Part shown: positions 1 through 64,000 of the stretch, piece by piece
Numbering within the stretch: position 1 is the stretch's first letter
Layout: each line of letters opens with the position of its first letter
Assembly: GCF_020745735.1 (NCBI RefSeq)
Contig: NC_083407.1
Location: 87,721,857 to 87,785,856 of the forward strand
Direction of reading: 5' to 3'
Length of the DNA: 64,000 nucleotides
Origin: Hemiscyllium ocellatum
Taxonomy: Eukaryota
Made by a program: the position numbers and the translations under genes
The notes under the pieces: model-generated
Seen by the model: the letters and a program-made list of their open reading frames with translations, nothing else
What the model was told of the DNA's origin: nothing
Databases searched by the model: none

Positions 1-380
1 AAAAACATGCTTAAAATATGAGCACATCATTGTCAGCTTCTGATTCTGGTTTGATCTTCAGCAATCGTTTATTTGTTTTCTTGTACACCTTTTATTTGGA
101 AAGAAAACAGATAGGCATTAAAAGGAAATAAATCTGCAGAGTAATAGGAATATAGTGAGTCAATGAGACTGATGAGCTTCATCGATAGAGAACTCGCAAG
201 AATTTAATAATCTGAATGTGCTTCTCTGTGCTATTATGATTCTATATGAAATTCAGACGTTATAATTTACCCAACAAGCAGTACAGTGTGATCTAATGAT
301 TAATTTCCCAACTTTTTAATTATATTAGTATTGGTTGGAACTTCCAATATGTTACAAAGATCAACCTGAATAGTGAGAAA

Positions 381-1090
381 AGTCATACAGCATGGAAACA
401 GACCCTTTTGTCCAACTCGTCCCATGCTGACTATGTTCCCAAATTAAACTAGTCCAACCTGTCTGCGTTTGGCCCATATCCCTCCAAACATTTCCTATTT
501 ATGTACTTATCCAAATGTCTTTTAAACATGGTAACTGTACCTGCATCCACCACTTGCTCTGACAGTTCATTTCACAGACTGAACACTCTGTGTAAAACAT
601 TTGCCCCTCATATCCTTTATAAATCTTTCTTTTCTCACCTTAAAAATATGCCCCTTAGTTTTTTTTTAACTCCCCTCACCTGAGGGAAAAGACATTTGCT
701 ATTTATTTATCTATGTCCTTCATGATTTTATAAACCTTTATAAAGTCACCCCTCAAACTCCTATGCTGAAGTGAAAGAAAGTCCCAGCTGATCCAGCCTA
801 TTTACATAACTCAACCCCTCCATTCCTGGCAACATTCTGGTAAATCTTTTCTGAATCCACTCCACTTTAATAATATCCTTACTATAAGAGGCAACCAGAC
901 CTGCACATAAAACTCTAAAAGAGGCCTCACCAACCTCAACATGACCTCCCAACTCCTATACTCAAAAGTCTGAGCAATGAAGACAAGCGTGCTAAACCTT
1001 TTCTTAATCATCCTGTCCACATGCGATGTAAATTTCAAAGAATTATGTACCTGAACCCCTAGGTCTCTCTGCTCTACAACACTACTCAGG
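381..1090 (-). mobile_element. CR1/HER1 LINE 3' fragment
   Basis: EQRDLGVQVH / QKRFTRMLPG motifs and CR1 tail on the minus strand. Confidence 0.88.
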
Positions 1091-1704
1091 ACTGAACATG
1101 AGAACAAAATAAAATGATTCCATTCTTTCAAAAGTTGCAGTTTTTGTAAAAGTCAGAGAGATGTACAGAATGGAAACAGACCCTTCGGTCCAACCCATCC
1201 ACGCCCACTAGATATCCTAAATTAATCTAGTCCCATTTGCCAGCATTTGGCCCATATCCCCCTAAACCTTTCCTATTCATATAACCATCAAGATGCCTTT
1301 CAAATGTTGCAATTGTACCAGCCTCCACCACTTCCTCTGACAGCTCATTCCATACACATACCACCCTCTGCATGAAAGCACTGTCCCTTAGGTCCCTTTT
1401 AAATATCTCCCCTCTCACCTTGAATCTATGCCCTCTAGTTCTGGGCTCACACATCCCAGGGAAAAGACCTTGTCTATTTACCCTATCCGTGCCCCTCATG
1501 ATTTTATAAACCTCTATAAGGCCTCCCCTTAGCCTCCGATGCTCCAGGGAAAACAGCCCCAGCCTATTCAGCCTCTCCCTATAGCTCAAATCCTCCAACC
1601 TTGCCAACATCCTTGTAAATCTTGTCTGAATCCTTTCAAATATCACACATCCTTCCTATAGGAGGGAGACCAGAATTGCACACAATATTTTCAAAAGTGG
1701 CCTA

Positions 1705-1917
1705 ATGGTGGCTCAGTGGTTAGCACTGCTATGTCACAATGCCAGAGATCCGGGTTTGATTCCCGTCTTGGGTGACAGTGTGGAATTTGTACATTCTCCC
1801 TGTGTCTGCATGGGTTTCCTCCAGGTGCTCTGGCTTCCTCCCACAGTCATAAAGGTGTGCAGGTCAGGTGAATTGGCCAAAGGCCTGTTTCCACACTGAA
1901 GGGAATCTAATCTAATC
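1705..1917 (+). mobile_element. HE1-like tRNA-derived SINE (internally deleted)
   Basis: A box TGGCTCAGTGG, B box GGTTTGATTCC, CR1-like tail, (ATCTA)n end. Confidence 0.85.
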
Positions 1918-1956
1918 AATGTTCTACACAACCGCAACATGACCTCCCACCCCTAA

Positions 1957-2273
1957 TTAGATTAGATTAGATTACTTACAGCGTGGAAACAGGCCCTTCA
2001 GCCCAACAAGTCCACACGGACCTGCCAAAGCGCAACCCATCCAAACCCATTCCCTTACATTTTACCCCTTCACCTAACACTACAGACAATTTAGCATGGC
2101 CAATCCACCTAACGTGCATATTTTTGGACTGTGGGAGGAAACCGGAGCACCTAGAGGAAACCCACGCAGACACGGGGAGAATGTGCAAACTCCACACAGT
2201 CAGTCGCCTGAGGCGGGAATTGAACCCGGGTCTCTGACGCTGTGAGGCAACAGTGCTAACCACTGTACCACCG
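1957..2273 (-). mobile_element. HE1-like tRNA-derived SINE
   Basis: Full-length copy with (TAGAT)n tail; nearly colinear with 60027-60340. Confidence 0.9.
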
Positions 2274-2319
2274 TCTCAATGGTCTGACCAATAAAGGCCG
2301 CTTTGCATTATGGGCAGCA

Positions 2320-2580
2320 AGGTGGCACAGTAGTTAGCACTGCTGCCTCACAGCGCCAGAGACCAGGGTTCAAATCCCGTCTCAGGCGACTGACTGTGTG
2401 GAGTTTGCATGTTGTCTACGTGGGTTTCCTCTGGATGCTCCGGTTTCCTCCTAAATTGCCCGTAGTGGTAGGTGAAGGGATAAATGTAGGGGAATAGGCC
2501 TGGGTGAGTTGCTCTTCGGCGGGTCGGTGTGGACTTGTTGGGCCGAAGGCCTGCTTCCACACTGTAAGTAATCTAATCTA
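2320..2580 (+). mobile_element. HE1-like tRNA-derived SINE
   Basis: A/B boxes, GGTTCAAATCC, tail CCACACTGTAAGTAATCTAATCTA. Confidence 0.88.
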
Positions 2581-4599
2581 AAGGCAAACATACCAAATGC
2601 CTTCTTCACTATAATGGGCAATCATAGTGTATCATTCAGCTTAAATTGCCTATACTCAATTCTTTCTTCCAGAATGAATTTCCACGCTTCTCAGACTTGC
2701 TGTGTATTTGTTGTTTTCTGGAGTTTATCTCCTCCTGAAGTTTGCTGTTCTCTTCCTCACTGTTTATTACATTTGTAAGCTGTGTGTCATCTACAAACGT
2801 TTAAATTATACTCAGATTATTAATATACATTAGAAGAGCAGTGATCCTAATACTTATACATAAAGGACACCACAATATATGTCCCTTCATTCTGCAAAAG
2901 ATCCATTCACCACCATTTTCTCTTTTCTGTCCCATAGTCAACATTGTATCAATATTATGACTGCCAGGGCTTGTTAATCCAATGGACTTTAATTTTGGTA
3001 ATATGTAAGAATACAACAGAACACCTTATTAAATCCACATACATAACATCAACAGTACCATCTTCATCATTCATCTAATTTCATCAACTCAATCATGTTT
3101 GCAAGTTTTTGTTTTTAATACAGTCACATAGAAAATCATGAGATAATAAATGACAACCTAACTGAAAATTAACTCTTATCGCAATCATGGTTTCAATAAT
3201 GTTCACCCGCCCAAGACTGACATTTGCATGACTGGTTCATGATTGCTTGATTATTTATTTTATTTTCAAAGATGTAATACCCTTCATTCATCTGTCACCA
3301 CATCAGTATTGAAAGAGGATTGAAAGATTGTGACTAGAATCTCATATTTTTATGCTTGCTTCTCTCATCAACCCAAGATGTACCCATTCTGGCTGGAAAA
3401 TGATTACTTTGAGCCGTTCCAATAATTTATTTATATCTATCTATTTTCCTCCTATCCAATTTCTCAAGCTCCTTCTTTACTGTAACATTAGCAACATCTT
3501 AATTCGTGAATACACAGCCAGAGTGCTCATTCAGTTGCTGAGCTATGCCTACTATTTCCCCCAATTTCCATTTTGGTACTTAATTGGTCGGTTTGTTCCT
3601 CTAACTATTCTTTCCTTCATTCTTAAGACTTTAGTAGTTCCTTTTATGTTACTGATAGTGTAAGTTGGCCTGTTTTGATGAGCTAGCATGTCATTGCATA
3701 TCTGAAGTCAAAAACAAGTGCAGTTTGTAGTTGAAGCTGAATGGGGGCAACTATCTCTTAACACAGCCATATTTCACCATATTTTAAAGTCATAAATACC
3801 AACCTATTCTTACATCACATTTTTAATTTAATATTACTTTCATGGTTCAATAGAAATATTTAAACCAAATTAACTCACTAGGTTAATAGGAAATAGCATG
3901 TTCTATGCAGCACAAGCAGAGAAGCTAGTTGATGCAAAACTTAGTTTTGAAGAAGGATCACTTTATTTGAACATTAACACTGTTTTCTCTGCTCAGATGC
4001 TGTCAGACCTGCTGATTTCTCCAGTAATTTCTGTTACTATTTAAAGTAAAATAGCTCCTCCAAATTTACAAGGTAGGTCCATTATAAACGTGGATACAAC
4101 ACATTATAGTAGCTAACAGAACAGTAGATGCTGGGAGTTAAAGAAGGCAAAATTGCAGCATGACAATATTTTGACACAAACTCATTAACTTATGCACATT
4201 TCAAGGCCTGCTAGCCTAGTGGGATAGGCAGATTTGAAAAAGGTTACCAAAATGTAATTAACTGAAGATATAAACCTGCATTTTGGGTCAAGCTGCATAG
4301 TACAGGGGTTTCTAAGGCTATCTGAAACTCGCCAGGGGATTGCAGTGCAGGAATCGATGGGTCAATGAAATTCGTATTGGAAAGCCTTCAAATACTGAAT
4401 CAAGTTAAAAGCTTTTGCTCACAGGTCTTGTTCAGCATGCAACTTCACTGCTTTAGAGATAACTTTCAAGACCTTAGGTCATTTCAGACCTTTGTTTTAC
4501 TTTATCTATACTTCCCGGCTGTTGGCCTTCTCAGCTTTAGTGCAGACCTTTGATTATAGGAACAGGTTGAGCAGTACTGATATCAAAATCACCACCTTC

Positions 4600-4880
4600 A
4601 TTGCTCACCAAAGATAGAAATGAACACAGAGCTTGAACTCACTGAAGGCAATATCCTCAACACAATGTACACTGACTGAGAATCAGCTTTCTGGATATGT
4701 CACCTGGAGAAAGATATGCACAATTGGCCAGGTTGAGGTTAAGATCACAACAGCAATGCACTTCTTTGCTTCTGCCTCCTTTCAGGGATCTACAGGAGTG
4801 TCCTGCAAGATTTCAATCTCCTACGCACATGGACATTTCCTGCATAAGCAATGCACATTCTATAGGGAAGCCACTTATAT
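4600..4880 (+). mobile_element. Harbinger/PIF transposase remnant
   Basis: EVKITTAMHFFASASFQGSTGVSCKISIS resembles the HARBI1-family HTH motif (AALxFyxSGSFQxxxGDxxGISQ); short and decayed. Confidence 0.5.
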
Positions 4881-5639
4881 TATTCAATTTGCAACTGATT
4901 TGAAACTATTCAGAATAAGAAAGCCTTCAGATTCACTATGAAGATTTGATTCCAAAGTGCAGGAAGTCATAGGTTACATTAATGTGACAATCAAGGTGAT
5001 CAAAGATCAAGTAGCAGGATTTAAGAATTCACCTCATTAATTCAGTCAAACACATGCCAGAGGTGGGCAAATTCATCTCTGAAAGACACCAAAACTCCCA
5101 GTAAAATTCAATCATGGTAACAACCAATCAGAGAAAGGTAATAGAATACTTGATGAGCTTATCAGCAGCAAGCATGTGAAACAAGCAGCCTGTAAAAGAA
5201 GCAGCAGTGAGAAGATAAGGACCAACAGTCAGGAAGGCTGGAAGTAGTGGGGCAGTCAAGATTCAATGATAGGTTGGGTGGAATATGAAACAAAGCTGGC
5301 ATGCCAGAAGGATAGAAAGCCATAAAGTTGGGAAAGTGAATACAAAGGGAGACAGGAGGTACATTGGAAGGAAAATGGTCTACAATGGGGTAGAAGGTCA
5401 ATAAAACGGGAGAGGGGTTGTTAAGAGGAGAGAGAGCATTTTGATACTTGTCAAAAACCAACTGGGAATCAGCAAAACGTAGGTAATGAATTTGTTGCAG
5501 ATGAAGATGTAATCCAAAGCCTAAGGCTACAGGAGTTCAGAAGCTACTAGATAGGAGAAAAATGCCGTGTATGCTATTTCAATGAGAGGTGCGTTAACTG
5601 GATAATTTAATACTGTTTTATTTCATGAAGATTTAATTT

Positions 5640-6250
5640 TCTTTCTCCTGTCATCTTAAAAATATGCCCTCTAGTTTTGAACTCCCCTACTCTAGGGAAA
5701 GGACATTTATTACTCACTTTACCTACGCTTCTCATGATTTTATAAATATCTAAAAGGTCAGACTAAACCTCCTACACTCCAGGTAAAAAAGTAATGCCTA
5801 TGCAGCCTCTTCTTGTAACTCAAACCCTCCAGTCCCAGAACATCCTTGTAAATCTTTCTAATTTGCGAATCTTCCTTGTGTAGCAGGGTGACCAGAACTG
5901 TGCATAGTACTCCAAAAGTGGCATAGGCTGGGACGATTCTCCCTGGAACATATGAGGCTGAGGGGTGACCGTATAGAGGTATTCAGCCTCTCCCGATAGC
6001 TCAAATCCTCCAACCCTGGCAACATCCTTGTAAATATTTTCTGAACCCTTTCAGCTTTCACAACATTCTTCGTATAGCAAGGAGACCAGAATTGAATGCA
6101 ATATTTCAAAAGTAGCCGAACTGATGCCCTATATTGACGCAACATGATATCCCAACTCAATGAATAAAGGCAAGCATGCCAAAGGCAAGCTTTCTTCACT
6201 ACCTTCTCGACCAGCAAATCCACTGTCAAGGAATTATGAACCTACACCTC
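5640..6250 (-). mobile_element. CR1 fragments with an inverted internal piece (~5923-5980)
   Basis: YCIQFWSP / ERVQKIFTRMLPG motifs; orientation switches in the middle. Confidence 0.8.
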
Positions 6251-6618
6251 TTTGTTTGCGTGAAGTACCAAAGGGATCAGTGACGGGACTACAATTATTT
6301 ATTTCATATATATTTATGACATAAATGAGGCAAATGAGTGTGGTATCACAAAATTTGGTGGGAAGATAAGTGGTGAAGATGACACAAAATGTCTGCAGAG
6401 AAATATAGATAGGTTAAGTGAGTGTCAAAAATTTGGTATATGGAATATACTGTGGAAAATGAAGTTTTGCAGAAGAATGGAGGCTGTATTATTTAAATAG
6501 ACTGCAGGAAACTGCAGCACAAAGGCATTTGGGGGTCCTCATGCATAAATCACAAAAACCTAGCATACAGGTTCAGTGGATAATGAGGAATGTAACTGGA
6601 ATAATAGTCTTCATCATT

Positions 6619-6995
6619 TTAAAAATCACACAACAGCAGGTTATAGTACAATAGATTTAATTGGAAGCACACTAGCTTTCGGAGCGACGCTCCTTCATCA
6701 AGTGATAATGGAGGGCTCAATCCTAACACAGAATTTATAGCAAAAATTTACAGTGTGATGTAACTGAAATTATACATTGAAAAACTAATTGCCTGTTTTT
6801 CAATGTATAATTTCAGTTACATCACACTGTAAATCCTTGCTATAAATTCTGTGTTAGGATTGAGCCCTCCATTATCACCTGCTGAAGGAGCGTCGCTCCG
6901 AAAGCTAGTGTGCTTCCAATTACACCTGTTGGACTATAACCTGGTGTTGTGTGATTTTTAACTTTGTACACCCCAGTCCAACACCGGCATCTCCA
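6619..6995 (+). mobile_element. Second Penelope-derived foldback family; ~167-bp inverted arms, each with a hammerhead remnant
   Basis: Arms 6619-6785 and 6795-6961, 9-bp loop. CAC-CTG(C)TGA-A-GGAGC(GTC)GCTCC-GAAA-GCTA-GTG at 6876-6910 with its mirror at 6670-6704. Near-TSD AGTCTT(C/T)ATCA at 6606 and 7000. Confidence 0.82.
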
Positions 6996-7067
6996 AATCA
7001 GTCTTTATCAAGGAAGTCTTGTAAAAACTATACAAGCTACTACTTAGTCCACCTCGGATAATTTAGA

Positions 7068-8785
7068 ATATAGAACATTACAGCATAGTACAGGCTCTTT
7101 GGCCCTCGATTTTGCATCGATCTGTGAAACAAATCTGAAGCCCATTTAACCTACACTATTCCATTCTCATCCATATACCTATCTAATGACCATTTAAATG
7201 CCCTTAAAGTTGGCGAGTCTATCACCCCCTTGATTTAAAGCTATGTCCCCTCATGCTAACCACTGTCATCCGAGGAAAGAAAGGCTCTCATTGTCCACCC
7301 TATCTAACCCTCTGATTATCTTATATGTATCAATTAAGTCACCTCTTAACCTTCTTCCCTCTAACGAAAACAGCCTCAAGTCCCTCAGCCTTTCTTTGTA
7401 AGACCTTCCCTCCATACCAGGCAACACCCTAGTTAATCATCTCTGAACCCTTTCCAAAGCTTCCATATCCTTCCTATAATGTGACAACCAAAACTGTCCG
7501 CAATACTCCAAGTGTGGCTGCACCAGAGTTTTGTCCATGTGCAGCATGACCTCATGGTTCCGAAACTCAATGCCTCTACCAATAAAAGCTAAAACACCAT
7601 ATGCCTTCTTAACAACCCTATCAACGTGGGTGGCAACTTTCAAGGAACTGTGTTCATGGACACAGAAATCTCTCTGCTCATTTACACTACCAAGAAGCTT
7701 ACAATTCGTTCAGTACTCCGCATTTCTGTTACTCCTTCCAAAGTGAATCACCTCACACTTTTCTGCATTAAACTCCATTTGCCACCTCTCGGCCCAGCTC
7801 TGCAGCTTATCTATGTCCCTCTGTAACTTACAACAGCCTTCGTCACTATCCACAACTCTACCGGCTTTAGTGTCATCCGCAAATTTACTAACCCATCCTT
7901 CAATGCCCTCATCCAGGTCATTTATAAAAATGGCAAACAGGAGTGGACCCAAAATAGATGACCTGTAATTGAACTCCAGGATGAATATTTCCCATCAATC
8001 ACCACCCTCTGTCTTCTTTCAGCTAGCCAATTTCTGATCCAAACTGCTAAATCGCCCTCAATGCCATGCCTCCATGTTCCGTGCAATAGCCTAAAGTGGG
8101 GAACTTATTTTATGCTTGCTGAAATCCATATTCACCACATCAACTGCTTTACCCTCTTTCACCTGCTTGGTCAAAGAACTTAATAAGGTTTGTGAGGCAA
8201 TGACCATTCACAGAACCATGTTGACTATCTAATCAACTGATTCCTGAAGAAGGGCCTATGCCCAAAACGTCGATTCTCCTGCTCCTTTGATGCTGCCTGA
8301 CCTGCTACGCTTTTCCAGCAACACATTTTTCAGCTCTGAGTTCCAGCATCTGCAGTCCTCACTTTCTCCTAATCTTACTCTTGTCATTCTTTTATTTTAT
8401 TTCTGACACCCCTATAGAAAGCTGTAGGATTTTCCTTCATCCTATCCGCCAATGTCTTCTCATGTCCCCTCATGGTTCTTCTTAGAGCTCTTTCCTGGTT
8501 AACTTGTAACTCTCAAGCGCCCTAAATGAGTCATCACATCTCATCCTAACATAAGCCTTTTTCTTCCTCTTGACAAGAGATTCAGCTTCATTGGTAAACC
8601 ACGGCTCCCGCTATCGACAACTTCCTGCCTGCCTGACAGGTGCATAGTTATCAAGGATCCGCAGTAGCTGTTCCTTGAATAAGCTCCACGTTTCAATTGT
8701 GCCCATTATCTGCAGTCTTCCTCCCCATCCTATGCTTCTTAAATCTTGCCTAATAGCTTCGAAATTGCCTTTCCCCTAGCTTTAA
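7068..8785 (-). mobile_element. CR1 LINE, second subfamily, RT fragment with deletions
   Basis: GPLLFAIFINDLDEGIEGWVSKFADDTK; QPHLEYCGQFW. Confidence 0.9.
8240..8369 (+). mobile_element. Penelope-derived short element, monomer; hammerhead GAAA mutated to AAAA
   Basis: ATTCCTGAAGAAGGGCCTATGCCCAAAACGTCGATTC...; same family as 13241 and 63839. Confidence 0.8.
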
Positions 8786-9300
8786 AACTTGTGCTAATGT
8801 GATTTGGGTCCCCTTATCTAAGGTAAGATATAACGGTAATGGAGGCAGCCTACAGAAGATTAATTGATCCCTTAGAAGAATGAGAAGTGACCTTATTGAA
8901 ACATATATATTTCATAGAGGGCTTCAGTACCTGTAACGTATAAACGTTAATGGAGTGTTGCAGAACTGCAGAAAGTTAGAAAGCCTTACTGTAGGATAAG
9001 GACAAAGGGGGGGGGGGATATCAGAGACCAAACCAAGTAGTAATGTGGTAAAAAGGTCCAGCCAGTGTGCGTAGACATGCCCAGTTCAAAGATGCTAAGA
9101 TGTATATCTAAAAAATGATAGTGGCACTGTTTGCAAAACATAATAAAAAGCAATGTCTCTTTATAGGCTCTATCCTAATGTTACTCCCATGCTGAACATA
9201 AAATTATTCTTAACTAAAAATTACGCCTGAAGATCTTTTTCAAATTATAACAGCATTTACAATAAGTAAATAAGGACCAAGGATCAGTGCTGGGTTCACT

Positions 9301-10028
9301 AGTCATAGAGATGTTCAGCATGGAAACAGACCCTTCAGTCCAAACCGTCACCCCTCAGCCTCCGACGCTCCAGGGAAAAAGCCCCGGCCTGTTCAGCCTC
9401 TCCCTACAGTTCAAATGCTCCATTTCTGGAAACATCCTTGTAAATCTTTTCTGAACCCTTTCAAGTTTCAAAACATCTTTCTAACTGGAAGGAGACTAGA
9501 CCACTACTGGAATATTGCGCGCAATTCTGGTCTTCTTCCTATCGGGAAGAGGTTATGAAACTTGAAAGGGTTCAGAAAAGATTTACAAGGATGTTGCCAG
9601 GGTTGGACCATTTGAGCTATAGGGAGAGCTGAACAAGCTGGGGCTGTTTTCCCTGGAGAGTTGGAGGCTGAGGAATGGCCTTATAGAGGTTTACAAAATT
9701 ATGAAGGGCATGGATATGATAAATAGACAAAATCTTTTCCCTGGGGTGGGGAAGTCCAGAACTAGAAGGCATAGGTTTAGGGTGAGTGGAAAAAGATATA
9801 AAAGAGACCTAAGGAGCAACGTTTTGACACAGAGGGTGGTATGTGTATGGAATAAGCTGCCAGAGGAAGTGGTGGAGGCTGGTACAATTGTAACATTTGA
9901 AAGGCATCTGGATGAGTATATGAATAGGAAGGGTTTGGAGGGATATGGGCCAGGTGCTGGCAGATGGGACTAGATTGGGTTGGGATATCTGATCAGCATG
10001 GACAGGTTGGACCAAGGGGTTTGTTTCC
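9301..10028 (+). mobile_element. CR1 3' fragment with an inverted 5' part (9301-9500)
   Basis: ORF 9701-9973 is the CR1 C-terminus; the upstream segment is minus-oriented CR1. Confidence 0.85.
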
Positions 10029-10917
10029 GTGCTGTACATCTCTATGCCTTTAAGTAATCAAGAATTTTCCAAAATACGTAACACTGTCATTTTTCTTTAT
10101 AAATGGACTGTTCTTCAATGAGTCTTTCCATTATTTGGTTAGATGGCAGCTCATAATAAAAAAAGGTGCTAACAGAATGATGGATGCCTGGAAATAATTA
10201 GCAAGCAGGATTGGTCTAAGTAATTCATAATGAAATCATTGATAGCAAATCTTCATTCAAATTATCTATGACATTTAAATTGGAACATCAACCTCATATT
10301 CCTTTGCATTTACCGTTAGCTATCAGAATTGTTACTCTGTCTTAATCTGAATTGTTATCAATGTTTACAGAGCAAGTAGTATACTTTCATTTTAAAATAT
10401 AATTTATTGCTACACACGTACCTTGTTGAATATGATATGACTGGAATGAACCTGTTGTGTAGATCTGTAAACAGCTTAGAAATGAAACTTGCAAATTTGC
10501 AACAGATTCCAAGCGAAATTTGATTTTACACAACTGACTTTTCAAGAAAAAATATAATTATGCTAAGGTCAGAATGGAAACTTTATATAAAGTATATCTG
10601 TCGTTCAGTGGATGCATATTGCTATAAAATGAACGTGTGTACACAATCATCTTCAGATGACAATTAATAATCTTTTTAGCACCATTTTCCTTTGCTGAAG
10701 GTACAGAAAATCAGGTGAGCATGTCATTATGCAGGTATGTGTGTGTCTGTATAACTTATGTGGGATTTCAAAAACTTAAGTGCGGGCAGTCAAATAGCCA
10801 AATAAGACATCGTGGCTTTGCATCAGCAGAAAGTACTGGAGTCGAGACTTGACAAAAGTCACCTGTCAGCGAGTTAACTTTTTATTAGTTTTCGTTTTGC
10901 TAATGGTCATAACTCAC

Positions 10918-11033
10918 GCGTCCAGTCTTATTTTTTTCAGTGCCACCATCTCTCCTGTGACTTTATTCATTGCTTTGTAGACCACTCCATATGTACCCTC
11001 ACCGATCTTCTCCACTTTCTGGAAGTTGTCCAT
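10918..11033 (-). CDS. CDK2: CDK2/CDK3-type cyclin-dependent kinase, first coding exon (116 bp); remainder presumably left of the window
   Basis: Minus strand translates to [38 protein letters not shown](A), with the GEGTYG loop and VALK lysine. It ends in phase 2 at a GTGAGT donor (10917-10912). 116 bp matches the CDK2 exon 1 coding length as I recall it. CDK2 versus CDK3 or another paralog cannot be settled from 39 codons. Confidence 0.88.
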
Positions 11034-11330
11034 GATTCCGCCGCTCTCACCACCGGAATTCAAGCTACCGTCACCGTTGTTGTTGTTGTCAACAACGGCG
11101 AGAATCGACCGCCAACGCGCGATGCTCGCGCCCTACCATCCGAATCCCAACTGCCACTCTCCCTCCCGCGCGCGCTACTAATCTGCCCGGAGACACTCGC
11201 ATTTTCCCGCCCATTCGCCGCACAACGCGCAATCTATTGGCTCGTTGTGACGCCAACGTGGTAACGCCATCAAGGTCCCCATCATTTTGAAGTTCGCACT
11301 GTCCCAGCGTCCGGCCTCGTATCAGAAGTT
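11034..11330 (-). promoter_or_regulatory. CpG-rich promoter/5'UTR of the CDK gene
   Basis: CpG-dense segment. E2F-type TTTCCCGC at 11203-11210, CCAAT box (ATTGG on +) at 11236-11240 and CRE-like TGACGCCA at 11248-11255, typical of cell-cycle gene promoters. Confidence 0.7.
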
Positions 11331-13240
11331 GGTTAAGGGCAAGTACGGTTTTGGTAAATTAATGAATTTGTACAGTCCGACTAAAATAAAATCTCTATCC
11401 AGGAACCCTCAAAATATTTAAGATCAATTTAGACGAACAGCTGAAATGTCATAAACATGTGATGCTGCGGGCGAAATGCTGGAAGGTGGAAACAGAGTAC
11501 GCGTATATTTGGTGAGCGCTTATGTAGGGATGAAGGAACTCTTGACATACTGCAAAAAAAATCAGTATTGGAAATAGGAGAATAACATCTCTGAACAAAG
11601 TGGTAGAAAACTACATTTCTTTTTAAAAAGTGTTAAAAGTTCCTGGAACACATCCACATCCACAAAACAACGGCTAACGGGTGCTAGAGTTCTGAAACAA
11701 AGACAGAAACTCAGCAGGTCTGGCAGTATCTGTGGGAAGAAAGCAAAGTTACACTTTTGAGTCTAGTGATACTTCATCAGATGAAGAGGTTAGCGAGCGC
11801 AAGCATGAATGCATGAAGTGTTCAGAACACGAACAATAGAGTATAATATATAGACCAGAGGGCATTGGAAGGGTCCTGCCTAGAGGTAACATAGGTACAG
11901 AAAAAACTTTCGACAGATGAGTTGAGGCAAGGTTACACTCGGATGTTAGGGTGGTAGAAAATAGGCAGACCTTAGTGATATCCCAAACGTGTTTATAATA
12001 TGGTTTTCAGACAAATGACAGGGAGAGAAGTGAAGTTTATAACTAGGGTGTGGCTTCGGTTTTTCCTTGCCAATGTTCAACTGGAAGGAAGTTTTTGCTT
12101 ATCCAATAATACAAAGGATATTGCATGACCCATCTTAAACAGCTGGATGCAATAAAAAACCCTGGATTTAAATTAGGATATTCCCAAACTGGATTATTCC
12201 TCTACACTAGTTAGGCCAGATTACCTGTCTCCTATATTATAACAGTAACCGTACTTAGAAAAAGTACTTCATTCACTATAACATATTTTGGGATGGCTTG
12301 GCATCATGAAAGAGGCGATTCAGATGCAGAATCTTTCCTTTGTAAACATGTCTGTTTCAGTTTATTTGAAGATGATTGTACAAATGAAAGTTTGTTTAAA
12401 TTGGGACAAGATAATTACATTATTTTTAAGGGTAAATTCTAGCATTTTAAAAATCTTCATTTTTAGGCATTATAATTGCACAAGATTGGAATTTAATAGA
12501 CAGTAATAAGCATCTGTCATAAAAGTCTAAAAAAAATTTCTAAAGTTTTCCATTGACCAATTCTGAATAAAAAAATCAAAAACTGCAGGCAGCAGTACAA
12601 AACCCATCACTGAAGACAATTTCAGATTACCAATTACACAATGTAACTTGAAACTGCCAGGTTTTCAGCTATAAGACATGATGGGATTATATAGTTGCAG
12701 GCACACCTAGCCTTTGGCTGTTGGGTGCCAAATTTTGAATGTTGATTCTACCCCCCAACAATAAATCTATTTAACTCTATGTACAATCCAAATCTGGTCA
12801 GTGACAGAATCAAAACTTCCACACCTGGTAATTAAATTTCAACAAGAAAACTCCTTCAAAGAAAAAAAAGAGCTGTCCACCAACACAATGGCAATAGTTT
12901 GGAAATTCTCCGCAAAGTTGCAGAACAAAATATGCATTGTAGCAATTGCATGGTTGGTATTGCAATCATTTTGATGAAAGAAGTGAATTCTCTGAATGCA
13001 AGCACACAAAATTACATCTCTATCAAATTTTAGTTCACGTTTTTCTCTCATTCTTTCACAGTTCAATTCCATTCCACTCTGCAAAGTGATGTCAACAGAA
13101 AATCAAACTTTCATTATACCTGTATACACTATCTACATGTTTGAGAATAGCTTGACTGATACAAAAAAGTAAAGCAAATGAGATTCCCTCTTTCCTGGAA
13201 TTTCCCTGCTTCATTCTGGTGTCAGATAAGCCTCAACAGT

Positions 13241-13472
13241 GTCTGAAAATGTGTTGCTGGAAAAGCGCAGCAGGTCAGGCAGCATCCAAGGAGCAGGAGA
13301 ATTGACAGTTCGGGCATGAACCCTTCTTCATTCCTGAAGGGCTTCCTGAAGAAGGGCTCATACCCGAACCGTCAATTCTCCTGCTCCTTCGATGCTGCCT
13401 GACCTGCTGTGCTTTTCCAGCAACACATTTTCCAGCTCTGTATCTCCAGCATCTGCAGTCCTCACCTTCTCC
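13241..13472 (+). mobile_element. Penelope-derived short foldback element with degenerate hammerhead
   Basis: Inverted arms meet at a CTGAAGA...GAAC-CGTC motif; 13-bp TSD AAGCCTCAACAGT at 13228-13240 and 13473-13485. Confidence 0.85.
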
Positions 13473-13489
13473 AAGCCTCAACAGTAGAT

Positions 13490-16001
13490 CTGGCTGCATT
13501 AACATTATAAATTCACTTGGATGGCTGCAGCATAAATGAGCACTAGGTAGTCAAGGATTCACCGAAATGCATTCAGGGATTCGTATTCTTTAGTCCATTC
13601 ACACCAAGCAGGGCTAGATGATACAAATTTAATTTTTGCATATTTAAGGCAATCTTTGTTTTTTGCACACATAGTTGTTTGTTGCTTACAAATGGAAACC
13701 TGCTTTCTTAACAAGTGACAAGATTTAATTTACTTTTCTTCCTCACCTCAAGTTTAACCAGTTTTCCTCTCAATCACAAGTTTATGGTACAGTTTAAATT
13801 AGCACATGCCAAATTTTTTCACATTGTGATCCCTTTTCAATGGCTAAATATGGCTGTAAATCAGGCCGAGAAGATGAGCCAGTTTGGCCACACTTCATTT
13901 AAAAAAAGTGAAGAATTGTAGGAACCATTCAGCGGTAAGCACTCAGTTGGAGATTGTGCCCCCAAAATTTTGACAAGCCCTAGCTTAGACTCACTCCTTT
14001 ATAAAAAGGTGAGAGTAATTGGCAACAAAGAGCTATGAATTAAGCATCTTAATGCAAAAAATTCTGACCCTTAGTTTCAATTATAGATTAATCAGTTTCC
14101 CACCTCACCAAGGGTTCTTGTGTAATCTGTATGTTTATAAAACATCATTTAGAACAAATAGATTTGTGCTTTTGCCTTTTGCTAACTGAGCTCTTCTAGA
14201 TTGATAATGATTTGCATTTGCAGCCAGTGCATTCAACCAGGTTACCTTGTTAAATATAATCAGTCAGAGACATAGCAAAATGTGTGGGTCTGCTTGTAAC
14301 CATATATAAAGACTATTTGTATTATGTACACAGGCAATTTAGTGTTGGTATATTCACTCTGGTGACACCAAAAGCAACCCAGATACATATTTATGGAAAT
14401 ATCTGCAGATTATCTAATATTCTGCACAGCTTTTGTGGAGACATTTAAAAAGTTGCAAAATGTTCTATGCACATTAGTACTTGTTATTGTGAAAATATTA
14501 GCTTCTCAAAAATGCCTCAACTAATTTTTTTATTTAGCTATATATACAAAAATGTTCCTTCTAAAACAATGTCTGCTTTTCACATCAAACCTTTTCAAAT
14601 TAAAATTTTGTTGCATTTTTGTTTGGTACTATGTTTTTCTCATTAATTCAATCAAACCTTGAATAGCAGAAGTTAAGAAAACTATTAACTCAATTTCGAA
14701 GTGCACAAATACAATTTTTTTGAAAACATTGAACAGCAACGTACAACACTTTACTGATCCAGTAGCAGATCAATATTTTGTAATCCCAGACTATGAAAAC
14801 AGGATGCTAAAAACAATTGCTTGCATGTTTCAATTAAATGAAAAGATACTGTTTGTTTAGGTTTAACACAATAAATGGAGTATTACCTGAAAATACAGTT
14901 AGACTGTACTTATCCTTGCATGTAGTGCACCTGGTCCTTTATTACAATGCTATAACCAAACTAAGTCTGACTGAAGGATCTTTCCCAACTATAGCATTGA
15001 AATGTGCAATGTATACAATTGTGTCATTTTCTCATTGTTTTAGAATGGGTACAGTTGATAAAAAATATTACTTGCTGCTTTAAAATTTCTCAGTATCCGT
15101 AGAGATCACATTAATCAGTATTCTTCTAATTTGGAAGAACTATGCTAGAATCCACTATGTTTCACACATTCAACATATTTTGTTGCATTTAATTTGAAAT
15201 GATAGATGTCAGTACTCCAATCCTTCAACTGAAACAAATGCAAAAAATGAAATGCATAGGTCTTGCTATCTACAACAAGACGCATTTTCTTCCCAATCAA
15301 TTTTAGCTGATGAATTGCACTTTATAACAACGTTGTTTACTGTTTATCTTTCCGTTTGACAATGTACTGTGCACCGAGTCATTTTTGAACTGTGCCTTCC
15401 TTTCAAAACTTCAATGTCAATTTACAGCTCGTGACAAATTAAAATCAAATTATATATATCTGAGCAGACTTATGATGTATTCTTCATATTCAGATATTAC
15501 AGAGACCAAATTGTTTTGACCACTGAAGCAATATTTGGCCCCCACAGATCTCAAAAATCTCAAATTGAAAGTACTTCTGAACAATTTTTACAAAGTTTGA
15601 CATTGCACTGAAATCAATACACTTGTTTCTTGAGACATTCAAAATTGAATTACCATAATACTTAACACTTTACAAGTAGGAGAACATGGTTAAAGATAGA
15701 GATGTTTACCTGCTGCCTTTTCAGTTTAAAATATAAAAACCGAAATGTATCTAATCATCTTAAAATGCAAACATATTTTGCTGTTCTGGCCAGATGCAAC
15801 CTTGGCTGGGGCCGGGGGCACAAAATTGAACAAGGGTCAAAATAAAAATTTCAAAAAACATCTTGTGTTGCTAAGAATCAAACATAGAGATTTCAGTTTT
15901 TCAAAAGGTTAGCAATTCCTTTCCAACCCCAAAAAATACAGTCAACATTAGAAACCTCATAATAAATAGTTAAATTTTCAGTATCACATGTTGTGTTTTC
16001 A
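13490..16001 (-). other. DNAJB11: Probable long AU-rich DNAJB11 3'UTR (3' end uncertain)
   Basis: About 2.5 kb with no recognisable repeats after the stop, in a repeat-dense locus. AATAAA on the minus strand near 14938-14943 and 14528-14533. Confidence 0.45.
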
Positions 16002-16066
16002 TCAATATCCCTGAAGTCCATTGTACACTTTCTTCACTGGTCCTTGTTTAAGCAGCTGCTTTATAC
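16002..16066 (-). CDS. DNAJB11: DNAJB11 exon 10, terminal coding exon
   Basis: 65 bp after a tag acceptor; IKQLLKQGPVKKVYNGLQGY-TGA, the characteristic DNAJB11 C-terminus. Total CDS 1074 bp = 357 aa. Confidence 0.96.
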
Positions 16067-17764
16067 CTACAAGACGGAAACAACAAATATAGTTGTAAAG
16101 CCATTTCGTGTTCACAATCTACACTGATTTAAGTAAACAGTGTTTGCAGAATGTCATTCAACCCATGCACAGCTCCAGACTGATATGATTGTGCTCCCAC
16201 ATTTCTCTACATAGGTTGTTGATTTTTGTAGGCAAATAAGTCTAAAATTCCATATCTAAAAGGATTAAAAAGGTATGTGTTAGTTGTTTAGAATAAGTTG
16301 TTTTAAATTAAAGTATTACATCTAAATTACTGATGAAATTCAGATGTGTTTTATAAACGATTGCAAAGACTATCAGCAGCTTTGGTTTTTTTTTAAATAC
16401 AGAATTAGATAGGATAAAGATGTATTGTAAAAGCAATGCAGAGGAGGACCAGGCAAATTAAAAAAAACACATGAAAAATAGCAGAGGCTTCACAACAAAA
16501 GGAATGCAGAGAATAGGTCCTGGTGAGTTGAGTGTATGAACAGCGGGGTTTCCCTGCTGTTTATGGTAAAAACAGCGCAAAGAGAAGACAATCCAGCAAG
16601 TTTAAGAGCTAGGAATTCAGTCTGCAGACTGGTTTTAATAGTAGTATTAAGGTTTATTGGAAGTAATAAAGCTGATTAACAAGTATGGTTTACTAAATCA
16701 CATTCAGACAAAAATAAACTAACATAAAAAGATGACCGGGGGGGGGGGGGTGTTGGTGCTGTGTTTTGCCAGTGGCATATGGCTTGGGATGTGTGGTTGT
16801 ACGCACCAAGGAGGTTAACATCTGCAGTGCCTGTATGTCAAGTAGCTTTGGCTACAAGTTGATAAACTGGGGGCTGAGCTACACATACCATAATAAATCA
16901 AAGAGTATCCAGTAACCTGGACATTTTGTTTCAGAAGACAATCACATTGCTTAGGATAGGATTCTCTTAACTTGATCAATGAAAAGAAACAGGATGGTGA
17001 GACTACAAGTTAGATAGTTCAGGGGATTGAGGTGGTGAGGAGCGTTAACTCTTTTAGTAGGTTTGAGATGTTGCAGTTTGTAAGCCTGAGAGCAGGGGCT
17101 GCAAATTGCATGAGCGAAATGACCATGGCAGTGAAATACATCTGCAACGAGAGAAGGGCTGCAGGATCAGTGTAAATCGTTGAGGCCCCTGCTGTTTATA
17201 TCAATTATATAAAGGGACTGAATGTAGGGTTGCTAAATTTACTGACAGCACAAGATAGGCAGCAAACTTAGCTATGAAGAGGACCTAAGGAGTCTGCAAA
17301 GAGAGAGAGAAAGAGATGTTTTTTTGAGTCGGTAAAACTTTAGTAGCTTAAGTATAACGTGAGAAAATGTAAAATTGCCTTTTTCGCAGGAAGAGAGAAG
17401 CAGCATGTTAACTAAATGGAGAAAGATCGTGGAACTCTAACTAAGAGGGATCCAAGTGCCCTGGCACATGAATCACAAATGTTAGCTAGTAGGTACAACC
17501 ATTGACTAAAAGGAAAATAGAAAGCTGTTTATTTAGAATCCCCCTTCCAATAAAAAGCACATTGTTTTGCTACAGTTGTACAGGGTACTAGTTTTTGATC
17601 ATATTTGGATGACTGTCTACAAAATAAAGACATAACATTAGAAACAGTGCACAGAAGATCATTCAATTGATCCCCAAGATGAGGTGGTTTATCTTATGAG
17701 GAAAGGCTAAACTGATCGAGACTTCATACACTGGACTTTAGACTAGGAGGCAGTTTAATTGAAG

Positions 17765-18677
17765 GTTTGTAGCTCAGGTTGAGGTTTAGGGTGTAGATTT
17801 GCTTGCTGAGCCATAGGTTTGATATCCAGACATTTCATTACCTGGCTAGGTTAGTTTTTGTTTGAGAGTGTTGGTGGGTTTGTGTGCTACTAGAATTCCG
17901 AGGGGTCTCAGTAGCCTGGCTGTCATTTCTGAAACTTCTTCGATATATGGTAACTGCGCACTGCGTTTTTTGAGTATCCGTTCTTCTTGAAAAAAAACAG
18001 TGCGCAGATTCCTCAAGAACAAACCACGACAAGCAGACAAAACACAGCCAGAAACCCTAACCACCTTACTATATATCAAAGAAGTTTCAGAAATGACAGC
18101 CAGGCTACTGAGACCCCTCGGAATCCTAGTAGCACACAAGCCCACCAACACTCAAACAAAAACTAACAAACTTAAAAGACCCAGTACAATCCATGGACAA
18201 AACCAACGTCATCTATAAAATTCCATGCAAGGACTGCCACAAACACTACGTATGACAAACAGGAAGTTAACCACCAGGATACATGAACACCAGTTAGCCA
18301 CAAAAAGACACAACCCCCTCTCCCTCATAGCCCTACACACAGATGAAAAAAACCACCATTTCGACTGGGACAACACATCTATCCTGGGACAGGCTAAGCA
18401 AAGACATGCCAGAGAATTCCTAGAGGCCTGGCACTCCAACCACAATGCCATAAAGAAGCACATAGATCTAAATGCCATCTATCAATCCCTCAGAAAATGA
18501 ACAGGAAATGACATCATCACAAACCCCAGGAACCCCATCCACAAGAAAGATACAAATAGAAAGCAGGAGACAACAGCTTCGCTTCACTTGGAGGTCGCCA
18601 CTGATGATGTTACCTAGCCAGGTAATGAAACGTCTGGATATCAAACCTACAGCTCAGTGAGCAAACCTACTCCCTAA
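17765..18677 (+). mobile_element. 5'-truncated Penelope-like retroelement with GIY-YIG endonuclease, 3' hammerhead and inverted 5' segment
   Basis: NVIYKIPCKDC..HYV..RKLTTRIHEH...HFDWDNTSILG...REFLEAWHS (frameshifted). 17784-17950 is the reverse complement of 18610-18677 and 18070-18165. 13-bp TSD AGTTTAATTGAAG at 17752-17764 and 18678-18690. Confidence 0.93.
18598..18637 (+). ncRNA. Minimal type I hammerhead ribozyme motif of the Penelope element
   Basis: CCA-CTGATGA-T-GTTACCT(AGCC)AGGTAAT-GAAA-CGTC-TGG: conserved core, stem II, palindromic ACGT in place of stem III, GUC cleavage triplet. Confidence 0.75.
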
Positions 18678-19808
18678 AGTTTAATTGAAGCATACAAAAC
18701 CTTAGGGCACTTGAGAGGGTGGATGCTGAAAGGAGGTTTCTCTTGCATGGAAGGTTAGAACTAGGGAATCTTTTAAAAATGAGGTGTGACCCCTTGTAAA
18801 ACAACGAGGATTAGAGTCATGGAGATGTACAGCATGGAAACAGACCCTTCGGTCCAACCCGTCCATGCCGACCAGATATCCCAACCCAATCTAGTCCCAT
18901 CTGCCAGCACCCAGCCCATATCCCTCCAAAACCATTCCTATTCATATACCCATTCAAATGCCTCTTAAATGTTGCAATTGTACCAGCCTCCACCATTTCC
19001 TCTTCTTTTTGAAAGATGGGCCGTTTGTTTGCGGAATTCTCTACCCAGGAAGCAGTGTCATTATCTATTTTTAAGACAGTGGTAGATATATTGTTGACTA
19101 ACAAGGAAGATTAAAAAATGTATAAAATAAGGTCGGTTGGAAAATGGAGTGACGTCTTTCAGATCGCAGTGGTCTTATCAGATGGCGGAGCAGGTTTGGG
19201 GGCTACTTCTATTTCTAGTTTATATGTCTGTCATAGTAGGTAACACAACAAAGCTTTTAAGCAGATGAATTTTATCATTCCAGCGTAAGCAAAATGGACC
19301 AATAGCTCCATAATAGATCTGAAACGTCAGTAAATCAGATTTTCCTCACGCCATCGTGGTGGGGTCACTGGGTTGAAGGTGCTCCTAGAATCGATTGAGT
19401 GCCATACTGATCAACTTCATTATCAAATGTAATTATCAATATCTATACGTTAAACAACATGGATCATGATCCTTCGCTAACAGCAACCTCATGGTGGGCC
19501 TTGTTGTTTTGTGAATGATTTTGGGAAAGACTTGCACGCAAATATCAATGGCACTGAAGACAGATTAAAGAAAAAAAAACACACGTAATGGAATGGGGAA
19601 GGGAAGAATATCACTAGAATCAAAATTACAACAACAGCCTGACTGTTGGGTTTATCTTTCCTTTTCCCATTTGGTGACAGGAATATTTATTGCTGTGAAC
19701 AATGAATGCAGAACAAAAACAATAATCCATCATATGTGCATTCAGAATGTAGCAATGTTGAAAATTGACAGCAGAAAAAAAATCCATTTAAGAAATTAAT
19801 GTACTTGC

Positions 19809-19968
19809 CTTCCTTCTGATCACCAGTAAGTTGTTCCCTGGGGAAGTCTACATCAAATGTTATTATGAGTGAACCTCTAATATTGTTGTTGTCAAAGTTT
19901 GGCAAACCCTCTCCTTTTTTCCATACTTTTGCACCCGGCTTTGTAATCTTGTCTCTAACTATTTGGAC
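19809..19968 (-). CDS. DNAJB11: DNAJB11 exon 9 (followed by a GC donor)
   Basis: 160 bp; [53 protein letters not shown](G). Donor AAG|GCAAGT keeps the frame with exon 10. Confidence 0.94.
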
Positions 19969-20143
19969 CTAAGAGAGGCAAAATGGAATCACAAATAAAA
20001 TGTTTGAAAGTGATAAACATCAAACATACAAATGTTGGCTATGTAAATTTTTTACCTTTCAGAAATTAGTCACATTATAGATTTTATGAACATTACAATA
20101 TTCCATCATGCGAATATTTGACAGAATGGTCTACAATTTTACA

Positions 20144-23100
20144 ACATTTGCTAGAACTACTTGGGAGGATTTAACCTAGTAAGGTGGGGGGGTGGGACCC
20201 AGGAATATAGTGAGGAAAGAAATCGATCTGGAACGGGTACAGCTGAGAACAGAAGTGAGTCAATCAAACAAACAAACAAACAAACAAACAAACAAGTCAG
20301 GGGAGGCAGGGACAAGGTAGGACTAATAAATTAAACTGCATTTATTTCATTGCAAGGGGCCTAACAGGGAAGGCAGATGAACTCAGGGCATGGTTAGGAA
20401 CATAGGACTGGGATATCATAGCAATTACGGAAACATGGCTCAGGGATGGGCAGGACTGGCAGCTTAATGTTCCAGGATACAAATGCTGCAGGAAGGATAA
20501 AAAGGGAGGCAGGAGAGGAGGGGGGAGTAACATTTTTGATAAGGAATAGCATTACAGCAGTGCTGAGGGATGATATTCCCAGAAATACATCCAGGGAAGT
20601 TATTTGGATGGAACTGAGAAACAAGAAAGAGATGATCACTTTATTCGGATTGTATTATAGACCCCCAATAGTCAGAGGGAAATTGAGAAACAAACTTGTA
20701 AGGAGATCTCAGCTATCTGTAAGAATAATAGGGTAGTTATGGAGGGGGTTTTAACTTTCCAAACATCGACTGGGATGACCATAGTGTTAAAGGTTTAGAT
20801 GGAGAGGAATTTGTTAAGTGTGTACAAGAAAATTTTATGATTCGGTATGTGGATGTACCTACTAGAGAAGGTGCAAAACTTGACCTACTCTTGGGAAATA
20901 AGACAGGGCGGGTGACTGAGGTGTCAAAGGGGGAGCACTTTGGGGCCAGCAACTATAATTCTATTCGTTTTAAAATAGTGATGGAAAAGGATAGACCAAA
21001 TCTAAAAGTTGAAGTTCTAAATTGGAGAAAGGCCAATTTTGACAGTATTAGGCAAGAACTTTCAAAAGTTGATTGGAGGCAGATGTTCGCAGGTAAAGGG
21101 ACAGCTGGAAAATGGGAAGCCTTCAGAAATGAGATAACAAGAATCCAGAGAAAGTATATTCCTGTCAGGGTGAAAGGGAAGGCTGGTAGGTATAGGGAAT
21201 GCTGGATGACTAAAGAAATTGCGGGTTTGGTTAAGAAAAAGAAGGAAGCATATGTTAGGTATAGACAGGATAGATCGAGTGAATCCTTAGAGTATAAAGA
21301 AAGTAGGAGTATGCTTGAGGGAAACCAGGAGGGCAAAATGGGGACATGAGGTAGCTTTAGATTCTCCTTTATTGTATTCGCCAAAGGGTTTTTACAAATA
21401 TATTAAGGACAAAAGGGTAACTAGGGAAAGAATAGGACCCCTCAAAGATCAGCAAGGCGGCCTTTGTATGGAGCCACAGAAAATGGTGGAGATACTAAAT
21501 GAATATTTTGCATCAGTATTTACTATGGAAAAGGATATGGAAAATATAGACTGTAGGGTAATAGATGGTGACATCTTGCAAAATGTCCAGATTACACAGG
21601 AGGAAGTGCTAGATGTCTTGAAACGGATAAAAGTGGATAAATCCCCTGGACCTGATCAGGTGTACCCGAGAACTCTGTGGGAACCCAGAGAAGTGATTGC
21701 TGGGCCTCTTGCTGAGATATTTGTATCATCGATAGTCACAGGTGAGGTGCCAGAAGACTGGAGATTGGCAAACGTGGTGCCACTGTTTAAGAAGGGCATT
21801 AAAGACAAGCCAGGGAACTATAGATCAGTGAGCCTGACCTCGGTGGTGGGCAAATTGTTGGAGGAATCCTGAGGGACAGGATATACATGTATTTGGAAAG
21901 GCAAGGACTGATTCGGGATAGTCAGCATGGCTTTGTGCGCAGGAATTCATGTCTCACAAACTTTGAGTTTTTTGAAGTAAAAAAGAAGATTGATGAGGGT
22001 AGAACAGTAGATGTGATCTATATGGACTTCAGTAAGGCGTTCGACAAGGTTACCCATGGGAGACTGATTAGCAAGGTTAGGTCTCATGGAATACAAGGAG
22101 AACTAGCCATTTGGATACAGAATTGGCTCAAAGGTAGAAGACAGAGGGTGGTGGTGGAGAGTTGTTTTTCAGACTGGAGGCCTGTGACCAGTGGAGTGCC
22201 ACAAGGATCGGTGCTGGGCCCTCTTTTTTTTTTGTCATTTACATAAATGATTTGATGAGAGCATAAGAGGTACACAGTTAGTAAGTTTGCAGATGACACC
22301 AAAACTGGAGGTGTAGTGGACAGCGAAGAGGGTTACCTCAGATTACAACAGGATCTGGACCAGATGGGCCAATGGGCTGAGAAGTGGCAGATGGAGTTTA
22401 ATTCAGATAAATGCGAGGTGCTGCATTTCGGGAAAGCAAATCTTAGCAGGACTCATTCACTTAATGGTAAGGTCCTAGGGAGTGTTGCTGAACAAAGAGA
22501 CCTTGGAGTGCAGGTTCATAGCTATTTGAAAGTGGAGTTGCAGGTAGATAGGACAGTGAAGAAGGCATTTGGTATGCTTTCCTTTACTGGTCAGAATATT
22601 GAGTACAAGGGTTGGGCGGTCATGTTGCGGCTGTACAGGACATTGGTTCGGCCACTGTTGGAATATTGCGTGCAATTCTGGTCTCCTTCCAATCGGAAAT
22701 ATGTTGTGAAACCTGAAAGGGTTCAGAAAAGATTTACAAGGATGTTGCCAGGGTTGGAGGATCGAGCTACAGAAAGAGGCTGAACAGGCTGGGGCTGTTT
22801 TCCCTGAAGCATCAGAGGCTGAGGGGTGATGTTATAGAGGTTTACAAAATAATGAGGGGCATGGATAGGCTAAATAGACAAAGTCTTTTCCCTGGGGTCG
22901 GGGAGTCCAGAACTAGAGGCCATAGATTTAGGGTGAGAGGAGAAAGATATAAAAAGAGACCTAAGGGACAACGTTTTCACGCAGAGGGTGATACGTGTAT
23001 GGAATGAGCTGCCAGAGGAAGTGGTGGAGGCTGGTACAATTGCAACATTTAAGAGACATGTGGATGGGTGTGTGAATAGGAAGGGTTTGGAGGAACATGG

Positions 23101-23191
23101 GCCGGGTGCATGCAGGTGGGACGAGATTGGGTTGGGATATCTGGTCGGCACGGACGGGTTGGACCGAAGGGTCTCTTGTACATCTCTATGA
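20144..23191 (+). mobile_element. CR1/HER1-type LINE with nearly complete, disrupted ORF2 (APE + RT), antisense in DNAJB11 intron 8
   Basis: ORF fragments KSPGPD, NYRSVSLTS, DFSKAFDKV, GVPQGSVLGP, RPLLEYCVQFWSP, plus the CR1 3' tail. Confidence 0.95.
20265..20295 (+). repeat. (CAAA)n microsatellite inside the CR1
   Basis: About 7.5 perfect CAAA units. Confidence 0.95.
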
Positions 23192-23276
23192 CGTGCATAA
23201 CATTCTCCATTCTCAATAAAGGCAATTTTGCCTAATGTTAAGAAATAAAGTCAGATATGAATTACAATCCTCTTAC

Positions 23277-23388
23277 CTTGTGACCATCCAAATGAGAGAT
23301 AACCATTTCAAAACCAATCAGTGCTTCCACTAATGAAATTGTGACATTCGTATAGAGATCATCACCACGTCGCTCAAATATTGGGTGC
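23277..23388 (-). CDS. DNAJB11: DNAJB11 exon 8
   Basis: 112 bp, tag/gtaag; [37 protein letters not shown]. Confidence 0.97.
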
Positions 23389-23499
23389 CTACAACAAATG
23401 ACAGTAACTAATGTGAAAACTAATCATAAATATTTTCTTGTACAAATTGCTACCCTAAATCAATGACAACAGTGTCCCCCACCAAGACTGGCTCAGCAG

Positions 23500-24440
23500 C
23501 AACACAACTGATCAATCTGGTCATGTCCTAAAGGACATAGATACTTAGCTGGTGGGGAGAGATCTAATGAGGGGGAAATACATATATGATCTCATGGTTG
23601 CAGATACATCTGTCCAGGAGTTAGAGATGAGTGATCACCAGCATAATCCTTGTAGAGAAGAAGTCCTCCCTGCACAATGATAATACTTCATACCATGTTG
23701 TGTGGTGCTTTCACCATACTAAATGGCTCAGATCTAAAACATATCTCGCAACTGAACAGTGAGATCCATGAGGCACTGCAGGCCATCAGCAGAATTGTGC
23801 TTCCCACAAAATCAGCAACCTCATGACCCAGCATATCAACTCTACACTACCATTACATCAAGCCAAGGAATTAACCCTGGTTCAAAGAACAGTGCAGAAG
23901 GACATGCTAAGAACAGCACTAGCCATACCTAAAAATGAGGTGTCAACTTGATGAAGCTACACAAGCAAGACTATTTGCATGCAAAACACCAAAAGCAGCA
24001 AATGATAAACAGACCTAAGCAATCCCACAACGAATGGATCAAATCTCTGCAGTCCTGCCCCATGAAGTTTTGAATAGTGGTGAAGAATTAAACAACTGAC
24101 TGGGGGAGACTCCATAAATATCCTCAATGATGGAGGAGCCTCGCAGACAGATGCAAAGGTTGAGGCCCAAGCATTCCAAATCTTAATACAGGCAAATGGA
24201 TGATCCACCTTGGCATCACCTAGTGGTTCCCAGCACATATGTCAAGCTTCAGCCAATTTGGTTCACTTCACATGATGAATATAAATGTTGTAGGCACTAG
24301 ATTCTGAAAAAGCTAAAAGGGCCCTGACAATATTCAGCAATCATCCTGAAGACTTATGCTCCAGAACTTGCCACATCCCTAGTCAAATTATTTCTGTGCA
24401 GCTACAGCATTGGCATTGCCTAACAATGGATAATTAGATA
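23500..24440 (+). mobile_element. Decayed non-LTR (CR1/L2-group) ORF2 fragment
   Basis: Degenerate SDH, PWF and GPDNI-like motifs. Confidence 0.55.
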
Positions 24441-24519
24441 TCTTTGACCAAAAGAAAATGGAAATTCACGATTTGGGCCATTAGTCTTAGATAGAGAAAT
24501 AAATGAAATAATTTCTTAC

Positions 24520-24577
24520 TTTAAAACCTTAATTCTGAATTTCAGATCTCCAGGTTCTCCATCTATGTGAGGTTCAC
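24520..24577 (-). CDS. DNAJB11: DNAJB11 exon 7
   Basis: 58 bp, cag/gtaag; [18 protein letters not shown](K). Confidence 0.96.
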
Positions 24578-24769
24578 CTGTAAGACAGCAAAACGTACAA
24601 CTTAATCTTTATACATGAAAAAGGTACCCATTTTATAAGTAGAAAATCCACTTGCTGAAACTGATATGGTTCCTGGCAACATTATACAAAACCAGGCAAG
24701 CTGCCAAATCCTCATTTTAATACCTGCACATACATCTTTGTCCCTGTGAAAATGACATACAGTTGAAGT

Positions 24770-25165
24770 GCCAGCCTGTTCAGCAATACCACATTCAATA
24801 GAGACAGGTCACAGGTGCAAATCCCATTTCAGTTTGTAAACCATGACAATACTTCAAGGACTGTCAGAAGGTTTATCTTTCGATGAGACATTTAACAGAT
24901 GCTTCACCTGCCTCTTCAGGTGTCTGTTAAAGATCTTGTGGCACTGTTCAAATATGAGCAGGTAAGGTCTCCTATGTCCTAGCCCACACTTATCATGCAT
25001 AATACACAAAAGCAAATGATTTCATATCCTAATTCATTACAGCTTGTGGGAACCTACTGTATGTAGATTGGTTGCCAGGTAACCAACAAAATCAGAGACT
25101 ACTTAGAAGTATTAAATTCACAAGCATGTGATAAGTCATATAGATGCAACTAACTTTGTTACTGC
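24770..25165 (+). mobile_element. Deu-domain SINE (SacSINE/AmnSINE-like)
   Basis: TCTTTCGATGAGACATTTAAC...AAAGATCTTGTGGCACTGTT...GAGCAGG...TGTCCTAGCC resembles the Deu core as I recall it; related to 40575-41215. Confidence 0.6.
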
Positions 25166-26551
25166 AACATCTTACAACTACATGACTACCTTTGTTTTCA
25201 CGTACAAAAAAGAAATCAGAGCTTGAACCTCATTGTAGGTTACGAGTACGAGAAGCCCAGAACTGGAAGCAATGCAACACCGCATTTTCTACCAGCGCAT
25301 GACGATTGGTGCTTTAAGTGGATATTCAACCTTCCTCCCTCATTTTTGCCAGATCTCAATAGGTCAAGACAATGCTACAATGTAATGAAGCATCACATCT
25401 CAAAAAGGTGGAATATGGCGTGCAGAAGATATTCGCTAGATGTCAATTATCAGTACCATTACAAACACAATAGAAAACATTTGTGGTTCAGAATTCCTGT
25501 AACTCAAGCAGACAATTGAGTTTGGTGGCATTTTTAGGGAGGAGCAGGAATTAAAAACATATTTCAGAACAACTGGTCAGATTGTTATTTTAGTATATTG
25601 ATAGGCTGGTATATAAAAATATCAATTGTTATGACCTCTGATGATATTATTACAATGCAAGTTATAATCCCCAGACTGAAATCTGGTTTGATAGATCATG
25701 TTTATTGTTTTAACAACATAGTCTTTCCCTGAAACACAAATCACACAATGCTGTAGTTTCAGGTTTAACAATAAAACAGAAGTTTTAGAAATTAAGAACA
25801 ATAGAATGATCCAAACTATCATGAAATGAAGATTTTGGACACAGGAAAACAATTCCATTAATGTCAACAACACTTCTTTACAGTACTTAAACCAGAGAGA
25901 ATTTCCTTCTCTTTGAAATCTAGAGATTAAATTTAACTTTGGCTTCAATTTCAGGTCTTGAGAATTGGACAGTTTTTTTTTTCTGGAGCCCTCACACAAT
26001 TGAGCTAAGCCTCTCAGTTTCACATAACTCTTCAGGGTTTTAAGTAAATACATCTGGTGTGGAGTCTTTCAACTAAATTCCATATGCTCAGGTAACCATT
26101 TTGTAAATAGTCCCAAAACTACCTCCCTTTCTAAGGTACAGCTTCAACACTGCAGCAAACTCAAACTAAAATTTACTTTTTCCCTTCAAGCTATGTGTAT
26201 TTCCCTAACCAAAAAAAAACAAACCCCAACCTTCTAAACGGAACCCATGCACAACAGTTGACTTTGTTTGTTTGTAAACTTTCCCAATGTAACATCCAAT
26301 TACTCTCCAAGAAGGCTCTCTAAAAATATTTAAAAGAAATCACAATGGCTGCAGAAATACAAGTTAACTAAGCCTTTTCAGTCACACAAACCTATGTGAT
26401 ATTCGTTAATAACTCAAAATTCCAAAAAGAAATATCAAAATCTACAAATCACACACCTTACATCACTTAAGCAAATAGTAAAAACTATAAAAGAGGTGAA
26501 GAACTGGAAGTGTAAACATTTGACTTTTTTCTGTCAAATTGGATCTGAATT

Positions 26552-27209
26552 TGTTATAAGTGATTTCTGTCTAGGCTTTCTGAATCTCTGGAGAATAGTT
26601 CCTGACACTTGGCTAACTATTCTAACTCTAGGGATCTGATTCAGAACAACCGGGTCCTGCCTCCGAACTCTGCCAACCGCGGACTGTCCTTTAACCCTTG
26701 TATCAAGGGAGACTGTCCGCAAGGTTAAGTTCAAAAAGGCGAACTCCAAGTTGACTGGAATCGACCCTTATCCCCACCGGCTATCACTTCTCCCGTGGCA
26801 AATCGAAATACTGCGAGACACACACAGACGGAGCAACAGATGTTTATTCAATCTTCGAAGATTGGGCGAGTTCCAAAAAGGACTTCGGAAATCGCCCAAT
26901 CTTCGAAGATTGAATAAACATCTGTTGCTCCGTCTGTGTGTGTCTCGCAGTATTTCGATTTGCCACGGGAGAAGTGATAGCCGGTGGGGATAAGGGTCGA
27001 TTCCAGTCAACTTGGAGTTCGCCTTTTTGAACTTAACCTTGCGGACAGTCTCCCTTGATACAAGGGTCAAAGGACAGTCCGCGGTTGGCAGAGTTCGGAG
27101 GCAGGACCCGGTTGTTCTGAATCAGATCCCTAGAGTTAGAATAGTTAGCCAAGTGTCAGGAACTATTCTCCGGAGATTCAGAAAGCCTAGACAGAAATCA
27201 CTTATAACA
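26552..27209. mobile_element. 658-bp palindromic (foldback) element with TGTTA...TAACA termini and AATT target duplication
   Basis: Arms 26552-26869 and 26892-27209 (318 bp) are reverse complements with 2 mismatches (26589/27172 and 26693/27068); 22-bp spacer; AATT at 26548-26551 and 27210-27213. Confidence 0.85.
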
Positions 27210-28557
27210 AATTCAACCTCTTAGACAAAATAGTTTCCATTAATCCATTGTTAATCAGGTGATGATTCCTTTCTGTGGTGCCATCTTTACTGGAGCAAGT
27301 AAATGTAATCTGTAATTTTGGTTTATTATTGACTTTGGTTGGCAAGGGGGGAGAAAGGGGAACATATTCATAAATGATGGGCAAGTGGAGAAGGAAATCA
27401 AGAGTGGGCCAGTCATCACATAAAAGATTGTTATGCCAGAAAGAGCATGACCACTTGTACTGAGTTTTAATAAAAGCAAAAACCTGACTTTTATCTCTGT
27501 CGTGAAATAGCTACTTTAATCTTAATTGGTTAGGCAGAGGACAAACATATACTGTCCATTTTCCACCAATTTCTCTTATGAAATTTCTAACTGGGGATTT
27601 ACAATGAACGTTGAAATCAATTTGCATCTTTGAACAGTCACCCAGTTGTCTGAAGCAGAAATGGTAGGATATACTTAAAGACCTGTAAGGTGAGGGGTAA
27701 AAAGGGGGGACAAAAAAAAAGAGGATCCTCAAACTGGTTTAGCTGATTGTAATTTTTCTGAAAAGTAGAATTATATCCCCTCTGCTACATTAGCTGCGTG
27801 ACCACATTGAACCCTTGAATTCATGCCTAAGCTAATCTGTTCACCATGAAAGCCATCAACCACTTCAAATGTTGTTAACTCAGCTAGAAACAGATCTTTT
27901 GCTTGGATAACAGCAACACTTGGTGTCAAATTTATATTTGTTTATATAAGAGTTTAGTCATATATTGTCTTTAACAAGTAAAATATGTAAAAGCATGCCA
28001 CAGAGTAGAAATAGATACCGAAACTACAAGAGGTGACCTATAAGGATAGTTGGGAAATAAGGAGTTTTGGAAGCAAAGAAAAGTAGTATGGCAAAACATT
28101 AAGGCAGGGAACACTAGAAAATAATCAAGGCAAGATCAACATAGCCCTATGACACTAAGGGCTAAAGACAAAGGGGCTGACAACTGCTGGCAGATAACCA
28201 GATTGAAGTGAGCCAGAAGATTAAGGCAAAAACAAACTATAGTTGATTTGTTAATTCAGTACATGAAGGAAGCAAACAAAGTCACGATGGGCACAGAAAC
28301 AAGCAAGCAGAATGTCATTTGGGAGGTTAAATAGAGAATTCATGAGAGATAAAGATTTCTAAAACAGAATGGGTAAAAGTACAAGTGATTAAAGTTGTGC
28401 AGTCGTGCAGGGTGTTTTGGTAACAAACAGGCTATGGGGTGGAATCTGAGCTCCCCTGGGTTATAAACTATCAGGTTTTACCTAGCATTGCAGCCGGAGA
28501 AAACAAAGTTTATTTTGTGAAAGTGACTACTGTCTCCAATATTAGATTGGAGGAGCA

Positions 28558-28765
28558 TAAACAGAAATTGTAGAGGAAACTCAGCAAGTGTGGCAACATC
28601 TGTTGAAAGAAAGTGGAGATAACACTGAATCCAGTGACCTTTCTTCAGAAAAGAAGGGTCACTGGACTCTAAACATTATCTCTCACTGTCCCAGACCTGC
28701 TGAGTTTCCTTCAGTAATTCCTGTTTTTAAGACTTTCAGCATCTTCAGTTCCGTGTTTTATTTTA
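28558..28765 (+). mobile_element. Older Penelope-derived foldback element
   Basis: Diverged inverted arms centred on TCCAGTGACCTTTCTTCAGA/AAGAAGGGTCACTGGA. Related fragments at ~3945-4040, 11690-11780, 34725-34802 and 58540-58640. Confidence 0.6.
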
Positions 28766-28769
28766 GATT

Positions 28770-29845
28770 GAGGAGATAGTGTTCATTTATAATCTGAGGT
28801 CAGAGACCATGATATGATAAAATTCTTCATCAAGATGGAGGGTGAAATAGTTGAATCCAAATCTAAAGTCCTGAATCGAAACAAAAAGGAACTATGAGGG
28901 TATGAAGCAAGAATTCAAGAATCAATTGCGAACTAAAAGGGGTTGATGGTAGATAGGCAATCGTTCATATTTAAGAATGTGTGGGTGAATTAGACATATT
29001 CCGGCCTGCTGCGAAAATGAAAAGGAAGGTGGCTTAACTATGACTTAAAAAATAAATTTTGGATAATAATATTATATCAAAAGAGGAGGTATACCAAATT
29101 TCCAGAAAAAGCAACATACCCAAGGATTGGGAGCATTTCAGAATTCAGTAAAAATGCACAAAAAGTTTCAAAAGTTTGGGGGTGGGGGGGAAATGAGAGT
29201 AAAATTACTAGCAACATAGAAGCTGACCATAAAAGCTTCTGTATAACGTGACAATGAAAAGATTAGTAAAAACAAAATGTAGCTCCCTTACAGTCAGAAG
29301 TTGGGGAAATTATAATGGAACAATTGAAAAGCAGAATTGAATACATACTTTAGATCTGGTTCACAAGAGCGGACAAGTAATCTTTCAGAAATAGTAGGGA
29401 ACCAAGGATCAGCAACAACATAGAAATGAAGGAAATCAGTATTACAACAAAAATGGTGCTGGGGAAATTAGTGGGGATAAAGGCTGATAAATCTAATCAC
29501 AAAGTACTATAGGAATTGACCCTGAAAATACTGGACGACCACCACTAATGCATCCAAAGTCCAAGAGACTTTGTAGGACCAGGTCAATTGATATCCCACT
29601 ATTTAAAAAAAAGAGAGGGAGAGATAAGAGAATTATAGTCTACTATAAAAAACATAACAGAATACTTGGAAAGCAGTAAAAGGATTAATCAAAATTAGCA
29701 CGGATTTATGATTAATCATGTATAACAAATTGACTTGAGTTTTTTTTGAGAATCTAACAGCTGGAATAGTTCAGGGAGTACCAGTCATAATCGTACTGAA
29801 TGGAGAAGTAGGTTTAAAGGACCAAATGGCTTCCACTTTCTACGT
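28770..29845 (+). mobile_element. Old CR1 ORF2 remnant
   Basis: Degenerate LKADKS and QHGFM-type motifs and a CR1-like tail. Confidence 0.6.
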
Positions 29846-30300
29846 CAGGCAACTAATACCTCAAGTCAGTTCAGATAAGTAGGAGATAGGTAGATCTAGG
29901 TATTATCGGTATGTGGGTGAGTGCTGATCTAACTAATCAGTTAATGTACCTTGGTAAATTATGGAATACAGAATGGTTGGGGAAAGAGGATACAATCACA
30001 GGATATTCTACAGGCTGTATAGAAGTGGAAAGGTAGGCTAAGCTGTTTAATGATGATTTGACCAACCTTTCAAGCAGCTCCTGTTCCTCTTCTTTAAAGG
30101 AGAAGTGACAGGAAAATGTACAGATAAGGTTTGCTTGGCATCAGGAAGCCTAAAGTATCAACTGAGCATAGGCTGTCATTTACTTTCAAACAAAGGAAAC
30201 CCACTCGTCAGCATAAGCTCCTATTATGTTGAAAAGCATCCCTAAATTATAATAGCCAGTGAACTCCTGTGCAGCCTGATGTTTGACAATAACTTGATTA

Positions 30301-30399
<99 letters not shown>

Positions 30400-30730
30400 T
30401 TAAAATGAAAACAGAATGAGACAGAACTCCATTGAAGTAATATCTGTATTTCAGTATGTGATGACACCTTTCGATGGTAAATCTTATTGATAGCTCTCTC
30501 AAATAATAGAGTTGAAATTAGTTATACATAACTCTAGAACTGCCAAAAAAAATGATTTGTAGAAGTTTTTTGTTTTGCAATGAACGGAGTAAGAAATATT
30601 AATGTAAAGACTGCATAAAAGGAGGATGCACATTGAGTAGATATCTACTCAGTTATTGCAAAGAATTATGTTGACAACTAATTTGGGACAGTCATTCAGG
30701 ATTGAGTATGGCATACTTAAAATGTATATA

Positions 30731-30951
30731 TATGGGTCATTCTGTTATAACATGTGTTTCGTTAATGGGAATTCACTATAACATGATTGACGAAATGGGG
30801 TCATTGTTTCTACAGCGCTAAGTTTTAAAATGTGTGTTGGCTGTAACGCAATTACATTGCCAACACTTTAAGCACTGTTTCTAAAGCATGATTTTTCTAT
30901 AACACAGGATTGTACAAGGACACAACTATCACGTTATACAAGAACTCTCTG
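30731..30951. mobile_element. Tc1/mariner (Tigger-like) MITE
   Basis: Imperfect TIRs (CATTCTGTTATAAC / GTTATACAAGAAC); a related copy lies in opposite orientation at 44807-44985. Confidence 0.55.
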
Positions 30952-32046
30952 CACACAAGGTCCTGTCCTTTGCAGGCAGAACATGTACAACGACTGTGCC
31001 CGTTTCAACTCAAGGTAATAGTACTCTTTTTCAGTTCAGAGCAAATGACCTGTCAGAATGCTCAGCTGCTATAGGTTGGCATTAACTGGTACATGCTCCA
31101 TGGCAACACCTCTACCACTCCTAAGTAGACTTGCCAACTAGTCAGCACATTCCTCCCAGTATAACTATTGTTTTCCCTTTGACAATTTAACTTTCAGAAC
31201 TTAAGTAATTTAATGGATTGAAAAAAAAACTTAGCAATAACTCATTCTGGAATAAGCCATTTCTTGAGATGAAAGGGACAAGGATAAGCAGTTATATAGG
31301 AATTAAAAACAAACTGGTTCAACAACCATCCATGGAAAAAAGTTGAAACAGCATTAACAAGCGGTTTCCTGGAAAAAAAGAGGAGATAACACTGCTGGAT
31401 ACCTGCTGCCTCATGACAATTGGGCAATTAAGTCTGCCTGCAGAAGGAAGATCCTGAAGTAAAGAGGTTAATTACAAGAAAAGCAGTGTTTTAAACAAAC
31501 AAACAGCTGAACCAGATTGTAACATCGAACAGGGGAGCTACTTCTGGTAAGAAGGCAAGCTACAGGCTCAAGTCTCCAGGAAAATAATCAATGTTGGGGA
31601 TGAAAGAATCTATTGACTCAAAGATTCACGCCTCAAACATGAAAGACAGACACTATAAAAAAATCCAACACCAGAACAATTTAGTAATAGAACTTTGAAG
31701 ATCAACACTGCACAAGGATTGAACCCTGGACACTTCCAGAGACAGATACTGTTATAGTTGGAATCCTTGCTAGATTCCACCATTAAATTGGTAATAGTCA
31801 AGTTGAGTTGCGAAGCTTAAACTTGCTTGAGTGGTCTTATTTTGATGCTACATGCAATAAAATTTAAATCATTATTTCAATAATTGATTGCCTGAGATTT
31901 CTTAATAAGTAGCTGATTAAAGGTAACTGGTGGAAATTTACAAAAACACCTTTACTTTTTTCTGTGTGAGTTGTTCAAATGAGTGCGAGACAAAAAGCTT
32001 TGACAAATGCATTTCTCCAGCAAGTTAATTTTGAAACTAATACTCA

Positions 32047-32199
<153 letters not shown>

Positions 32200-32299
32200 T
32201 CACAGAATTGCTTTCCAGTTGAACTTATAAGTCATGCATTTAAATACTAGTCATGCATTTAAAAGGCATTATTTTATGTGTTGTTTTACAAGCATATTG

Positions 32300-33320
32300 A
32301 AGTAGGAGCAAAACTTGGCCATTAGGTCATTCAAGCCTGTTCAAATATGCAACGAGATCATGACAGATCTGCAGTGTTCGGACTTCCACATTCCCATCTA
32401 CCTCTGATAACTTTTGATTCTTGTTGGGTATTGAAAGCAATCTACCTCTACCTTAAAAACATTCAGTACCCCCCCAGTTTCTAAATAGAGGGTTCCAATG
32501 TCATACAGCCCCCCAAGAAGAAACATTTCCCCATATCTGTCCTAAAAGGGCAACCCTAATTTTAAAAATACATTGTCCCCTGGTCTTTACTCACCCATAA
32601 GAGGAAACATCCTTTCCACATTTACCTTGTCTAGGCCAGCCAGGATCCAATAAAATCTCACCTCACATTTCTAAGTCTGATGCAAACAAGTTCAGGCTGT
32701 TCAATCTTTCCTCATAAGACAAGCTACTCATCCCAGATATCAATCCAGTACATCTCCTGTGAACTGCCTCCCAAGCATTTACATAGTTTCTTAGATAAGG
32801 AGACAGTTCTGCAAAAGGCATTCAAGATATGTCCTCATCAATTCCTTGTATAACTAAAACATATCCTTCTTCCTTTATATCCAATTCCTCTCATAATAAA
32901 GGATAGCATCCCATGAGCCTTCTTAATCATTTTCTTTACCTGCATACAACATTCCCTCTAAGCTGTGCATCTGCTTGGACGATCCATGCATACCAATGAA
33001 CAGACGCACTGACTTCCAGTTCTAGAAGCTGCTGCTGCTCATTGACCAGGGAAATGCGCAGAGTGGCAGCTAAATTCAAGGGACCATAGCTTGCACACTA
33101 ACTTTTTGTGATTCATGCATTAAAACGAGTCTATCTACACCTCTGAATTGTGCAGTTCTTCTCCATTTCACTAATGCTCTGATTTTTATGGTTCTTGCCA
33201 AAGTGAACAATTTTACATTTCCAACATTATATTCCATCTGCTAGATTTTTGCCCATTCAATCTACATCCAACTGTATTCCCATATCATCTTTACAACATA
33301 TTTTACTACCATTACATCAC
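32300..33320 (-). mobile_element. Old CR1 3' fragment
   Basis: Degenerate CR1 RT C-terminal and tail sequence. Confidence 0.6.
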
Positions 33321-33814
33321 ATGCACTTTCGCTTTTTTAAAAATCATTTTTATTGCAAATTGTTTTCTTTAAAGTACATCAATATGTATTTTGCAGGTAA
33401 TGAAGTCAACTGCTTCTTCTCTCATTGACCCAATGGATAAGTGAACTATAATTTAGCTAGAATGACCAGGAAAGTTACATCTGTCAATTTAGTTACATCT
33501 AGTCAGTGAAAGTTGGCCAGGAGTACAATTGGCCTCTAGGCCCCCACAATTATCTCTTGGAATAGGTAGCAGAAGAGTAGGAAATAAAAATGATAGTGAG
33601 AACCTAAACTATTGTCTTCCAGAACAACTGCTGGATTACAATCTTTCAAATATTTTCTGATCCAAGATGTTACAGCAAACCTATGAAGCTGGTGGGTCTT
33701 GAATCCATGCCTCCTGGCTCAGGAGGTAGGGACATAGCTCATGCACCACAGACCGGGCTACAAAACATAATAAAACCGTACTGAAATGCTAGTTGAGTTT
33801 TCCCCCCTCCCAGG

Positions 33815-34150
33815 AGTCACTGACTCAGTCTAACAAGTCCACACCAACCATGTTCCCAAACCAAACTAGTCCTTCTGCCCATCTTTGGTTCATATCCCTC
33901 CAAACATTTCCTATTCATGTATTTATCCAAATGTCTTTTAAATGTTCCAACTGTACCTGCATCTACCACTTCCTTTGGCAGTTCATTCCACACACTAACT
34001 ACTGTGTAATATAAAAAAAATTGCCCCTCATCTCCTTTTTTAATCTTCCTCCACTCATCTTAAAAATATGCCCCCTAGTTTTGAACTTCCCAACTGCAAG
34101 GAAAAGACTTTTGCTATTCACCTTATCTACACTGTTCATTATTTTATAAC
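33815..34150 (-). mobile_element. CR1 3' tail fragment
   Basis: Colinear with 381-740. Confidence 0.8.
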
Positions 34151-35339
34151 GTTTTGGGGGAAGAAAAAATGTGATTAAAATTTTTTTAAAGGCTTATACT
34201 ATTTAGGAAATACACTTTTTTAAAATAAATTTAGTAACTACAATGATATAATTCCTCATATCTAAGAAAACACTTGTTAAATTTTCACTGAAATTCATAA
34301 CAGTGATGAGTGATGTATGATAAATTCACAATAGTGGTACAATTATACAGAATATGTTCCAATTGGCAGTTAACTCAATTACATATTTGCCTTTGTATGT
34401 TCCTAATTTATATTGTGAAGCAGGTCTATCAAGTTACAGTACAAAACAGGCTGAGTGTCCCAACAGAAAACGTAGACTAATAGTGTACAATAATATTTTG
34501 TTCCAAGTCAAAATCATTTATGCTCAAATTAATTTCATGATCAAATAATTATTTCCTTCAAACCTGCTAAAGTATAAGTGACATTAATGTCAAGATGTAA
34601 TTTTGCAACCTAATAGTAGTTCACAGGTGCAACAATAATTTCCACTTAAGTATGTCTCCCACAGCAATACTTTAAGGATACATGTAGTGACATTTTGTTC
34701 TCTTGATTAATGTATTTTAAGAGGAAGTAGAAGCAGAAAATGCTGGAAATACTGAGCAGCTCTGGCCATATCAATGGAGACAGAAACCAAGCTAACATTT
34801 CAATAGAAAGGCAAACTCTCATTCATTGAGTAACCATGGCAGAGACAAGACTATGTTCATGCTTTTCACACTGTACTCCATTCTAATGAAGGAATAAATA
34901 ATGATATAAATTGTTTTACTTTAAACAGTTTTATCTCTACTTTTTGAAACATCTATAGAATTTTAAAATCTTTTAAATGATAAATTGAAGATTAGCTATC
35001 ACTTAAATAGGACTAGCAATAATCTAAACACCCATTTTAGTCACTTTTCAATAGAAAGTAATTAGTCCTACATTGTTTTTATTAGGTTTTACTTGATGTC
35101 TGGATTAGTCTGCTCTAACAGTTTTAAATTAAGTAGATAAATCCATTATTTTCAATTTAAACTAATGGGGCCCTCTCAAAAGGACACTTAATACCTTAAG
35201 ATTAACCCTGACATGAATACATAGAAATAGCACCATTATCTCAGTTCAATATTCAAGGTTCGAGTCAAATGTTCAAATTGTGTTGGTTTGTACATTTTGA
35301 CACTGACTCCACGCAACAAGATTAATTTATCAACACACA

Positions 35340-38300
35340 TGAACAAGGAAGGATAGGCCACTTGGCCCTTCAATCCAGCTCTGCTATTCAATAAAGGTTA
35401 TGGTGAGCACATTTTAACCTCAACTCTACATTCCTGCACATCCCCAATAATCTGTCCTCCCCTCAGTAATCAAGAATTTATCTCTGCCTTAAAAATATTT
35501 AAAGGTTCTGCACCCAATGCCTTTTGAGTAAGGGAATTTCAAAGACTCTTAACTCAGGAAAAAAAATGTTTCATCCTCTGTTTTAAATAGGCATCATTTT
35601 TAAACTATAACCCCCTAGCTCTAGATTCTCACACAAGAGAAAATTTCCTTTTACTATCCACCTGCTCAGGTTCCCCCCCCCACTAGAACTTTATGTATTC
35701 CAAGTAAATCACATGACTTTTCTAAACTCCACAGGATACAGGCGTAGCCTATCCAGCCTTTAAGGTAATCCACTCATTCCAAATATTAGTTGAGCAAAGC
35801 TTTTCAACTTTTTTCAAAACATTAACACCCTTCCATAAGTACGGTAACCAGTACCATACACAGCACTCCAGATGCAGTCTCACCAATGCTCCATTTAACT
35901 GAAGCAAAACCTCCTTACTCTTGCATTTAAATTTCCCTTGCAATAAAACAAAATATTGTATTAGCTTTCCTGATACTTGCATACTAACCTTCTGGAATTC
36001 ATGCACCAAGACACCCTCTGCATCTAAGAGCTCTTCAGCCTCACCATTTAGATAACGCTTTTTTATTCTTTCCACCAAAAATGGACAATTTCATATTTTT
36101 ACCATATCAGGCTTCATTTGCCAAATATTTTTGTACTCATTTAACTTATCTTATATCCCTTATAGGCTCCTTATATCTTCTTCACAACTCAAATTGCTGC
36201 CTATCTTTGGGTCAACAGACAATTTAGCTACCTACCTTCGATCCCTTCATCCAAATCATTTATATAAGTTGTAAAGAGTTGAGGCTCCAGCACACACCCT
36301 GTGGCACTCCAATGGTGACATCCTACCAGGCTGGAAAAGACCATTTATTCCTACTGCCTGCCTCTTATTAACAAACTGATCTTCTATACATGCCAATGTT
36401 ACTACCAACACTGTGAACTTTTGTTTTCCATTATAATATTTGATGTGGCACCTTATCAAATGCATTCTGGAAATAAAGATACAATACATCTGCTGGCACC
36501 ACTTTATCTACAGCACAAGTTACTCCCTCATTTTTGTATTTTCTAATCAACCTGTTCAGAGCTATTATTACACACCTCGGAAGCAGATGGGCCTTGAGCC
36601 TGAACCTCCTGCTTAGCAGTAGGAACAGTGCCATTGCACCATAAGACCACCAATAAATTAGTTGTTAAATATGATTTCCCTATCACAAAACCTTGAGCTT
36701 ATCCAAGTGCCTATTTTAACAACTTTAATAATAATTTCTGACATTTTTCTCTATAACAGATAAAAGCTAACTCATTTGTAGTTTTCTGGTTTCTGCATCC
36801 CTCCCTTTTTGACGAAAGGGAGTTACATTAGCTAATTTCCAATCTATCATTGGATAGAATGGGTTTTGGAAAATTAAAACCAATTCATCAACTATTTCAG
36901 TGGTTACTTCTTTTAAGACAGTAGGCTGAAATCCATCACAACCTGGGAATTTATTAATTTGGAGTTCAAACTTTTTACTCAGTAGTCATTGTAATTTTCG
37001 GAATTCCTTTGTTCTTTCCAATTCCCGATTTACAGCTGTTTTCGGGATGCTATTTGTATCCTCGAGTGACGACCAATACAAAATACATGTTCAGTTTGTC
37101 TGCCATCCCTTTATTCTGTATTACTAATTGCTCAGATCCATTTCTATAGGACCAATATACACTCTGTAAACTTCTTTGAATACCTGATAACTTTCCTATC
37201 TATTGATATAATTTTGGCTGACTTTCTCTTAGACTAATTTTTCTCTCCTTAAACTTTTAGTAATTTTTTTGTTTTTAAAATGCTGTCTACTTTTTTCACC
37301 TATCACTTATCGCTGTGCAATTATCTTTTTTTTAACTTCAATGTTATCTTCAATTAAGTACGGATGGTGGGTCAATCCCTTAAAATTCTTATTTTTTGGA
37401 ATGCACCTATCTGCACTTTCTAGAATATCCCCATAATTTTTTTGCCACTGCATCTCTAATGACCTATCCCTTAATCTAAATTGTCGGTTCACTTTCAGTA
37501 ATTCTGCTTTCGTGGATTCATTGTTACCCTTGTTTAAATTCAAGCTAGTAGTCCTGGACCGACACTTCTTTCCCCTATACTGCCTATAAAATTCAGCCAT
37601 ATTATGGTCACTGTTACCCAGGGGTGCTTTCACTAAGAGGTCAGTAATCAATCTCTGATCAAAACCAGATCTCATATAGCCTGCTCTCTGCTTGGTACCA
37701 TAACAATGCTAGTCTAAAAAAACTGTCTAGAAAACATACTCAACGAATTCCTCCTCTGGACTACTTTCTCCTTATCTGATTTTTCCAGTCTACATGTAGG
37801 TAGAAATCTGTGTCTTTTAACAAGCTCCCATTGTTTCTTCCTTGATATCTTGCGCTACCACGTGCTTTTGGGGAGTCTGTATACAATACCCACAAGTGAC
37901 CTCTTGCCTTGATCATTCTTATCTCCACCCAAATTGTTTCGATAACCTAATTCAGGAAACCAGGCTATCCTTCTGTATTATGCTAATATCATCTTTAATT
38001 AACAGAGCCACCCCCACCCTTTCCTACCTTCCTGCCTTTTCTAAAAGGTTCCACAGTCAATATTCAGGACCCAATTTAAGTCATCCTACAGCCATATGTC
38101 AGTTATGGCCACTAGGTTATAATTATTTATCTCAATTAAATTTGAGTTAAATCTATTAGAGTTCATCTATTTTGTTTTGAATGCTATGTGCATTCAAATG
38201 CAGTGCCTTCAGTTTTGTTTTCTTATTTTTATAATCTCATGTTGTATTTGTTTCTTTACTCTTCAATCTGCATTCTCTATCGTTTCCTGTCATTGTTTGT

Positions 38301-39000
38301 TATTTCCCACATTAATTCCTTCCTTGGTTGCATCTTCCCCACTCTGATTCACCACAACTTCCCACAATTAGGATCTTGCACCCACCATTTAGTTTAAAAC
38401 CCTACAATCCCTAATGTGTGGTTTTGAAGACCACCAGTCCCAGGACAATTCAGGTGTAGACAGTCCACTGGTACAAATCCTACTTTGTCCAGGATTGGTG
38501 CCAGTACCACATGATCCAGAACCCACTTCTCCCACACCAGTTTTTCAGCCATTCATTCATCTCTTTAACGTTGTGTACCCTAATGCAGAGATTACCACCT
38601 TTGAGATTCTGCTTCTTAAATGGTGCTCCCAAAGCTGGCTATACAGAACTTCCTTCCCAATTCTACCAATGTAACTGGTGTCTACATGTACTATGACATC
38701 CGAACCTCCACCCCCCTCCCCCCCGACCCCGCACCATTGCAAGTTCTTCTGTAGCCCAGAACAGACATCTTGACTCATGACCTTTGCTTCAGAGAACATA
38801 GTCAGTGGAATTGACAATTCTGTCCTCTATGACTATATTCCTTTTGCCTCCTCCACTTGAATGGCTTCCAGTATTATGGTGCCGTGGTCATTTCGTTCAT
38901 CCATCCGACAGCCCCCACTCTCATCCAAACAAGAGAGTTTTAGACCAGTTGGATAATCTCACAGGCTGACACTCATGCACTCCAGGTCCCTTTATCTGCA
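35340..39000 (-). mobile_element. Old long CR1 (esterase, APE and RT remnants)
   Basis: DVIVHVDT (esterase), LGNSDHNM (APE), FQNAFDKVPHQ and LVRLHLECC (RT). Confidence 0.8.
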
Positions 39001-39501
39001 AATAAGCATTGTAGCAGAAAGTCTGCGAAACAATGACACTTCAGAAGTCCGAATACTGCATAACTAAACATGTAATATTAAAACAATGGCAGCTCAACTT
39101 TCACAACTGATTTCAAGTTAAATTAATAAATATGCCAGTTTTGTGGTCATTTCAATATAATACCTTGATGATTCTGTCATTCTACTATGGTTAATTTTAA
39201 TATGGCCAGTACTCATAACCCATTCCTTACGCAAAGCAGTCACATGGAGATCAAAGATCATTGGTCTTTGTTCTTAATTTATTTTAGAGAAAGAATTTAT
39301 AAAGCATCGTCTTCTAAAACAACAGTTGAGCTTTTGCACCAGACAGAATAAACATGCTACCAGGGGTGACGTGACCACATTTATACATGGATTAGAACAA
39401 AGGTAATCAACAAACAAAAAATATCAAAATATTTAGACAGATACAGAAGTGCACAAGTAGTGTAAGTACAAGGCAATATTTCTGTTTTGATTAATACTTA
39501 C

Positions 39502-39634
39502 TTCCACAAAGTTTCCTGAATACACTTCTTCAAGTGTAACTTCAAGATCCACAATAATGTCACTTCCTCGAGGAATGTTCCGGTCTTGATGCCGTGGGCC
39601 GCCTCCAAACATAAAACCAAAATCTCCAAAGAAA
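39502..39634 (-). CDS. DNAJB11: DNAJB11 exon 4, G/F region
   Basis: 133 bp, cag/gtaagt; [44 protein letters not shown]. Confidence 0.97.
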
Positions 39635-40173
39635 CTGCATGAAAAACAATGATTTGATAAGATCAAACAACAGCAATAAGTAAAATATATTTGAGATTTA
39701 TTTTAAATACTCAAACTTATCACATTTACAGGCATAGCATCAAACTAATCATCACATTTACAGGCATAGCAGTCTCTCCACAAAGAGTATAGGTGAAGTT
39801 ATCATTTCTAATCCATTAAGACCAAGGAGTTTCCAAATTCAATGCTTCAACGTTGTTAAATTATTTGATGTTAACTAGAAGGGTAGGGATGCTGCACAAA
39901 CATCCATTGTGCTGCTAGATGAAGACAGTGAAGGGGGAAAAATACTGTCAATTCTCATTTGATAGATACACAATAACCCCTAGTTTAAAGATTAGCCCTG
40001 TATTTTAACTTTGTACTGTGACAAAGTAAAACATGTTTCCTTGGCAAGTGATAATAAATTCTCAGAGTAGAGAATTTATCAGAGTAGAGTGCAGAACTGG
40101 TCACAAACAATTGATATAAATATTAAAATCTATCTAAAAATGTACTAAGTTAGATGCTCAGCCATCTACTTAC

Positions 40174-40271
40174 TGTGAAAATATGTCATCATGGGAACCT
40201 TGACGACCTTCCTTTAAACCTTCTTCACCATACATGTCATATTGTTTCCTCTTCTCTTCATCAGACAAAAC
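40174..40271 (-). CDS. DNAJB11: DNAJB11 exon 3
   Basis: 98 bp, tag/gtaagt; [32 protein letters not shown](H). Confidence 0.96.
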
Positions 40272-40574
40272 CTAACAAAATATAATTAAGAGTGCTCGTT
40301 AAATTAATCATTTAGTCCAAGAGACATTCAGGCACTTTAGTCACAAGACTACACAATCACACAAGATATTTTCTTCCAAAACGAACACTCCATTCAGCAC
40401 TACCCAAAATCATAGAACCAAACTCTGGAAAAAGTCAAGATCATGTTTAAATAGGCTTCAAATCAAAAGTAGACAGACTTGTGACATCCCACTTTTATAT
40501 GACAGATAACATTACAGAAAATCAGTTTTCAAACTTTTGCACTGCAATTGCACAAGTCCAGGATTAAAAAGGAA

Positions 40575-41215
40575 GTCTTGTTTTCAATAGCACCTTTCAC
40601 GATCATTAGATGTCTGCAAGCACTTTACAACTGATGTCGTACTTTGGAAGTGTAGTCACTCTTGTGGGAAACGTGGCAGCCAACTTGAATTAAAGAACCC
40701 CTACAGTATGGAAACATGCCGCTTGGCCCAAAAAATCCACACCGACCTTCCAAAAAGTAACCCACCCAGACCCATTCCCCTTTCTTGTGACTTTACATTT
40801 ACCCTGACCAACGTACCTAACCTATACATCCCTGAACACTATGGGCAATTTAGCATGGCAGCACAGCTAGCCACTGACCCACCGTGCTGCTCCAGCAAAA
40901 CTTCCACAAACAGCACCGTGACAATAATAAAAACTCTGATCTGTCTATTAATTGACAGATAAATATCGCCAAAGACACTGGATACAACTTCCTTGTTCTT
41001 CTTGAAATTAGTGTTATAAAATCATCCAAAGAAGGGAGGTCAGTTTATTGTCTCATCAAAAAGACAGCATCTCTGATCAATGCAGCACTCTCAGTAAAGA
41101 TCTGGAGTGAGCATAGACTTGTCTTCTCTGCTCAGGCACTGGAATAGAACTTTAATCTGGGACCTTGTGGATTCAGAGGTGAGAGTGCCACCTACTAAGT
41201 CATCGTTGATACAGT
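40575..41215 (-). mobile_element. Deu-domain SINE with a nested HE1-like SINE fragment (~40696-40860)
   Basis: Minus-strand Deu core (TTTATTGTCTCATCAAAAAGACAGCA on +). The 3' part is also seen at ~48395-48540. Confidence 0.6.
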
Positions 41216-41384
41216 GCAATCTGGACTTTACAAACAACCTAGACTAGATTTTAGTCAAATCTGAGGCATGTAATTTTACAATTACCTTCCCACAACATTT
41301 ACACTCCTCTGCCCAAAAGAGACAGATGGACTTTTAAAGTGAACATAACTTTTCCTATATTGTATATCATCAAGAAATTTTCCA

Positions 41385-42632
41385 GAGGTTCCACATGGTA
41401 GACCAGTTAATAAAGGTTAGATCACATAGGATCCAGGGGAGGTTAACCATTGGGTACCAATTGACTTGAAGGTAGTAGACAGAGGGTGGTGGTACACGAT
41501 TGCTTTTTGGACTGGAGGCTCAATGCTGTGTCCAGTTTTTTGTCAATTATATAATTGGTTTGGATGTGAATATAGGAGACATGTTTAGTAAGTTTGCAGA
41601 TGACATGAAAATTCTCAGTGTAGTGGACAGTGAAAAAAGATTATCTCAAAGGACAACAGGATCTTGATCAGAGAGAGGTCAGTAGGCTGAGGAGTGGCAG
41701 ATAGATCTAAATTTAGATAAGTGAGAGATGTTGCATTATCATAAGGCAAACCAAGGCAGGATGGTTGATGGCAGGGCCTTGGGGAGTGTTGCCAAACAAA
41801 GAGACCTGGAGCGCAGGTGCATAGTTCCTTAAAAGTGACGCTGCAGGTAGACATGGTGGCGAAGACGGCATTTAGCACTTACCTTCATTGGTCAGAGGGT
41901 CGAGTATAGGAGTTGGGATGTCATGTTGCGGCCATATAGGACATTGGTGTGGCCACTTTTAGAATATGGAGTTCAGTTCCCGTCACCCTGCTATAGGAAG
42001 GGCATTGGTAAACTTGAGTGGGTGTAGAAAAGATCTACAACAACGTTGCCGGATTTGGAGGATTTGAGCCATAGGGAAAGGCTGACTTTTTTCCCTGAAA
42101 TGTCAGAGGCTGAGGGATAACCTTATAGAGGTTTATAAAATCCAGAGGGGCACGGATAGGGTGAACAGGCAAGGTCCTTTCCACAGGGTGGGGAATCCAA
42201 AGCTAGAGGACATTAGTTTAAGGTGAGAGGGGAAGGATTTAAAAGGAACCAAAAGAAGGGGTATCTTTTTCAGGTAGAGGGTGGTTTGTGCATGGAATGA
42301 TCTGCGGGGGGAGCGGTGGAGGCTGGTACAATCACAATATTTAAAAGGCATCTGGATGGGTATATGAATATCCATTAGCCACATTTTGTGTGCTTATTAG
42401 GAGCATGATCTAATGTTAATTTGAAGATACCAGCCACAATTTCAAACTCCAAATTGAAATGGCAAGAATAATCTTAAATCCTGTTTTTTGATTTGATGTG
42501 CTGTTTATGAATAGGAAAAGTTTAGAGGAATATGGCTCAAATGCTGGCAAATGGGGACTAGCTCAGATTGGGGTGTTTGGTTGACATATAAAGTTGGACC
42601 GAAGGGTCTGTTTCCATGCTGTATGGCTCTAT
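41385..42632 (+). mobile_element. CR1 RT/3' fragment carrying a templated inverted insertion
   Basis: KFADD region at ~41590; CR1 tail at 42530-42632. Confidence 0.85.
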
Positions 42633-42881
42633 GGGATTTGTTGGAGACATGATGATCATAAAATGACAACTGTACCAATTAAAGTCGTTTATGACTGGGT
42701 GTGGCAAGAGGAAGAAAACTTTAACTTTTCTCGGGGAAGGAAACAGCACATCAAATCAAAAAACAGGATTTAAGATTATTCTTGCCATTTCAATTTGGAG
42801 TTTGAAATTGTGGCTGGTATCTTCAAATTAACATTAGATCATGCTCCTAATAAGCACACAAAATGTTGCTAATGGATATTC
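42366..42881. repeat. 141-bp inverted repeat (42366-42506 / 42741-42881)
   Basis: 140 of 141 positions complementary; 234-bp spacer. Confidence 0.95.
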
Positions 42882-43899
42882 TAGTTGGCCATCTTTCAAA
42901 TTCTATTGAAGGTATTAATTAGCAAAAGCTCAGATGATACATATTCAAGTTATATATGTGAGTGAGCTACAAACATGTTTTGAATTTTCATTCCTCTGGT
43001 TTCAGTCTTTCCACAGGATATGCCAAATTCAGGCAAGGTGATTGGTAATACTATTATGCAAGCATGTTTGCTTTCAGAGAAGTTCAATTTTGTATTTAAA
43101 TTTTGACCTCAAGGGCAAGGTGCTAGTTTTAAAAATACTCCCCAAATATGCAAACTAAACTGTAGCAAAAAGTGGAAAATGATAACTTTTTAAAAAAAAG
43201 TTGCTGGCCTGAGTTCAATAAAAAGTTGTTCTCTATTTCAGCACATGATGTGATCCATTTTGTAGATGTTAAGATCCATAAAGTTAGAAAAGGTACAATG
43301 TAATTAGAATTTGTTTTCACAATACAAGTCTCCTTCACATACACCCTTCAAGGGAACCCTTAAGGGACGATTAATTACGTGATGCATGCACAAACATTAT
43401 ATAAAGTTTCTCTGCGTTGAGACAGCTTGGAGATAACTGTTTCTCTTCAGGTTTGGACCAAAATCGATCCAAACTCAATAGTCCAATATTTAAGATCAGG
43501 AACATTCAATATGATCAGGTTAGTTTCAGACTGAGTCACTAATGAAAGTTGACAGGTTAGCCTTGTCACTGGTTCTGGAATCCTTACAACCCAACTCCAG
43601 ATAAGCCTACAAATTAATGCCACAATCCATAGGGTTAGCCTAGCTGAACAGATTGCAGAGAGCTTAAAAGAAAACAAAGAAAAACTGAAAATACTGTTTA
43701 CAGGTATAACCACTGTCACTAAGAAAAGTTACTGAAGTCAGCTCTTTGTAGTTTAAAATTTTTTTTTTAAAATGAGAAGAGAGAAAGCATAAAAAAAAGT
43801 GCGTCATTGAAATACTTTGTTGCAGAACACATTATAATGAATGACAGGTGATAAAGCAGGCATTATGAAATTCAAAAAGACATATACAAGAAACAATAA

Positions 43900-45625
43900 G
43901 AAAACGTGAATAATTAAAAGTTAAAAGGAATCATGAAAAATAGCAAGGTCAAGCAGGTTCCTGGGAGGATAGTAGGGGAGAATAATAAGATCACAGACAC
44001 CAAGGTGGACAAATCCCTCCCTAAATATCAACTTGCTCCTTCCCCAGTCCTGGAAATGTCAGCACACCCATTGCACAGATGCCTTATGGCAGCCACAGTT
44101 AAAATTGTGAAACATTAGGTCAGTGTAAAAGCCAGAGAACTGCAAAGTGTCAGATGTAGCAATTACGTGTGAGTCAATTTAACTTTTGCGCAGGCGAAAC
44201 TTTGAAGAGATAGTTCCGCACAAAATTAATGGTCACATAAGCATATACAGGTTAATTAAGAAAATCCAAAGTGGATTTGTTAAACGCAAATCATGTTTAT
44301 CCAATTTGAGGTGGTATCAGAGTGATCGTGAGGATAATGCTGTTTTTATGGTGTAAATCAGCTTCTAAAATGCATTTGTAAAAATGCCACATATTCACTT
44401 ATAATCAATCAAAGTTAGAACTTGTGGATTGAAAGGTTTAATAGCAACATGGATCTAAAATTGGCTGAGTGACAAGAAACAAAGATGAATGGTTGTTTTC
44501 AGATAGGAGGAAGATTTAAGATAGATTTTCATAGGAATTTATGTTAGGACCCCTACTGTGCCTGACAAATTAGTAACCTATATAGGTACAATTTCCAAAT
44601 CTGCAGATGATACAAAGCTTGAAACATTGTGAACAATTAAAATGATGGTTTGGACAGTAAGGTTATAGGCATGGTGAAATGGACAGACAAGATGAAATGT
44701 AATGCAGAAATGAGTGAAATTATGAATTAGCATGAAGGTGGCAGAGAAACAATTTAAAAAAAGATAATTTAGAAGGGAGAGCAGGAGCAGAGGGACCAAG
44801 TCTACACAGTCAGTTCTGTATAGACTTGACTATGTAGAAGTTGCATTCTTGCACAACCCCATTATAATCCATTACAGCCAACACATGTTTTAAAAATTTC
44901 ACTCTGTAGAAAGTGACCCCAATTTGTCAATTGCATTACACCAAATGTGTGTTGGTGAAATGTGTGTTGTAACAGAACAACCTGTCCACAGAAAATTCCT
45001 AAAAGGTGGCAGGGTCACATCAAGTGATCAATGAATAAAGCATGTGGCATCCTAGGCTTTTGTTAAAAAAAAGGTGTAAAGTCTAAAAGCAATATATTGT
45101 TAAACCGCTACAAAACATTGACTCAACCTCACCTCGAGTGTTGCATCCATTTCTGGACACCACATTTTAGGATAAGAGGATGCAGAAAGAATGGTTCCAG
45201 GGCTGGGAACCTTCAGTTACATAAAGAAAGACTAGAGAGGATGTGACTCTGTCCTTGAAGAGAAAATTAATAGAAGTATTCAAAATTTTAGGGTGCAGAT
45301 AGGGACAAGTCATCCACAATGGTGCAATGATCAAGAACCAAAAAGAGAACAGATTGAAGATATCCAGCAACAGAAGCAACAGCGACATAAAGAGAAACTT
45401 CTGCATGCAGTGAATGATCAGGATCTGGTATGCACTGCTGAAAATTGCAGTGAAAACAGGGTCAATTTAGATTGTCAAGATGAAACTGGATCATTATCTA
45501 AAAAAATAAAACCTTGCAGGGCTACACAGAAAACACACGAGCAATGGCTCAAGATGAAGTGCTCCTTTGGAGGACCAGCAGACACGACAGATCAAATTAC
45601 CTTTCTATGCTATAACCATTCCATA
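43900..45625 (+). mobile_element. Old CR1 RT remnant
   Basis: Degenerate KVDKS, KSADDTK and LECCIHFW motifs. Confidence 0.65.
44807..44985. mobile_element. Tc1/mariner (Tigger-like) MITE, second copy
   Basis: TTACAGCCAACACATGTTTTAAAA and GTAGAAAGTGACCCCA are reverse complements of segments in 30731-30951. Confidence 0.55.
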
Positions 45626-46346
45626 ATTCTAAAAAGAAAGTTCAGATTCAGTATCTTGAGCTTAATTTCAAACAAAACAAAGCCAAAGACAAATGTCAAA
45701 CTGGGAAAATGAATTGAAATAGCAAGAAACTGGGAGCTCAGGATTGCATCTTCAGACAAAGCAGAGGACTGTTAGCAAAAGTTACCTAATTGATGTTCAG
45801 TTTCCAGACTATAGAAAAGGCCCTACCAAGGTCAAGGAATACAGAACTGCGTTTGTTTAAGGAATATTGGGATGTCCTGTGGTCATGGTAGGCTTTTCTT
45901 CCTGAAATTGGAAGTAGTTCACATAAATTGTTGCTTTACTGGTGTTGCGAAGATCAATGGACAATCATTGCACCTAAGCTTAAGCTTCTTAAATAGGTTT
46001 AGCCAGCTAAACTCCAGCACACGCTTGGAGGCCCTAAACTATTAAACGCACTATGAATTTACTTTCTTACCGTTCATAAATACATGTCAGTTACAAAACA
46101 GACAATCTAGAAAAAATGTAAAGAGAAACACCTCGACAACTGTATTGTTTTAGGAAGTGTAGACATTGAACTACAAAGTATACAAGTCCTGCAAAGTGTA
46201 ACTGAAACAATATGTAAATTGAGAATCTTATAGCAGTTGTTCCAGCAGTCTGTTGGATTAGATTATAGTGTGACCTTTCACCCGTTCACCAACAACCAAT
46301 GAGCTGAAGCCACACAGTCTCCCTGATTTGTCATCACTAGAACTCA

Positions 46347-46709
<363 letters not shown>

Positions 46710-46902
46710 TCATTTACTGATGAGCAACACACTGGGCAATCCCAGCAATGTTACAGAGAGAGCTAAGTTCCCTTCCCCGGTGATCACTCAGTGGGGTCAG
46801 TCTAACGCGTTAATATCCAGGACATTCATTCAGGGTAGGGAAGGAAGAGCGACAGGAACCTGAGCTGGAGCTCTCCCTCACACTCTCTGCCTCCCCACTC
46901 AC

Positions 46903-46967
46903 CCTGTCAGCACCTCTCCGCTCAGACACAGCAGTACAATACACACACAGCGCACACCCGCCGCCAT
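46903..46967 (-). CDS. DNAJB11: DNAJB11 (ERdj3) exon 1, signal peptide
   Basis: gcagcATGGCG start; MAAGVRCVCIVLLCLSGEVLTG hydrophobic signal peptide; GTGAGT donor, phase 2, in frame with exon 2. Confidence 0.88.
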
Positions 46968-47234
46968 GCTGCACACTTTTCCTCCTTCCCTTCCTTGTTC
47001 TTTTTTTTTATGTTTTGGCTCCGCTCTCCACGTTGCTCGCTACGAGCTGGTGAACGGCAACTACCGGCAGAGACAGCCTGGCTTCCTCATGCCTGACGCT
47101 TTCAGGAGGGAGGAGTCCAAGCCTTTTAGTCCGGCTACTAGACCTTCTCATTCGTTTGCATTCGCACCGACACACATTTTACAAGAAAGGGGTTGGACAG
47201 AGGAAGAGGAGGGCATGGAGGTGGAGCTGTGAGT
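46968..47234. promoter_or_regulatory. DNAJB11 promoter / candidate bidirectional promoter with putative non-coding TBCCD1 exon 1 (donor GTGAGT 47229-47234, + strand)
   Basis: CpG-containing segment just upstream of the DNAJB11 ATG; CCACGT at 47028-47033. The head-to-head DNAJB11/TBCCD1 arrangement is known in mammals. Confidence 0.5.
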
Positions 47235-47920
47235 GAAGGAAATTATGCATAGAATTCTAATAAGTCAAAAATGGAACTAAAAATACTCAAGGCGGGAAAT
47301 CTCATTTATATTTTCGCCTTTATTATTGTTTTTTAAAAATAGAATGCTTATTGGCAGTGCTTTAGATGTTTTATAAGTTAAGAATACTGAGTTAAAGTTA
47401 AATAATAAAATATTACTGCGTTAGGTAAGAGACAGTCCTGTGTGAGTTTTTATTTCACTTCGCCTTTTAGTTGCTACATAGTGCATTAGTCCCAGAAGTG
47501 TTGAAGGCTTCTCCCCGGAAAACGGAAAATACCGTTATGGGATAAGTGAGGGAAAATTGAAAAAATATTTGAGGGAGAGTAAGATACGAGTTTTGAGAAG
47601 AAATGTGTGCGGTGGGATTTGTTTTGCATTTCTCCATGAAAGCGATATCATAGATGGTCACCTGTGCTGGACGTGTTCTGTGATTCGAAATAACTTTAAA
47701 GGTAATCACCTCATTTCTTGTTTGAGGTATATTTATAACACACTCTATAATAACATGCCGTGCTAACTCTTCTCCACCTTCAAAAGCATCTTGCTATGTC
47801 CGGCTCTATTTACTTTTCTTACTCCAACATTGTGAAGCATCTTGGGAGATTTTACTAAGCTGTAACATTAATGCAAATTGTTATACTTTAGATTTTTTTA
47901 AGTTAGATTACTTAGATTTA

Positions 47921-48163
47921 AGGTGGCACAGTGGTTAGCACTGCGGCCTCACAGCGCTAGAGATGCAGGTTCAATTCCCGCCTCAGGCGACTGACTGTGT
48001 GGAGTTTGTACATTATCTGCGTGGGTGTCCTCCGGTTTCCTCCCACAGTCCAAAGATGTGCAGGTTAGGTGAATTGGGCATGCTAAATTGCCCGTAGTGT
48101 TAGGTGTAGGGGTCTGGGTCGGTATGGACTTGTTGGGTCTGTTTCCACACTGTAAGTAATTAA
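47921..48163 (+). mobile_element. HE1-like tRNA-derived SINE
   Basis: GGTGGCACAGTGGTTAGCACTG...GGTTCAATTCCCGCC...TTTCCACACTGTAAGTAAT. Confidence 0.88.
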
Positions 48164-49159
48164 TTAAATTCACCAGGACGCTGACCTCAAACCCGATTTA
48201 AGTACATGGATTTTTCTTTTATTCAAATACATTGGATAGATGGAATTTTAAATTAAACCACAATCCATTTTACCTATAGGACTGTGCTTTGGATCAATTG
48301 AGAGAGATGACAAGAAATAATCTATTTTGAAATTATGATAAAATTCTGAAAATATTAACCAGACCAGTCAGACATCATCTTTGAAAATAAAAAAGCTTGT
48401 ATTTATACAGCAATTTTTGAAACCACCTGATATCACATGCACTTTAAAGCCCATTAAGTACTTTTGAAATATAGTAACTTTTGTAACGTAGAAAACATAG
48501 CAATCAATTTGCATTCAGCAAAGTCCCACAAGTGGCAGCAATTTAAGTCAGAATGAGGCACTAGCTACTTCAGTATGGTGGGCCCAGAGTCAAGTTTAAG
48601 CTCAGTTTGGGAGCCAGGAACATCGGTGGCGACTGCATTGCTGAGATTAGGCTCGTGCAGATTCATGCTGGCGACAATGTAAGTGGACGCAAAATGGCAC
48701 CGAAGAATGGCAATACAGTTCCAGCAGGGGCAGCACAGCTCTAGGTCATTGGCTGGGCTTGGGTATGTTAAAGTACAGATTTGAGACGCCTCAGGGAATC
48801 CCTTGTGGACTACAGACCTGTAAGCATCTCTCATGGTTTGTCCCGGAGATCGTACTCTTTGGTGGTCTGGAATTTTTAAAAAACTCTTACGGACAGTTTA
48901 GTTTAATTTTAATCATTCCCTTCATTTACTAATAGCATCACTGTTACAACATAACACTGATACCTATAAGCCAGGCTAACTGGATTCTAATAATCCAGGA
49001 GAGGAGAAATCGCTCTTCTTTCAAGAACCCTGGTCAGCTACTCCGTCGTACTATCAAAGACAGAATACTTTTATACACAGGTTTACAAAGTCACTACTGT
49101 CACAAACGCAAAAGTTAATGAAAACACTGCATGTTCTGAACTAGACAGATAATAGCAAA

Positions 49160-49290
49160 GGGAGAAGTTGGTACTGCAGATGCTGGAGATGAGAGTCAAG
49201 ATTAGAGTGGTGCTGGAAAAGCACAGCAGATCAGGCAGCATCCGAGAAGCAGGAAAATCAACATTTCGTGCGAAAGCCCTCCATCGGAAA
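49160..49290 (-). mobile_element. Penelope-derived short element (degenerate)
   Basis: GCTGGAAAAGCACAGCAGATCAGGCAGCATCC motif shared with the 13241 and 63839 family. Confidence 0.7.
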
Positions 49291-49504
49291 ATAGCGAAGG
49301 ACAATAATTCTGGAGAGAAGTTAATTTGATACCGAGTTTCGTTCTGAGGTCAGAATTAAACATTGTTTATTAATTTCACAAAGGAACAGCCTTGAATGTT
49401 ATCACATGTGAGGACCAAGCAATTAAAAAGAAGCAGAATACTGCAATGTGGATATAGAATTAAACAGAAAATGTTGGGAAGGTAAAACTTAGCAAGTAAG
49501 ACCG

Positions 49505-50203
49505 TATTATGAAGATGTGGGTGAACCATATCTTTTAAGAGAATTAAAAGCTAGCAGTGACAGCACCAAATGTTCACAATAAGGCACAATGTAACATATG
49601 CTCCAGCTACAGGAGTAGCTGGTTGCCTGGAAATGACAAAAAACAGATTTGAATTTGCCCAATCAGTTTAAATTATTCCCCGGAAAAATACCGATTTCCA
49701 ATCAAGTTTGAATTGAGTATATTGACAATCTTAAAAGCCAATGACACAATCTGATGTTCTGGGGTATAAGATCAGGAACAAATTGAACAGTTGGGAGGAG
49801 AACTGCCAAGCATCAATGATTAAAAGAATGCCTGAAAAAAAAGCTGTCTTAAAAGTACCTTTTTTGACCTGTGAAGCAGAATCCCCAAGAAGAAGAAAAG
49901 AAGGTCCAAATAGAAGAACCGAAAGCTGCCTGGTTTTGAGATAAGAAGTGTTGTCTTGTAAATCTTAATTGGAGTTTTATCAGATTTGTATTGTAGAAGG
50001 AAAGGTAAAAAATAGATTAGAGTAAGGATTTGTACATAGTTGTTAGTTAATTATTCTATGTTATACATTAAGAAATAAAGTTGTTAATTTTTACTTTAAA
50101 TACTTCTTGGCCACTCAAATTTTTACAGATTACTGCTCGGGATAAATCTTTTCTGTGTTGGTGGTTTTAAACTAAGCAGGAGAGTTTACCCCATGATGTA
50201 ACA
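49505..50203 (+). repeat. 5' LTR of the Gypsy element
   Basis: TATTATGAAGAT...GTAACA; colinear with 57755-58444. Confidence 0.9.
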
Positions 50204-51809
50204 GTTTGGGGTCTCGGGTTCGTAATCTGAACTGGTTAAGTCAGATTTGAATAGATTTGGGGGTACAAAAATTCATAAGATTTAAACACTTGCAGGTTAA
50301 TGTCCTAGATCTTTAAATACAACATAGGTAAGACAATTTGTTTGATTTCAGTGACTTGTAGTTGATTAAATTAAAAGTGAGAGAAATGGCTCGTTAAATT
50401 GCTTAAGGGGTTCAGGGATTTGAAGATGATTCTCAAATTTGCCAGGGAAGTTTAGAAGGAAAGAAAAGGCCATACTTTTATAATTAGCAAATAAGTTAGA
50501 TTTGGGTTTAACCAAGAAAAAAAGCAAAGCTGAAATTGTAAAGGGGTTACTCAAACACTTAGTTGTGTCAGAGAAACAGACAAGTGCAGTAGAGGTAGAA
50601 AAACTTAAATTACAATTGAGGAAAATGGAGTTAGAAGATAGAGAGAAAGGGAATGAGAAAGAGAGAGAGAGAGAGAGGAAAAGAGAGAGAAGGTTTTTAG
50701 CTAAGCAAAGAGAGAGAAGAAAGGGAGAGACAAAAAGACAGAGAATGTGAACTTGAGAAGTTGTGACTTTTAGTTAACAAAGTCAAGTTAACAGGATAAA
50801 AAGAAGGTAGTAATATATAAAAATATGTCAAAACTCTGCACATTTTGATCAGAAAGATGTTGAAGCCTTCTGTATTTTATTTGAAAGATTGGCTAGGCAG
50901 ATGGAGTGGTGCAAGGATTTATGGGTACTGCTAGTTCAGACTAAACTGGTAAGCAGAGCTAGTGAGGTATTTGCCGCACTGTCAGATGAGGGGTCAAGAG
51001 ATTATGAAGAGGTTAAACAGGCTATTTTAAGTGCTTATGAATTGGTACCAGAAGCATATTGACAGCGGTTCAGAAACACAAAAAAGGAACCAGGTTACAC
51101 TTCAAAAGAATTAAACATAGTCATTTTGATTGATGGGTTTGAGGCATTAAGAGCAATTATTCTGCTGAAGGAGTTTAAAAACTCACTTCCAGAGAAGATT
51201 AAAAACTCACGTAGAGGAACAGGAAGTTCAGGAAATGAGAAGGGCAGCAGAATTAGCAGATCAGTACATGTTGGTGTATAAGACAAGCTTCCAGCCAGAA
51301 CTTCGTCCTGTGAGAGATAGAAGTTGGGAGAAGGGGAGATCTTACACTACTAAACCAAGAGGAGAGAGCATTGGTAAGAGTTTACAACAGGATAAAAAAG
51401 AAGCCTGAGAGGGCAGAAAGGAGGTGAAAGGCCTCCGGTGTTTCCACTGTGGTAAAGTGGGAAATATAAAATCACAGTGCTAGTTATTAAAGAAAGGCAC
51501 TGTGGGAAATATTGTAAAAGAAGCAAAGCCAGTGGCACTAGTGAAGGAAGTAAAAGAGACCCCAAGAAGAGCCAAAGACCTGTAGGAGAGAGCACAGCCT
51601 TGGCAGGGGCTGCGTATGGAGTTAGTACCTGATCTCTACAAAGAATTCACCTCTGTGGGTAAAGTTTACTCAGAAAGAACAAAGGGAGAAGGACAAGAAG
51701 TTATAATTTTGAGAGATACAGATCTAACCAGTCCCTGATAGTAAGGGATGAGCGAATATGCACTCTTTTTGATGTGTTACCCGAGAGTGTGGGAGAGATG
51801 GACAGAAAT

Positions 51810-54800
51810 TGATGCCAGGATCAAGGATGTCTCGGAGAGGGTGCAGAATGTTCTCAAGGGGAAGAGGGAACAGCAGGAGGTCATAGTACACATTGGAACC
51901 AATGGCATAGGAAAAGGATGAGATTCTGAAGAGAGAATATAGAGAGTTAGGCAGGAGTTTAAAAAGGAGGTCCTCGAGGCTAGAAATATATGGATTAATC
52001 CAGGTGCTGCGAGCTAGTGAAGGTAGGAATAGGAGGATAGAGCAGATGAATGCATGACTGAGGAGATGGTATATGGGGGAAGGATTCACATTTTGGATCA
52101 TTGGAAACTCCTGGGTAGAAGTGACCTGTACAAGAATGACAGATTGCAATTGAATTAGAAGGGGACTGATATACTGACAGGGAGATTTGTTAGAGCTGCT
52201 CAGGAGGATTTAAATTGTTAAGGTGTGGGGTAGGACCCAGGGAGATAGTGAGGAAAGAGATCAATCTGAGACTGGTACAGTTGAGAAAAGAAGCGAATCA
52301 GTCAGGGCAGGCAGGGACAAAGCAGAAAACAAGGCAGGATGATAAATTAAACTGCATTTATTTCAATGTAAAACGCCTAACGGGGGAGGCAGAAGAACTC
52401 AGGGCAGGGTTAGAAACATAGGACTGGGATATCGTAACAATTACAGAAATGTGGCTCAGGGATGGACAGGACTGGCAGCTTAATGTTCCAGGATAAAAAA
52501 TGCTACAGGAAGGACAGAAGAAGAAGCAAGAGAGGAGGGGGAGTGGTGTTTTTGATAAGGGATAATATTACAGCTGTACTGAGGGAGGATATTGGAAGTT
52601 ATTTGGGTGGAACTGAGAAATAACAAAGGGCTGATCACCTTATTGGGATCGTACTATAGTCAGACCCCTAATGCTCAGAGGGAAATTGAGAAACAAATTT
52701 GTAAGGAGATCTCAGTTGTCTGTAAGAATAATACGATGGTTATGGTCGGAGATTTTAACTTTCCAAACATAGATCGGGATTGCCATAGTGTTAAGGGTTT
52801 AGATGGAGAGGAATTTGTTAAGCATGTACAAGAAAATTTTCTGATTCAATATGTGGATGTACCTATTAGAGAAGGTGCAAAACTTGACCTATTCTTGGGA
52901 AATAAGGTAGGGCAGGTGGCTGAGATGTCAGTGGGGGATCACTTTGAGCCTGACCATAATTCTATTAGTTTTAAAACAGTGATGGAAAAGGATAGTTCAG
53001 ATCAAAAATTGGGGGAAGGCTAATTTTGACAGTATTAGGCAAGAACTTTCAAAAACTGATTGGGGGCAGATGTTCGCAGGTAAACAGACGGCTGGAAAAT
53101 GCGAAGCCTTCAGAAATTAGATAACGAGAGTCCAGAGACAGTATATTTCTGTTAGGTTGAAAAGGAAGGCTGGTAAGTGTAGGGAATGCTGGATGACTAA
53201 AGAAATTGAGGGTTTGGTTAAGAAAAAAAAAGGAAGCATATGACAAGTATAGACAAGAGAGATCAAATGAATCCTTAGAAGAGTGTAAAGGCAGTTGGAG
53301 TATACTCAAGAGTGAAATCAGGAGGGCAAAAAGGGAACATGAGATAGCTTTGGCAAATAGAGTTAAGGAAATCCAATGGGTTTTTATAAATACATTAAGG
53401 ACAAAAGGGTAACAAGGGAGAGAATAGGGCCCTCAAAGATCAGCAAAGCCACCTTTTTGTGGAGCCGGAGAGATGTGGGAGATACTAAACAAGTATTTTG
53501 CTTCAGTGTTTACTGTGGAAGAGGACATGGAAAATATAGAATGTAGGGAACAAGATGGTGACATTTTGAAAAAAATGTCTATATTACAGAGCAGGTATTG
53601 CTGGATGTCTTGAAACACATGAAAGTGGATAAATCCCCAGGACCAGATCAGGTGTACCCTAGAACTCTGTGAGAAGCTAGGGAAGTGATTGCTGCGATAT
53701 TTGTCAGAGGTAGTCATCAATAGTCACAGGTAAGGTGCCGGAAGACTGGACGTTGGTTAACATGGTGCACTGTTTAAGAAGGGTGGTAAGGACAAGCCAG
53801 GGAACTATAGACCAGTGAGCCTGACGTCAGTGGTGGGCAAGTTGTTGGAGGGAATCCTGAGGGACAGGATGTACATGTATTTGGAAAGGCAAGGACTGAT
53901 TCGGGATATTCAACATGGCTTTGTGAGTGGAAAATCATGTCTCACAAACTTGATTGAGTTTTTTTAAAGAAGTAACAAAGAATATTGAAGAGGGCAGAGT
54001 GGTAGACGTGATCGATATGGACTTCAGGAAGGCATTTGACAAAGTTCCCCATGGGAGACTGGTTAGAAAAGTTAGAGCTTACGGAATACAGGGAGAACTA
54101 GCCATTTGGATACAGAACTGGTTCAAAGGTAGAAGACAGAGGGTGGCGGTGGAGGATTTGTTTTTCAGACTGAAGGCCTGTGACCAGTGGAGTGACACAA
54201 GGATCGGTGCTGGATCCGCTACTTTTTGTCATTTATATAAGTGATTTGGATGTGAGCATAAGAGATATAGTTATTAAGTTTGCAGATGACACCAAAATTG
54301 GAGGTGTAGAGGACTGCAAAGAAGGTTTCCTCAGATTACAATGGGATCTTGATCAGATGGGCCAATGGGCTGAGAACTGGCAGATGGAGTTTAATTTATT
54401 AATATATTAATCTATTTAATTTTTAATCTATTTTCAGGCAGCTCAAAATCCTCATCATCTGGATTTGATTCCGCACTCTGCAGGGCAGTAACAAACACCT
54501 GTTTCTCCAGTCCTTTCTCTCAAGAATAACATGGTTTCAACATGTTCACATGACATACTCAATACCTTTCTTTTCTATCTGGTATCTTGACTAAATAGTT
54601 CACCTGACTCAACTTTATCTCAGTTAGATAGGGACCACTATACCTGACTTTGAAGGGTTCTCTAATCACTGGTAACAGTACTAACATGTTATCCCCTCAG
54701 GAAAATGTCCCAGTCTCAGAGTTTTTATCTGCCACCTGCTTTTTTCTATACTGTGCCCTCTTTAGGTGCTGTTTAGCTAGCTCACCTACTCGGTTAAATC

Positions 54801-55820
54801 TCTCATTGAGACATAGAGATGTACAGCATGGAAACAGACCCTTTGGTCCAACTTGTCCATGCTGACCAGATATCCCAACCCAATCTAGTCCCACCAGCCA
54901 GCGTCTGGCCCGAATCCCTCCAAACCCTTCCTAGTTAAATACCCATTCAGATGCCTTTTAAATGTTGCAATTGTACTAGCCTCCACTACTTCTTCTGGTG
55001 GCTCATTCCACACACATACCATTTAGATAAATGTGAGGTGCTGCATTTTAGGAAAGCAAATTTTACCAGGACTTATACACGTAATGGTAAGGTCCTAGGG
55101 AGTGTTGCTGAACAAAGAGACCTTGGAGTGCAGGTTCGTAGCTCCTTGAAAGTAGAATTGCAGGTAAATAGGATAGTGAAGAAGGCATTTGGTATGCTTC
55201 TGTTATTGGTCAGTGTATTGAGTACAGGAGTTGGGAGGTCATGTTGTGGCTGTACAGGACATTGGTTAGGCCATTTTTGGAATATTGCGTGCAATTCTAG
55301 TCTTCTTCCTATCGGAAGGATGCTGTGAAACTTGAAAGGGTTCAGAAAAGATTTACAAGGATGTTGCCAGGGTTGGAGGATTTGAGCTGTATGGAGAGGT
55401 TGAATAGGCTGGGCTGTTTTCCTTGGAGCTTCGGATGCTGAGGGGTGACCTTATAGAGGTTTATAAAATCAAGAAGGGCATGGGATAGGGTAAATAGACA
55501 AGGTCTCTTCCTTGGGGCGGTGGAGTCCAGAACAAGAGGGCATAGGTTTAGTGTGAAAGGGGAAAGATATAAAAGAGACCCAAGGGCAACTTTTTCAGGC
55601 ATAGCATGGTATGTGTGTATGGAATGAGCTGCCAGAGGAAGTGGTGGAGGCTGGTACGTTTGCAACATTTAAAAGGCATCTGGATGGGTTTCTGAATAGG
55701 AAGGATTTGGAGGAATATGGGCCGGGTGCTGGCAGGTGGCACTAGATTGGGTTGGGATATCTGGTCAGCATGGACGAGTTAGACTAAAGGGTCTGTTTCC
55801 ATGCTGTACATCTCTATGAC
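51810..55820 (+). mobile_element. CR1/HER1-type LINE nested in the Gypsy element (ORF1 esterase end, APE, RT, 3' tail), interrupted by an inverted duplication at ~54400-55020
   Basis: VIVHIG esterase motif (~51880), APE VGDFNFPNID, RT DFRKAFDKVPH / QGSVLDP / KFADDTK; many stops and frameshifts. Confidence 0.92.
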
Positions 55821-56212
55821 TCAATGAGAGATTTAACCTAGTAGGTGAGTTAGTTAAACAGCATTTAAAGAGGGCACAGTATAGAAAAAAAGCAGGTGGC
55901 AGATAAAAACTCTGAGACTGGGACATTTTCCTGAGGGGATAACATGTTAATACTGTTACCAATGATTAGAGAACCCTTCAAAGCCAGGTATAGTTGTCCC
56001 TATCTAACTGAGATAAAGTTAAGTCAGGTGAACTATTTAGTCAAGATGCCAGATAGAAAAGAAAGGTATTGAGTATGTCATGTGAACATGTTGAAACCAT
56101 ATTATGCTTGAAAGAAAGAACTGGAGGAACAGATGTTTCTCACTGTCCTGCAGAGTGTGGAATCAAATCCAGATAATGTGGATTTTGAATTGCCTGAAAA
56201 TAGATTTAAAAA
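54420..56212. repeat. ~600-bp inverted repeat (about 54420-55020 / 55607-56212)
   Basis: Both copies contain the same CR1-tail/Gypsy-integrase junction in opposite orientation. Confidence 0.92.
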
Positions 56213-57754
56213 ATAAAGAAGTCCTTGAGGAGTGGGATAGGTTAGTAAGCCACTGTCTCAGGAGAATAGAATGCAGTTGAAAGATTTGTTACTGCAGTAT
56301 AAGGACATATGTTAGAATTAGATGGGGAGGACTAATGCTGTTGTACATGAAGTAGATGTAGGAAATACTGTAACAACACCTCTATTGGCTTAATCCTTTC
56401 AAAGCCAGACAGGTCCAGATTAAGGTGGAGGCCATGCTTGATGAGGACATCATCGAACCAAGCCAGAGCGAGTGGTTTTCACCGATCATCTTAGTTCTAA
56501 ACTCGACAGGACTCAACGATTCTTGGTGGACTATTGTAAGGTCAACGCTGTTACAAAATCTGACTCATATCCAATTCCTAGATTAGAGGACTGTATCGAG
56601 AAAGTCGGACAAGCCAGTTACATCACCCAAGTTGGAATTAATGTGTGGTTACTAGCAGGTACCTTTATCAGAGTTGGCAAAAGAAGTTTCTGCATTTGTA
56701 ACCCCAGAAATGGGCTACATCAGTTTAAAGTGAATCCCTTTGGAATGAAGGACGCACCCGCCACATTCCAAAAACTTATGAAGAGAGTTCTGATTGGGTT
56801 AACAAACTGTGCAGTCTATTTGGACAATGTAGTGATCTTTAGTAAGTCCCGGAAAGATCACATGGTAAAGTTTGCAGAGCACAACTACAAGAAGCAAAAC
56901 TGGTGATAAACTTAAATAAGACGGAATTCGCGAAAGTAGAGGTGACATTTTTGGGACATAACATCGGTCATGGAAGGTTGACCCCATGGAACTCAAAGAC
57001 GAAGGCCATCGAGAAATTTCCATGACCAACCACGAAGAAAGAGATGCTTCAATTCTTAGGACTCAGCGGATTCTATTGGAAGCTTGTTCCAAACTTCAGC
57101 AGTGTAGTGGCACCATTAACCGATTTGCTGAAGAACACGAAGTTTCGGTTGACAGAACCATGCCAGGAGGCATTCGATGATTTGAAATCAATATTAATCA
57201 CCAAACCAGTTTTAGCTACACCAAACCTTTCAAAACATTCTAAAGTCGCCATCAATGCTAGTGACATAGCTGTATTCCTATAGGAAGATAAGGATGGGAT
57301 TGAACTGCCAGTTAGTTGCTTTTCAAAGATGATCAACATCCACCAGAAGAAATATTCCACAATCAAAAAGGAACTATTGAGTTTGGTACTGGCCGTACAA
57401 CATTTTTATGTGAATGTCACGAACAATGTGTCGGAGATGGTTGTACATAGATCACAATCCGCTTAAACTCTTAGAAAACTTTAAATACAAGAATATGAGT
57501 CTATTTCATTATGGTACAACTTTTAGTTTAATCATCATACATATTGTAGGTCAGAAGAATATAATCGCAGATGGGTTATCGCGGATTTAACTGATAGAGT
57601 TTATATGAGATTTTTCTTCATGTATATGAAAAGAAATTAAGGTGAACTTATGTTAAAAGTTATCTGTATGTTAGGGTATTGTGTTTAAAAAGTAGAGAAA
57701 AAAATGAAGCCATCTTTTCATTATGATGATTCATTTTTTTCTTAAGCGGGGAGG

Positions 57755-58444
57755 TGTTATGAAGATATGAGTGAAGTATTATACCTTTTATACTTTTTAA
57801 GAGAGTTAAAAGCTAGCAGTGTCAGCACTGGGTGTTCTCAATAAGACACAATGTAACATGTGCTCCAGCTACCAGAGTAGCTGGTTGCCTGGAAACGACA
57901 AAAAAATTCGAATTAGGCCAATCGGTTTAAATTATTCCCCTAAAAATATCAATTTCCAATCAAGTTTGAATTGAGTATATTGACAATCTTAAAAGTCAAT
58001 GTCACAATCGGTTGAGACTGGGGAAAAATTGAACACTTGGAAGAAGAGCTGCCAAGCCATGATGGGTAAAAGACAGCCTGAAAAAAAATCACTCTTTTAA
58101 AAGTACTGTTTTCAATCAGTAACTTGTGAAGCAGAATCCCTAAGAAAAGACACAGGAAGATCTAAATAGAACCAAAAGTTGCCTGGTTTTGAGGTAAGAA
58201 GTGTTGTTTTGTAAATCTTAATTGGGAGTTTTATCTGAATAGTATTGTGGAAGGGGAGGTAGGAGTAAGGACTTGTACATAGTTGTTAGTTAATCATTCT
58301 CTGTTATACTTTAAGAAATAAAGTTGTGAATTTTTACTTTAATTAGTCTTTGGCCAGTCGAATTTTTAGATTACTGCACGGGATAAATCTTTTCTATGTT
58401 GCTGGTTTTAAACTAAGCAGGAGAGTTTACCCCGTGTGGTAACA
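57755..58444 (+). repeat. 3' LTR of the Gypsy element
   Basis: TGTTATGAAGAT...GTAACA, preceded by PPT GCGGGGAGG; contains AATAAA near 58317. Confidence 0.9.
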
Positions 58445-58649
58445 ACAGCATTTGTGATAAAACAGAATTAAGGGTTCATGTTTTTTGGAACAGGGTTTGA
58501 GCTCGGAAGATCTGTGATAAGGTAGAACAACTTTTCCCAGTTCTGACGAATAGTCCCGTACCAGACACGTTCATGGTCTCTCGCCTCTCCGAAGAAGGCA
58601 CCTAAACCTCTTCCCCCAGCATTTTCTGTGTTTATTCCAAGTACCTAGA

Positions 58650-59330
58650 GATTGTGTAAATACTGAAAATGCAAAGTCCTGCCCATAGACGTCCAGCAAG
58701 CGAAGGCCATTCAGTAAGATCGGGGCCGACCAACTGCAAGAATGCGACCGAGAGAAGCTAGAGTAAGGCGACTGAAACGGTGGTCGAGTTGAAGCCAAAG
58801 CCCAGGGTTCGAAAAAGAGCTGTATGTTTCATTTTAAAATATCCCCAAAAGCGAAATGGCCAGGTGTTGAGAATTGCACCACGTTATGTATTGTTGTACT
58901 TTTGTAAATGTGTGTGAGATAATATCGATGGACGGTCTATCCGTTTGCAACCGCGTTGACATGCAACAGGCTGCAATCTTGTTGCAAGCAGCAGTGAGGA
59001 TTGAGGATGCTGCTGTTGCTGCCGCCGCCGCGGCCACCACGCCTGGCCCTGATGGGCTGAGGCCCGCCTTCCCGCCGCAATCTCGAGTTGGGAGCTGCGC
59101 AGCTGCACACCGTGAGCAGCGGCTCCGAGAGACTGCAGGGAGAGAGGCGCCGTCTGGCCCGGCCAGCGGGGCCTGCTTAAGGAGCACCGTGTTGATGGCC
59201 TGACTCCTGGAGGGATTGCAGTGACTGAGGGGCCGGATAGCCTTCGCTTCCCTGATCTAGGCGGGCTCTACGGGGAGGAAAGAAACTGCTTCGCTGCTGC
59301 AAGGAAAGACGGTGTCCTAACTGCTGCTTT
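58650..59330. promoter_or_regulatory. GC/CpG-rich island, possible alternative TBCCD1 promoter or first exon
   Basis: Strongly GC/CpG-rich unique sequence with GCC/GCT runs; candidate + strand donor GTGAGC near 59112; no recognisable protein. Confidence 0.45.
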
Positions 59331-60026
59331 GTATTTGCTCACCCCCTCCCTGTTGCTGTTGCTGCTGCTGCTCAACTTTCCCTCTTGCTTCTGAACTGCA
59401 TGTGTTTATAAGCACCTTCATGCCTTTTTCCCTCTAAATTTGCAGAGTTGAAACGAATTAATTCGCGCTCTTTCCCCATCCCCCTCTTAAATACACATTG
59501 ATTCATAAACAAGGTAGCCTCTGGAATATATTTAAAAAGTAAAGTGGAAAGTCGTCAAGAGTTAGATTAAAATGTTGTTGCTACCCTACTCTTTTCTCTC
59601 TCTCTTCCACCCCCCCCCCATTACCGAACGGTACCTAAATGCCTCATTAAGCCCCTCGACCTCAAAAAGTGTAGATAGGAGGCACTACCTCAAGGGCTGC
59701 TGCGTTGACCAGTTGATGGCCACGTTTAGCCAGGCCCAGGAGCTATCTCACAAAGGGGTCCTCTGATTTGACCACCTCTTCGTATCTCATGGTGGTCATA
59801 GGTCAGAAGCATGGGGCATAAATGCAACCAGAAATTTTAAAACGACCCCTTTTAAAAATAAACAAAATAGTTGTCTCAAACACAGACATTCAAAAAGTGA
59901 ACATGAAAAGTTTATTCCCGCAGGTCACAAAAACAAAGCGTGGCCTATAAAACTTACTTGAAGTTTTAATTGCATGAGACTGCTGCAGGTAACAAACTCT
60001 GCCCTAGATCCTTGATGGAAAGGGGA

Positions 60027-60340
60027 TTAGATTAGATTAGACTTACAGTGTGGAAACAGGCCCTTCGGCCCAACAAGTCCACACCGACCCGCCGAAGCGC
60101 AACCCACCCATACCCCTACATTTACCCCTTACCTAACACTATGGGCAATTTAGCATGGCCAATTCACCTGACCCGCACATCTTTGTGACTGTGGGAGGAA
60201 ACCGGAGCACCCGGAGGAAACCCACGCAGACACGGGGAGAACGTGCAAACTCCACACAGTCAGTCGCCTGAGTCGGGAATTGAACCCGGGTCTGCAGGCG
60301 CTGTGAGGCAGCAGTGCTAACCACTGTGCCACCGTGTCGC
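60027..60340 (-). mobile_element. HE1-like tRNA-derived SINE, young (CpGs retained)
   Basis: Full-length copy with A/B boxes and (TTAGA)n tail. Confidence 0.92.
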
Positions 60341-62920
60341 CCCAAGGACTTCCTTACAAAAGAGCCATCCACTGAGTATATCTGCTGGAAGGTAGAACAT
60401 AACGCGAGGCTGTATCCTGGGAGTCGTCAAAAATGAGGAATTGGAAAGTGTGCAGCAGTCTGTGCAGGAAAACACTCTTATTTGGAAGGACACAAAGGGA
60501 ATTTCCTTGGGATGGGAAAATGTGTCCCAAGGGAGGGTTTGCTTTCTGTCAACAATGTCAAATTCCAAGTAGACAGGACTAAGTTCACCCGGAAGCTCAC
60601 CCTGCACTCCAGCCACCTCATCCTGTGTGCTGTCTGAGTACCGCAGCCATGAGGTTCTGGGTGGCATTGGCTGCATAGTGGTTGTTAGACAACACTCTAG
60701 CATCCAATTGCATTGGTGTCATTCAGCCCAGTCCTCCACCATCCAACACATCCAAGTCACCCCAGCCTCCTGTACCAGTCACCTAAAGTCCTGCTAACAG
60801 ACAGCTCTGTTCCTGAGCAGCATCTCCCTCATGACAGCTGCCACTCCAACTAAAGTATAAAGGCTGTATTATGCCAGATAAATTGTATGTTTAGCCAGAG
60901 GAACCAAGGCAAAGCACTTTGCAGACTGCATTTGAGCTTAAAGTGGCAAATGCCAAATAATTTAAGACCCCAAGTAGCTGTGGATGGATTTAAATTCTCA
61001 TTTAGGAAATAGTAGTTTAGCCTCAATATTGCTAGCCCACTTAGATAACCATGATGCTACCATAATCCCTGGAATTTATTTCTAATCTAACTCTTTGACC
61101 CTCTATTGAAGCCATTTATCAGTTTTTTTCCCTCCTTCACACAATCTCTAACCTTTTAAGTAAGCCATTACCTAATTTATATAGTTGTTTTTGATATTTG
61201 TATTTTACAGTTTTAATCTTTGGTTTGTTTTCTTTGCTTAGAAAGAATACAGATGTAATATTTACAGATGGTCTCTGAATCTCTTTAATACATAGGTACA
61301 GAAATACAGAGAAGTTCACATAACCTGGAATCACAGTGGAAGAACTTATTTAACAAATTTATTGGATTAATCCTGACTACAGTTTAGAAATTTCAGATTA
61401 GTATTATTCACTCCAAGTAAACAAGATCTGCATACAATCTCTTTCCCAAAGTGAGTATTTACCTCATATCAAAGTTGCACTTTTTATTAGCTTAGCTCTC
61501 AGAGTAAAACTCCAGTAGGAGACCGGGAGGTATAAAGGCTAATCGAAGCTTTGCAATTTTAATGTTTCAGTCATACTACTAGCTATTAATATCAAGGCTC
61601 AATATTAACAATATGGACACTACAGTTTCAGTACGTCTGAGGGGGTTTTGCATTGCAGAGATGCAATGAACAATAATAAGAAAACTAGTGAATGATTTTA
61701 ATTTTTCCTCTTTTTGGTGGTTAAGGATTATTTTAGTGTACGTTGACTCCAATTCTTATCTCGGTGTAGAGCTTATTACTTTATACTGGATTCATGAAGA
61801 TAATTTTTCTTCACTGGGAGAATGTGAATGTTTTCAATGAGCAAGTCTTTTGAATATCATTAAATTTTATTTATTGGAATCACATTGAGATGGTAGTTCT
61901 ATTTTAATTAAATTTATATTTTCTGTCAAAAATAATGTTCACAAATGTAAGAAGATTCTTCATAGTAAACTATTTTTGAGTGTTTTTGTATGAGTATTCT
62001 TGGTTAAAACTGAGAATAAATTTGATAATAGATAAGGTCGTGAAAATTTAAAACTACAGGCAGTAAGTCCTCATTTGATGTCACGTTCCTGAACAAGTGC
62101 AATTTTATACAATCAACTTTAAGCAAATCCAACTTGCCCATTAAGATGGATGTAAAAGCTGCAGTTAATTTCTATAGGATCTTTCTCATCAGGAAAAAGT
62201 AAAAATTATACCCCATTAATTGAAATACCAATAGCAATTTAGCAATGTAATGTAACTCCTAAAAATAATAATTTTATCCTAACTTACTGATCACCTCCCA
62301 CTTGTTGCCTCTCCTTTTTAGTCTGCTGAACCTCATGCAGACTACTCCCCCTTCATCTTGCTGACCTTCTTCTCGTTATCACCTTAGCTTATGTCTAATT
62401 CTTCCAGTTACTGTGGATAGTCTTTTTGATGACCCTAACTCTCTGCCTCTCCCACACACCACTTCCCTCTCCTGAACCCTTGCTATGAGGGCTCCGGATA
62501 TAAATAGCACAAGTCAAGAAGAGCAGCTTTAACCTTTGGGAATTAAGTAAGTCAGAGGGTTGACACCTAGAGAAAGGATCAGGGAGCAGCATAATACCCA
62601 AACTAGAGGGATAACATTGAGAAGAGGGATAAGGGAGTGGGAGAGAAATATAAAAGATGCCATCAGTCAAGTTACCCGGCCCTATGTCAATCAGCTCAAA
62701 ACAATGAAATTCCTGTTAATAAAGGCAAATAGGGGAGCCAGTCACTCACTAGCATGGAAACAGAACACTGAAACAGGGATTTACTTCAGCTGACTCCATC
62801 TGATGTACCTGAATGAAGTCACATTATCAATGAAACAGAATCAGTCTCGAGTGAAAGTCATTGGCTTCTATTGCTATCATTAAATCAACACTGAAGTAAC
62901 TTATTTTCTTTTCTGCAGAA

Positions 62921-63256
62921 ATGGAGCAGCCAAGTGTTCATCTTTGGGTAAAACATGAAACCTTCATTGTTGGGGTATTGCAGATCCCACCACCTTCAAA
63001 ATTCAGTATGCACTACCTTCGAAAAATGGCAACATACGTTCGAACAAAGGGAGGAGATGGTGGTTATCCCAGACTTTCTTGGCCAATGTGGAGGCACATT
63101 GCTTGTGGAAAGTTGCAACTGGCTGAATATTTGGCTTGGCTGTATTTTGAAACATTTGACAGTCTTTTAGAGAGAAGTTCAGAAGAGAGACTGGAGTGGG
63201 CTGAGGCAGTATCTCATTGCAGGTCAGAAGAGGAAGTTGACAAACTGAAAAGTAAG
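62921..63256 (+). CDS. TBCCD1: TBCC domain-containing protein 1, first coding exon
   Basis: Polypyrimidine tract + CAG acceptor (62918), ATG 2 nt later. MEQPSVHLWVKHETFIVGVLQIPPPSKFSMHYLRKMATYV...WRHIACGKLQLAEYLAWLYFETFDSL...ERLEWAE matches the TBCCD1 N-terminus. 112 codons, then AAG|GTATTG donor. Confidence 0.94.
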
Positions 63257-63838
63257 GTATTGACTTTAATTTTGGTGAATTCTTCATTTTACTCTGCAAT
63301 AGAAAAAAAAAGTATCATCTAAAAATTTCCTGCAGTATATTACTGACTGGCTTTGTGAACCATGAATAGTGATTATAGATAGCTTTTTATCAAGAGCACT
63401 GATGAGGTATGCTGGCACATGACCATTTCCACATACACCCCAAGTTGTGGATGTTTTATTAAAAAGGAACCCAGTGAGTGATTTCATATCTATATCAGAA
63501 TGACAATTATCAATGCGAATCTATCATAGATCTTTATGATTTCTAACACTAAACAATATTTGTTTAAAAAGTCCCCTTATTAATACTTCATGTCATTTAT
63601 TCTATACACTGGTTTGCATTAGATTTATGAAACAAAACAATAAATTTAAATGGAATGACAACTAAACACCCCTAATTTAAGAGTTATGACTGCAAACTCT
63701 GGCAAGCAATTCATTTTTAATATCAACCACCAGTTTTGTTAAGCTGCCTTCATTCAGTCTTGGTCAGAAAATGGAACAGTATTGGAAATATTTGTCCCAG
63801 TGCAAAAGATAAACCAGATTTGGTATCCATTGGAGGAG

Positions 63839-64000
63839 CTGAAAATGTGTTGCTGGAAAAGCGCAGCAGGTCAGGCAACATCCAAGGAGCAGGAGATTCG
63901 ATGTTTTGGGCATTCCTGAAGAAGGGCTTATGCCCGAAACGTCGAATCTCCTGCTCCTTGGATGCTGCCTGACCTGCTGCGCTTTTCCAGCAACACATTT
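63839..64000 (+). mobile_element. Penelope-derived short foldback element in TBCCD1 intron (runs off the window end)
   Basis: Head-to-head inverted copies (63843-63913 versus 63930-64000) of the same family as 13241 and 8240. Confidence 0.8.
63912..63947 (+). ncRNA. Minimal hammerhead ribozyme motif with intact core
   Basis: ATTC-CTGAAGA-A-GGGC(TTAT)GCCC-GAAA-CGTC-GAAT: perfect stem I (ATTC/GAAT), stem II, CUGANGA and GAAA boxes, GUC triplet at 63941-63943. Confidence 0.8.

Follow-up and report, generated by a model that had tools for sequence, protein, structure and literature searches.

A palindromic retroviral remnant that appears to descend from self-primed strong-stop DNA, and two sibling proviruses in the same genome

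What kind of event leaves a nearly perfect palindrome, bordered by the same four bases on either side, in the middle of chromosomal DNA? The element that raises this question occupies positions 26552-27209 (658 bp) of the window, by which we mean the whole stretch of 64,000 nucleotides that was analysed; it begins with TGTTA and ends with TAACA. Its two arms (26552-26869 and 26892-27209) measure 318 bp each and disagree at two paired positions (26589/27172 and 26693/27068), and the 22 bp between them form an imperfect hairpin. AATT abuts the palindrome on both sides, and the inverted repeat itself extends 6 bp beyond the palindrome, as TGAATT and AATTCA. The element holds 30 CpG dinucleotides at an observed-to-expected ratio of 0.82, compared with 0.19 and 0.26 in the adjoining 2-kb bins, and in each arm, read outward, AATAAA is found at +48, with a GT tract following at +71. 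On all of these points (the length, the arms and their two mismatches, the terminal bases, the CpG richness, and the AATAAA and GT-rich tract in each arm) our measurements agree with an initial annotation of the window, which had offered two origins: a fold-back ("snap-back") product of retroviral strong-stop DNA integrated through two U5 ends, or a foldback transposon related to Ginger. The candidate exons near the site gave no Pfam or PDB matches, and no host gene was found there.

The identity of the arms was established by comparison with the rest of the genome, as the initial annotation had advised. A search with the arm returned 862 candidates, 40 of which were scored and showed 98-100% identity. 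In all 28 non-self loci examined, element positions 1-344 aligned without a break to the reverse strand of normal long terminal repeats (LTRs) at 97.4-99.1% identity, and the normal copies continued past element position 344 into U3. Several of the matches form direct pairs 6-8 kb apart. Normal 5' LTRs of this family end in TATAACA, followed by AATT and then by a primer-binding site (PBS), which we take to be of the tRNA-Pro type, and the genome contains 194 exact 5' LTR-PBS junctions of this type. None of the 12 loci fetched by a 16-nt PBS motif was a tRNA gene; all 12 looked like the PBSs of LTR elements. In L034, one of the natural copies, the LTRs measure about 1.1 kb and stop-interrupted frames match reverse transcriptase (RT), RNase H and, as env, the family TLV_coat (E 1.2e-8); its RT is closest to the MLV type (E 1.7e-46), with foamy virus at 1e-13 and Ty3 at 6e-12. 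Together, the unbroken LTR alignment, the PBS that follows in normal copies, and the MLV-type RT with env indicate that the arm is the R-U5 of a multi-copy, class I-like endogenous retrovirus (ERV). The family is young, R-U5 being identical within some LTR pairs. Class I (epsilon-like) ERVs of cartilaginous fish, the CmiERV lineages II and III, similarly possess LTRs, a PBS, pol and env; the parent family here differs from them in its youth, and the available text of that study reports no inverted ends (PMC4422223).

This assignment changes one part of the initial annotation and removes another. The arm had been likened to the R-U5 of an LTR, with attention drawn to Gypsy-like LTRs in the window (49397-50203 and 57755-58444) that begin with TGTTAT and finish with TAACA. 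Those ends are present as described and the R-U5 likeness stands, but neither of the two LTRs has significant similarity to the arm, and nor does anything else within the window. Gypsy parentage was rejected, the RT being far nearer to the MLV type than to Ty3 and env being present. A non-autonomous Ginger-like or MITE-like foldback family would account for the TG...CA ends, for the direct repeats of 4 bp and for terminal inverted repeats of such length, and many full palindromes were to be looked for as its mark. Yet all 28 arm matches proved to be LTR R-U5 running on into U3, the paired matches are arranged as direct-repeat LTRs rather than as terminal inverted repeats, and one stand-alone palindrome was found among the three loci that share the fold junction; we consider a transposon of this kind practically ruled out.

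We then asked where in the parent LTR the fold lies. In 67 of 80 normal 5' LTRs the distance from the start of the TATA box to the fold point, which we call +1, is 31 nt (30 nt in four, with the motif not found in nine), and from this spacing alone the fold point is the probable cap site. The left half of the element begins at the U5 end and stops at the predicted cap site, and by definition it would therefore represent the whole of the predicted minus-strand strong-stop DNA. In the minimum-energy fold of this DNA (z -2.78 and -3.19) its last four bases pair within R at the positions given in Table 1, and the probability that the 3' base is paired in the predicted hairpin is 0.99. Extension from that hairpin gives exactly the bases observed after 26895, in a register that holds at all three loci. 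According to the fold model, the 4-nt overlap sets the true end of the predicted strong-stop DNA between +1 and +4. As RNA, the same R region forms a 5' hairpin and then a second hairpin before AATAAA, an arrangement like that of HIV, where the TAR and poly(A) hairpins likewise stand in tandem in R ahead of the poly(A) signal. Terminal pairing is weaker in older subfamilies of the parent ERV (median 0.885 versus 0.99); as a cause of the distribution of the fold-back copies this was rejected, the difference being too small and the events too few.

Table 1. Features of the palindromic element and its borders, in window coordinates
Feature	Coordinates	Strand	Remark
Left AATT, probable integrase target-site duplication; equal to the 4-nt U5-PBS spacer of the parent ERV	26548..26551	+	
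Complete R-U5 of the ERV LTR in inverted orientation, +1 to +344	26552..26895	-	Its top strand has the sequence of the predicted minus-strand strong-stop DNA
Left U5 attachment end, TATAACA on the minus strand	26552..26558	-	Matches the 5' LTR ends that precede AATT-PBS
5' hairpin of R in minus sense, predicted self-priming site	26866..26895	+	TCGC at the 3' terminus is predicted to pair with GCGA at 26866-26869
Fold-back junction, +1 joined to +31	26895..26896	+	Identical at G000 C14:77101174 and C111:35124681
Plus-sense R (from +31) to U5 end, predicted self-primed copy; distal part possibly from a former 3' LTR	26896..27209	+	
Second R hairpin, a 16-bp palindrome immediately 5' of the poly(A) signal	26897..26912	+	
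AATAAA poly(A) signal	26913..26918	+	Mirror image at 26843-26848
Right U5 attachment end, TATAACA	27203..27209	+	
Right AATT, duplication or retained spacer	27210..27213	+	

The fold-back junction is present, in identical form, at three loci of the genome: the window and two further sites, which we call C14 and C111. They were recovered with an inverted-pair pattern, with a pattern that allowed at most three mismatches, and by DNA search, where three of the 40 scored matches were full-length; the R hairpin has 256 exact matches in the genome, which form the background for these three. C14 and C111 share a layout in which inverted U5-R is followed by R-U5, AATT, the PBS, a leader and internal sequence, with a 3' R-U5 at the end, and the inverted U5-R stands where the 5' U3 would be. 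At both loci TG marks the trimmed edge of the inverted U5, the AATT spacer being absent, and the outer flanks carry perfect 4-bp duplications (TTCA/TTCA at C14 and ATGG/ATGG at C111). Among 33 units of the parent family, the duplication was 4 bp in 17 and 5 bp in two, six had none that matched, and in eight the boundary was not found. The trimmed inverted U5 ends and the perfect duplications indicate that both proviruses integrated with U5 at both ends.

The two siblings are distinct from the window copy and from each other. C14 is 97% and C111 86% identical to it, with different hairpin alleles and flanks; the two arms are identical over 306 bp in C14 and show six differences in C111, against two in the window. 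C14 also has a deletion that runs from pol into the 3' U3, removing env, the polypurine tract and the end of U3, with a deletion junction that is unique in the genome. If this deletion predates integration, the hairpin would have supplied both the sole plus-strand primer and the second attachment end. Under the standard model of retroviral replication, a provirus lacking the 5' U3, and with it the 5' promoter, should be unable to pass its structure on by retrotransposition, and the three loci would for this reason be three separate events. Such proviruses make up two of the 194 exact 5' LTR-PBS matches.

Two other sources of the fold can be weighed against these siblings. A host rearrangement, in which replication or repair switched template at the R hairpin of an integrated provirus or solo LTR, could exploit the hairpin, whose imperfect inverted repeat offers 4 nt of exact microhomology; on three independent occasions, however, it would have to replace U3 exactly as far as the original duplication and halt exactly where the processed U5 ends, and host DNA was not duplicated, so that we rate it as very improbable. 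Reads were examined on the left side of the element, which leaves a little room for a library or assembly fold-back artefact. Against it, the arms differ from one another at two positions in the window copy and at six in C111, the sibling copies are bounded by unique flanks with matching duplications, and the left junction is present in contigs of two studies: the passage from flank into element lies on a single contig in each of two samples (X4 and X5) of the same organism, one of which may be the window's own source. An artefact accordingly deserves almost no weight.

The features common to the three loci can be accommodated by a route in six steps. A tRNA would prime both RNAs packaged in a particle (step 1). 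The first strong-stop DNA would reach the cap, where its last bases would pair within the R hairpin, and RT would copy back via R, U5 and the 3' end of the tRNA to give a hairpin with a terminal PBS copy (step 2). The second strong-stop DNA would make the normal jump and yield the long minus strand (step 3). The PBS of the hairpin would anneal to that of the minus strand, in place of the usual plus-strand strong-stop DNA, and the hairpin would be opened by displacement synthesis (step 4). Integrase would insert the resulting linear DNA via its two U5 ends (step 5). At the window locus, finally, the two direct R-U5 copies would recombine, so that the interior is lost and the palindrome stays behind (step 6). 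That the fold arose by self-primed strong-stop DNA replacing plus-strand strong-stop DNA, as in steps 1-5, we hold to be highly probable; for the whole chain up to the window element our confidence is a good deal lower, though still favourable. The snap-back origin and the two U5 ends that the initial annotation had proposed are thus retained, on the strength of the R-U5 followed by a PBS, the TATA spacing of 31 nt and the two sibling proviruses with 4-bp duplications; its accompanying idea, that a small palindrome integrated directly, is less likely than a solo remnant, as set out below.

The closest precedent is found in HIV-1, whose minus-strand strong-stop DNA self-primes in vitro at cTAR (PMC6088434). 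In both cases a 3' hairpin of the strong-stop DNA would prime RT back through R and U5, but the HIV-1 product is, in that review, one made in vitro, whereas here it was apparently completed, integrated and inherited. Self-priming is invoked to explain why the chaperone activity of nucleocapsid matters. The review nevertheless regards what it yields in vitro as a dead end with respect to first strand transfer, and one that nucleocapsid suppresses (PMC6088434). It also records that no self-primed products were detected in endogenous reactions of HIV-1, an observation that counts against the snap-back reading (PMC6088434). For step 4, second strand transfer can be intermolecular in heterozygous HIV-1 virions, as another report argues (PMC5651808). 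There too the ends of a provirus come from different packaged RNAs and are joined via the PBS; the donor, in contrast, is ordinary plus-strand strong-stop DNA and the LTRs are direct repeats, where our route has the hairpin of self-primed minus-strand strong-stop DNA.

Because the model needs two priming events, two packaged RNAs would be expected to have served as templates for the 5' palindrome and for the 3' LTR. Both arms of C14 share the allele 39G, which occurs in none of 69 young copies, and the 5' arm is separated from the 3' LTR by seven events, five of which are alleles common in the family. For the left arm of C111 the corresponding figures are 15 events and six common alleles. As a control, 13 normal proviruses with matched duplications gave 0-7 events and 0-3 common-allele differences; by the latter measure C14 and C111 each lie above all 13, by a small margin. 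One normal provirus reached seven R-U5 differences in total and one reached three shared-allele differences. The control left out 12 of 25 LTR pairs (11 without a matched duplication or boundary, and one with an insertion), and five of these 12 had 5-7 differences. At alleles common in the family, the two 5' arms of each provirus match one another and part company with the 3' LTR, which suggests that both packaged RNAs were primed in C14 and C111, although the signal is modest and gene conversion between inverted arms could mimic their identity.

Further cases were sought within the parent family and outside it. Of 100 listed 5' LTR-PBS sites, 10 (including C14 and C111) were part of the earlier comparisons, 10 were left out and 80 were fetched; none of these 80 further 5' LTRs carried an inverted R-U5, and nor did the 12 loci with the 16-nt PBS motif. 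Older subfamilies of the parent ERV gave no matches to the fold-back junction, and another LTR family, whose R likewise has two hairpins, gave none with the one pattern used. A pattern for fold centres nearer the second hairpin returned one match, whose interior was not LTR sequence. In these lightly run screens, generality beyond the parent family was thus not found. A full-text literature search, in which older and subscription papers (possibly including aberrant avian or murine clones) are thinly covered, turned up no description of a provirus in which an inverted R-U5 occupies the position of the 5' U3.

The three loci appear to represent an aberrant type of provirus, met three times in one genome, in which a supposed dead-end intermediate completed replication and entered the germ line. 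Three independent germ-line fossils would show that the self-primed product arises in real infections and can be finished via the PBS; they would also show that integrase accepts two U5 ends in vivo and that both packaged RNAs are primed in a particle. HTLV-1 proviruses that lack the 5' LTR and retain the target duplication are comparable in that a promoterless 5' end was formed before integration, and they differ in that they are not known to carry an inverted R-U5 at that end. More speculatively, and with doubt outweighing belief, self-primed strong-stop DNA might be a regular side route in vivo, responsible for about 1% of the germ-line integrants in the present data. The hairpin would stand in for plus-strand strong-stop DNA and provide an additional attachment end of the U5 type, and genomes without a polypurine tract could be rescued by it (as in C14, if its deletion predates integration). 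Were that so, other ERV families, and the proviral datasets of HIV and HTLV as well, should harbour unrecognised proviruses with U5 at both ends and palindromic solo copies, and transcripts that read through the inverted repeat of 318 bp could give hairpin RNA against the R-U5 of the whole family. Mu killer of maize offers a parallel, since it too is an inverted duplication of an element's 5' end with the potential to be read through into a long hairpin RNA; unlike the present palindrome, it derives from a DNA transposon and its silencing has been demonstrated. The structure has a signature that can be screened for in any genome or set of proviral long reads, namely an inverted repeat ending at CA immediately 5' of a PBS, which tools requiring two direct-repeat LTRs would likely overlook. 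The fold-back junction additionally marks the probable cap site of the ancient virus.

There remains the last step, by which the window came to hold a palindrome rather than a provirus. A canonical solo LTR was rejected for it: like a solo LTR it derives from an LTR, lies between short direct repeats and was likely left behind when direct repeats recombined, but it has no U3 or promoter and instead consists of two head-to-head R-U5 copies with two U5 ends. Its structure is that expected if a provirus of the C14 type lost its interior by recombination between direct R-U5 copies, and we incline to regard it as the solo remnant of such a snap-back provirus. What complicates the matter is AATT. 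The initial annotation had read it as a 4-bp target-site duplication, and it does stand on both sides; its equality with the U5-PBS spacer of the parent family had been missed, however, and leaves the duplication ambiguous here. The chance that a true duplication would equal the spacer is 0.35% by the family's target profile or 0.9% by background composition. On the other side, the presumed site TGAATTCA ranks in the top 1.9% of window 8-mers by that profile.

The same four bases invite an origin without integrase, in which a short palindromic snap-back DNA with unprocessed AATT ends was taken up at a chromosome break. AATT would then simply be the spacer, with no coincidence to explain. In a related organism, moreover, both runs (X9 and X13) give an alignment of the left flank that ends at 26545, six bases short of the element, and not at 26551. 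Yeast provides a precedent in the capture of Ty1 strong-stop cDNA at double-strand breaks, by which strong-stop DNA can enter chromosomes; those captures are single R-U5 pieces acquired without integrase or duplication, unlike the present set, two of whose three members are trimmed and have 4-bp duplications. C14 and C111, with trimmed spacers and duplications other than AATT, speak against capture, as do TG and CA, the letters most frequent at the family's target sites, on the outer sides of AATT, and the need for both ends to be base-exact. We regard it as unlikely, though it deserves to be kept in mind. Still less probable is direct integration, in which a second tRNA would prime the hairpin's 3' PBS copy and integrase would insert a U5-U5 palindrome of 0.66 kb that was never a full provirus. 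The junction and end anatomy would be the same and the target site fits the family profile, but the sole other two cases are full proviruses and the AATT coincidence applies equally. A weaker argument comes from 203C, which occurs in the right arm alone and otherwise in a single close copy, L011: an allele shared with another copy would be unexpected if both arms came from one molecule, and it speaks for the solo remnant. L011 lacks three rare alleles present in both window arms, and, as a transition is seen in at least one young copy at 18 of 167 A/T sites, 203C may be recurrent. A solo remnant of a provirus thus stays our preferred reading, and all three origins of the window copy share the snap-back step.

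No empty allele of the site was found in the assembly itself (G000). Over 846 bases of the left flank, the contig from the related organism (X9) shows 31 substitutions and 10 gaps, and beyond the insertion site it extends for about 1,960 letters more. Because read depth in that organism is zero, at 88% likeness, in seven of the eight bins wholly within the left half of the element, the insertion is younger than the split between the two organisms, and so, apparently, is the parent LTR family.

In the R region of 80 normal 5' LTRs of the endogenous retrovirus (ERV) family (L047-L126), the first hairpin is kept across subfamilies, while the second differs between subfamilies on both sides and yet stays a palindrome. 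Since these two-sided changes preserve the second palindrome and the first hairpin is retained, the sequence comparison points to a conserved RNA structure. The U3 of the family contains a long and variable tract of CA-rich simple repeats, as seen in a natural copy with its LTRs (L034:1-540 and 8170-8556).

At the 5' LTR-PBS junctions of the searched genome, G000, most ERV proviruses carry a 2-nt insertion in the PBS relative to a shorter form. The latter, which is the form used by other LTR families of this genome, was found at only 12 of the first 100 junctions listed. The bulged PBS is retained in both old and young ERV subfamilies.

The snap-back provirus on contig C14, whose 5' U3 is replaced by inverted U5-R, bears a single-copy deletion that starts in pol and reaches into the 3' U3 (L039:7808-7809); it thereby lacks env, its polypurine tract and the end of U3. 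On contig C19, two neighbouring proviruses (L025/L145 and L026/L144) lie in opposite orientations, each with matched duplications. Their LTR pairs are unusually diverged, with 14-15 differences over 250 bp of U3, perhaps as a result of conversion or exchange.

Other features of the window are collected in the table. The Gypsy-like element is apparently broken up by LINE-like sequence, and no matched duplication was seen for it. The older repeats that lie in palindromic or inverted order are unrelated to the LTR of the 658-bp palindromic element. A second CpG-rich stretch (10001-12000; o/e 0.81), with TGTTAT at 10353, is possibly another young insertion. The candidate exon, which has no Pfam or PDB match, lies about 340 bp from the palindromic element.

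Other repeats and a candidate exon in the window
Feature	Position	Strand	Description
Old Gypsy-like element	49397-58444		LTRs ~82% alike
RT fragment within it	56445-56906		
141-bp inverted repeat	42366-42506 and 42741-42881		99% identity; encloses 234-bp segment
Older repeats, palindromic or inverted	1962-2581, 6619-6961, 13245-13432, 17850-18167, 54415-56217, 63843-64000		72-92% identical
Candidate exon	~27548-27686	minus	pyrimidine tract and AG before, GT after
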